The position numbers were made by a program, and so were the translations under genes. The notes under the pieces were generated by a model that was not told the origin of the DNA, searched no databases, and was given only the letters and a program-made list of their open reading frames with translations. 64,000 nucleotides of DNA from Pristiophorus japonicus (taxonomy: Eukaryota): NCBI RefSeq assembly GCF_044704955.1, contig NC_091984.1:204166001-204230000 (forward strand), in the 5' to 3' direction. Shown in pieces: positions 1 to 64,000 of the stretch (position 1 is its first letter; each line of letters begins with the position of its first letter).

Positions 1-28
1 CCCCTTTATCCACCCTGTTCGTTACATC

Positions 29-740
29 AGTCATTGAAGGTTGGCATGCAGGTGCAGCAGGCGGTTAAGAAAGCAAATGGCATGTTGGCCTTCATAGCAA
101 GGGGATTTGAGTACAGGGGCAGGGAGGTGTTGCTACAGTTGTACAGGGCATTGGTGAGGCCACACCTGGAGTATTGTGTACAGTTTTGGTCTCCTAACCT
201 GAGGAAGGACATTCTTGCTACTGAGGGAGTGCAGCGAAGGTTCACCAGACTGATTCCCGGGATGGCGGGACTGACCTATCAAGAAAGACTGGATCAACTG
301 GGCTTGTATTCACTGGAGTTCAGAAGAATGAGAGGGGACCTCATAGAAACATTTAAAATTCTGACGGGGTTAGACAGGTTAGATGCAGGAAGAATGTTCC
401 CAATGTTGGGGAAGTCCAGAACCAGAGGTCACAGTCTAAGGATAAGGGATAAGCCATTTAGGACCGAGATGCGGAGGAACTTCTTCACCCAGAGAGTGGT
501 GAACCTGTGGAATTCTCTACCACAGAAAGTTGTTGAGGCCAATTCACTAAATATATTCAAAAAGGAGTTAGATGAGGTCCTTACTACTAGGGGGATCAAG
601 GGGTATGGTGAGAAAGCAGGAATGGGGTACTGAAGTTGAATGTTCAGCCATGAACTCATTGAATGGCGGTGCAGGCTAGAAGGGCCGAATGGCCTACTCC
701 TGCACCTATTTTCTATGTTTCTATGTTTCTATGTTTCTAT
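29..740 (+). mobile_element. Young 5'-truncated CR1 LINE inserted in an older antisense CR1 remnant (1-28, 741-825)
   Basis: ORF 34..633 is the CR1 RT C-terminus (RPHLEYCVQFWSP, RTRGHSL); (TTTCTATG)n tail; the host sequence resumes across the insert (compare 14311-14400). Confidence 0.93.
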
Positions 741-1639
741 CCTCAAAGAATTCCAGCAAATTTGTCAAACATGACTTCCTCTTCATAAATCCATGCGAAC
801 TCTGCCTGACTGAATTATGCTTTCAATACCATATCTGTTCTAAACTTTAACCATTCACTTTCTAAAATGTTAATCTTGATTTTTAAATGTATTCAAATGA
901 ATCAATTTGCAGTAATAGCATGTATGAAGTAACATCCGTCATCATACCCTCCTCTGTTTATAATGTAAATAATATTTTCAAGAATTAGGAAATTACACTT
1001 TATCATCCAAAACAGTACGAATTTGGCACTTCGTATAAATATAACGAAAACTCTAATTTTATTATTTTAAATACCAACCTCCACCTGGAAATCTTGACAC
1101 ACCTTAATTGAATTGGGAGGGTTCAAGAATACAAATCTGAATTTCCTGAGACCCACGCTCCATTCTGGTAAACACACGGGAAAATGTTCACTGGATGCCA
1201 TGGTTCATTTTTGCCAGATCCCCTGGAGGAACACAATTACTCGGATCTCACAATGAAGACAGTTTCCAGTCAAAAAGAAACTCCAAAATAAAGAGGTAAA
1301 TCTTGAAATGTACAACAGGTTGCTCAGCAACTGAAAGAGAAAGACGAGTGTCTCCGAAATTATGACTCTTCATCAGAAAGGAGTTCTAGGCCTACCAGAA
1401 CCTCACTTGTTTTTGGGCTTAAACATTTCACTGATGTTTGCTGTAACTCGCTCCTAACATCTTCTTTGTGTTGCCCACTCCATATAACAGTTCGGCTTTA
1501 TATCCACAAGAACTTCATTAACGCAGCTCTCCACATGAGGAAGACTCCGATAGTTCATTAATATTATCAGTAGTAATAATACGTCAACTAATAATTATAA
1601 ACCACCGATATTAGGCCAAGTAACTCCTTCTGTTGTCAT

Positions 1640-2120
1640 GGAACGCGTTCGGGTCAACAATTGCTTGCTCTCTGACCTTCGCCCTTTCACCCGGCGGACG
1701 TCACTCAGCCTAGTGACAAGATGGCCGCTGAGCGGGTGGAATTGGATTTTGGGGACCGCCAACTGTTCGAGGAGTTTGAAGATTCAAAGCCTTCTCACGT
1801 CCGTTTTACCGACTCCGAGGATGCGGGCGAGACGGAGGCTATGAAGGGAAAGCTGCAGGAATGCGAGGAGAGCGTAGGTTACCTGAAGGCGGAGAATATC
1901 CTTCTGTTTCAGTGAAATGTGACTCACAGAATCAAACGGGGCGCCTCAGGAGCGATTGGCTCGTGTCGGAGAAGCCGCGTAAAGTGGGATTAAACGGGGC
2001 AGAGCGGCCGTTTAACGACGTTCGCTCGCTGTTTTCAGGCGTTCGTTAGCAATTTGTGAGATCGCAGTTACCCGGTTTTTCTAATCTGATTTTGGTTTCG
2101 CTTCTTGGTTTGGCTTCACC
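1640..2120 (+). promoter_or_regulatory. CpG-rich ZCCHC8 promoter / exon 1 region
   Basis: Local CpG enrichment in CpG-poor DNA; CRE-like GACGTCA near 1697; YY1-like AAGATGGCCG over the start codon. Confidence 0.6.
1721..1895 (+). CDS. ZCCHC8: ZCCHC8 exon 1 (coding part)
   Basis: ATG in aagATGG context; MAAERVELDFGDRQLFEEF...LKAE; ends at the U12 donor A|ATATCCTT. Confidence 0.93.
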
Positions 2121-5100
2121 GGATAGGCCCAGAACAGAGGCCTCCGATTCATCTAATTGTAGCTTCGCTTTCAATTCCTCAGGAATCCGACCGGAGTAAC
2201 TTCCTGCACTCGAAACGCGTTTTTTTTTTAAACCGCTCCCTATGGAGTGTTTATATGATTTTAATCTATTTAGTTTGGAGCAAATCTAATTTTAGACTAA
2301 GCACATGTGCGGCAATGGATGTGTTCATTCAGAATGATTGTAAATTTCGTTGCCTTGAAATTTGTAACTTTTTTCCCAGTCTCATACCTGCAGAGTTCAT
2401 TCATTGCTGCTCTGAAATAGCTTTTGATTAACCCATTTACGGTCAATCCATGGAATAATGTACATCATTTGTATGTTTCAAAATCTTAAATGTCTGTCAT
2501 TACTCCAAAACCATTGATAAATGTCGTAGTAGACACTCTTCCTGTAATAAAGGTTAAATTATGATTCATTCAAATTGCAAATTTAGCGTCAGTGTAAAGG
2601 GGTAATCGGATGTGAAGGTCCGAACTAAAGCGGAGTGAGACTCCTTCCTCCAGACCATAACTCTGGATTCAGTCTGCATTTAAACTGTAATTGTAATACA
2701 GGCGCAAAGCCAAACCGCTTCACATGGGTGCAAAAATTGTTGTGTTAATGCACTTTTGGTCCTGATTTGAGACTGGCCACTGCTTGGAAGTATGTAGAAC
2801 TAGTTCTCCAGACAGACTCTACATAATCATACCAAGTACCGATTAATTTCTGATAAGATTAAAAATGAAGTTTAAAAAGTTCTGAGGTAGTCTGTTTGCT
2901 TAGCACTACGTGTAGTCATGTAGCTGGTGCTAAAGCTGAAGGACTGAGACAACCTTCTTGAGCTGGTCTCCCACCACTTATTAAAATATGAAATACCACA
3001 ACATGCAGTTATAGCTGTATTTTTGCATTGGTGTAAAAACAACTGAAAAATGTGTCGTAATATCTAGGAAAAATAAATCTGGTATTTTGTTTTGGTGCTG
3101 ATATTGTGTAGACCTCTGTCCATTTCAAATGAGGATTATTGTAAATGCATGGTGATTGGTGCAGTGTTAAATTGTGTTTTTATACGGGTGTGAATGATGC
3201 TGATTGGCATCATTTTATTATTGAGATTTGTGAGATGTCTGTGTAGTCCTTGGTGATTAAAGTTTGAAGTTGAGAGAAGGAAAACTAACAAGTATAGCTT
3301 TCTTGCCATTATTTAGTAAATAAAAGATTACCACTATTACAGTATGGTGTGTGTGGTAAAAGATGGGTTGAATAGTGTACAAGTAGCTGAGTATATTTTA
3401 ATGTACTAATAAAATATTGTACGATGTCCTGACCACAGTACACTGGAAAAAGGTTTTTTAAGGGTTTGATCTTGAATGCTTATTGTCAATATGTTGAGGT
3501 TTTTTCCTTAACAGTCTGTTAACATCAGGAACTGAGGAGGAAGTTGAACTTGTTGACCCAGCCAAGGTAACATGAATATACATTTTGCATTTAACACTGA
3601 ATAATGTTTTCGGTCATTGTGTTCAAATGAACTGCTGCATTCCGTCACACAGATAATGTAATATTTTCCATTTTATACACTGCTATCTCCATACATGTCA
3701 ATGGATTGTATGTTAATATTTGGCCAGTTTTATATTCTGCATTTTAGCCATTAATAGCTTAAGAGACTGCCATTACATAAAATCGTCAATATATCTTGGT
3801 TTATAGGACACAGTTGCTTGGCACATTTGTGCAATGTATTAACCGAATAAATGTAATATGTCTGGTTTGTGTTTAACTTTCAACATAAATGTTGAATATG
3901 GAATCCAATCCAAGTTAAGTTTTGAACATTTTCATTAACTTCTAACCTTTCTTTGTGCCAGTAAAATAGTTGTGAGTGACTCCAAAACAGATGGTCCAAT
4001 GGTTCAGATATTATTTATGAACAATAATATTTCAAAGTAAGTTTGAGTTTAAGCATAATCACATTTTAAAGTTTTACTTATTGCTTTACAGTATTTCCAA
4101 TTTGTCACCAGCTGCTCTGATTTGTGCACCCATTTAATTTCAGGCAGTTTCATCAAGAAATTGAAGATTTCATTACAGGTTTAGCTGAAAAATATGAAAA
4201 AGAAACGCAAAGTGACCCTGAAAAAACATCATTTAATGTGAAACCTCAGGTGAATAAATATATAATTTCAGAAAATACAGATTTTGTTCAGAGAATTTTT
4301 GAAATATTTATATAAAAATACCTTTCTTTTCAGCCATCAAGTGTGCTACTGGAAGAGCACCTGGAAGTGAAAACTTTAAATACGGTCAAGAGAATAAAAG
4401 ATGCATTTCATGTAAGTGACAAATCCTAATATCATTATTTGTTTGAATTATTAAAAGCCATGGCTCAAAACTGAAGTCACAATCTCTGAGCAGATCAGAA
4501 AGATCCAAGTTTGATCCCTGGTCTGTGCCGAGTTAGCTGGTCTCTGGAGTTAGCAGGAGTGATGCAATTGGCAGCAGTGTTCCCCTGGGTTGGGTAAGGA
4601 CAAATCGACCAGGATTCCCGCACCTACTTGCAATCCAATAGCTCCTGTTGCAAATGCACGTGGATACCAGATGAGGACAGGTTTGAGCTTGGTGCAATGT
4701 GTGGCACAGTCAATAGTCAATTGCCATTCACTGTCCTGGCTCATTTGAATAATGGTCTCTTGGATGAGGTATCAGAAGGATCATGAATTCTATTCAAATT
4801 ATTTAATCTTCTGTGGCAGTTCTCCCAGCACCAAAGATAGTCAAGCAGAACTTCAGAATATCTAAACATGTTATTCAACCGTGGTTCTTTCCATGGTCCT
4901 CACAGTTTAGAAATAATTGCATTCCGAATTTGGTCATCCCTGGCTCCAATTAAAACTTGTTCCTAACTGGACGTTAGCCATTTTTAAAAATTAAGGCATT
5001 AATACCATGCTAACTGCTATGTAATGAGCTTTTCACATATAGGATGGTGGGGGAAATTCTTGTCCCTATTCTTGTTTGAAGCTTGTTAATTTTGTACTCG

Positions 5101-8100
5101 TGCTTAGTTCTTTTCTCATTCTTGCATCTGCCTTCTCTCTTAGCATTTTACCTGGATTGTTGCCCCCCTCAATCTCTTAAATGATTCTCTTCATAACTTA
5201 ACAGAAATATCACTGTTACATTTCTCTGATACCTCAGAAAAACATTTAGTTTTTGAAAGTAGTATGGCCAAAACTACATGATATTCGAAATGTGGTATTG
5301 CCATTCATCTAATCAAGGTTAAAGTAATTTGTCTTAACACATAGTCACATACTCTTGAGATGCATCCTGGTATTTGATTAGCTTTGTTGAGGGTCCCAAA
5401 TTGATCATACTCTTTCAATGCATGGTCATTAATCTTCTTTAATTCTTTTTCTATTCCAACTTTATTAATGTGCATTTCAAAACAGGATCTCTGTGCATTG
5501 TTTAGAAACATAGAAAATAGGTGCAGGAGTAGGCCATTCGGCCCTTCGAGCCTGCACCACCATTCCATGAGTTCATGGTTGAACATGCAACTTCAGTACC
5601 CCATTCCTGCTTTCTCGCCATACCCCTTGATCCCCCTAGTAGTAAGGACTACATCTAACTCCTTTTTGAATATATTTAGTGAATTGGCCTCAACAACTTT
5701 CTGTGGTAGAGAATTCCACAGGTTCACCACTCTCTGGGTGAAGAAGTTTCTCCTCATCTCAGTCCTAAATGGCTTACTTCTTATCCTTAGACTGTGACCC
5801 CTGGTTCTGGACTTCCCCAACGTTGGGAACATTCTTCCTGCATCTAACCTGTCTAAACTCGTCAGAATTTTAAACGTTTCTGAGATCCCCTCTCATTCTT
5901 CTGAACGCCGGTGAATACAAGTCCAGTTGATCCAGTCTTTCTTGATATGTCAGTCCCGCCATCCCGGGAATCAGTCTGGTGAACCTTCGCTGCACTCCCT
6001 CAATAGCAAGAATGTCCTTGCTCAAGTTAGGAGACCAAAACTGTACACAATACTCCCAGGTGTGGCCTCACCAAGGCCCTATACAAATGTAGTAACACCT
6101 CCCTGCCCCTGTATTCAAATCCCCTAACTATGAAGGCCAACATGCCATTTGCTTTCTTAACCGCCTGCTGTACCTGTATGCCAACCTTTAATGACTGATG
6201 TACCATGACACCCAGGTCTCGTTGCACCTCCCCTTTTCCTAATCTGTCACCATTCAGATAATGGTCTGTCTCTCTGTTTTTACCACCAAAGTGGATAACC
6301 TCACATTTATCCACATTATACTTCATCTGCCATGCATTTGCCCACTCGCCTAACCTATCCAAGTCACTCTGCAGCCTCATAGCATCCTCCTCGCAGCTCA
6401 CACTGCCACCCAACTTAGTGTCATCCGCAAATTTGGAGATACTACATTTAATCCCCTCGTCCAAATCATTAATGTACAATGTAAACAGCTGGGGCCCCAG
6501 CACAGAATCTTGTGGTACCCCACTAGTCACTGCCTGCCATTCTGAAAAGTACCCATTTACTCCTACTCTTTGCTTCCTGTCTGCCAACCAGTTCTCAATC
6601 CACATCAGCACACTACCCCCAATCCCATGTGCTTTAACTTTGCACATTAATCTCTTGTGTGGGACCTTGTCGAAAGCCTTCTGAAAGTCCAAATACACCA
6701 CATCAGCTGGTTCCCCCTTGTCCACTCTACTGGAAACATCCTCAAAAAAATTCCAGAAGATTTGTCAAGCATGATTTCCCTTTCACAAATCCATGCTGAC
6801 TTGGACCTATCATGTCACCTCTTTCCAAATGCGCTGCTATGACATCCTTAATAATTGATTCCATCATTTTACCCACTACCGATGTCAGGCTGACCGATCT
6901 ATAATGCCCTGTTTTCTCTCTTCCCTCCTTTTTTTTAAAAAGTGGGGTTACATTGGCTACCCTCCACTCCATAGGAACTGATCCAGAGTCTATGGAATGT
7001 TGGAAAATGACTGTCAATGCATCCGCTATTTCCAAGGCCACCTCCTTAAGTACTCTGGGATGCAGTCCATCAGACCCTGGGGATTTATCGGCCTTCAATC
7101 CCATCAATTTCCCCAACACAATTTCCCGACTAATAAGGATTTCCCTCAGTTCCTCCTTGCTATAGACCCTCTGACCCCTTTTATATCCGGAAGGTTATTT
7201 GTGTCCTCCTCAGTGAATACCGAACCAAAATACTTGTTCAATTGGTCTGCCATTTCTTTGTTCCCCGTTATGACTTCCCCTGATTCTGACTGCAGAGAAC
7301 CTACGTTTGTCTTTACTAACCTTTTTCTCTTTACATATCGATAGAAGCTTTTGCAATCCGTCTTAATGTTCCCTGCAAGCTTCCTCTCGTTCTCTATTTT
7401 CCCTGCCCTAATCAAACCCTTTGTCCTCCTCTGCTGAGTTCTAAATTTCTCCCATTCCCAGGGTTTGCTGCTATTTCTGGCCAATTTGTATGCCACTTCC
7501 TTGGCTTTAATACTATCCCTGATTTCCCTTGATAGCCACGGTTGAGCCACCTTCCCTTTTTTATTTTTACGCCAGACAGGGATGTACAATTGTTGTAGTT
7601 CATCCATGAGGTCTCAATGTCTGCTGTCAACCCCTTAAGTATCATTCGCCAATCTATCCTAGCCAATTCACGCCTCATACCTTCAAAGTTACCCTTCTTT
7701 AAGTTCTGGACCATGGTCTCTGAATTAACTGTTTCATTCTCCATCCTAATGTAGAATTCCACCATATTATGGTCACTCTTCCCCAAGAGGCCTCGCACAA
7801 CGAGATTGCTAATTAATCCTCTCTCATTACACAACACCCAGTCTAAGATGGCCTCCCCCCTAGTTGGTTCCTTGACATATTGGTCTAGAAAACCATCCCT
7901 TATGCACTCCAGGAAATCCTCCACTGTATTGTTTCCAGTTTGGTTAGCCAAAATCTATATGCATATTAAAGTTACCCATGATAACTGCATGCACCCCTAA
8001 TTTCCTGTTTGATGCCCTCCCCAACATCACTACTACTGTTTGGAGGTCTGTACACAACTCCCACTAGTGTTTTCTGCCCCTTGGTATTCCGTAGCTCCAC

Positions 8101-11100
8101 CCATACTGATTCCACATCATCCAAGCTAATGTCTTTCCTTACAATTGCATTAATTTCCTCTTTAACCAGCAACGCCACCCCGCCTCCTTTTCCTTTGTCT
8201 ATCCTTCCTAAATGTTGAATACCCTTGGATGTTGAGTTCCCAGCCTTGGTCACCCTGGAGCCACGTCTCCGTGATGCCAACCACATCGTATCCGTTAACT
8301 GCTATCTGCACAGTTAATTCATCCACCTTATTCCGAATACACCTCGCATTGAGGCACAGAGCCTTCAGGCTTGCCTTTTTAACGCACGTAGACCCTTTAG
8401 AATTTTGCTGCAAAATGGCCCTTTTTTGTTTTTTGCCTTGGGTTTCTCTGCCCTCCACTTTTACTCATCTCCTTTCTGTCTTTTGCTTCTGTCTCAATTT
8501 TGTTTCCCTCTGTCTCCCTGCATTGGTTCCCATCCCCCTGCCATATTAGTTTAACTCCTCCCCAACAATACTCGCAAACACTCCCCCTAGGACATTGGTT
8601 CCAATCCTGCCCAGGTGCAGACAGTCCGGTTTGTACTGGTCCCACCTCCCCCAGAACCGGTTCCAATGCCCCAGGAATTTGAATCCTCCCTGCTGCACCA
8701 CTGCTCAAGCCATGTATTCATCTGTTTAATGTATTTAGACTCATCAGTTGATTTTTATAATTTGGTGTTGCCTGCAAATTTTATATTACATGCATTATTC
8801 CCTGCCATATTATTTGCATTGTGGTAACAGTTGGGAAACCAGAATTGATTGCTGAAGAATTTATTCCTTATTGCCCTTTTTTCTCACGGCTTTTCCATTT
8901 ATCAGCACCTTTTTTCTATTACCCAAGTCTGCTGTATTTATAGAAACGTTGACAGCATCCTGTATAAACCTTTTGACTATTTTGCCTCACTACTAGTATT
9001 AAGCTAACATGGTCCATAATTTACTGGCTCATGTTTCATACTGTTTTTCAGAAATGGGATAAAATTCAGTATCTTCCAAATGGCCCCAATCCTCAGATGC
9101 AAGTTCCATATTTGTGGAATTCCTAAAAATGTTGTTCACAGCCATACCTAATTCCTCTTGTATCTTTTGAGAATTCTAGGGTGTGTCCTATCTGGTCTAA
9201 GTACCATTAAAAGTTCATTTCTTGAGGGTTTTTTTCAATATACACTTCAGACCTGTAATGGATTTCTGAGCCCGTGATTGTATCCAGAATTGTACATCAG
9301 CTGTTTTTTTATTTTGATTTGATTTTGGGAGACCAATGTTTGAGCTGTCATTTACATGGCTAAATCTGGCTTCCTTATCCTTGTGACAGACTAGGTCTGT
9401 TCATCTGCCATCAGGATAAGGGAAAATACTTAGTAGTTTAAATGCTGGGAGATAGCTCATAATGCAGATTCCAAGAGGCTGGCATCCAACAGCGCCAGTG
9501 TAAAAGAAATTCTAGTCTTCATTTGTGAAGAGCAATGTAAAGAATTTAACATGCCTTCCATTTCCGACACCTATGTTTCTGCCACATTTAACCATTTAAA
9601 TGTCTTATCTGGTATTTTATCACTCGGCTACTACAGTACATGTATAGCTAAAACATTTATTTGGATTCCAGTCTATAATCTAACATTCTACTGCTCTCAT
9701 CTCTTCTGTATTCATTTTAATTATTGGAAACTGATATTTGCATGATTCTGAGTCCTAAGCATTAATTGTTTTCTTGTATCCTTTCATTTTGTGCTGATGG
9801 ACCATCCAAACTTTATTTTATACACATTTGACTGCAGTTTTAACTGATCATAACCCTTTTACCTATGTTGAGTTAGTTTATTATGGCAGCCACTGAATTC
9901 AATGCAACTATTTCTAATAATTTTATATGGGGCATGTTTTAAATAATTTTTCTTTGCACTGTGCACTATTGCACTGTTGAGAGGGCCAGCAGGTTCTGTT
10001 AATACTGCTAAGAGATGATACCCTCAGATGATTCCCTCTTCATGTGTGGGGAAAACACCCAATCTTTGCTGTGCTGCCTCTCTTCTATATATGGCCTGGC
10101 TGAGCTCAGGACCTGTTTGGGGGTGGGGGCAGCTCATATCATACTACCCCATGGCTTTGCACTGGTACATCAATGCACTATGCACCAGATCTCCTCCTGT
10201 ACTTGTATTTAATTAACTAAATGATCGGGTCATATCTGTCTCATAGTTTCTTTTAAGTTAGTTTCCAATGCTAATTACCATATGTTTATCCTTGTGGTCC
10301 TCTAGTAAACAAATGTATTTATGCAGACACTACAGTATTGCATACTGAGCCACTTTCTGTTCCAAGCATATTAATTCTTGGATGCACTGTACTGAACTTG
10401 ACTGAGATTATTTTGTTCAGTATGCTATTTCCAGCCTCCCTGTTTCTTAGCTGGACCTGTATTGCCACAGGAAAACAAATCTATAAGTATGAATTTCCTT
10501 TATACTATGATAGTGGTATTTACACTAATCTATACAACATAATTCTTACAATGTTATTGTCTGTAATTGAGCCAGGTAATTTATAATACTAGTAATATGA
10601 CAGTAGTAGAAAATTCACAATTTTCCATGATCCAAAACAATCAGATTTCCTGTGTTTTTAAACATTACAAGAAAATCAGGTATCTCCATTTGCATATGTT
10701 TTATCCTCCATCCAAGTGCAGTTTAGTTTTAAAATATAATGACAACTACAAAAGAATAGCAATCTGTACACCAGGTTTTAAATAATCTGATTTGGTGTCT
10801 GCCACAAGAGCTTTTCTGTATGCTATTTTAGAATAGTTGTTTAACATTTCAAGTATTACTGTGACTGTTGTTTTTTTTTTTCCCTGTGATTTGATGAAGT
10901 CCCTCTTGATTATTGCACTGTAGATACGTTGAACATATGCACAGTGAATTATTTGAACTTTAATGTGACAATTATTGCAGTAGCAAAACAAACGATCATT
11001 AGTCTTTTGCCAACTAGTACATATTAGGAAAGTTTTTGTAAATTGTTTTCATGCAGGTTGTGGGAAGCGTTCAGTACTTCACCAACTTTTGCCTTGACAA

Positions 11101-14100
11101 ACTCGGACAACCATTGCTAAATGAGAATCCACAGCTGACAGATGGATGGGAAATACCCAAGTATCCTGCACACTGAATGGAAAGCTTCTACCTCAGTTGA
11201 CTTGTTCATTGTCTGTTAGATCGATATATCTTCTGAATTGATTCTGAACAGAATATAAAATCATATGGATTTTTTTCTAGCCATTCGGGGTGTCAGTGTA
11301 CTGTTAGCATACTGTATTAGGAGTTTGGGAATAAAATATTTCTCATTCAGATGTAAATTTCCAAATGCAACTAGTTTAATGCTATAACTTTAATTTGTGG
11401 ACTTCCAAATGTTTATAAATTTTAGCAGATAAGATGTTTTCCAATCTATTTGAAATCTATTTCATCGCTTTATTAAAATAATGCTCCTGATCTTCTGAAG
11501 AGGAGGAAGAATGAGGATTTAAAGTGCAATCATAACTTTTATTTTTCAAAATTTAAACTTGCATCTGGTTCAGGCTGCTAGTTTTATTTAAACAAAATTG
11601 TGCAAGGACCACAGTGCCCTTAATGGTTAGAGTCAGATCTTAAAGCAAGCAGCTTTTTTGATCATCTTGACTTGCCACATATAACAGCATTACTCTCTAC
11701 ATTAATTAGTGTTTAGTTGTTTGCACAGAATACATAATTTTATTTACTGTGCAGATCACTTAACGGGTTCTTGCATGTTTGGAAATGTCTGTTCTGTAAT
11801 AGAAGTGTTGCAATATGATATGCAAAAATCGTGAAGTGATATTGTGGTCATCACCTAAGATCATAGTAATTATCATTACTCGGGTGGGTGAAGTAGTTTA
11901 AGACGACTGTAATGGTCCAGATGCAGGGGATTAATTATTTTTCATGGAAAATGACCAGATTAATGGTAAGAGTTCTACAGTTGTTGTAGCCCCTCAGTGC
12001 TTAATATAAAGAAAATTGACTTGCCATTGAGCATGAGGAACTCTTGTAATGCAATGCTGCAATTTTATTAAGGCCAAGAAGCTTATTTAAACACACAGGT
12101 TTTTGTGAAAATTAGTAATTCCTGAATGCGCTGTAAAGATATCAGCAAGTCTTCACCCAAGTTGTATCCTTAGATGGACAAGTGGAAATGAAAGCTAAGA
12201 GGTATGTATAAGTGCATGGGCTTCAAATCTTTTGTTGAAATTGATATTCAAATATGTTCTTTTGTTGAAACACACTATTAACTTAGGAAAAAACACATTT
12301 TGTATCAAATAGGCCAAAGCCTTGTTGTTTCAACTGTGGTTCAACAGAACATCAATTAAAAGATTGTCCAAAGGTAAGATCGTTGTGATTTTGTAATGAG
12401 GTCTTGTTCTAGATGGACAACAGTTACACATATCAAAGTCATATAGAGGTCAACAATCTGCTTATTCTTTGATGGGAACTTATTTTACATCAAGGTGCAC
12501 ACGCTTCTGTGACCAACTATTTTTCCTGCTTAATAATTGAGCTAAACACCAGCTTACTTAAGCTATGGTATTTGTCCATTTATAGTACTCCATCTAGGCT
12601 CAGTGGTAGTAAGCTCGCCTTTGAGTCAAAAAGATGTGGGTTCAAGCCCTGCTCCAGGACTTGAGTGCACAATCTAGGCTGTCAAATCAGTGAAGGGAGT
12701 GCTACTTTGTCAGAGGTACTGTCTTTTGGATGAGATGTTAAACTGAGTCCCTACATATATTTTTCCTGCTCAAGTGGACTCCGCAATGTTCAGAGAAGAG
12801 CAGGGAGTTCTTCTGTCCTGAGTTTCAGTCCTCCATCAACTGACACCATCAAAACAGTTTAACTGATTATTTATCTCATTTGTTGTTTGTGGGACCTTTG
12901 CTGTATGCAAATTGGCTGTGAAGTGATTTGGGACATCTTGACAAAAGGTGCTATATAATTTATTTTCTTCATTGCAGTGTTTTGATAGATTAGTAATTTT
13001 AGAAAACAAATTGAAGATTTCTAATGGGTAATGCTATCTGTGGGCTCCTTCGGTAGTTTGATGAATAAATGTTCAGCATGGAGTGGAATGGAGCAACAGA
13101 TCCTGAATTTGGTCTCTGTTGAGGCAGTGTTTACATAAGAACATAAGAAATAGGAGCAGGAGTAAGCTATACGGCCCCTCGAGCCTGCTCCGCCATTTAA
13201 TAAGATCATGGCTGATCTGATCATGGACTCGGCTCCACTTCCCCGCCTCCTCCCCATAACTCCTTATTCCCTTATCGCTTAAGAAACTGTCTATTTCTGG
13301 CTTAAATTTATTCAATGTCCCAGCTTCCTCAGCTCACGGAGACAGTGACTTCCACAGATTAACAACCCTCAGAAGAAATTTCTCTTCATCTGTTTTAAAT
13401 GGGCGGGCTCTTATTCTAAGATAATGCGCACTAGTCTCCCCCATCAGTGGAAACCTCCTCTTTGCATCCACCTGGTCAAGCCCTCTCATAATCTTATACA
13501 TTTTGATAAGATCACCTCTCATTCTTCTGAATTCCAATGAATAGAGGCCCAACCTACTTGACCTTTCCTCATAAGTCAACCCCCTCATTCCCAGAATCAA
13601 CCTAGTGAACCTTCTCTGAACTGCTTCCAAAGCAAGTGTATCCTTTCGTAAATATGGAAACCAAAACGGCACGCAGTATTCCAGGTGTGGCCTCACCAAT
13701 ACCCTGTATAGCTGTAGCAAGACTTCCCTGCTTTTATACTCCATCCTCTTTGCAATAAAGGCCAAGATACCATTGGCCTTCCTGATCACTTGCTGTACCT
13801 GCATACTAACCTTTTGTGTTGCATGCACAAGTACCCCTAGGTCCCGCTGTATTGCGGCATTTTGCAATCTTTTTCCATTTAAATAATAACTTGCTCTTTG
13901 ATTTTTTTTCTGCCAAAGTGCATGACCTCACACTTTCCAACATTATACTCCATCTGCCAAATTTTTGCGCACTCACTTAGCCTGTCTATGTCCTTTTGCA
14001 GATTTTTTGTGTCCTCACACATTGCTTTTCCTCCCATCTTTGTATCGTCAGCAAACTTGGCTACGTTACACTCAGTCACTTCTTCCAAGTCGTTTATATA

Positions 14101-17100
14101 GATTGTAAATAGTTGGGGTCCCAGCACTGATCCCTGCGGCACCCCACTAGTTCCTGGTTGCCAACCATAAAATGAACCATTTATCCTGACTCTCTGTTTT
14201 CTGTTAGTTAGCCAACCCGGTGAACTTTTATCTTGTGCAGTAACATTTTATGTGGCACCTTGTCAAATGCCTTCTGCAAGTCCAAATACACCACGTCCAC
14301 TGGTTCCTCTTTATCCACCCTGTTCGTTACATCCTCAAAGAACTCCAACTAATTTGTCGAACATGACTTCCCTTCATAAATCCATGCTGACTCTGGCTGA
14401 CCGAATTTTGCTTTTCCAAATGTCCTGCTGCTGCGTCTTTAATAATGGACTCCCAACATTTTCCCAACTACAGGCTAACTGGTCTATAGTTGCCTCCTTT
14501 TTTAAATTGGGGCGTTACATTTGCAATTTTCCAATCTGCTGGGACCTCCCCAGAATCCAGGGAATTTTGGTAAATTACAACCAATGCATCCACAATCTCT
14601 GCCGCTACTTCTCAAGACCCTAGGATGCAAGCCATCAAGTCCAGAGGATTTATCTACCTTTAGTCCCATTATCTTGCTAAGTACCACCTCCTTAGTGATT
14701 GTGATTGTGTTAAGTTCCTCCCCACCCCTATAGACCCTAGACTCTCCACTGTCAGAATATTGTTACTGTCCTCTACCGTAAAGAGTGACACAAAATATTT
14801 GTTCAGAGTTTCTGCCACCTCCATGTTCCCCATTACTAATTCCCCGGTCTCGTCCTCTAAGGGACCAACATTTACTTTCGCCACCCTTTTCCTTGTTTAT
14901 ATACCTGTAGAAACTCTTACTATCTGTTTTTATATTTTGTGCTAGTTTACTTTCATAGTCTATCTTCCCGTAACTTTTTTCAGTCGTTCTTTGCTGGCTT
15001 TTAAAAGCTTCCCAGTCTTCTGTCCTCCCACTAGTTTTGGCCATTTTGTATGCCCTTGTATTTAATTGAATACCGTTCTTTAGTTAGCCACGGATGGCTA
15101 TCTTTTCTCTTGCCTTTCCTCCTCACTGGAATATATTTTTCTTGAGAGTTGTGAAATATCTCAAATTTACACCAGTGTTCATCAACCGTTCTACACTTTA
15201 ATCTATTTTCTCAGTCCACTTTTCCCAACCCTGCCCTCATACCTTCATAGTCTCCTTTTTATTTAAGCTTAGTACGCTGGCTAGAGATCCAACTTTCTCG
15301 CCCTCCACCTGAATTTGAAATTCAATCATGCTATGATCACTCATTCTGAGGGGATCCTTTACTCGGAGATTGTTTATTAATCTTGTCTCATTACACAGGA
15401 CCAGATCTAAGATAGCCTGCCCCCTGGTTGGTTCCATTACATACTGCTCAAGGAACCCGTCCCTTACGCACTTTATGAACTCCTCCTCAAGGCTACCCTG
15501 ACCAATTTGATTTGTCCAATCAATATAGAGGTTAAAATCACCCATGATTATTGCTGTTCCCTTTTTACAAGCCCCCACTATTTCCTGGTTTATGCTTCGA
15601 CTAACAGAGTTGCTACTGTTAGATGGCCTATATACTACACCCACCAGTGACTTTTTCCCCCTTATTATTCCTTATCTCCACCCAAACTGTTTCAACACTC
15701 TTATTATTTGAGTCAATATCGTTTCTTACTATTGCAGTGATTCCATCCTTTATCAGTTGAGCTACCCCACCTCCTTTTCCTTTCTGTCTGTCCTTCCGGA
15801 TTGTCAAGTACCCCTGAATATTTAATTCCCAGTCCTGGTCACCTTGCAACCACATTTCTGTAATGGCTATCAGATCAGACCCATTTGTCTCAATTTGTGC
15901 CGTCAACTCATGTATTTTGTTACAAATGCTACGTGCATTTAGACAAAGTGCCTTTTAAGTTTTTTTTTTACCCTTTTTTTCCGATGTGTTTCCTCTCTCC
16001 TTCAAACTCACTTTATTTTTGCTTTCTGATTCCAGCTTTACTCCCCTCCCTACTGTATCTATTCTCAGTTTCCCATCCCCCTGCCAAGCTAGTTTAATCC
16101 TTCCCCAACGGCACTAACAAACCCCCCCCAGTGAGGATATTGGTCCCGGCTCTGTTGAGGTCCAACCCGTGTGGCTTGTACAGGTCCCACCTCCCCAAAA
16201 GCAGTCCCAATGCCTCAGGAAACTAAAGCCCTCCCGCCTGCACCATCTCTCCAGCCATGTATTCATCTGCTCTACCCTCCTATTTCTGTACTCACGAGCT
16301 CGTGGTTAGGGTGAGGGGCCACAGGCAGCCACTACAGTTTACCTCTCTGCCCCTGGGTTGGTGATCAATGATCAATTGACCCGCCCCCACTGGAAAATGC
16401 ATGTTTGGAAATGGGGTGAGGATAAATCAGTTTGGTTGTAAAATTACCTGCTGATACTCACTTACTGTTTATGCTTAAGTGTGAAGAATTGCAATAAGGT
16501 CGATGGCCTACATAAAATGTTACCCAGCATATATCAGGAGAGGCAGCCAATAAAATTGTTTGGGAGAGAATGCAATTTGGAGGCAGCCTTTTCTTAAATT
16601 GATTGATCTTCAAAGAAGGGCAAATGAAAGCCTATTGTGAATTTTTGATGACTGACAATACATTAAAAAATTGGCTTCTGCATTTTCCACTTAAAATTCC
16701 AACAGCATGAATTTTCATATTTTTACATTAACAATTGCACATGACAATAATTGTATTAAATAACTAACATTCATATAATCTTTCAATTGACTTTATAGCC
16801 ACGCGATCTTGCTCGTATTAGTGAAAAAAGGAAAGAGTTCATGACGATGGCTAGTGATTCACCTCATTCAGGCTCTCAACAGCGGTATCATGCAGAGAGG
16901 TTTGAAAAGTTCAAACCAGGTGTTATCAGGTAAAAACACTTAGATGGCACTATCATAGAATTATGCAGCACAGAAGGAGGCCATTCGGCCCATCGTCCCT
17001 GTGCTAACTCTTTGAAAGACCTATCCAATTAGTACCACTCCCTTGCTCTTTCCTCACAGCCCATCAGTGGCAGGATATGCCCAATGGAATTAACACAGTC

Positions 17101-20100
17101 TTCCCCTTGCTTAAGTAACAATGCTGGTGCTTGCGAAATGGCATGGCATATTCTATTTCCCCACCTCCAAGAAAATAAATAACTGTTTTTGTGTGGTAAG
17201 CTGCCTATTTTCATTACTGATTTTTGTTTGGCAAACCATCATTTACAAAATCTGTTCAACCATGAAACTGTAAATGTCCCCAGGAATGTCTTGCTGCCAG
17301 CCACAGATACTAATATTTATTGTTAACATTGAATAATGTTAATTAACTCATGGGTTTTTGTTTCACTTAATCGGTTCTTCAGTGCAGAACTTAAAGAAGC
17401 TCTGGGGATGACGGATGAAACTCTCCCACCATTTATTTATCGGATGCGTCAGTTGGGTTATCCACCAGGATGGTTGCTCGAGACTCTGCAAGAGAATTCC
17501 GGGCTTGCTTTATATGATGGAAAAGGTGAAGAATTTCAAATCTGAACTTTGTAAATATGTAGATACTAGAAGTGTATGTGGTATGTATAACACTTTTTTT
17601 AAAATAAATGTATTGGGGCATCTTTTACTTTTTTCAGTGCCATGTGGTAGTTTTGCTTTTTAAGTTAGCTTACTGGGTACTGGGGGGGAGGAACCCCACA
17701 ATACTCCGTTCAGTTAATGTCTCAGCTCATTCTGTTGTGGGATATACTGAAGTGGGGTTACCGCAATATGCCCCTTGCTTGTGCTGTTGAACATGTTAAA
17801 TGTTTTCAGGTTGTCGCATTATCAATCATTAAAATGCCATATGCGGAAACTAAATTCGGGATGGCACTGGGTAAAATTGCTGACCCTTTTTTTTCTTCCC
17901 CTTTCCCACCCCGCTACTTTTTTCTTTCCTTCTCTAACTGAGGCACTGTGTTTAACTGTAATATATTCCTATTACTGGCGTGACACGATTGATTAACTCA
18001 GCACAGACTGAGATTGAACCTGGGATCTCCGGCTGCATGGCTCCGAAATGGTGACTTTAGTACACAGCCTCTAGGAGAGCCAGAAAAAGTTTATTTTTAA
18101 TTTGTTCTTGTGATGTGAGTGACTCTGGCAAGCCTGCATTTGTTTTGCTTATCCTTAGTTTCCCTGAGAAGATAGTAGTGTCTTCGCCTTGAACCATTGT
18201 GGCCCAAGTATTGGCTTGTACTCTCGTGATTGCATTAGCTGGTGAATTTCAAGATTTTTACCCAACAACAATGGGGAAAAAAATACAGTTTTTGTCCAAG
18301 TCAGGATGATGTGTGACTTTTTTAAAAGCATTAAAAAATGTATGTTTTCACCAAAATTTAAAAGAAACTGAATATCTCATGCCTTCTGAATGAAGGTTTA
18401 GTACTCTATTCTGAAAGTTCAGTCTGCTGGCTTTTTGTCAGGACACAGTTTAACACATTTTAATAGTTGTCTTTTTTTATATATAGATTCTAGTGATGGT
18501 GAAATGGAGCATGACAAACATCATCTAAAAACTCGCCTTCCATCCTATGACACAAGTAAACTAATAGATTATGCAGGATTCAATGCTGTCATTCCAAAAG
18601 GGATTCAGGATGTAAGCATTGCACTTGGTATACTCCAATCTATGTTTCTTCCCCACCACACCCTGAGTTTCTTCTGTCCTTTTCCAAATGTGCTGGTTAA
18701 TGCTGGACTTAATTTTTTCCAGGCATTGGCCAACCATTTGGTACCTTTTCAGCCTAGATGGTGCGTGCTACCAAGCAGTTTGATCATGGAACATTACAAT
18801 CTTGTCATTAGCTCAATTGTCCAATAGGAGTCACTGAAGTTATTAGAAGCAGAATCCTGGTTTGCAGTTTTTTCCTCTTGGCTTCAGGGCTAATTGTGTT
18901 CCTAGCGGAGAGCAGCTAGCCCAGCACAAACCAGGAATCAAAACTCCCATCCTCCTGGTCCTTATGGCCGAATACAACATTAGGTGGTGCATTGATCAAC
19001 TGAGTTATCACAGGATTCTTCAATCAATGTTCAAGCAGTATCTGCCTTCTCCAACACTTTATTAGCATTCAGCAAATGTTTACTATTATCCTTTTTGTCC
19101 ACCCAGTGCCCCATTCTCTTCTCTTGTTTTTAGGATTTGTAAACTTATACCAAGAACAATTTTGGATCTTCAACCAATTGAATGCTTCTGTGAATCAGAT
19201 GTTCTGAAAGTGGTCTAGATTCAATTCCCCTACAAAATAACAGTGCTGTCATGGTTTTCTCAGTATCCGCGCTTACCTGGAATCTTGTTATATAGTTTGC
19301 AGTATTTAAATTCAAACCTTATTCCACAACATTAAAAAAATGAAACAAACCTTTTGCTATTTGACCACTAGTGAGAGGCAGTTTTAGCTGGGGAGGTTCT
19401 AGTCTAATTAACTGTTTCTTTTTATTGCTTCAGGGTAAAAAGTTTATTTAAAACACTTTTTGTAGAAAAAGTTTGTAATGAAATTCAGCAGTTATGGTTG
19501 CTCTACTCATAGTGGTTATTTTGCTTCAATACACTTGTCTGTGAAACTTTTGCTGCTGTAATCACTATACTAAGTTGCAACATGGACGATTTTATCTCTG
19601 GTCTGTTTGCTGATTTTATTTATGAGTGCCATAAGTTTTTACTAACTTAATTATTTTGATATTTTATGTTGCCACTAGGAATGGAGGCTGTATGCTTCAA
19701 TTCCGATGCAATCCCATCAACTGAAGGAACACTTTGCACATCAATTGAATGCTAATGATTGCACAGTAAGTTTTAACATTTCACCTTTCGTCTCTTGCAT
19801 TTTCTTTTTGTGTTGATTCGAATTTCTGGTTCAGTCTTTTTTTTTAAATTTGCAACTGGTAATTGCAAATTCACACGAGTAGTAGGTAAATGGCTAAAAT
19901 TAACTAACTCGCCGTGAAACGGATCAAAACTACAGTCTGATCAACGTGGTTCAGTGCCGCACTAGGTTCACATCTAGCCACTGAACCATCAGAACACCAT
20001 CAAAAATTTTCATCCTTGTTTTCGTATTCCTCCATAGCCTCACCCTCCCTATCTATGTAATCTCCTCCAGCCCCACAAGCCTCCGAGATATCTGCGCTCC

Positions 20101-23100
20101 TCTAATTCTGGCCTCTTGATCGCCAATTTTAATCGCTCCACCATTGGCAGCCATGCCTTCAGCTGCCAAAGCTCTGGAATTCTTTCCCTAAACCTCAGCC
20201 TCTCCTTTTAAGATTCTCCTTAGAACTACCTCTCATCTGCCCTAATATCTCGTTATGTGGCTTGGTGTCAAATCTCTTTGATAACTCGCTTGTGAAGAAC
20301 TTTGGGACGTTTTACTACTTTAAAGGGGCTATATAAATACAAGTTGTTGCTGCTGCACAGGTTTGCTGCATCTAGTGGAAAGGCATTGAGCAGAGGCCAG
20401 CTACCACCCAACACTTATGTCCTGCCAGGCAGCTGTTGCACAATTCCTAATGAAGTGTACAAGGTTTCTAAGAGCAGGTTTCCTACGGTGCGCTGCCTTG
20501 ACCTGGATTGATCAAGAGAATTTTGTGCAACTTCAAATTTTTCTGAAATCGATGTCACAATTGCACACCATTTGACATTTGTTCATGAGAGGGCAATAAT
20601 ATTTGTTAAAACTGCTGTCATTGTAATTCACTGAATTATTTCAATAAGCAATTTTAAATGTATTTGTAAATGACCTGCTGGAGTGAATTGGGTATAGATT
20701 GTATCTCACAGAATTTTATAAGTTCAGCCTATCACACCTGTGCTAGCATGCTGTAAGAGCTACCCACTTAATCTCAAAAGCAAAATACTGCGGATGCTGG
20801 AATCTGGAATAAAAACAGAAAATGCTAACTCTGCTTCCTCTCCAGAGATGCTGCCTGACCTGAGATTTCCAGCATTTTCTGTGTTTTAACCCACTTAATC
20901 TCATTGAACAGAGTTCCCATTATTGATCACTATCCACAACCTTTATTGGAAAGTGCATATGTATTGACATCCGGTGAAAAAATTGAACTCCGATGACAAT
21001 GCTCCATAATCAAATAGTCGTCATCATCATCATAGGCGGTCCCTCGAAACGAGGATGACTTGCTTCCACGCCAAAAAAAGGACAAGTTCACAGGTGTTTC
21101 AATGAAAAACCCGACCTACATCCTGAAAGGTGGAAGATGCTTGTGCATGCATTTTTTTAATGTGGGGTGGCTGTTGCACATGGGCTTGACACAGCTAGGT
21201 CTTTGTCCAGTGGCAAGGATTACCCAAGACAGCTGGAGACCAGCTCTGCTGCACAGACCTAGTGCGCACACTTAACACAATGTGGGCTGGTGTGTGCTGC
21301 CCCTGGCCCAGAACTTGCGCCTCCCCGGGCCCCGACCTACGAGAGACCATCAGTGGCAGGTCGGGGCCATAAAAGGAGCGGCGAGTGGCGGCCAAGAGCA
21401 GCGTGGAGGCATGCCACTACATGGTGCAGCGCGAGCCAGTGCAGGAGGGTAACGATTGTGAAGAGTGACATCACCAAGGTCCAGGTCAGTGATTGGAATG
21501 TGGGCAGATACAGCAGGAGCAGCGAGGACGGGGCGAAGGAGCGGCGAGAGACTGGAGGGAATCAAATAGTCTACCAATGCTCACTGTCTGGCCTCGTACA
21601 TGAGGAATGGCCATTTTGGGTGGGGTACCCAAGCACTGTACCTTAACATGAGACAGTACTAATGAGATAAAAACATTGTGAAGCAGAGCAATTTTAATAC
21701 TACTGCTGCTTTTTAACCATTAATGTAAAGTAGAAGCACTAATTTTATGTAACTGACCTAACTTAATAGCAATTCTTATTTCTTCCTAGACTAAAAACAG
21801 TTCAAACAAAAGGGGTTCGGATACTGACTCAAGTCTTCGCAGTGTAAAGAAGCGCAAGTCTGAAGAAATCGATACAAATGTGTATGCTTTTGATATGGAC
21901 ATAGATTCAGGTACAGCAATTAAATATGTTCATGTCTCATCTAACATGTTGCTTACCAAAAAATAGCACAAAATGGGAATTCCCTTCTAAGACTATATGG
22001 TGTTGTTTAAAGCCTTGGATCCTATGGTTTAAGAGGGCTTCTATACAAATACGGAGTATAGAGATACACTAGATTTTTTCCTCCTTTAGCATATGCTATT
22101 CCCGTGAAGAGGGTGGACCATCTTTCTGTCAGTTCTATTCTGAAAACTGCATCCATATGAGACAACTGTAAATTACACTGCAGGCTCTGCTTTTTCATCC
22201 TGTTCTATGCTAATGTTAGAAAGACTTTGTTGTGATTGTAAATATCCTGGTCTTAACTGGCCTTTATGCAGCACAGTAGTTGATTATAAGATTGCTGGAT
22301 AAACCAAATTTACTTAAGAAGCAAGATTATCCTGAAATATTGAGACTCCTAACGTGGCTCAGTTTTGCTGCCGTTTAGTACCTCTACTTTATTTCTCCTG
22401 CAGGTTCAGAAACACCACCAAGACCATTCCCACTTGTGCCACCCATACCTCCTGGTTGCCCATTAACTTCATCTCCCCCTCCTTTACCCAAGGGAACACC
22501 CCCTTCTACACCACCTACGTTTGTCCCACCTGCACCACCTACTCCAACACGCCCCCCACTTCCAAAAGATACTCCTCCTTCTACTCCAAATTGCTCTCCA
22601 GCAGGACATTCATTGCAAGAAGGAAATGCCCAAGCTGTAACTGCTGAGATTGTAGATGCAGATGTCTTGTCGTTGGAAGAATTGGAAGAACAACAGCGGT
22701 TGATCTGGGCTGCATTGGAGCAGACTGAAAGTACTAACAGCGAGACAGATGGTCCTTGTGATTCTCCTGTAACCAAGATTTCTGCAAATTCCTCACCAGC
22801 AATAAATCCACCTGACAACTGCATGGAAATTGAATCTAATGACAAAATGGGGACACTAATAATGGGGACACTGGAAAATAATATGGGGAGTCCAAGTGCT
22901 GAAGCATCTTCAGTTGATTCTAGAGATGAACAAATCAGTTTGGTGGGACACACTTCGAACACTGGCGAGAACACTGAACCTGAGAACTCCGGAATGGAAA
23001 TAGAGGGCAGTAGAACGATTCAAGATTCTACAACACCTGAAGCATCTATTGGAGGAAACCAAGTATGTTTGGAGAAAACAGATGGGTCTATCACCAGTGC

Positions 23101-23275
23101 TGCTGTCTCAGAAGCACAACAGGAGAATAGGATCTCTTCTGTGCCTGATATGAGTAAATTTGCTACTGGAATCACACCTTTCGAATATGACAATCTTTCC
23201 AAGGCAACCGGAACTTACCTCAAACTCAGGAGCTTATTGAAGAATTCTCCAAGAAACAAAATGAAAAAGAAATAA
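1721..23275 (+). CDS. ZCCHC8: Zinc finger CCHC domain-containing protein 8 (NEXT complex scaffold), whole gene: 14 coding exons, 2184 nt CDS, 727 aa
   Basis: join(1721..1895,3524..3566,3962..4036,4144..4249,4334..4411,11057..11160,12139..12201,12313..12373,16799..16929,17383..17525,18487..18611,19679..19765,21790..21910,22404..23275) reads in one frame with matching phases. It gives MAAE..FGD..LFE, QILFMNN, FTNFCLDKLGQPLLNENPQL, the zinc knuckle CFNCGSTEHQLKDC, the PSP motif PPFIYRMRQLGYPPGW and the C-terminal PDMSKFATGITPFE..LKNSPRN. All match vertebrate ZCCHC8 as I recall it. Confidence 0.97.
1896..3523 (+). other. U12-type AT-AC intron (ZCCHC8 intron 1)
   Basis: 5' ATATCCTT, branch TTCCTTAAC at 3504-3512, terminal AC at 3522-3523; this join restores the conserved AENQEL. 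Confidence 0.93.
3524..3566 (+). CDS. ZCCHC8: ZCCHC8 exon 2
   Basis: Follows the branch site TTCCTTAAC and an AC acceptor; (N)QELRRKLNLLTQP(S); donor GTAACA. Confidence 0.92.
3962..4036 (+). CDS. ZCCHC8: ZCCHC8 exon 3
   Basis: CAG acceptor; KIVVSDSKTDGPMVQILFMNNNIS; donor GTAAGT. Confidence 0.94.
4144..4249 (+). CDS. ZCCHC8: ZCCHC8 exon 4
   Basis: QFHQEIEDFI...EKTSFNVKPQ; AG/GT bounded. Confidence 0.94.
4334..4411 (+). CDS. ZCCHC8: ZCCHC8 exon 5
   Basis: PSSVLLEEHL...IKDAFH; AG acceptor, GTAAGT donor. Confidence 0.93.
4455..4780 (+). mobile_element. Degenerate tRNA-derived SINE (family unassigned)
   Basis: B-box-like GTTTGATCCC head; related pieces near 16310-16550, 17990-18080, 18900-19010, 19905-19990, 31820-31990 and 56745-56940. 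Confidence 0.5.
5504..8724 (-). mobile_element. CR1 LINE (ORF1 3' part plus frameshifted EN-RT ORF2) in ZCCHC8 intron 5
   Basis: Minus-strand ORFs with GITETW, GVVYRPP, DHNMV, YLDFQKAFDKV, KFADDTK; CR1 tail at 5504. Confidence 0.96.
11057..11160 (+). CDS. ZCCHC8: ZCCHC8 exon 6
   Basis: VVGSVQYFTNFCLDKLGQPLLNENPQLTDGWEIP(K); donor GTATCCTG (U12-like). Confidence 0.95.
11161..12138 (+). other. Probable U12-type GT-AG intron (ZCCHC8 intron 6)
   Basis: 5' GTATCCTG; branch-like TTCCTGAAT at 12119-12127, 11 nt before the exon; no polypyrimidine tract. Confidence 0.7.
12139..12201 (+). CDS. ZCCHC8: ZCCHC8 exon 7
   Basis: YQQVFTQVVSLDGQVEMKAK(R); AAG acceptor without a pyrimidine tract; donor GTATGT. 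Confidence 0.92.
12313..12373 (+). CDS. ZCCHC8: ZCCHC8 exon 8 (CCHC zinc knuckle)
   Basis: PKPCCFNCGSTEHQLKDCPK fits C-X2-C-X4-H-X4-C. Confidence 0.96.
12596..12970 (+). mobile_element. DeuSINE (SacSINE1-like)
   Basis: tRNA head (GGCTCAGTGG...GGTTCAAGCCC), Deu-like core TGTCAGAGGTACTGTCTTTTGGATGAGATGTTAAAC, L2-like tail GGTGCTATATAA. Confidence 0.75.
13131..16305 (-). mobile_element. CR1 LINE, second subfamily, decayed, in ZCCHC8 intron 8
   Basis: EN (AITEMW, IMGDFN, SDHSM) and RT (PQGSVLGP, KFADDTK) fragments; (CATAAGAA)n tail. Confidence 0.95.
16799..16929 (+). CDS. ZCCHC8: ZCCHC8 exon 9
   Basis: PRDLARISEKRKEFM...QQRYHAERFEKFKPGVI(S). Confidence 0.95.
16950..17065 (-). mobile_element. 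Short CR1 3'-end fragment
   Basis: ATCATAGAA...GGAGGCCATTCGGCCCATC tail motif. Confidence 0.65.
17383..17525 (+). CDS. ZCCHC8: ZCCHC8 exon 10 (PSP domain)
   Basis: AELKEALGMTDETLPPFIYRMRQLGYPPGWL...ENSGLALYDGK. Confidence 0.96.
18090..18320 (-). mobile_element. Old CR1/L2-group LINE 3' end
   Basis: The reverse complement resembles the SINE tail at 34530-34585. Confidence 0.45.
18487..18611 (+). CDS. ZCCHC8: ZCCHC8 exon 11
   Basis: (D)SSDGEM...YDTSKLIDYAGFNAVIPKGIQD; donor GTAAGC. Confidence 0.92.
19679..19765 (+). CDS. ZCCHC8: ZCCHC8 exon 12
   Basis: EWRLYASIPMQSHQLKEHFAHQLNANDCT; donor GTAAGT. Confidence 0.93.
20003..20352 (+). mobile_element. L2-clade LINE 3' end
   Basis: Matches 37005-37395; tail GCTATATAAATACAAG(TTG)n. 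Confidence 0.8.
20777..20888. mobile_element. 112-bp fold-back insert (Penelope-like terminal repeat)
   Basis: 15-bp TSD ACCCACTTAATCTCA (20762-20776, 20889-20903); the second half is an inverted copy of the same repeat family. Confidence 0.7.
21020..21559 (-). mobile_element. Non-autonomous RTE-tailed retroelement with a 5' inversion
   Basis: (CAT)n tail shared with the RTE at 62439; 12-bp TSD AATCAAATAGTC; 21336-21559 is inverted relative to the copy at 63576-64000. Confidence 0.85.
21790..21910 (+). CDS. ZCCHC8: ZCCHC8 exon 13
   Basis: TKNSSNKRGS...KKRKS...DMDIDS; phases match the neighbouring exons; NLS-like KKRK. Confidence 0.88.
22404..23275 (+). CDS. ZCCHC8: ZCCHC8 exon 14 (last coding exon)
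   Basis: Pro-rich PPLPKGTPP, LSLEELEEQQRLIWAALEQ, PDMSKFATGITPFE, stop TAA; overlaps ORF 22436..23275. Confidence 0.96.
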
Positions 23276-24244
23276 ATGTCAAAAAAAGTACTGAAACTTT
23301 CAGATCCAAGGCTTCCAAGTCATGATATGACCATGTACGATATTGGAGCTTTTTTCATTAAGACCTCCATTTCAACAATTTGTGGCGGAGCTGGTGTTTT
23401 AGTAAACACATCAAAAAATGTGGAGTCAGTGCTATTTTAATATGTAGGGTTGGTAATGCGTGAAAACTTGTCTGGTGTTACAGAAAGAAGCTTTTCTTGT
23501 GTAATATTCATTTTCAAAGAGGCACTGTTGAAATTTGTCTTTAAGGCATGGTCTCAATTTTTCCGACATGGATTTAAGTGTACAGTGGGTTTTTAGTCAT
23601 TTCTTGTACATCAAAAAAATTTTGTTTATATAACAATACATGTTTGTTTTTGATATTACCAATGTAATTTTATATAATATACTGCCAGGGATTTTAATGT
23701 ACAGTATTTTAAATTCTAATAACTGATCATTGAAATTGTCAGGGATTACCAGGGCTGTTTTCAGGTATTTTATGAATATCCACATATGCTTTAGTTTTTT
23801 AAAGCTGCTTCTACCTTTGTAACGCCATTCTTTGCCAGAAGTATACAGCCTTGGACTACGGGAATATGATGAACAATTCCAAGACATGTTTTAGTATTTT
23901 GTGACTGCATTAAATGGCATAGAAATTTGCAGGAAATACTGTTGTGATCTTGGTTGGTTTTATTTATCAGTGAAAAAGGATTGACTTCCATATATTTCAC
24001 TGTTGCCCAACTACCCACCCAGTAGGTTATCTTCTGGTACAAACTTTGGGGCGTCTGTAGTCTAGCTTTGGAATTTTTTTAGTCAAATGACATCCTTTAA
24101 CCTGTACACTTATCAGTTGTCATTTTCTCATACTAATATTTTAGCTGTTTAGTTTACAACTTCGAGAGTTCAGCACAGTTGTGTGCAGTGTCAGATTATG
24201 CATGTACTTTTTGCATCCAACCTCTTAATTTGTCTGGAGCTGAA

Positions 24245-25112
24245 GTGTCAGCTGTGACTCGGTAAGTCAGACTGTTGTGGGTTCAAGTCCCACTCTAGGG
24301 ATTTGAGCGCACAAATCTAGGCTGACAATCCAGTGCAGTACTGAGGGAATGCTGCACTGTGCACTGTCAGTGGTGCTGTCTTTCGGATGAAACATTAAAC
24401 AGAAGTCCTATCTGCTATCATGTGGACGTAAAATATCCCAAGACACTGTTAAGAAGAGGAGCAGGGGAGTTGCATACAAAAAATGACGGACAGGTAAAGA
24501 TCATCTGGTCCATCAAGCCTGTCCCCCACAATTGCGATACCTTGTGTATCACAACATATGCACTGCATCCGAAACCATGTGATCTCCTGGGAGAGGCAAT
24601 TTTTAAAAACCCAGGCCAATTTGAGGGAAAAAATCTGGGAAATTCCTCTCTGACCCATCTAAGCGATTGAAACTAGTCCAAGAGATTACTCTGCCCATTA
24701 AATTCCCTGCAGTTACCTACCTTCTGTAAGGGTTAATCTCCACCACAGCCAGAAACAAATCCAGCTTTTGGTTGAAGGCATTCAGTGAGTCTGGATCCAC
24801 CACATGAAATGGCAGCTTGTTCCAGAGGTCTACTATTCTCAGAAAAGAACCACCTCCTGACATCTAACCTAGATCTAGCCTTATACAACTTAAATATCCT
24901 CGGTGTTCTGGTCAATATTTATCCCTCAATCAACATAACCGAAACAGATTATCTGGTCATTGCTGTTTGTGGGAGCTAGCTGTGAGCAAATTGGCTGCCG
25001 AGTTTCCCACATTGCAACAGTGACTACACTTCAAAAAGTGCTTCATTGGCTGTAAGGTGCTTTAAGATCCCCGGTGGTCATGAAAGGGGTTATATAAATG
25101 TAAGTCTTTCTT
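24245..25112 (+). mobile_element. DeuSINE split by an antisense CR1 3' fragment (about 24473-24893)
   Basis: GGTTCAAGTCCC B box; Deu core GGTGCTGTCTTTCGGATGAAACATTAAAC; the SINE resumes near 24895; the inner piece encodes FKLYKARSRLDVRRWFFS. Confidence 0.8.
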
Positions 25113-25997
25113 TAAAATGGTTATCAAATCGTATGACACCATTTCATTTTTAAAAATTGTTACTTTTTTTTAAACCCAACGGTAGGCTTTTATGAGCTAC
25201 AGCATGGTGGAAAGATTTTCACCATTCTACATTTTTCTATGTCACCTTGTAGGAAATGTCAAAACTGATTTACGTGTTTAAATTACCCACTTGATTTGTG
25301 TCTTTAGTCACGTCACAAGAAGGTGTCTATTTTCATGTGGTGATGTCCATTTTCAGAAATAATGTGAAAAGTGAAATGGAATAAGCACATCATGTTGATC
25401 ATCTGAGCTGAATACTGGAAAAGACAGTAAACACATAGCTAATGCAGACATAACTGAACCTCTGCTATTTTGCCATCTCTAGTAGTTCCTAACCCCAACA
25501 AGTCCATAGTTATTTTGAATTTAGTTATTTGGAAAGCGAAGGAACAGCGTACCTATTGTTGACTGAAGAATTGAGGAACATTGGAACAATAAATGGTGAT
25601 AATAGATATCCATACATATGACCCTACACATGAGCAATTAGCTAATCTTTCTGCAAAACGTTACTTCCTGAAGTCATGTTTTTGTCACTTTTATACCAAT
25701 TTATTCCTATTATAAACTCCTATGTCCACATGGATACTAGAATCTGCCTATCTTAACACATACTGTAATTACACCCTCTTCTCAATAATGACACTAGCAC
25801 CTCTGATTTGTGGTTTGGGTCCCATTTTCCCAGTTCTTTAGTCTTTACTGCAGAGGAACTCTTATTTTCCAACTAACTACTCTGCAATATATGAATTGTG
25901 TGTGTGCGCCTGGGTCCGGTTTTCCTCTGCATCCTCTAACTTCGCTTCTGAAGACTGCACCTTGTCTTGGTTCCATTCTGTGCAAAGCCACAGTTGT

Positions 25998-27530
25998 CAG
26001 AATCATAGAAACTTGCAGCACACAAGGAGGCCATTTGGCCTGTCGTGCCAGCTGACTTTTAAAAGAGCAGTCATGCTTTATTCTTCACCCCTGCTTTTTA
26101 TCCATAACCTTGTAAGTTCCTCATCCTCAAGTGCCTGTCCAACTCCCTTCTAAAATTATTTATGGAATTTGCTTCCACCACCTTTTCAGGTAGAGCATTC
26201 CAGATCCTGACAAATTTGAGTGAAAAATGTTCTTCTCATCTGCCCTCCAGATCTTTTGCCAATGATTTAAAATCTATGACCTCGCCAGAGGAAATAGTTT
26301 TTCTCTATCTACTCTTGTATGCTTTTTTAACCACCTTATCAACTTGCGGTGCCACCTTTAAGGATTTGTGCACATGGACATCTAGGTGTCTACACTTTTT
26401 AAAAATCATGCCATTTATGATGCACTGTCATTCCATATTCATCTTCCCAAAGTGTTTTCACACTTCTCTGTATTGAACTCCATCTGCCATGCCTCTACCC
26501 ATTTCACCATCCTGTTTGTCATACTGCAGCCAATAAACTTCTCATCACTATCTATTGCTTTGCCAAGTTTGGAATCATCTGCAAACTTTACAATGCAGCT
26601 CCCTATACTTGAATTTATAAAAATTGAAAAGAATAATGGACCCAAAAGTGACTCTAGGGAACACCACTGCAAACGACCTCCCACCATGAACAACATCCAT
26701 CCACCACCTGCTTCCTGTCACAGCCAATTTCATATCCACACTGCCACTTGCCCATAAGTTCATGAGCTTCCACCTTATTAATAAGCCTGTATGGTATTTT
26801 GTCGAATGCCTTCTGAAAGTCCATCTACTGCACTACCTTGATAAACCTGTTACCTCAGCAAAGAACTCAGTCAAGTTAGACATGATTTGCTTGTAACAAA
26901 TTCATTCTGCCTCTCCTTGATTAATCCATGCCTTTCCAAATAAGTTTATTTTGTCCCTGATATGGTTTCCAACAACTTGCCCAACACTGATGTTCGGATG
27001 ACTGACCTGTAGTTTCCTGGTTCATTCCTCTCCCTTTTCTTGAATAGTAAAACATTAACAATCCTCCAGTCCTCTGGCATTACTCATGTATCCAATGAGG
27101 ATTCAAAAATTATGACCAATGCCTCTGCTGATCCTATCTTTGCCTCTGTCAGCAACCTAAGATGCATTACATTCCATCTGGACCAGGTGACTTGCCAACT
27201 TTCAGTAATGCTAATCCTTTTAGTATGTCTTCTCTATCTGGTACTATCCTGTCCATAACTTCCATCTCTTTTAGTGTAAACTTCACATCATCCGCTTCCT
27301 TTGTGAAGACTTCCCGTGAAGATTTCCCTTTGGGTCCTTAATAGGCCCAACTTTTTCCCTAGCGAACAGCTTAAAAATGTTTTAGGGTTCAATTTAATGT
27401 TGCTTGCTAATCTTTTCTTGTAACCTCTCTGCCTTCTGTATTAACTTCTTCAATTCACTCCTGTACTTTCCATAATCTTCCTGGATATTAACAGAATCTT
27501 GTTCCTGACATTTGTCATAGGCCTTTTTTT
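25998..27530 (-). mobile_element. Old CR1 LINE (RT region)
   Basis: LGPLFF...KFADDSKLG...WQMEFNTEKC; CR1 tail near 26000. Confidence 0.85.
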
Positions 27531-27672
27531 AAATTTTAACTTTTATAGATTAAATAGTATATTAAAAATCTTACATATGACACACTTCCAGTCGAAAAAC
27601 CTTACTACTTATTGTCAGAATTGTCTGTCTTTTATCTACATTTAACTTTGAAAATCATTATGTAAACATTTA

Positions 27673-30600
27673 GGGCTAGACTTTCCACTCAGATTGCTAT
27701 CGCCCAAAAAATGGGCGATGTTCCAGCCTGAGCAATTTTTTATTTTTCATTTTTCAGCATCGCTGGAAGATTGTCCATTTTTTTTCATTGCTACTTTCGG
27801 CTTGTTATTTTGGGTGATAGCCTTCGTGATGTGAAATGGGCCTTAGCGATGTGGAAGGCTGGCATCCATAGCAACAGCCGTTCTGCACATGTGGGGGGTT
27901 TTTTGCAAAGAAGTTTTCCCGCGATTCAGGAGGTCGGGCGTCATCTGCGCAGAAGGCAAAGGGAGGGAGAGAGAAAGCTTTGCTGTGAAAAAGATGCATT
28001 TGTCATGGAATTTGAAGGTATCCCAACAAGAATCTGGGGAGAGTGGGCAGGATGTGGAAGGGAGGAAGAGGGCAAAACCCTTCTCCAATGAGGCCCTCAT
28101 TTATGAGGTACACTCTCGGTGGGGCCAACTAACCCGGGTTGGGCGTGGGGCGAGATTGCCGATGTGGTGTCATCGGTGTCCCACAAGCCGAGGGGATCGG
28201 ACCAGTGCCGCAAGAGGTGGGACAGCCTGGTTGCTTCGGCAAGAGTAAGTATTAAATAGACTTTAAATTGTAATGATCCACTGAATATGTAAATCTGCCA
28301 GATTGAAATTAAGCTGGGTATTGTGTAGATTCCCTACTAAGATTTGGACAGGGTTCGGAACCTGTACCCTTTAAGTCTAATTTTGGCACCGTCTCCTTTT
28401 GGGTTATATTGGTGGATGAGGCACAACTGAGCACTGAGGGGTCCGATCACCTTTACCCAGACTCTGTCAGTCTCCCCGGCTGCTGTCACTTACATAGTGA
28501 CCCAGCCTGGACTGGGGGAGAGCAGCCCTGGCTCACTGTCTGCCCTGGGGCTTTGGGACATTAGCTCCGGACACGTGGAGGTCTCCGAGCACAGCCCATG
28601 GACATGGTGCCCCCTCCCATTACACTCATTGCCCCCTCCCATTACACTCATTGCCAAGCTTATCAGAGATCCTGATTTCCACACCACCCCCCCCGCCTCC
28701 GGGGGACCTCCATCGAGTCAAATAAACTGCCTATCTCCCCTCAGGCGCCGAATGCAACTGCCCATGGATGGAGCCCTTCCTGGAGATTGTACGCGAGATA
28801 TTTGGTGTTGAGTGTTAGTTACTAAACGCAATTTTATTAAATCTTTCCTCTAAACCTAGATGTTATAACCATGCATCCATTGGATGCAAACCGTATTAGC
28901 ATATAATGTTAGAATCTGTTGTCTTTCTGTAATAGTACCTAGTCAATTAGCTTATGCCATGTTCTTGTCACGTTTGCAGAGGAAGATATCTAAGAATCGA
29001 TCGGAGCAGAGGCGCACCGGAGGAGGACCTGCTCAAGTACTGCTGCTCAGTGACTTCGAGGAACGTGCTTCAGCACTAGTGGCCAGCCACCGTCGCTCTG
29101 CCACCCGTGGTAGTGCAGATCCTGTTGTTGCGCCACGTGTAAAGCAGTGGTAAACCAGTCGTAATTCAAAGTAATTAACGGCATTTCATTATAATATATG
29201 AATGATGTCATGTTATGCATACAGCTTCTGTACTACTCCGGTTAACAACATAACATAAGAAATCGGAGCAGGAGTAGGTCATTTGACTCCTCAAGCCTGC
29301 TCCGCCATTTAATAAGATCATGGCTGATCTTATCACGGACTCCGCTCCACTTCCCTGCCCACTCCCCATAACCCTTGATTCCCTTATCATTCAAAAATTT
29401 GTCTATCTCCATCTTAAATATATTCAATGATCCAACCTCCACAGCTCTCTGGAGCAGTGATTGATGCACAACCATATGATGTGATCATATGTAACGTCTT
29501 CCATTCACATTTATTGCAGTAGTGTTGCTCCTCCTACGTATGCCAGCGCAGCGCAAGCATTCTCATGTCTACCCTTCTGTTCTAATAAGCTCAATTATGT
29601 TTTGCAGGTCCCCAGATTCCCAAGGCGCAAAAGGAAGCCGCACCTGTCCCATTGCAGGTGGTCATCACCACGGGTGGAGAGGACACCACTGAAAGGGAAG
29701 AGGAGGATGATGGCCCAATTTCATCTGTTGTACCTGCGGCCACATCTTCATCAATAGGCCAAGCTGCTTGCAGCAGGCAACTCCAAGGCATACAGTGCCC
29801 ACGCCGACCCCACGAAGGTTGAGTCGGCGAGGTAGGCACGTGCTGGCTGCGATGGGCCGATCCTAACGAGGACATGGTCGCACTGTCATGGGAGAGCGTC
29901 GACATAGGTCGCGAGCTCCTCCAGGCGATTGTGGGTTGACCAGAAACATTGCCACAAATGTCTGCTCGAGCAACAGAGGGCTTCGAGCGCATAGTTGTGG
30001 CAATGGGCCAAATGACCGACGCTGTCTATGCCTTGTGGCATGTGATAGTGTCGGGAGATGGCACTACGCCCCAACCACCCGGACAGATGCGAGACAGGAG
30101 GAAGACCCTCCTTCTGGCTCGGAAGACGTTTCTTCTGAAACGTCGTCTCCTCCAGCCACTGAGTCAACGCTGCCAACGTCCGTTGTCCCCCCCCCCCCCC
30201 CCCCGGCCCTGCCACAGCAGCAGGCCTTGAGGTCCCCTGCTGCAAGACGTATTGGACCCATTACTCGGGGATTAAAATGGGGAGTTAAGACAAAAGGGGG
30301 TAAAGGATCTGGTAGGCTGCAGATCTCCCTTAATGAGCTGGCATATCTCACTGATGACCTTTCGGAATCACAGTCTTTTAAGGCACGTGTTATCGGAGAA
30401 GTTCAGGTATGATCGCTTTTCCCTGTAAATGCGTTGGGTGTAATGTCTCCGCCTACACAGCAGTCTGCTATCTCTTTGGGCACACAATGCTCTTCAATAT
30501 ACCTTCTCCCATCTTCAGTCTGCAGCATGTGATTAGTGACCATTACTGGTAGAGAAATTACAGACCCCATCACTATAAATGCCCTAAATTTATCCTCAAC

Positions 30601-31005
30601 AGATACAAATGTGATTAGATGATTGACAACAGTCTAAAAGGCCCTTAAAATCACACTCAAATTGATTCTCCTAATAAGCACTTGTTGAAGCAGCCTTTTA
30701 GATGCTCTGACGTTCAAAATGGCGGCTGTAGTGCCGACTTAAGGCCAAGTGAGAGCAGCTTTTCTCCAGCGATCTTGGCGAGCGATCAGCTCGGCGATGT
30801 GTAGGCGATATGGTGAAAGTTGCGGTCGCCGATCATCTGGGTGATGGCCTTAGGCTGGCGATGCAGCACATTCATGTGTGTTGAAAGTTGGGCCGGCGAT
30901 TTAATGGACGATGTTCCGGCCCAACTTTCCACTTTTCAGCAAAAATGGGCGATAGCCTGCTTGGATGGGCGATAGCTTGGCGATCATGGGTGGAAAGTCT
31001 AGTTC
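27673..31005 (+). mobile_element. Non-autonomous PIF/Harbinger DNA transposon carrying a decayed Myb/SANT gene; contains a CR1 3' fragment at 29248-29460
   Basis: TIRs GGGCTAGACTTTCCAC / GTGGAAAGTCTAGTTC in a TTA-like context; subterminal GGCGAT repeats; exons RKRAKPFSNEAL..QCRKRWDSLVASAR|GTAAGT and RKISKNRSEQRRTGGGP; no DDE transposase seen. Confidence 0.8.
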
Positions 31006-31686
31006 TTTAATAGGAAACACCTATTTAACCATGTAGACATATTCTCCATCTGTCACAATGTAGTTACATGCTTCCTACCACTGGTAGTGCAAAATGTACA
31101 TAACGTAGTCATGTTAATTTATTTTTAATGCAGAGACTGTTGGCCCCAGCCTGTGCTTTTCTGTTTTGAACTCTCCACAGATAAATAGCACCTGTGAGAG
31201 GTTTCTTTAGAATCAAGGTGGCTGCAAAATGACATGCCTTGCACTGGAAGTTCAGAACTTAAGTCAACCCTTATTCAGACTTGGTAATCCAAAACATGAA
31301 TTGGACAGTTTCCACAGCACTCTAATGCATTGTTCATGATTGGCCAGCTGTTCACAAAACCTGGAGTGGCGAAACTGTCACTGAGAGATTAGGAGTCTTA
31401 TTCTTCCCACTTCCAATAACTCTGAAAGCCAATGCTGTAACAGGTAAGGCTATGCCTCAATAGCCACTCGTGATAAAACCTTGCATGTTCTCAAACATTT
31501 TGTGGAAAAAATACCTTTTAACTTCGCCCCCCTCCTTTACTTTTCTAGAGATAAACTTGAGTCTATACTCCTTTGTAACTGATTCACCAACTAGTGGAAA
31601 CACTAGTTCCACTATTCTCTTAAATTGGGTGGTCATTTTGTCAGAGTTCTCATTTCTGTCCTGCAGTAAGGTATCAATGTATTGAT

Positions 31687-31804
31687 ACAAAAGGCAAAAT
31701 ATTGCAGATACTGGAAATCGGAACTATAAACAGGAAATGCTGGAAATACTCAGCAGGTCAGACAGCATGTTTCTGCTGAATATTTCCAGAATATTCTGTT
31801 TATT
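31687..31804. mobile_element. Fold-back insert of about 118 bp, same family as 20777
   Basis: Imperfect 15-bp TSD TATCAATRTATTRAT (31672-31686, 31805-31819); inverted arms. Confidence 0.6.
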
Positions 31805-32039
31805 TATCAATATATTAATGTTGGGTGTTGATTGGGCTCAGTTGTGATGTTCCCCACAATCATAAACCTGTGATACTGCTTGGGAGGGCGGAGAGATTCA
31901 CATATAAAGAATGACCACTTGGATGAGATATTATAGGGCTGCTGGCATTGGTAGAACTGTATCCCAGTATAATTCAATGCCTTCGAGAAAAATTGAGGAA
32001 ATTGAAAAATAATTAATTTTTTTTAATCGACATTAACCG

Positions 32040-34585
32040 GGTATGGTAACATAGTGATTATGGGACATGACTGGTAGTCCAGAGGTTTGGCCTAATAATC
32101 TAGAGAACGTGAGTTCAGATACCACTATTGCAGTTTGAGAATTTGAATTCAGTTTTTTTTTTAAATCTGGAAATGAAAACCTGGTATCAGTAAAAGTGAA
32201 TATAGAAACTGAACAGCTTTATTAATGTCCTTTGCAACAAAATCAACTTGTATTTATATAGCGCCTTTAATATAGTTAAATGTCCCAAGGCGCTTCACAC
32301 GGGCGGTATAAAACAAAATTTGACACCAAGCCACAAAAAAGGATATTGGGGTAGATGACCAAAAGCTTGGTCAAAGAGGTAGATTTTAAGGAGCATCTTA
32401 AAGGAGGAAAGGGAGGCGGAGAAGGTCAGGGAGGTAATTCCAGAGCTTAGGGCCTTGACGGCTGAAGACATAACCACTAATGGTTGAGCATTTAAAATCA
32501 GGGCCGGAATTTTGCCGGCACTCAGAGGCAGGTTCCAGGTGGGTCCACTGTCAAAATAGAAAAGATTGACAGCGGGTCGGCAGCCCACTGTCAACCCACC
32601 TCCACGTCCGTTTCCCAAGTGCCAGGTCTGTCAGCGCTTTACAGACCCAACACCAAGGAGGCAATTGTCATTGTTAAGAGCTTGTTGAAAGGCACTTAAA
32701 CAGCATTTTATCGTGTACTTGCCATTTTTCCAGCTTTTTCACGAGGATCACAACGCTCGGAGATCACGTCCGGTAAGTAGGTCAGGTTTTCAATGATTCT
32801 CCGTTTTCTGAATAGGTGACAGCTGCAAAAACTACCGTTTCACAGCTGTTCACTTTCCAATCGTAGAAGTTGGGGCCTTTAGGATTTGGAAGAGACTTTT
32901 GAACTTCATGCAGTTGGAAGTGTTTGGAGTAAAGTCTCTATCCACTGTCACCTCCTTGGAACAACCTACCTCATCATTGACAGATTGCTTCTGTCATCTC
33001 AACTTCACCTGCCATCTATTCCATCAGCATTGGTGGCCTTGAAAAAAATCTCACCTCGGTCCTCAGAATCCCACCACGATCATTCCCAACACCAACTTCA
33101 TCAGCACACCAGCAGCACCAACAACACCACCAACCTTCTCCACAATCACCTAATGCTGCACGGGGCATCTGCAGCTGACTGGAATGCCAGGGAGGGCCTC
33201 ACCCTGGCCACATTTACTTCACTTGACTGTACACCCTGGCTGTCACATGATGCGCCAGGTTGGCACCAACCCACACCAACACCATAAAGCATTCCCGCAA
33301 TGCCCAAACCATTCCTTTCACACTCATCACCAATGTTGGGGGCAGGATACAGTTATGTCTCACCATTCACTGCAATTCACTAAGCCACTTCCAAAGGTGC
33401 ACACACATCTGTCCATGAAGGCACAGTGTTGAAAATAAAGATTTTAAAGTTTGACAACACATTAACAGAAATTTTACATGAAAATTAGCTAAAAGACCCA
33501 AGTCTCTACCCTTGTGTGGTGTTAGTTGGTATGATTGGACTAGGATGAGTGTGAGGGGTGAGTAGCGAGATGGGGAAGTGATAATATAGATAGTGAGCGA
33601 GCGATGGGTGGAATTGCAAGGTAAATTGGTGTGAGTAAGCATGTGCAGGAGTAGGGTAGGAAGGCAAAGTGATGGGGATGTGATGAGAGGCACAGCAGGA
33701 TGAGGTTGAGTGTGGCTTTGAAGTAACGTTTCATGATCTACTGAGCTCATCGTAAGGTTTGCGCCACTGCAGCCAGGTCCTCTTGACGACATTCCTGCTT
33801 GTGCCCTCCTGTGCAATGTGCAACCAGGCTGCGTTGGTGTCCTGGAGAGGTCTCTTCCACCCATTGGAAGGGAAGAGAATCTCCCTCCACGCTGTTACTC
33901 CCTCCATAAGCATATGGAGGGAGTCATGGGTGAGCCTGGATGCAGCCGTGCACCTTTGTAGAGTGGTTCAGTGTTTGCAGTACCTCAATGCCGTAGAACA
34001 CTGACAGCACAACTGTCAAAATAAAGTTGGGCGTGGTCCCTTTAAAGAAATCGACTGATGACACATCATCAAATGCCGTCATCAGACCCGCTTCCTTTTA
34101 ATTGGTTGGGAACTTCACTGCACGGGCTTAACAAGCCCAATCCGGGGAAAGTCATGGGCAAAGCGGGTATCGAGACAGGAGTGGGGTTGGAACCTGCCAC
34201 CGACATCGCCCGCCTTGCTCCCGACCTGGTAGGTGAAATTGCAGCCGGGGATACTCAAGATGCTAGAATTTGAGAAGTGTAGATATCTTGGAGGGTTTGG
34301 GGCTGGAGGAGATTAGAGATAGGGAGGGGCAAGGCTGTGAAGGGATTTGAAAACAAGGATGAGAATTTTTAAATTGAGGCGTTGCTTAACCGGGAGCCAA
34401 TGTCAGCGAGCACAGGGGTGATGGATGAACGGGACTTGGTGCGAATTAGGGAAATAAACATACTTCTTCAGACCCATACCAATGTGATTGACTCTTAACT
34501 ATCTCCCAAGTGACCTCGCAAGCCATTCAGTTAAGGGCAACTCGGGATGGACAATAAATGTCGACTATGCCCACATCCTGATAAA
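32040..34585 (+). mobile_element. tRNA-derived SINE (32040-32232 + 34450-34585) interrupted by an antisense L2 3' fragment (32235-32500 + 34247-34450)
   Basis: SINE head and GGGCAA..GGGATGG..AATAAATG tail; the L2 halves rejoin as AAAATC..GGGAT(A/G)CTCAAG (compare the reverse complement of 37115-37140). Confidence 0.65.
32501..34246 (-). mobile_element. PIF/Harbinger-derived element with a Myb/SANT remnant
   Basis: Imperfect TIRs GGCCGGAATTT / AAATTGCAGCC; ORF 33731..33913 has AWLHIAQE...RTWLQWRKPYDEL (SANT helix 3); splits the L2 cleanly. Confidence 0.7.
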
Positions 34586-34964
34586 AGAGCCAAGCTCAAC
34601 ATTAAAAATTCCTATCACAGCGCCACCTACTGTAATAACTTATAAAAGTGACACTTTTATAAATGGGATTTTTCACAGGAGCAGGTCAGAATTTGACATG
34701 AGTTTTAGTGCATTTGAAATGGAATATTATGATCCACCTTCCATTTTTAATATATAATAGATATTTTGGCTAGAATTGAGCCAAACCAGTTTAGCTACAT
34801 AAAAGGAAATGGTATAAGCAGTCTTTGTTCATTTGATGTACAAAGAGAAATTAAAAAGTTGCATTCTGAAAGGATGTGATTTATCACAAGGACGTAAGTT
34901 AATAGAAGGCCAATCGGCGACATTCATCTGATACGTACAATTGTAGGCATCCCCTTAGTGAATT

Positions 34965-36784
34965 ACATAGAATCATAGATGGTTACAGCACGGAAGAAGG
35001 CCATTCGGTTCGTCGATCCCGTGCTGGCTCCTTTGCAAGAGCACTTCAGCTAATCCCACTCCCCTGACCATTCCCCATAGCCCTGCAATTTGTTTCCCTT
35101 CAGATACTTATCCAACTCCCTTTTAAAAGTCAGGATTGAGTCTGCCTCCACCACCCTTTCAGGCACTGCATTCCAGATCCTAACCACTCGTTGCGTAAAA
35201 AAGTTTTTCCTCACGTCGCCTTTGGTTCTTTTGCCAATCACCTTAAATCTGTGTCCTCTGGTTCTCAACCCTTCCGCCAATGGGAACAGTTTCTATCTAC
35301 TCTGTCCAGACCCCTCATAATTTTGAACACCTCTATCAAATCTCTTCTCACTCTGCTCTAAGGAGAACAACCCTGGCTGCTCCAGTCTATCCACGTAACT
35401 GAAGTCCCTCATCCCTGGAATCATTCTCGTAAATCTTTTCTGCACCCTCTCTAAGGCCTTCACATCCTTCTTAAAGCGCGATGTCCAGAATTGGACGCAA
35501 TACCCTAGGTGAGGCCGAACCAGTGTTTAATATGGTTCATCACAATTTTCACGCTTTTATACTTTATAACTCTGTTCAGGATCCCGTAAGCTTTTTTTAA
35601 ACTGCTTTCTCAACCTGCCCTGCCACCTTCAATGATTTGTGCACATATACCCCAAGGTCTCTCTGTTCATGTACCCACTTTAGGATTGTACCCTTTAGTT
35701 TATATTTCCTCTCCTCATTCTTTCTACCAAAATGTAGCACGTGGTACTTTTCTGCTTTAAATTTCATCTACCACGTGTCTGCCCATTCTACCAGCCTGTC
35801 CATGTCCTCTTGAAATCTATCACTATCCTATCACTGTTCACTATATTTCCAAGTTTTGGTTCATTTGCAAATTTTGAAATTGTGCCCTGTACACACACAT
35901 CTTAGTCATTAATATATATATCAAAAAAATCAGTGGTCCTAGAACCGACGCCTGGGGTACACCACTATACCTTCCTCCAGTCAGAAAAACAACCGTTCAC
36001 CAATACTCCCTGCCACTGTCCCTTTTATTCAAGGGGCTTCAACTTTTCTGGCAAGCCTATTATGTGGCACATTGACGAATGCCTTTTGGAAATCCATATA
36101 CACCATGTCAACCACATTGCCCTCATCAACCCTTTCTATTACCTCATCAAAAAACTTGATTGTTAGTTAAACACGATTTATCTTTAACAAATCCGTGCCT
36201 GCTTTCCTTAATTAATCCACACTTGTCTAAGTGACTGTTAATTTTGTCCCTGATTATTATTTATAAAAGCTTCCTCACTACAGAGGTTAAACTGGCCTGT
36301 AGTTGCTGGGTTTAGCTTTACACCATTTTTTGAACAAGGGTGTAACATTTGCAATTCTCCAGTCCTCTGGTACCACCCCCATTTCTAAGGAGGATTTAAA
36401 GATTATGGCCAATACCTTTTCGATCTCTTCCTTCGCTTCCCTCAGCATCCTAGGACGCATCCCATCTAGTCCTGGTGACTTATCTACTTTAAGTGCAGCC
36501 AACCTTTCTAATACCTCTATCAATTTTTACCCCATCCAGTATCTCCTCTACCTCCTCTACTATGTCTATGACAGCATCTTCTTCCTTGGTGAAAACAGAT
36601 GCAAAGTACACATTTAGCACTCAGCCATACCCTCTGCCTCGACGCGTAGGTCTCCTTTTTTTTGTCCCTAATCAGCCCCACTTTTAATGTTAGCTGCCAT
36701 TCTATTCTCATAGCCTCCCTTTGCCCCTATTTTATTTTTCACTTCTCCTCTGAACTTACTATATTTAGCCTGATTCTCATATAT
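34965..36784 (-). mobile_element. CR1 LINE, decayed
   Basis: RTRGHRFKV...NFFTQRVV; VDKSPGLDG...EDWRIANVTPLFKK; tail near 34965. Confidence 0.9.
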
Positions 36785-37397
36785 TCATCGCCATTGCCTG
36801 AGCTCATCCACTGCTGAAGCCCTCATCCACGCTTTTGTTACCTCCAGACGACTATTCCTGGCTGGCCTCCCACATTTTACCGTTTGTAAACTAGATGTAA
36901 TCCAAAACTCAGCTGCCCGTGTCCTAACTCGCACCAAGTCCCACTCGCCCATCACCCCTGTGTTCGTTGACCTACATTGGCTGCCAGTTAAGCAACACCT
37001 CAATTTCAAAATTGTCATCCTTGTTTTCAAATCCCTCCATGGCCTTGCCCCTCCCTATCTCAGTAATCTCCTCCAGCCCCCCCCTGGAGATGTCCGCTCC
37101 TCTAATTCTGCCTTCTTGAGTATCCCTGATTCTAATCACTCAACCATTGGTGGCCATGCCTTTTGTTGCCAAGGCCCTAAGCTCTGGAATTCCCTGCCTA
37201 AACCTCGCCACCTCTTTCTCCTCCTTTTAAGATGCTCCTTAAAACCTATCTCTTTGACCAAGCTTTTGGTCACCTGCCCTAATTTCTCCTTATGTGGCTT
37301 GGTGTCAATTTTTTTGTCTCATAATACTCCTGTGAAGCACCTTGGGATGTTTCACTATGTTAATAGCACTATATAAATACAAGTTGTTGTTGTTGTT
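36785..37397 (+). mobile_element. L2-clade LINE 3' part
   Basis: DLHWLPVKQHLNFKIVILVFKSLHGLAPPYLS; (TTG)n tail. Confidence 0.85.
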
Positions 37398-38924
37398 CTC
37401 GACCTGACATCTGTCATACGCGCATATATTCATTTCTAAATGTATTCTTTTTATTCAACCCTTCACTGACACTGCTTAATAAACTTAATATTTAATTGTA
37501 CCATGGATGTTAAAGTGAGGACCTGCTTGATGTCTTCAATTAATGTATGAAGATTGAAATTGCCCTTTTAACACTGAGCTGTATTGCCCTTAATTTTAAT
37601 CCAGTTTATTTTTATTTTATTGATTTTGTTCTTGGCCATGCTATCGTCTATGGTGGATTGTTAAAAGGTTCATACCAGTCAGATCAATAACTGATTGATT
37701 AGTTTCAAAACCCATTGTGACAGCTTATTCTGGGAGATAATGATGACACAAAATCACAAATGATTAAAGATGGCCATTCAAAATTAGATGCCTAAATTCT
37801 TAATCACACCGTCTGGTATCATTTCAGGCCTGGAAAACATGTGCATAATGTACTTACCACAGAAAAGTTCCCTATCACACTAGTTGTAAGAGGTTTCAAT
37901 ATGCAAATCAGTTCCATGTTACAAATAATGTTCTTGTTTAATATCAAATCTTGTTTATGGATGAACTTATTCTGAGGCATGGTCAAAAGTACAAGGTGCT
38001 TTAGGCTGCCTGTGCACAACAATGAATTTATAATATATGGCGTGGCTGTTCCTCCGTGGGCAAAGCCTGGAACTTTATGTTGCGCCTATTTTGCGAATAT
38101 CAAGTTACGCCCAAATACGCTCAAACTCAAAATGGGCGTAAATCAGTGCAAAACAATGTAAACAATCGGGGCCCACGAAAAGCACTGAACCTACACCATA
38201 TTTCTAACAAGTATGAAAATTTAAGTTTCAACTCATTTAACCATCATTTGTGCACATCAGGCACAAAATGTTTAAAAATTTGCAATCGATGAAGCTTTTA
38301 CATTTTTTGTGTGTTTTATACTTATGCCATAAGAATACATTAAAAGGAACAGAAAATACAGAACAGATCTCATTGAGGATCTATATATTTTTTTAAACCC
38401 TCAAAAAATTGCAATGAAACACCAGAAGAATTATTTTCTTTCCTACTGAGCCTGAAAATCTGATCACAATGTTAAACCTCTGAACAAGCGCGATTGAAGG
38501 ATATTCATATTTGAGAGTTGGGGGCGTGGTCAGTTTTGTGGACAAAGATTGCTTTAGAGGGTTTAATAGGGATGAATAGGGGACTTGGATGTATTGTAGT
38601 TACATGCAATCTAGGCACAAATATGGAGGCAACTCCAGGCCATTTATGATAAATCCCCACCGTAAACAGCTTTTGTTTACTTGGGTCAAGAGCACGATAA
38701 TTAATTTGTACAATTTAAACCACTGTAATAATGTTGACTTTGCAATGCATATGGTGAACCTGAACAAAATGAATTAGGTATGAATGTGGAAACTGTGTAT
38801 GCCCTTGTAAAACTGATTTATTTATGCGAACTTTGCCTCTAGGTTCTTATCACATTGCGTGTGTTGGTAAGATCAGAAAAACGTGTAGGACTTGTTAGAC
38901 TACTTGCTTTCATTTTGCAATAGG

Positions 38925-39725
38925 TGTCACTGGCTTGTAAGTGGTTTCCCTTGGGTGTTTTCGACCCCCCCCTACATTACAATAGTTCTAGACCTGGGAT
39001 TGATTACTGTGCTGAACAGATGAATGAGTCATGGACCAATACCTCAGTCTCAACAGTCAATGCTTTATTAAAGCTACCTCAACACAGCAAAACTACGAGT
39101 AAATACAGTGACGATGTAGTACAATCCAATACCCTGGTGTGTCTAAACCGCCCCTCTTGCGAAGTACCCAACGTATAAACCCTCTGCTCAGATCCACAAT
39201 CGACCCCCAAATCTGTACCGACCGGCTGGGCATACCCCTATGGTCCTTGCAGCAAAATCTCCCCACTAAAACCCTTCTAAGGCTTGGTTGGGAGAACACA
39301 CACCACCTCACACAGTGACTGTGATCTTAAAGATGCGTGGGCAGGGATGATGCTCACCAATTCGTTGGCTTACTTGTTGCTTCTCCTGGTTCCGTACTGT
39401 TTATAATTTCTTCTATCTGTCCCACATGGAGTGTTCGGTCCTTGTAGAGGTGAAGCAAGAGAGAGAGAGCTATGGCCATGTGGCCACCTTTTATATCCAA
39501 AGTCTGTTTGCCTTTTCTGGCCCAATAAAGTTTTCCTTGTTTTGAGGCTTCTGTCTGAGTGGCCCATGTGTATTCCAGTGATGGCCGGTCTGGGGCTTAA
39601 TGGCTTTCTATTGTTCTGGTTTCCCGCCTCGCGGAGTTATCTCATTCCAGGTAATGGCTTGATCACTCACCAGTTCACATTATTTAAAATTGGACCCTCC
39701 ACCTTTGCCCATTACCTGTGATGCG
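38925..39725 (-). mobile_element. Possible solo LTR
   Basis: Starts TGTCAC; minus-strand TATAAAA (near 39490) upstream of AATAAA (near 39066); right end and TSD not resolved. Confidence 0.3.
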
Positions 39726-40877
39726 TTGCCTTCACTTGGCCTTTGTAACTTCCCAGACCACCTCCACTCATCAGATGTGGATTTTGAGTACAACATGGAA
39801 AAGTACCTGGGTCCCTCCCACAACAGGCTGTCAGCTTTTTCTGCAGTGAGAAATATTAAAATGCAATGTCCAGATATCCAACAATCTTTGGGGAGCCGAT
39901 GCTTACAGGCTTATCTTTATATTGCTGCATTAGACATCTAGAATTCTATCTGATTTTACACTAAGTTTGTCCCAATCATATTTTCATTGTATTGTGTTTC
40001 ATTCCAAACTCCAATAAAAATAAAACTTAATCTACATTGTGATATGTATATTAGTTAGGTTAAAATGAGCCTTAAACAGCATAGTCACTGTTGAACAACT
40101 GTTTAATGAAAAACTAATTTTATCTTTGTGGACTGTCAAATCTTTCCTTGAATACGATTACGAATTACATAGTTTTAACAATTTTTTTTAAAGTTTATTT
40201 ATATTTCAGCTTCAACCTTAATCCTGTGTGTATATCCCAATCTTTATTTTGCTCTCTAAAATTTATAAAAAGTAAATTAAAATCTGCATTTTACCTTTAG
40301 GTTTGCTGTTTGTGAGAATCCTTTACTGTGATTGGCTGCTCAGTCTGCTTGATGATATCATTGTGGCTGGATGCTGGAGATTCACTTGATTTGGTACCAG
40401 ATTCAAACAAAGGTCGGGAGAGATGAAATTCACACCAGAGATCACTAGATCTTTGTGGGAAGCTTTCTTTGAGATCAGGGACGAGCAGTGTCGCTTTGCC
40501 GTTGATTGAAAATTCTGGGTCCATTCTAAATCCAATTTGAATTATGAGCAGTTGGATGGCCAGATACATGTGTTCCCTGGATCACCGTGTCTTTCGAAGT
40601 TGACCACTCTCGCCACAACCAGAGCTTATTAGCCACTGTCGGATTACAGTAAGGACAGGTGGTGATGTCTGCTACATTCATATGGAGAAGAAAGGAAATT
40701 GCTCTGGCCAATAACACTTTGCATTCTTGTGAAAATATTTTCCCAATTTTTTCTTTCCTGCTTCCCTAATTGTTTTATTTTGCATTCGCCATCTATTTGT
40801 TACTGAAATTCAATTAAAAATATCAATACTAATATAATAATTAAACACGGAAGAGCAGAGCAACAATTTGTTCGAGT

Positions 40878-41192
40878 ATCTTCTTAGGCGGTCCCTCATA
40901 TCGAGGATGACTTGCTTCCACACCAAAAAGGGATGAGTTCACAGGTGTTTCAATGAAGGACCTGACATTCCAGGTCCAGAACTACATATTGAAGGGTGGA
41001 AGATGCCTGTGCGTGGATTTCTTTTAACATGTGGTGGCCGTTGCACACCAGCTACAACACAGGCTTGACAGAGCTAGGTCCTGTTCCAGTGGCAAGGATT
41101 AACCAAGACGACTAGAGACCAGCTCTGCTGCACGGACCTAGTACCACACATATCGCAGTGTGGGCTGGCCCGTGCTGCCCCTGGGTCCACGC
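40878..41192 (-). mobile_element. RTE-tailed non-autonomous element, 5' truncated
   Basis: Colinear with 21020-21310 and 63576-63870. Confidence 0.8.
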
Positions 41193-41547
41193 CCAAGTAT
41201 AAAAATTATAACATGAGATTTCAAACGTTCTTATTGGCTGAATGTTTTGCGCAGACCTAAGAATAATCTTTGATACTTTCAGAAATCTGTGGCTCTAATG
41301 AACCCCGAGCCTACCCTCTGGGTACCTGTGATCATTGCTCTTTATCCAATGTCGATTCCCTACTCCCCGTCACCTAAGGGCTAAATCCTGCTGCTTCTTT
41401 ACCCAGTACCTATACCCTGCACTTGATTCAGTCAGTATTTACACCAACTCTGATGTTACTCAAAGCCCACGCTCTCCCATTACATATTCCCTTTTTCCCA
41501 ATGCACTTGCTTTGTTGTCACTCCTTCCTGCGTCCTTTAACCAGTAT

Positions 41548-41760
41548 TTGTTTTTAATTTCAAAAACATACTTTATTCATAAAAATTTGTTAAATTACAT
41601 TTCAATACTTGTCAACATACATTACAATACAATCCACAAATCACATATAACATTGTACAAATTAAATGCAGTACATGGTACTCAATTTACAGGAAAGTTT
41701 ACATATGCATTTTCATTTGAAGATTTTCTGGTACATGCATTCCAAGGAGTATATTGACTG
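41548..41760 (-). mobile_element. Possible L1/Tx1-type 3' end
   Basis: The minus strand ends ATGAATAAAGTATGTTTTTGAAATTAAAAA; no coding evidence. Confidence 0.3.
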
Positions 41761-41789
41761 CAAAGTGCCCACACTGTGTTTGCTCTGCA

Positions 41790-42110
41790 ATGCCTTTCGC
41801 CGCTGAGCCGAGCCCGGGCCGCCCCGAGCCTCCGCGTGTGGGAGGCGGGCCCTGACGTCAGTTGGCGCGGCCGCTCGCTCGCTCGCTCGGGTTGGGCTCA
41901 GAGGGAGCGGAGAGGTCGGACCAGGAATCGGCGTCAAACTTACCGCCGCTGGAGGTGAGTGTTTAGTTGGAGCCTTGCGAAGGCGAGCGATCCCGGTTAT
42001 CGGCTGTGGGCGAGCAGCCAGCCTAGCGCTGGCGGATGGTGTATGCGGTGCGCGGGGAGAGACTGTCGCCGGGCCTCGGCTCGCTGGCTAGGCCTGAGAG
42101 GAAAGGAACC
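41790..42110 (+). promoter_or_regulatory. CpG island with a probable non-coding first exon (donor GAG|GTGAGT at 41954/41955) of the next gene, possibly CLIP1
   Basis: Strong GC/CpG peak, perfect CRE TGACGTCA at 41853-41860, GC boxes, consensus donor. Gene identity is inferred only from human ZCCHC8-CLIP1 synteny; I found no CLIP1 coding exon in the window. Confidence 0.65.
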
Positions 42111-43408
42111 GTGGGTGGAAACTGGAAATATCGCTGCAGTTGGTGTTGAGAGCGGGGCGGTAATGTTTTAATGTGAGCTGTGAAATTTGTGAGTAAATGA
42201 TGAGGGAGATTCGAGCGAGGGAGCCGCTTCCAGTCCCGGTAATGTTTGACTTTTTGAGTTGAAGCAACCGCGATCGCTTCCAAGTCACCAAACCGCCCGC
42301 TCCACTCTCCCTCTCCCTTGTTCCCCAGTTATTTGTAGACATTTGATTTTTAGCAGGGATTTTTTTTTTAAGTATACACTTTGTTTGGTGTTTATCTCCA
42401 GTGATTTTTGTCTGTCAGATGATCTGGGAATGTGTCACCTTACACACAAGTGCTTCTTTGACTTCAGTTCCTGTCGGCTTCTGCTCTGGTACTTTTCTTT
42501 TTGAAGTATCCACCGAAGCTTTCGAAATTCATAAAATAACTTGCGTTATGACACGTTTCAAAACCATATCCACCAAATCAGATATTTAGTTGCATATCCA
42601 AGCTGCGTTGTGTATTTCCGAGACCGTTTAATGCTTTTGGCACTTCTCAAGAAGTGCGCCGTATTTAAATCAGATTTATTTTAAGATTGCATAATATAGA
42701 AGGTAAGTGGATTAAGAGGCAAAAACACATGGCTCATGTGATCTCCTGGACTGGTTTTGACCAGCTGGTGGTCTTCTGCCTCTTATTTTCGTCTGTTTGT
42801 AAGGGCAGTTTTGGATTGTTTACAGCTGCAGTTACCTCAAGTTTAAAACAAAACCCCTGCCGAAGTCTATTATTGACTATTAAAGAAGATCCACATGTGC
42901 AGAGATATTGTGAGTTAATTGAATTCTGCGCAATTATCACGATTATTTTCTGATTATTAGTATAAAGTTTATCAATGTTACAAAATAAAATCATGATTTT
43001 AAAGGATACTTTACAGCTAGTTCTAAATATGAAATTTTAGTCACAATTTTAAGCTTTAAAAATGAGATAAAACACATACTCTTGTGGTGAGAATGGCAAA
43101 ACAGGTTATTCTCATAGAATTCCTAAATTGGTGGGTGTGTGTATTGGAGCTGCCAAGTGGAAATGAGGTGGTTCCTTAGAGGGAGATCAGTAAAAACAAG
43201 TCTTCAATTTACACTGCCTTTGTACATATTCTAGCAAGGTGGGATCAGCATGTATTTAGAATGAATGACTGTCATCTTTTCTAAGATGGTACAAGGTGTG
43301 GGAGAGTAGCTAGATGAGTAACCTTTTATGTAAAAGAGATATAAACAGAATATGCTGGAAATACTCAGCAGGTCAGGCAGCATCTGTGGGGAAAGAAACA
43401 GAATTAAT

Positions 43409-44099
43409 GAGCCAAAAATTGCAGTCAGAAGCTTCCGACCAATTTTTTTTAAATGAAAGTATCTGGTGATCCCGGAGCAAGGAATACTTGCACTCCGAGG
43501 CCTAGATGCGAAGCCCAGTGCAGAGGCCCACGTATTCCAGGAACGTATGCGCATCCTGGGATCACGTGGGCCTGGATCACCAATCACAATGTAGTACAGT
43601 ATTCTCATTCATAGTATTAGGAGCTCCGAGCTCCCATTACTATCAATGAGGATACCCCTAAAATCCAAATAAAACACAAACATGTTTAAAAAAAACACGA
43701 ATAGAAATTGCATTAAGTTAAATGTTTTAGAGAAAAACAATTTTTGAAATTAAAAAACAAATGTTTTAAGTTTAAAAAAAAATAAACTTAGGTTTTTAAT
43801 ATAAAAATAAGTAATAACATTTATTTTTTCTATCTATTAAAATTCTTGCTGGTAAAAGCAGGCCTTGTGCTTTTACCAGGCGTAAGAGTTTGAAGGGCCC
43901 TCGTTGGGCAAATAGCCCAAATCTCTGCCCACGAAGGCCCTTCTCCCGGGGATGTGTGCGATCTGTCAAGACATTTTGACAGATCGCAAGTGCCGGGTTC
44001 AGGCGCATGTGCTTCACGTGCCTAAACCCGGAGCTTGTGGGGCCCCTTCGGATGCATGTGCACATCGTACACGCCCAGAGAGGTTGCAATTTCAGTGCC
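43409..44099. mobile_element. Harbinger-type MITE inserted in a Penelope-like repeat (43342-43408 + 44100-44130)
   Basis: Imperfect TIRs sharing AAATTGCA; 3-bp TSD AAT (43406-43408, 44100-44102); AT-rich core. Confidence 0.72.
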
Positions 44100-44559
44100 A
44101 ATGTTTCTGGTCTGTGACCTTTCGTCAAAATCAAAAGAGACCTATCATAACTGAGGTGGAACTATCTGGTCTGAGTATTTATAAGATGGAAACTCTGGAT
44201 AGGGAAGAGACACATGAGGGGAAAGAACGAGCTATGGACATGTGCAATAGACCATCAGGATTTGAAAAGGAATAAAAAGCTTGGATTTATATAGTGTCTT
44301 TCAAGAAGTCTGAATGTCCCAAAGCCCATTATAGTCAATGAAGGCCATCTGGTGTAGTCACTTGTTTAATGTAGGAATTGACCAATAAATTTATAGTGAA
44401 ATAACAGCTGCAGTTGCCAAGGGTGATTTCAGTCTACCAGGGATACATTGGGAAATCTATAAAGGATGCAGTAGGAGTAAAAACATGATACTGTACACCA
44501 TATTGGGTTGTTATATGGAACTGTTATTTGATGGGGGGTGTGGTGGTGGTGAAGAGGTA

Positions 44560-46547
44560 CTAAAAGAAATAGAAATGTCAAATAGGAGGCCAGTGATAGG
44601 CTGAGAAAGTTAAAGGAAGACAAAGACAAGGTACCAGGCAACTGCAGAAGTGGACTTCTTATAATGATAATTAAAGAAGGAGCTACTGAAATTGGTCATT
44701 TATTTGCCATTATCTTTAGGGAATCATTTAGCAACAACAAGTATTTATATAGCGTCTTTAATGTAGTGGAACATCCCAAGGCGCTTCACAGGAGTATTAT
44801 GAGGTAAAACATTTGACACGAGCCGTATAAGTAGAAATTAGCGCAGGTGACCAAAAATTTGTTTTAAGGAGCGTCTTGAAGGAGGAAAGAGAGGTTTAGG
44901 CAGTGAGTTCCAGAGCTTGGGGCCTAGGCAACAGAAGGCATGGCCATCAATGGTTGAGCGATTATAATCAGGAATGCTCAGAGGGCAGAATTAGAAGTGA
45001 GCAGACATCTCTGTGGGGGATTGGGGGGGGTGGTGGTTGTGGGGCTGGAGGAGATTACAGAGATAGGGAGGGGCGAGGCTATGGAGGGATTTGAAAATAA
45101 GGATGAGAATTTTGAAATTGAGGTGTTGCTTAACTGGAAGCCAATGTAGGTCAGCGAGCAAAGGAGCACAAGTGAAAACAGGAATAATGTCCATGGTTTG
45201 AACAGTAGCTAACACCAACCTTTAAAAAGGGACACCGGGACAACATAAAACTTCTGGCTACTGAGCCTAATATCGCTTGTGGATAAAGTATCAGAACGCT
45301 TTTAAAAGAAGTTCTAAACATTCAGATAGTTAAGTTATAAGAGGAAATCATCACTAAGGAAATGATGGTCCTTGTTGACGTCGGAAATTCTGTAATCGTG
45401 ATATGTTTAGATTTCAGCAAGGCTTTTATTACTGTGCCGCACACAACTATTCTGCAAGATAGGAATATGTGGGAGAGGAGCCAAGCTTCTGAACTGAAAT
45501 GAAACTAGTGAAAGCAAAGTGTAGTTGACATGGCAAGTGGTCTTTAACAGGGTACCAAAGGATCTGTGCCGCAGCCATTGCTGCTCACAATGATTAGCAG
45601 ATGGAGACAGAAGCAATGCTGGTTAAGTTTGCAAGTGACACCAAAAATGGGGGAAGGGTGTTTAAAAAAAATATGGTAGAGATAAATTTGGTTGCTGATA
45701 GAAGCAAAGATAGAAGTAGCAGAGGCATTGGTCACAATCCTGCAATCCTCATTAGATACAGGAGTAATGCCGGAGGGTTACTAATGTTATACCACTATTC
45801 AAGAAAGGTGAAGGGGATGAACCAGGATACCTAGTCCAGTCAGCCTAACATAGGTGGTGGGGAAGTTACTGGAAACCATTATTGGGGACAAAATAAACTT
45901 TCATTTAGAATGGCATGGGTTAGTCAAGGGGAACCAACGTGGATTTGCTAAAAGCAAATCGTGTCTGACTAACTTGATAGAATTCTTTGATGAGTAACAG
46001 AGAAGGTCGATCAAAATAGTACAGTAGATGTTGTATATATGGACTTTCGGAAGGCATTCGCCAAAGTGCCTCAGAAGGCATGTTTTAAGCCCATGGAATT
46101 AAGAGGAAAGTGACAGTATGGATACGGAATAGGTTCAGTGACAGGAAGCAGAGGGTGGTGCTGGATGGATGTTTTTCAGACTGGGAGGTGCGTTGCAGTG
46201 GTATCTCTCAAGGATAGGTTTTGGGCCCATTTTCAATTTTTATAAATGACCTAGACTCGGGTGTAGGGAGCAAATTATAATTTTTGCAGATGATACGAAA
46301 CTTAGCAACATAGTAGATAGTAATGAAGATAGCTATAGATTTCAGGATGACATAGACAGGATAGTGAAATGGCCATGACATGGTACGATTTTGAAAAGTG
46401 TAGATGAGCAGAGAGACCTTGATGTCGATATACACAAATCTTTAAAGGTGGCAGGGCGTGTTCATAAGATGGTTAAAAAAGCAAACTTTTTGTTAAAAAA
46501 GGTCACTTGATAGAGGTATAGAATATAAAAGAACTTTATAAATCACT
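44560..46547 (+). mobile_element. Old CR1 RT remnants (at least two pieces)
   Basis: GATTTCAGCAAGGCTTT, KFASDTK, AAATCGTGTCTGACTAAC, GACTTTCGGAAGGCATT, TTTGCAGATGATAC. Confidence 0.75.
44730..45170 (-). mobile_element. L2 3' fragment within old CR1 remnants
   Basis: DLHWLPVKQHLNFKILILIFKSLH; (CAA)n tail. Confidence 0.85.
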
Positions 46548-46747
46548 NNNNNNNNNNNNNNNNNNNNNNNNNNNNNNNNNNNNNNNNNNNNNNNNNNNNN
46601 NNNNNNNNNNNNNNNNNNNNNNNNNNNNNNNNNNNNNNNNNNNNNNNNNNNNNNNNNNNNNNNNNNNNNNNNNNNNNNNNNNNNNNNNNNNNNNNNNNNN
46701 NNNNNNNNNNNNNNNNNNNNNNNNNNNNNNNNNNNNNNNNNNNNNNN
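46548..46747. other. Assembly gap (200 N)
   Basis: Run of exactly 200 N; the two sides belong to different repeats. Confidence 0.99.
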
Positions 46748-47071
46748 CCCCCACCTCGTTCTGGACGCCTAATTTGTAACCTGCGCCTGATTTTTTAATG
46801 TGTAGAACAGGTTTTTTCAGTTCTACAAAAATCATCACTGGCTCCATTCTACTTTAGTTTGGAGTACATTTTCACTGTGGAAACTTTCAAATCAGGCGTC
46901 AGTGGCCGGACACGCCCCCTTTTGAAGAAAAAATTCTGTTCTAAACTAGAACTGTTCTACCTGACTAGAACTGCAGAAAAAAAAATGTGGAGAATTGCGA
47001 TTTCTAAAATAGTCCGTTCTCCACCAGTTGTTCCTAAAAATCAGGCGCGAATCATGTGGAAACTTGGGCCC
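46748..47071. mobile_element. Right end of a Harbinger-type MITE, truncated by the gap
   Basis: Ends GTGGAAACTTGGGCCC; repeated AAATCAGGCG motifs in both orientations. Confidence 0.55.
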
Positions 47072-48229
47072 ATTAAAACTACATCTGAAACTGGTTCATA
47101 TATCAGTCATCCAGCTAGTAAACCAATGACCACAGATGCATTCCAGTGTTTGTTTTTGTTCTGAACAGTTTTCTGTGGATGGATCTGAATAATTGTATTA
47201 AAAGTATGCCTAAACCAACTAGTTTAATGACTATTGTCTGATTATATCAGATTTCTGTTAATGAATTTGGCATATACCTGTACAGAACATATTTGTTGCA
47301 GCAAACCCAGCAAAAGTGCTCTGTATTTGAAGTGGTTAATGATTTGTAGAATTTAAATTTCTTATATTTGGTGCCTTGAGGTACCCTATTTTGCTAAAAT
47401 ATTTATTTTTGGTTTCTGAATATAAGCAGAAATGTTTAGTATTGAAAGACCCAACCTATTTGAATAACTTCTCCTTTGTCCAGATACTTTTCACTTCTGA
47501 AGTGTTTATGACTTAAAAGAAGGCATTACAGAATATCCATTTGTTCTTATTTTCTTCCTTACCATTTGAAGTAGACCAGTCTCATTTACTATTGTTTACA
47601 TCTTTACATCTGTGCCCAGCGAGAGTGAGATTGCAATGTTCCACCTTACTAAAGCATAGAAAAAGAGTAAAATAATGAGGTTTGAAGAATGTTCAGTGTT
47701 TCTTGGAAGTAGTTACTTACTGTGCTAATTTGGTCCAAGGCTAATATTTGATGTTTTCCTGATATTAAAATGATTTTCATTGAAAATGGATGAAAAGGTC
47801 AAATAAGATACTAAATGCAAAAACAAATTTGATATTATTTGTCAGTAATTAAATCTGAGTGTGAACAAATACTTCAAAATAATTGAGTAGTGGAAAGCTG
47901 TAATATTATTAATGTGGGCACTTGGAAATGCAGTTATTGTAAATAAGAAATTTAGATAATTTAAATCAGATTATACTTTTTTTATGAAGAGCATGAAAGC
48001 GTGTATGTATGCATTTATGTTCCTGTTGTATAATCAACATTTAATCTTTCTCCAAATGTATAGGTTAATCTCAATTTATCATAGATAATAGTTCTGATAC
48101 AGATCAAACTGCTGCCAATTGGTTTTGCATGTACTCATCAGTATAGATGAAATTACTTTCTAAAGCTCAGTGATATTACTCATACGAAGGAAGATGGGGT
48201 TAGAACTGTTATTTTGACGTACGAGCTAA

Positions 48230-49455
48230 GGGCATGGCCATGAAGGGATTTAAACATGCAAATGAGAGTTTTAAAGTGAAGGATGTTGGGGTACTGGGGG
48301 TCAGTGTATGTCAGCAAGGACATGAGTGATGGGTGAGCGAGGATTTCTTATGGAATAGGATACAGTGTAGCAGAGTTTTGGATGAGCTAAAATTTACAGA
48401 GCGTGGAGGATGAGAGGCTGGGCAGGTGAGCATTGGAATAGTTGAGCCTAGATATGACAAATGAGAGTTTCAGCAGCAGATCTGCTGAGGCAGGATTGTA
48501 ACTGGGCAGTATAATGGAGGTGGAAGTCGGCAATTGTGTTGTAGAGGGTATAGAGTCAGAAGCTCAGCTAGGGTTTTAATAGAATGCTGACGTTGTGAAG
48601 AGTCTGGTTCAACCTGAGACAGTGGCTGAGGAGGAGGGTGGAATCGATGCCAAGAGTACGGAGTTTGTATTGGGAACCGATGATGATGGCTTTCGTCTTT
48701 CCAGTGTTTAAATGCAGGAAATGGCAGATCATCCAAGACTGGATGTCAGATGATTAGGTTGACAGCACAGAAACAGTGGAGAGGTCGAGGGGGTTGGTGG
48801 AAAGTAGAGCTGGATGTTGTTAGTGTACATGCAGAAGCTGACCTCGTGTTTTTGGATATGTCACCAAAGAGTAGCTTGCAGATGAGAAAGAGGAGGGAGC
48901 CAAGAATGGATTCTTGAGGGACTCCAAAGATAACAGTGCAGGGGCAAGGAGAGAAGCCATTACTGGAGATGCACGAGCTACGATTGTATGAGTGGAACCA
49001 AGGAAAGGCAATCCCATTGAGTTGGACCATGGAGGAGAGGCATTGGAGAGGAATGGTGTGGTCAACTGTACCAAAAGCTACAGGGAGGTTGAGAAGGACA
49101 ATCACAATCACAGAGGTGTAACTTTAATTATGGCTGTTTCAGTGCTAGGAAATCTGTTTAGAGAGATTCAAACATGGATTTGTGGGAAAGATGAGCATGG
49201 ATTTAGGAGGCAGCAACACAGTCAAGGACTTTGGAGAGGAAAGGGTGGTTGGAGATGGGGCAGCATTTTGCAAGGATGGAGGGGTTGAGCGTGGCTTCTT
49301 GGAGGAGGTGGGTGATGACAGTAGTTTTGAAATGGAGGGGGACAGTACCTGAGGAGAAAAAATCATCTGTAATGTCAGCTAGTCTGGGGGCCGAGAAGTT
49401 GTTAAATGGTCAGCAGTTTAGTAGGCATGGGATCAAGGAACGAGGTGATGAGTCT
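48230..49455 (-). mobile_element. Old L2-clade LINE RT region (continues at 54921-56220)
   Basis: LLNLPVAFGTVDH...GVPQESILGSLLF; EN-like LLILGDLNS in 55874..56173. Confidence 0.75.
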
Positions 49456-52357
49456 CATAGAAACATAGAAAATAGGTGCAGGAGTAGGCCATTCGGCCCT
49501 TTGAGCCTGCACCGCCATTCAATAAGATCATGGCTGATCATTCCTTCAGTGCCCCTTTCCTGCTTTCTCTCCATATCCTTTGATCCCCTTAACCATAAGG
49601 GCCATATCTAACTCCCTCTTGAATATATCCAATGAACTGGCATCAACGACTCTCTACGGCAGGGAATTCCACAGGTCAACAACCCTGAGTGAAGAAGTTT
49701 CTCCTCATCTCAGTCCTAAATGGCCTACCCATTATCCTAAGACTATGTCCCCTGGTTCTGGACTTCCCCAACATCGAGAACATTCTTCCCGCAGATAACC
49801 TTGGCTTGAGCAGTGGTGCAGCAGGGAGGGATTCAAATTCGTGGGGCATTGGAACAGGTTCTGGGGGAGGTGCGACCAGTACAAACCGGACGGTCTGCAC
49901 TTGGGCAGGAACGGAACCAATGTCCTAGGGGGAGTGTTTGCTAGTGCTGTTGGTGAGGAGTTAAACTAATATGGCAGGGGGATGGGAACCAATACAGGGA
50001 GACAGAGGGAAACAAAAAGGAGACAAAAATAAAAGACAGAAAAGGGATGAGTAAAAGTGGAGGGCAGAGAAACCAAAGGCAAGAAACAAAAAGGGCTACT
50101 GAATATAAAAGGGCTGCAGGAGGGGTAAAAACTAAAAATCATGGTTTAAAAACGAGGATGAAAACACTCTACCTAAATGCACGCAGCATTCGAAATAAAA
50201 TAAATGAGTTGACGGCACAAATCATTACAAATGGGTATGATTTGGTGGGCATTACAGAAACATGGTTGAAAGGTGGCCAAGACTGGGAATTAAACATACA
50301 GGGGTATCTGACGATTCAGAAAGATAGGCAAGAAGGGAAAGGAGGTGGGGTAGCTCTGTTAATAAAGGATGATATCAGGGCAGTTGTGAGGGATGATATT
50401 GGCTCCAATGAATAAAATGTTGAATCATTGTAGAAATAGTAAGGGGTAAAAGTCACTGGTCGGCGTAGTTTATAGGCCCCCAAATAATAACTTCATGGTG
50501 GGGCGGGCAATAATCCAGGGAATAATGGAGGCATGTGAAAAAGGAACGGCAGTAGTTATGGGAGATTTTTAACCTACATATCGATTGGTCAAATCAAATC
50601 GCAGGGGGTAGCCTGGAGGAGGAATTCATAGAATGCATACGGGATTGTTTCTTAGAACAGTATGTAACAGAGCCTACAAGGGAGCAAGCCATTTTGGATC
50701 TAGTCCTGTGTAACGAGACAGGAAAAATAAACGATCTCCTCGTAAAAGATCCTCTCGGAATGAGTGATCACAATATGGTTGAATTTGTAATACAGATTGA
50801 GGATGAGGAAGTTGTGTCAGAAACAAGCGTACTATGCTTAAACAAAGGGGACTACAGTTGGATGAGGGCAGAGTTGGCTAAAGTAGACTGGAAACAAGGA
50901 CTAAACGGTGGCACAATTGAGGAACAGTGGAGGACTTTTAAGGAGCTCTTTCATAATGCGCAACAAAAATATATTCCAGTGAAAAAGAAGGGCGGCAAGA
51001 GAAGAGATAACCAGCCGTGGATAACCAAGGAAATAAAGGAAAGTATCAAATCAAAGACCAATGCGTATAAGGTGGCCAAGGTTAGTGGGAAACTAGAGGA
51101 TTGGGAAAATTTTAAGCAACAGCAAAGAATGACTAAAAAAGCAATAAAGAAAGGGAAGATAGATTACGAAGGTAAACTTGCGCAAAACATAAAAACAGAT
51201 AGTAAAAGCTTTTCCAGAAATATAAAACGGAAAAGAGTGACTAAAGTAAATGTTGGTCCCTTAGAAGATGAAAAGGGGGATTTAATAATGGGAAATGTGG
51301 AAATGGCTGAGACCTTAAACAATTATTTTGCTTCCGTCTTCACAGTGGAAGACACAAAAACCATGCCAAAAATTGCTGGTCATAGGAATGTGGGAAGGGA
51401 GGACCTTGAGATGATCACTATCACTAGGGAGGTAGTGCTGGACAGACTAATGGGACTGAAGGTAGACAAGTCCCCTGGTCCTGATGAAATGCATCCCAGG
51501 ATATTAAAAGAGATGGCGGAAGTTATAGCAGATGCATTTGTTATAATCTACCAAAATTCTCTGGACTCTGGGGAGGTACCAGCGGATTGGAGAGCAGCTA
51601 ATGTAACGCCTCTGTTTAAAAAAGGGGGCAGGCAAAAGGCAGGTAACTATAGGCCGGTTAGTTTAACATCTGTAGTGGGGAAAATGCTTGAAACTATCAT
51701 TAAGGAAGAAATAGCGGGACATCTGGATAGGAATAGTGCAATCAAGCAGACGCAGCATGGATTCATGAAAGGGAAATCATGTTTAACTAACTTACTGGAA
51801 TTCTTTGAGGATATAACGAGCATGGTGGATAGAGGTGTACCGATGGATGTGGTGTATTTAGATTTCCAAAAGGCATTCGATAAGGTGCCACACAAAAGGT
51901 TACTGCAGAAGATAAAGGTACGCGGAGCCAGAGGAAATGTATTAGCATGGATAGAGATTTGGCTGGCGAACAGAAAGCAGAGAGTCGGGATAAATGGGTC
52001 CTTTTCCGGTTGGAAATCGGTGGTTAGTGGTGTGCCACAGGGATCAGTACTGGGACCACAACTGTTTACAATATACATAGATGACCTAGAAGAGGGGACA
52101 GAGTGTAGTGCAACAAAATTTGCAGATGACACTAAGATTAGTGGGAAAGCAGGTTGTGTAGAGGACACAGAGAGGCTGCAAGGAGATTTGGATAGGTTAA
52201 GCGAATGGGCTAAGGTTTGGCAGATGGAATACAATGTCGGAAAGTATGAGGTCATCCACCTTGGGGGAAAAAAAACAGTAAAAGGGAATATTATTTGAAT
52301 GGGGAGAAATTACAACATGCTGTGGTGCAGAGGGACCTGGGGGTCCTTGTGCATGAA

Positions 52358-53803
52358 ACTCTTTTTGGGAGTAAACAAAAAACATTAAACCGTGCCCCCC
52401 CCCGATCTGGGGGAAACACCAAACATTTACAGGCCCTTTTATTTTTTGGGGGGTTTTTTTTGGGCACAAAAACATATTTTTCTCCAAGTGCCCCCTATAA
52501 AAGGGGAGGGGGACACTAAAAGCACCGGCAATTAAAACAAATTAACTTAAAAACATAAAATCAAATTAAAATTTGGTTGCCAGGCGTGATGATGCACTCC
52601 AGTCCCTCCGGTGCCCACCTCTCGCGGAAGGCCGCGAGCGTACCGGTGGACACCGCGTGCTCCATCTCCAAGGACACCCTGGACCGGAAGAGAGGCAGGC
52701 AGTCTGGCTGAACGACCCCCTCGACTGCCCGCTGCCTGGACCGGCTGATGGCCCCCTTGGCCGTGCCCAGGAGCAGTCCTACGAGGAGGCCCTCGGACCT
52801 ACCCGCTCCCCTCCGCACAGGGTGCCCGAAGATCAGGAGTGTGGGACTGAAGTGCAGCCAGAATTTCAGGAGCAGCCCCTTTAAATAACAGAACAGGGGC
52901 TGCAACCTCATGCACTCAATAAAAACATGGAACACGGTCTCTTCCAGACCGCAGAAATTGCAGGCGGCCTGGGAGCCCGTGAACCGGCTTAAAAATTTAT
53001 TGCACGGCACTGCTCCGTGCATCACCCTCCAGGCCAAGTCCCCGACAAATAGTGGGAGGACCCCTGCGTAGAGTGCCCTCCATCGGGGACCCCCGCCTCC
53101 TCCAGACGGCAAGATGGTACGCCATGGCGTGTCCGGACGGCAGGCGAGGATGGCAAAGTTGTGAGTGTGCAGGAGCAGCCCGTACAGGAAACCCCTCCGT
53201 GCGGAACTGAAAAGCACGGAGGGGATTTCCCCGAGGCGGCTCAAGTTGTGAGGCGCCGGCCCCCGAGGGAGGTTCCGGGGTTTGGCGCCGATGAGGAATT
53301 CCGTCCGGACGGGGGTCAGTTCGGACGGGATCTCCCCACGTGCTTGAGCCTTCTCGATGCACCTAACGGAGTCGGGGCCCAGAGCTCTTTTTAGCGACTC
53401 GACGGCATCGGCCGCGTGGCGGACGTTGGCAGAATTTAGGCGCCGCGCCAGCGTGTCTGGCGCCATCCAGCCCGCTTCTCCGCCATCGAGCAGGTCCCTG
53501 ACCCTGGTCACCTCACCAGCCACAGCCCTCTCGTCCGACCGCCACCTAAAACCTTGGTCGTGGAGGTACGGATTCCCGAGCAGCGGCTCCTGCAGGACGG
53601 CCGCCACTCCAGCCGGTGGAGAGCTGCGCTTGGTGGAGACTTTGTTCCAGACCCTGATGAGTTCCTTGTAAAAGACAGGCAGCTCCCGGAGGGCGGTCCT
53701 GACGCCCCCCACACTCACAAACAGGAGCTGCGTGTCGTAGTTGAGGCCGTGCTGCTGGCGGAAGAAATACGTCGCCAGAGCACGCCACCTAGGAGGGGGC
53801 TTG
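52358..53803 (-). mobile_element. 5'-truncated Tx1-clade (L1 group) non-LTR retrotransposon
   Basis: Open frame from about 53800 to 52561: LPVFYKELIRVW, EPLLGNP, DLAWRVMHGAV and the CCHC motif CNFCGLEETVFHVFIEC; CpGs intact, so young; TSD CATGAA. Confidence 0.88.
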
Positions 53804-53818
53804 AAAAATTACATCAGT

Positions 53819-53887
53819 TGCGATGGCCAGGAATCGAACCCGGGTCAACTGCTTGGAAAGCAGCTATGCTGACCACTATACCACCAT
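53819..53887 (-). tRNA. tRNA-Gly(TCC) retrocopy lacking its first 3 nt, with a 3' trailer and T5; no CCA
   Basis: The minus strand reads ATGGTGGTATAGTGGTCAGCATAGCTGCTTTCCAAGCAGTTGACCCGGGTTCGATTCCTGGCCATCGCA then ACTGATGTAATTTTT; D, anticodon and T arms are intact. Confidence 0.9.
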
Positions 53888-55548
53888 GAATCCCAAAAGG
53901 TTAGTTTGCAGGTGCAGCAGGTAATCAGGAAGGCAAATGGAATGTTGGCCTTCATTGCGAGAGGGATGGAGTACAAAAGCAGGGAGGTGTTGCTGCAACT
54001 GTATAAGGTATTGGTAAGGCCGCACCTGGAGTACTGCGTGCAGTTTTGGTCACCTTACTTAAGGAAGGATATACTAGCTTTGGAAGGGGTACAGAGACGA
54101 TTCACTAGGCTGATTCCAGAAATGAGGGGGTTACCTTATGATAGATTGAGTAGACTGGGTCTTTACTCCTTGGAGTTCAGAAGGATGAGGGGTGATCTTA
54201 TAGAAACATTTAAAATCATGAAAGGGATGGACAAGATAGAGGCAGAGAGGTTGTTTCCATTGGTGGGGGAGACTAGAACTAGGGGGCACAGCCTCAAAAT
54301 ACGGAGGAGCCAATTTAAAACCGAGTTGAGAAATAATTTCTTCTCCCAGAGGGTTGTGAATCTGAGCTATCCTGCGATTCCTACTCTGACTAGCATGTGG
54401 CACTGGTCGCAATCCTGAGATTACTACTTTTGAGGTCCTACTTTTTAATTTAACTCCTAGCTCCCTAAATTCGTCTCATAAGACCTCATTCCATTTTTTA
54501 CCCATATCGTTGGTGCCTATATGCATCACGACAACTGGCTGTTCACCCTCCCTTTTCAGAATGTCCTGCATCCGCTCCGAGACATCCTTGACCCTTGCAC
54601 CAGGGAGGCAACATACCATCCTGGAGTCTCGGTTGTGCCAGCAGAAACGCCTATCTATTCCCATTACAATTGAATCCCCTATCACTATCGCTCTCCCATT
54701 CTTTTTCCTGCCCTCCTGTGCAGCAGAGCCAGCCACGTTGCCATGAACTTGGTTGCTGCTGCTCTCCCCTGATGAGTCATCCCCCTCAACAGTACCCAAA
54801 GCGGTGAATCTGTTTTGCAGGGGGATGACCGCAGGGGACCCCTGCACTACCTTCTCTGCACTGCTCTTCCTGTTGGTCTTCCATTTCCTATCTGGCTGTG
54901 GACCATTTACCTGTGGTAAGACCAGATGAGCTCTGAGACGGGTTGGGAGAAATAGGAGAGCAAGACATGAGTTCAGGGCTGGATAGAGGGGAGGTTTGGC
55001 TTAGTGGGGAGGATGCAGCAGAGACAGATAAATGGATGGTCTTAATCATGGTGATCAAGAAGTCCGAGAGCTCCTCGCACTAGTTGGGGTGCAGGAGAGA
55101 AGGATTTAAAGAGACATTGATAGTGGACAAAAGTAGTTGGGTTATCTTTGTTTTACAAGGATGATCCTGACATAGTGTGCGGTTTTGGCAGAGAAAGTGA
55201 GGCTTGATGTGTCCAGCCAGATCTGATGATGGATGGCGAAACCAGTTGTGCACAAGATAAGCTCAAGTTTGCACCCCTTGGACTTGCACAGCAACGATGG
55301 GGTCCATGAAGAGGAGTGATCGATATGGGAGAGATTAAAGGTTTTACTGGGGACAAAGGCATCAACATTGGAGGTGCAGCTGCAGAAGTATTGTGGCAAA
55401 TGGAAGGACACAGGCTAGACAGTTGGCTGCTTGAAAGTGCTATTGTAAGTGACTTGGTGGGGGAGGAAAGTTTTTCCCAGGGTGGTCACAGACGGAAATG
55501 GGGTTGGAAGGCAGTAGGGGGATGTGGGTGGTGAGGGATAAAAGAGGT

Positions 55549-55939
55549 AAATAGGTGCAGGAGTAGGCCATTCGGCCCTTCGAGCCTGCACTGCCATTCA
55601 ACAAGATCATGGCTGATCACCACCCCCCTCCCCTCCACACACCCCCCCCCCGATCCCCCCAACCGCAATGACCACATCCAATGAACTGGCATCAACAACT
55701 CTCCGCAGCAGGGAACCCCACAGGCCAACAACTCCCCGAGTGAAGAAGTCTCTCCCAATCCCAGCCCCAAACAGCCCACGCCCCATCCCAAGAGCGTGCC
55801 ACCCCCCACCCCCCAGCTCCAGACCCACCCAACACCGTGAACACTCCCCCCGCACCCAACCCGCTCCGTCCCATCAGAATCCTTCCCAAATGCCGAACAC
55901 CCCCGGATGTCGAGCCCTCAGCCCCAGCCACTCCGGAGC
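55549..55939 (-). mobile_element. Internally deleted CR1 copy with A-to-G hypermutation
   Basis: Aligns to 49470-49791 and then to 8200-8262, with T>C changes on the + strand. Confidence 0.88.
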
Positions 55940-57699
55940 AAGTACTTGGAGATGGCTGTGCGAGTAGAGAGGCCATATGAGGTGGCAAGATTCAGGGGGT
56001 GGCCATGAATATGTTCGGAGAATTTTTTTGGAGGGAGAGCTGTAGAGAGGACAGGAGAGAGGGCAACGTGAGTTGAGATCTCCCAGGATGAGGAGCCACT
56101 CTGAAGAAGTTGAGGGAAGAAAGCAGAGAGGATATGTGAGGGTTGGGGGGGGTGCAGGTGTGGTAACGAACACGATTTTTCAAGGAGTTTGAGAGGGGTG
56201 GAATGAGGTGAGGTGCTCAAAGAAGAAATTGCCAGAGGAATGATTTCACAATAAGGGCCACCCTACTATTGCAGTGCTTTAGTTGAAACAAGTGGTGATG
56301 TCACCACAATAACTTTTTTTCCAAGGCAACGATGAAACTTATGGCGTTCTTAACCTCAGCAGGTAGTTTAGGCAGCTTCTGTTGAAACTATTCAAACAAT
56401 TCTGTTTGGCTATCCCTCGTGCAGGAGATGGTATAATTTACATTGTGTTATAGCACAATGATAGAATTCTTTGTTGTGACAGGGTGTGAAGGAATTTAAT
56501 ATTTTCCCTGTTTGGGTCATATCTCGTAAGTGTACCAAACCAAATTGTACTTTGCACTCCAGCAATCTGATACAGAAAGACCTTTTGACTGCACATGAAC
56601 AATCTGAGTCAGCATGCTTTGGATAGGTCTGCTCTGACTTGTACCACATACAGTATACGATCTATAGTTTTCTTTGTTCTTTGTGTGAAAGCTGTGTTTG
56701 GAGTCCTACAATGGTTCTTAATGTCTGATAATTATGTGGAGGACATGGTGGATTAGAGCACGATACTTTCAGTTCTGAGATCTGGGTTTGAATCTGGCCT
56801 GAATAGTGGGAAGAGTGTTTCTTCTCCCTGGCAGCAGTAAGGGTTGTATGTCAAATGAGTTTGTCCGTTCCCACCCAGTTATCGCTGCAAATCTGGGGCA
56901 CAAAACGATTCATAACTTGACACCAAATTGGTTGTCTAAAGAAGCAGAAAAATGGCTGGTATGGAAAATATAAAAACTTTAATATTTTTTCATGCTCTCA
57001 CTAGTCGATCTCCTGTGGCAATGCGCACATAGAAAAAAATAGATAAATAATTGTTTGGAGCAGTTTGCCATACTTGTCCTTCAGTTTTAAAGACCACTAA
57101 TATGTGGCATAAATATTCACGAGGATAGATACCCATTTCTTTTTATTTGCTCTCCTTCCTCACCTGACTTATTTGAATCTTCTGAGTAGACCTTCCCTTC
57201 ACGGTAAGAATTGCACCATATAAGACGGCCTGGTGTTGGTATTCTTAATTTAACAATAGGTTAAGGTAGACTGAGCGTAAAACATGAAACGGGGCATGTA
57301 GTGGACAATCATGTTTCTTCCCATCCCACAAAATATAAAATCCTTTCTCAGCTATGTTTCATTCCTTGAGCTGTAAAATAGATAGTTTCCCTGTTCCCAG
57401 CCATTTTGTAATGCTAGTCTGTTGAGTGACTCTGACGTTTCTCTTTCTAATGAGGAAACTCATTGTCTCAGGCTGCCTGCGGTGCAAAGATTTGAAGCTT
57501 TAAAGTCTAGTGCAAAAACTATCAACAAACATCACTGATTGGGAAAACTGTAGGACTTCAATCTTCGCCATTTGTGGATCGTTGCAAACATAATCACAGA
57601 AGGGTTTATTACCTGGTTTCCTAATGATCCAGTGGACCAGTAGACTGTTTTGTGTGATACTGAGTCATAGCAAAAAAAGTCACTGGTTCAATCTGCGTA

Positions 57700-58065
57700 T
57701 GGCTTACCTGATTCGTATCGAATACCTTCTATCCACCATGTTAGTGGCCTCAAAAAAAATCCAACTGGAATAGTCAGACATGATTTACCCTTCACAAATC
57801 TATGCTGACTCTTTGATCAGCTCATTCTTGTTCAAGTGCTCAGTCACTGATTATAGATTCCAATAACTGCCCCACAACTGACATTAAACCGACAAGTCTG
57901 TAGTTTTCTGGTTTCTCCCTCCCTCCTTCACTTCTTAAATAATGGAATGACTGTTGCATTTTCCAATCCAAAGAGACAGTTCCTGAATCTAGAGAACTTT
58001 GGAAGTTATGTACAATTTCTTCATCTATTTTAATACTCAGTTGCAGAAACCATCAGAATCTGGAG
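57700..58065 (-). mobile_element. Old CR1 RT fragment
   Basis: CATGATTTACCCTTCACAAATC and CTGTAGTTTTCTGG match other CR1 copies. Confidence 0.65.
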
Positions 58066-58469
58066 ATAATTTTAGTTAAATTTAAACCTTGGTTTGTGAT
58101 TCTCTTCTCCCTCCCAAATCTAGAAATTTGATGCCTTTACTACTCGAGTGTTCTGTTTCTCCCAGTCTGAGAAAATTAATATCTCCCATTATAAAAGTGA
58201 AATTTATCAGTGAAATCTGAGTTATACAATGTTGCAATCTGGTTTTGTTTTCATCACACTGTACCAATCATGAAGCATGGGGGAATTGCATGTTTTTCAT
58301 GCATTCAAATAGGAAACCATGTATCTGCTTTTGGACTATACATGCATAATTAAATATCGAACTTCAATATCTATTAATAGTACTTCAGTGTGTTCAAAGC
58401 ACAAGAGGTATTCGACTCAGTAATTTTACTGAACCAGATTGAAGTAAAAGAATCCAGGAATTAACAGGC

Positions 58470-58634
58470 TGATGTGCAACGGTCACCACACATTAAAAAA
58501 ATCCACGCACAGGCATCTTCCACCCCTGGAGTTCAGGACTGGAATATTTGATCCTTCATTGAAACATCTGCGAACTCATCCCTTTTGGTGTGAAAGCAAG
58601 TCATCCTCGTTCGAGGGACCGCCTATGATGATGA
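58470..58634 (+). mobile_element. RTE-tailed element, 3' fragment
   Basis: Reverse complement of the 63576 family; ends CCTATGATGATG. Confidence 0.8.
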
Positions 58635-59509
58635 GTAGGTAGGGGAAATTTCAGAGTTCCTGGTTTCTAATGATGAGCTTTAATGCTAACTGTTTAATAC
58701 CTGTGTATGCAAATGCATAGTAGGACCTTTTATATACGTTTTCACAATATTGCACTGTACAGGGTATCATTTTACTAGTGTAGTAGTTAACTCGCTATGT
58801 TGCATATAAATTTCAAATCGGGCCTGAAATCAGAGCAAACTAAGAAAGCAGAAATAGATTAACATTTAGAGGGTAAAGACAGCCTTTAAGTAAGGCAGAT
58901 AAATTATGTGTAATAGTCAATTGACTCAGAAACTTGATACGGTGACGAAAGAAAAGCTGCTAGAAGAATTATTGAAACGCAACTTGAGAAAGTAAAAGTG
59001 GAGGAAAGTAACAAAGCATTTCTAAACAAAACAGCAAAATTGAAACTACCTGGATCACTACTTCAATCGTGTTCCAATAAATGTGAATAGACTCTTTGCA
59101 GGTGGATTGGCTTGCATGATTTGCTATAAGCAAAGGTAAGTTCATCTATAACAAAGTGGGGTTTCCATTCAATTATGTAGCAAGTGAATAGAACTTACTA
59201 GATAGAATCTTTATGTATGTTCATATGTAGTTATACAATGCACAAAAGAAGACACAATATTAATTTCTACTGCCTTAGTAAAAACATAAATTAATGGATA
59301 TTTAATTTTATGTGATGCTGGATCACCTACAGTATACAAAGTCCCCACTTTACTGGTAACTTGAGAGCCATAAATTATGCAGGTACTTTGTTCATGAAAG
59401 CGTAATGCCATATGAAATATTCACCTTTCAGACTACTGTTTGGGAAAGTAGGACGTGTCTCAGACAAGATATACCTGACTTTGAATATTGTGTTGTCCTT
59501 TTGTGAACA

Positions 59510-61520
59510 CTAAGAACATAAGAGTTAGGAGCAGGAGTAGGCTATTCTTCGACCTCAACACTTTCCCACCCAATCCCCATATCCCATGATTCCCCGAGAG
59601 TCCAAAAATCTATCTCGGCCTTGAATATACTCAATGACTCAGCATCCACAGCCCTTTGGGGTAAAGAATTACAAAGATTCACAACCTCTGACAGAAGAAA
59701 TTTTTCCTCATCTCAGTGTTAAATGGCCAACTCCCTTATCCTAAGACAATGCTCCTTAGCTCTAGGCTCTCCAGTCAGGGAAAACAACCTCTCAGCATCT
59801 TCCCTGTCAATCCCCCTCAGAATCTTGTATGTTTCAATGAGATCACTCCTCATTCTTTTAAATTCCAAAGAGTATAGGCCAAATCTACTCGATCTCTCCT
59901 CATAGGACATAGAAACATAGAAACATAGAAAATAGGTGCAGGAGCAGGCCATTCAGCCCTTCTAGCCTGCACCGTCATTCAATGAGTTCATGGCTGAACA
60001 TGAAACTTCAGTACCCCCTTCCTGCTTTCTCGCCATACCCCTTGATCCCCCGAGTAGTAAGGACTTCATCTAACTCCCTTTTGAATATATTTAGTGAATT
60101 GGCCTCAACTACTTTCTGTGGTAGAGAATTCCACAGGTTCACCACTCTCTGGGTGAAGAAGTTTCTCCTCATCTCGGTCCTAAATGGCTTACCCCTTATC
60201 CTTAGACTGTGACCCCTGGTTCTGGACTTCCCCAACATTGGGAACATTCTTCCTGCATCCAACCTGTCCAAACCCGTCAGAATTTTAAACGTTTCTATGA
60301 GGTCCCCTCGCACTCTTCTGAACTCCAGTGAATACAAGGACAACCAGGATCAATCTAGTGAACCTTCATTGTACCACCTCTAAGGCAAGTATATCCTTCC
60401 TTAGATAAAGAGACCAAAACTGTGCACAGTACTTCCTGTGTGGTCTCACCAAAGCCCTGTACAATTGTAGCAAGACATCCTTACTCTTGTACTCCCAATC
60501 TTCTTGCAATAAAGGCAAACATGCCATCTGCCTTCCTAATTGCTTGCTGTACCTACCTGCATGCTAGCTTTCTGTGTTTCCTGTACGAGGACACCTAAAT
60601 CTCTCTGAACATCAACGTTTAATAGTTTTACACTATTTAAAAAATATTCTGTTTTTCTATTCTTCCTATCAAAGTGAATAACGTCACATTTCCCAACATT
60701 ATACTCCACCTTATTGCCCACTCACTTAATCTTTCTCTATCCTTTTGCAGACTCTTTCTGTCCTCCTCACAACTTAGTTTCCCATCTAGCAAACTTGGAT
60801 ACATTACACTCAGTCGCTTTATCTAAGTCAGTCATTAATATAGATTGTAAAAAGCACTGATTCTTGCAGCACCCCGCTAGTTACAGCCTGCCAATCTGAA
60901 AATGACCCGCTTATCCCTACTCTCCGTTTTCTGTCTGTTAACCAATCCCATATCCATGCTAATATATTGCCCCCAACTCCACGAGCACTTATCTTGCGTA
61001 GCAACCTTTTATGTGGTACCTTATCAAATGCCTTTTGGAAATCTAAATATACTATATCCACTGGTTCCCCTTGGTCAACCCTTATAATTACATCCTCCAA
61101 AAACTCTAATATTCTTTCATAAAACCATGCTGACTTTGCCTAATCATATGATTTTCTAAGTGCCCTATTACCACTTCCTTCATAAGGAGTTACAGCATTT
61201 TCCTGACGTCTGATGTCAGGCTAACGGAATTATAGTTCCCTGTTTTCTGTCCCCTCTCTTGAATAGCAGGGTTACATTTGCCACCTTCCAATGCGCTGGA
61301 ACCGTTGTAGAAGCTAAAGAATTTTGGAAGATCACAATCAAATGTATCCACTTTCTTGGCAGCCACCTCTTTCGAACCCTAGTATGTAGACCATCAGATC
61401 TAGGGAAATTGTTGGCTTTCGTCCCATCAGTTTCTCATGCACTATTTCCTCTACTGATAATTACTTTAAGGTCTTCACTTTCATTAGCCCCTTGGTTCCC
61501 CACTATTTTTGATGTGTTCA
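59510..61520 (-). mobile_element. Older CR1 with a young CR1 3' fragment nested at about 59909-60337
   Basis: YLDFQKAFDKVPH; the nested piece is nearly identical to 300-740; apparent TSD AGGACA. Confidence 0.9.
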
Positions 61521-62362
61521 TAAAATCTTCTTACAGTCTGAGATCAAACATATATAAAATCTAATCAAATAGCATGCAAGCTTATTTTGTTTAATTATTT
61601 TCTCCCTATAGCATTCTTATAATTACAAGTGAGGGCAGGATGGGCTAAGTTGTCATCGGTACCTCTGTTAATCAGCTGATGGGAAGGACGTTTATCCAGG
61701 GGGACTGGTTCTGCCAGTTTTTCTTTCCTTTGTGATGGAGTAGTGAGAAAATGAGGTCCGACAAGTTTGAATATTTTTGAGGCTGAAATTTAATGTCATT
61801 TTCTGGTTTGTATCTCAATCACAACTTGTGTCTATAGTTTTGAATCGTGCACCACATAGAGAGGTTTCTGTCTTTTCGCTGGTTCCTTTGGTTTGAGGGC
61901 AACAATTGGAATATTGCTGGGATTTCTGAAACTGTAAATTTCATGTGTGTATTTTTTGTTGTTGTAGCTTAAAATATTAGTAAATTAATCTCATTGTGTT
62001 AGCTCCTGTGCCTTTAGACTCCCCAGAGAACGAATTTAAAATACGAATTTGTCAAAAATGTCAGACTCCAGTTGCAATTGTAAACCAATGTATTTGCTTG
62101 GAAGCCAATTTGTTTGGACCCCTCAAGTTTCTTGGTGAACCATCTATTGTCATAGCTCCAGTTTCAGTTACCATTGACATAGCTCCAGTTCAAAGGACAA
62201 ACAATTGTTCACTTTTAAAACTATAATTTACTTGTGAAATTTAGGCAATGTTTACAGTTGACCGCATTTAATGTACATGATAACCCTTTCACTTTTGGAA
62301 GTGTAAGCTGGCGATGACGATCAGACTCGCATTACTTTAAACTCTGGATAACAAATGTATAT

Positions 62363-62405
62363 TTGCTTCTCCACTACCATATGCAAAATGGTAGTGGAGA
62401 AGCAA
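62363..62405. repeat. Perfect 18-bp inverted repeat with a 7-nt loop
   Basis: TTGCTTCTCCACTACCAT-atgcaaa-ATGGTAGTGGAGAAGCAA. Confidence 0.9.
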
Positions 62406-62438
62406 TTCTGAATATATGCTACATGTTAAATATTGGTG

Positions 62439-62735
62439 TCATCATCATAGGCAGTCCCTTGGAATCAAGGAAGACTTGCTTCCACTCTTAGCATGAGTTC
62501 TTAGGTGGCTGTACAGTCCAATACGAGAACCACAGTCTCGGTCACAGGTTGGACAGACAGTGGTTGAAGGAAAGGTGGGGGGGGGAGGCGCAGGGAGTCT
62601 GGTTTGCCGCACGCTCCTTCCGCTGCCTGTGCTTGAGACTCGAGGAGCTCAGCGCCCTCCCGGATGCACTTCCTCCACTTAGGGCAGTCTTTGGCCAGGG
62701 ACTCCCAGGTGTCAGTGGGGGTGGCATCCTCTTGG
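62439..62735 (-). mobile_element. RTE-clade LINE 3' end
   Basis: TWESLAKDCPKWRKCIREGA, then CPTCDRDCGSRIGLYSHLRTH (C-terminal zinc finger); (ATG)n tail. Confidence 0.85.
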
Positions 62736-63575
62736 ACACCAATGTGATAAGTGTATGTAATTAGCAAATACACATCTAACAAGATCATCTGGAGGCAGTA
62801 AGGATGCCCACTAGCTGAAGTTAAAACAGGTTGTGTAAAATTCCGCTAATAAAGCAAGCTTTTTAAAAACTAGTTTGTCAATCATTAAAATTCAATCAGC
62901 TCTCTTACATTAAATATTGTAACAATACTTGGAGACTGCTGATCATTGGTGCTTGGAATGCACCATCTCGTTCTTCATAGCTAGGTGACCAGGTAGCAAA
63001 TGTACATCTTGTTCATGTACACTTTTAAAAAAAAAAGAACCAACAGAACCGCACCCTTTAGTGTTTTATGAAAGAGAGATAAGGAATGTACCACAGAGAC
63101 TGGATATAGTTTAACAGGAAATATAAAGCAGTATGAACATATAATGGCGATTGCATTAAACTACGGAATGTGAAATATCCTGGATGTATTTTTTGCATTC
63201 GTTGAATCCCCAAAATCGTCAGGATGTCAAGGGTTAAAGTTGTATCTATTAAAAGTGCTTATGCAAGCTGTCGATACTTTTGTAAACCTAGCATCTCCCC
63301 ATAGCTATTTGAAGATGTGTTTCTCATTCCATTGACAGTGACAGCAACCGCACCCATTGGGTGTGTCTGCTTGTTAAAAGAGCTTGCCTGTTGGAAATTT
63401 GGAGGATGATCATCCAGAAATTAGACACCTAATTTCCATTGCAGTGTTTTTCTCTTTGTTTAGGTGCAAGAAAACACAGTATCTGTATTCTCCAGCAAGT
63501 CTTCTGACATTGGTACAGTGTATTAAAGAAATGAAAGATATTTTCTGATATTGGTTCAAAATCTCCTCCTCCCCA

Positions 63576-64000
63576 ATCATCATAGGCGGTCCCTCGAAAC
63601 GAGGATGACTTGCTTCCACGCCAAAAAAGGACGAGTTCACAGGTGTTTCAATGAAGGACTCGAATTACATCCTGAAGGGTGGAAGATGCCTGTGCGTGGA
63701 TTTTTTTTAACTTGGGGTGACCGTTGCATACCAGCCACCACACGGGCTTGACAGAGCTAGGTCTTGGTCCAGTGGCAAGGATTACCCAAGACGACTGGAA
63801 ACCAGCTCTGCTGCACGGACCTAGTGCGCGCACATATCGCAGTGTAGGCTGGCCCGTGCTGCCCTTGGGCCCATGGCCCCGAACTCATGTCTCCCCTGGG
63901 CCCCGATCATGTCCCTTTACAATCTCTCGCCGCTCCTTCGCCCTGATCTTGCCACACCTGCTGTATCTGCCCATGCTCCAATCACCGACCTGGATCTTGA
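63576..64000 (-). mobile_element. RTE-tailed non-autonomous element (runs off the window)
   Basis: Shares about 45 nt of 3' tail with the RTE at 62439 but has a different, non-coding body. Confidence 0.85.

Follow-up and report, generated by a model that had tools for sequence, protein, structure and literature searches.

The segment at 55549-55939 of the window, which is the whole 64,000-nt stretch of Pristiophorus japonicus DNA analysed here, is CR1 sequence on the minus strand, and it is a 5′-truncated copy of a non-autonomous CR1-derived family that inherits one fixed A-to-G pattern. Judging from the sequence signature, it is quite probable that a single CR1 RNA was hyper-edited by ADAR, reverse-transcribed and landed beside a VNTR, where it became a master that was amplified in trans. 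The amplified family is an SVA-like CR1 derivative with a founder that was probably hyper-edited by ADAR, residing in a genome where such insertions recur. The initial annotation had read the segment itself as the DNA record of an edited CR1 RNA, and had considered that a high-copy subfamily already carrying these bases would speak against such a reading. A subfamily of this kind was found, with at least 899 copies; however, nearly all differences between it and its coding-competent CR1 parent are sense A>G changes, so that the editing is moved to the founder rather than removed. The proposed ADAR-to-DNA route is supported by the substitution spectrum, the sequence context and 26 further independent cases, but the window copy is not itself the edited one.

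Structure and setting of the window copy

Read from its 3′ end, the copy begins with the terminal 70 nt of CR1 (55549-55619, minus strand), which had been described as almost untouched and in fact hold a single edit (55602) before position 55620. These terminal 70 nt are likely the RT-recognition tail of the element. They can be folded as a nested stem-loop, with a z of -1.0 that is no better than shuffles and not significant; in LINEs of this type the 3′ end is recognized stringently, with involvement of a stem-loop (PMC3747384). The octamer tail repeat present in sister copies is missing from the window copy. The tail is followed by a hyper-edited CR1 3′ segment (55620-55878, minus strand), comprising the ORF2 end and 3′ UTR with 51 A>G sites, and, beyond the deletion junction (55879-55881, minus strand), by a hyper-edited AP-endonuclease piece (55882-55939, minus strand) with 9 A>G sites, whose parent region matches Pfam PF03372. 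At this junction, which is common to the family, about 2.3 kb of ORF2 is gone, in agreement with the first estimate, the deletion measuring 2227-2368 nt against eight parent copies. The ATCCTT microhomology originally proposed for the join was overstated, as only 3 nt (ATC) match exactly when the unedited parent is considered. Splicing was rejected as the origin of the deletion, given that no GT/AG is found at the joins. The 5′ truncation falls at 55939, and longer family copies extend from there via the ORF2 start and a spacer into the VNTR.

The insertion target was an older repeat, whose left half lies at 55380-55548 (plus strand; 39 other copies, 74-90% identity) and whose right half, identified by flank comparison with host copies, lies at 55940-56200 (plus strand). 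The two flanks are contiguous, with an overlap of 3-7 nt, in 5 of 11 host copies, the remaining 6 being poorly aligned.

The reference sister in alignments to the window copy was a parent-subfamily CR1 whose 3′ end, at 49461-49795 (minus strand), is unedited. Compared with it, the plus strand of the window copy carries 43 T>C, 5 A>G and 1 C>T. The one-sided T>C excess, initially put at about 40 changes, is real and was undercounted: relative to the parent column majority (29 copies for the 3′ part and 7 for the endonuclease part), A is replaced by G on the sense strand at 61 of 102 A sites, as opposed to 2 T>C, 5 G>A and 8 C>T.

Elsewhere in the window, an ORF1 fragment of the parent CR1 subfamily occupies 54365-54925, on the same strand and 600 nt from the edited copy. 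Positions 52500-53800 are coding-like and GC-rich (57-65%) and lie inside a CR1; from its resemblance, we take this stretch to be probably another retroelement, on the minus strand, and the short piece that comes after it (~53820-53885) is presumably tRNA-like.

Size and architecture of the edited family

A search of the species' own genome (5.9 Gb) returned 2385 first-look candidates, and all 39 non-self matches that were scored are 86-90% identical to the window copy, nearly all of them over the full length. A 25-nt pattern across the junction had 899 exact genomic matches, compared with 0 for the reversed control; given these exact matches and a divergence of 3%, the family would amount to about 2,000 copies. 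The spacer alone, used as a query, gave 1819 candidates. Contigs of two other studies, P2 (organism A) and P3 (organism B), leave none of the 30 bins uncovered, and each study has one contig that spans the junction; in runs of organisms C and D the edited middle was uncovered, which does not amount to absence. The contigs of P2 and P3, one of these studies being labelled as another organism, together with the 899 dispersed junction matches, exclude an assembly artefact, for which the initial annotation had allowed.

In long copies, a 37/38-bp VNTR is followed in the 3′ direction by a 160-nt spacer and by about 340 nt that extend from the end of ORF1 into the endonuclease; beyond the junction come about 350 nt of the 3′ end and then an octamer tail. 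Family 5′ ends are variable and fall anywhere, often within the VNTR; the insertions also have tails and short overlaps at the target. The features of a non-autonomous LINE-mobilised family are all present, namely dispersed copies, the 3′ tail of the partner, 5′ truncation and no RT. The VNTR, the spacer and the amplification itself were beyond what the initial annotation could see.

The 74 aligned copies have one fixed edit pattern in common, with 9078 of 9506 edited sites retained. Retention was 6720/7022 in the 54 top matches and 2358/2484 in 20 extra copies, which were hand-picked among the first 100 junction matches listed, T-bearing variants included. The lowest value among the 74 was 75%, in a copy diverged by 13%. 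The pair discordance within the family was 0.05 (2698 pairs) and its non-CpG divergence 2.8-3.0%. The window copy retains 60 of 62 family edits and carries one new T>C in 42 sites.

Editing signature of the family

The family majority was built from 54 of 59 rows, leaving out a duplicate (L103), a copy with a chimeric 3′ end (L094) and three rows in which the anchor was missing (L080, L085 and L087). When these 54 copies were compared on the sense strand with the parent majority (29 and 7 copies), 141 A>G were found, as opposed to 5 T>C, 6 G>A, 5 C>T, 1 A>C and 2 A>T, so that transversions make up 3 of 144 changes at A; about 25 non-A>G differences separate the family from the parent. The direction of change from parent to family is clear, since the A-bearing parent encodes the APE, the RT and an esterase-like ORF1. 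Among the 219 parent A columns, G occurs in <10% of copies at 77, in at least 80% at 139 and in between at 3. A sense G>A excess, the APOBEC signature, was not found, with 6 G>A of 219 G columns.

Family editing varied with the 5′ neighbour (U 28/29, A 53/65, C 27/40, G 32/67; p=1.7e-6), and the neighbour preference put forward at the outset as a mark of ADAR was recovered, G being depleted 5′ of the edited A (32/67 vs 108/134, p=3.6e-6). No 3′-neighbour effect and no 3′ G preference were seen (p=0.56), which is a point against ADAR. Depletion of G upstream of the edited site is a general trait of ADAR hyper-editing in metazoans (PMC5625713), and the signature as a whole points to ADAR as the probable editor. 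In the tail (last 70 nt), 1 of 15 A is edited versus 140 of 201 in the body, and the difference persists when sites with a 5′ G are left out (1/10 vs 108/134, p=1e-5). The parent sequence has a GC content of 47.6% and 13 CpG, the edited sequence 67.3% and 40; each of 51 family copies contains 3-8 G-quadruplex-like patterns, compared with 0-1 in each of six parent copies. The suggestion that edit-made CpGs had later decayed holds in that two CA>TG sites agree with it, but these are fixed family-wide and not private to the window copy.

Parent CR1 and a proposed route to the master copy

Elements of the CR1 clade of LINEs are characterized by an esterase-type ORF1 and an octamer tail repeat. In the parent CR1, octamer tail repeats were seen, ORF2 (L068) matches an AP endonuclease (PF03372, E 1e-10) and an RT (PF00078, E 1e-33), and ORF1 is esterase-like, with GDSL/OSK matches (E 1-2e-4) that lie under the curated cut-off. 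The parent begins with the VNTR of the family in inverted orientation, as seen in 4 of 4 full-length elements among 11 long copies and in 30 loci from a 5′-end search. Neither parent nor family shows sequence beyond the VNTR array, so transcription likely starts in the VNTR or runs through it, and the VNTR may represent a bidirectional putative promoter supplying antisense RNA.

The founding of the family could then have proceeded as follows. An internally deleted CR1 RNA would have formed a duplex with antisense CR1 RNA, in which roughly 70% of its paired A would have been deaminated, a level at the high end, which is a point against the ADAR reading. The unedited tail would have let the CR1 RT prime, with I read as G, and the resulting cDNA, truncated within the edited tract, would have inserted at a distance of 160 nt from a 37/38-bp VNTR array. 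This insertion may have become a master through transcription that started in or passed across the VNTR; the parent CR1, using the same VNTR in the other direction, would have copied it in trans about 2,000 times. Such a course agrees with the spectrum, the sequence context, the polarity, the conversion of A runs and the sparing of the tail.

In searches for a precursor, the unedited junction had 0 matches in the own genome, and the 5′ join in its unedited form had 10, of which 0 continued into the spacer. The search for a master locus, in which parent and family would share an array, was also negative: the 30-kb array ends in unrelated sequence, the spacer was present at none of the 30 parent 5′ ends examined, and the three arrays of greatest length likewise run out into unrelated DNA. 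Neither a double-stranded partner nor a source locus for the founder RNA was found in the loci examined, no spacer homologue outside the family was found in the DNA examined, and an Rfam search gave no match. The spacer itself may be unedited, to judge from its intact T runs. The failure to find a precursor, a master locus or a double-stranded partner weighs against the proposed route.

Independent edited CR1 tracts

Further hyper-edited CR1s, whose existence the initial annotation had anticipated, were found with one search pattern placed in the RT region, which is deleted in the family, and carrying four forced edits; it gave 26 matches (loci L211-L236). Outside the pattern, all 26 loci show a T>C excess, with plus-strand counts of 1832 T>C vs 100 A>G that are inflated because tract ends were chosen for maximal T>C; the weakest locus is L220 (4/10). 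The tracts measure 64-1114 nt. The edited fraction by 5′ neighbour is 0.69 for U, 0.65 for A, 0.39 for C and 0.33 for G, and by 3′ neighbour 0.55 for G, 0.50 for A, 0.43 for U and 0.42 for C. The highest conversion within single tracts reaches 66-73% (L212 and L224), and conversion is complete in 48 of 166 runs of three A and in 11 of 65 longer ones. Discordance between independent-tract pairs is 0.39 (241 pairs), and such a value, 39% vs 5% in the family, indicates that the 26 tracts are separate events. So, as far as these sequences tell, edited RNA appears to reach the germline repeatedly in the Pristiophorus japonicus lineage.

Among the tracts with a visible tail, 22 of 23 stop 212 nt or more short of the 3′ end (p ~0.01), and one, which counts against the reading, comes to 30 nt from it; the idea that an RT-recognition tail was spared from editing is therefore supported by both the family tail and the independent tracts. 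The element ends at the 5′ edge of the tract in 11-12 of the 26, versus 5.4 expected (p=0.02, with a rough control). Recurrent tract boundaries are suggested by three ends at 212-214 nt and three at 282-293 nt from the 3′ end.

A broader process is possible, although doubtful: recurring, lineage-wide ADAR mutagenesis of LINEs, in which the two-way VNTR would feed antisense RNA, hundreds of edited CR1 RNAs would have entered the germline, and editing would have made a GC-rich, G-quadruplex-prone parasite that pairs poorly with antisense CR1 RNA and has kept its tail.

Alternative explanations

Five SINE copies (L178/L006:2221-2385, L179, L180, L209 and L210), which were found with T>C-biased queries, carry independent dense T>C on the sense strand (19/74, 21/80, 35/104, 26/55 and 17/90, respectively), with an ADAR-like context on the opposite (antisense) strand. 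We take these copies to be tRNA-headed, head and sense strand having been judged from the sequence. Searches with SINE patterns gave 0 and 0 for sense A>G vs 3 for T>C (one pattern), which is too few to call a bias, and SINEs carried by a CR1 tail were 3/5 among the edited vs 5/23 among controls. The antisense-strand signature counts against the favoured ADAR explanation, since priming on the element's own tail cannot yield it.

Both polarities would be accounted for by polymerase error, with dG placed opposite T/U under dATP shortage by the RT of the element or by a polymerase-eta-like enzyme: second-strand errors would give sense A>G, as in CR1, and first-strand errors sense T>C, as in the SINEs. 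The errors of polymerase eta also prefer a 5′ A/T (WA), which resembles the observed context. However, conversion of 50-70% of A with 3/144 transversions and with full runs of 3-4 or more would demand serial mismatch extension, and the tracts are sharp-ended and spare the 3′ end; this explanation is regarded as improbable.

A low probability is likewise given to changes made at the DNA level, whether by ADAR or another deaminase acting on dA in an RNA:DNA hybrid or by in-place overwriting with edited host RNA. Such events would account for the antisense-changed SINE copies and for tracts inside long copies, but editing of first-strand cDNA would produce sense T>C, which is the wrong polarity for CR1, and in-place conversion is not favoured by the occurrence of an inverted partner within about 1.5 kb at 1 of 26 edited loci vs 2 of 30 controls. 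Moreover, the excess of elements that end at the tract 5′ edge ties the tract to reverse transcription.

A stepwise origin, through several lighter editing rounds or GC-biased drift via successive masters, is very unlikely. In its favour, the 70% conversion is high, and the fixed CpG decay and the ~25 non-A>G differences imply that the founder line had some history before amplification. Nevertheless, no intermediates were found among the 74 copies and no linked polymorphic columns were seen, single independent tracts alone attain a comparable conversion, and GC-biased conversion is strand-symmetric. That the window copy is a one-off edited insertion, for which nothing beyond the spectrum speaks, is next to impossible considering the family edits that it holds (60/62).

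Relation to known systems

Proviruses of retroviruses hypermutated from A to G have reportedly been observed in the RAV-1 LTR and in spleen necrosis virus vectors. These cases are said to share with the CR1 family the copying of ADAR-type changes into DNA by RT; they differ in being single retroviral clones whose edited product was not amplified. SVA-like composites are likewise GC-rich, VNTR-bearing, trans-mobilised and variably 5′-truncated, whereas in the present family body and tail are from CR1, the VNTR is at the 5′ end and the GC content comes from A>G conversion. Among the defining parts of SVA (hexamer, Alu-like, VNTR, SINE-R, poly(A) and L1 partner), the VNTR alone is held in common. 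The shark LINE-tailed SINEs HE1/HER1 (PMC3747384) also have a 3′ end in common with a partner LINE whose recognition is stringent; in contrast to them, no tRNA-derived head is seen here and the body is deleted LINE coding sequence.

ADAR clusters in repeats, including those of the elephant shark, are likewise dense, one-stranded A>G with upstream G depleted, but they are RNA-versus-genome differences (PMC5625713), whereas the changes in the CR1 family are genomic and inherited. As for DNA editing by APOBEC, PMC4866542 and PMC2873906 similarly describe a deaminase scar fixed in genomic copies and found against unedited sisters; there, however, G>A arises through deamination of cDNA C and LTR elements were screened, while here the change is A>G, the element is a LINE and the edited copy founded a family. 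The screen of LTR elements in PMC4866542 included a filter against A>G, and in PMC2873906 A>G served as a class for comparison. The role of ADAR editing in subfamily evolution has been called undetermined (PMC4982230), and no editing was found in L1 RNA in human cells (PMC5224506), which counts against the favoured reading. A literature search, covering mostly open-access papers, retrieved no report of an A>G hyper-edited copy that gave rise to a retroelement family.

If ADAR hyper-editing of a CR1 RNA founded the family, RNA editing would be a heritable origin of new families of mobile elements. A single editing event appears to lie behind some 2,000 copies, and the genome contains 26 or more additional edited insertions. 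Together they would form a dated record, kept in the germline, of the targets of ADAR, the sequence context and the length of edited tracts, as well as a natural map of the 3′ region required by the CR1 RT. Such elements are easily overlooked or classed as low-complexity DNA, and the scan is applicable to any animal assembly.

Chimeric copies and VNTR arrays

The family copy L094 carries the 3′ end of another CR1 subfamily, by template switch or conversion. L140, L141 and L145 belong to a separate small chimeric family in which unedited CR1 is joined to a different 5′ sequence at the 5′ join point of the edited family. Private T>C clusters occur in short VNTR ends at ~4220-4300 (oriented) of L065 and at 1721-1800 of L095, affecting 5/10 and 5/18 T against a background of about 1%, and are possibly due to later editing of the VNTR. 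Run X9 (organism C) contains the VNTR at high depth and spacer-like pieces, which makes the VNTR likely older than the family. Finally, one family copy (L062+L076+L107; G000:C4:158337332-158367254) carries a VNTR array of 800 units and 29.9 kb, bracketed by what looks like one Gypsy-like element, and retroelement copies may in this manner seed large satellite arrays.
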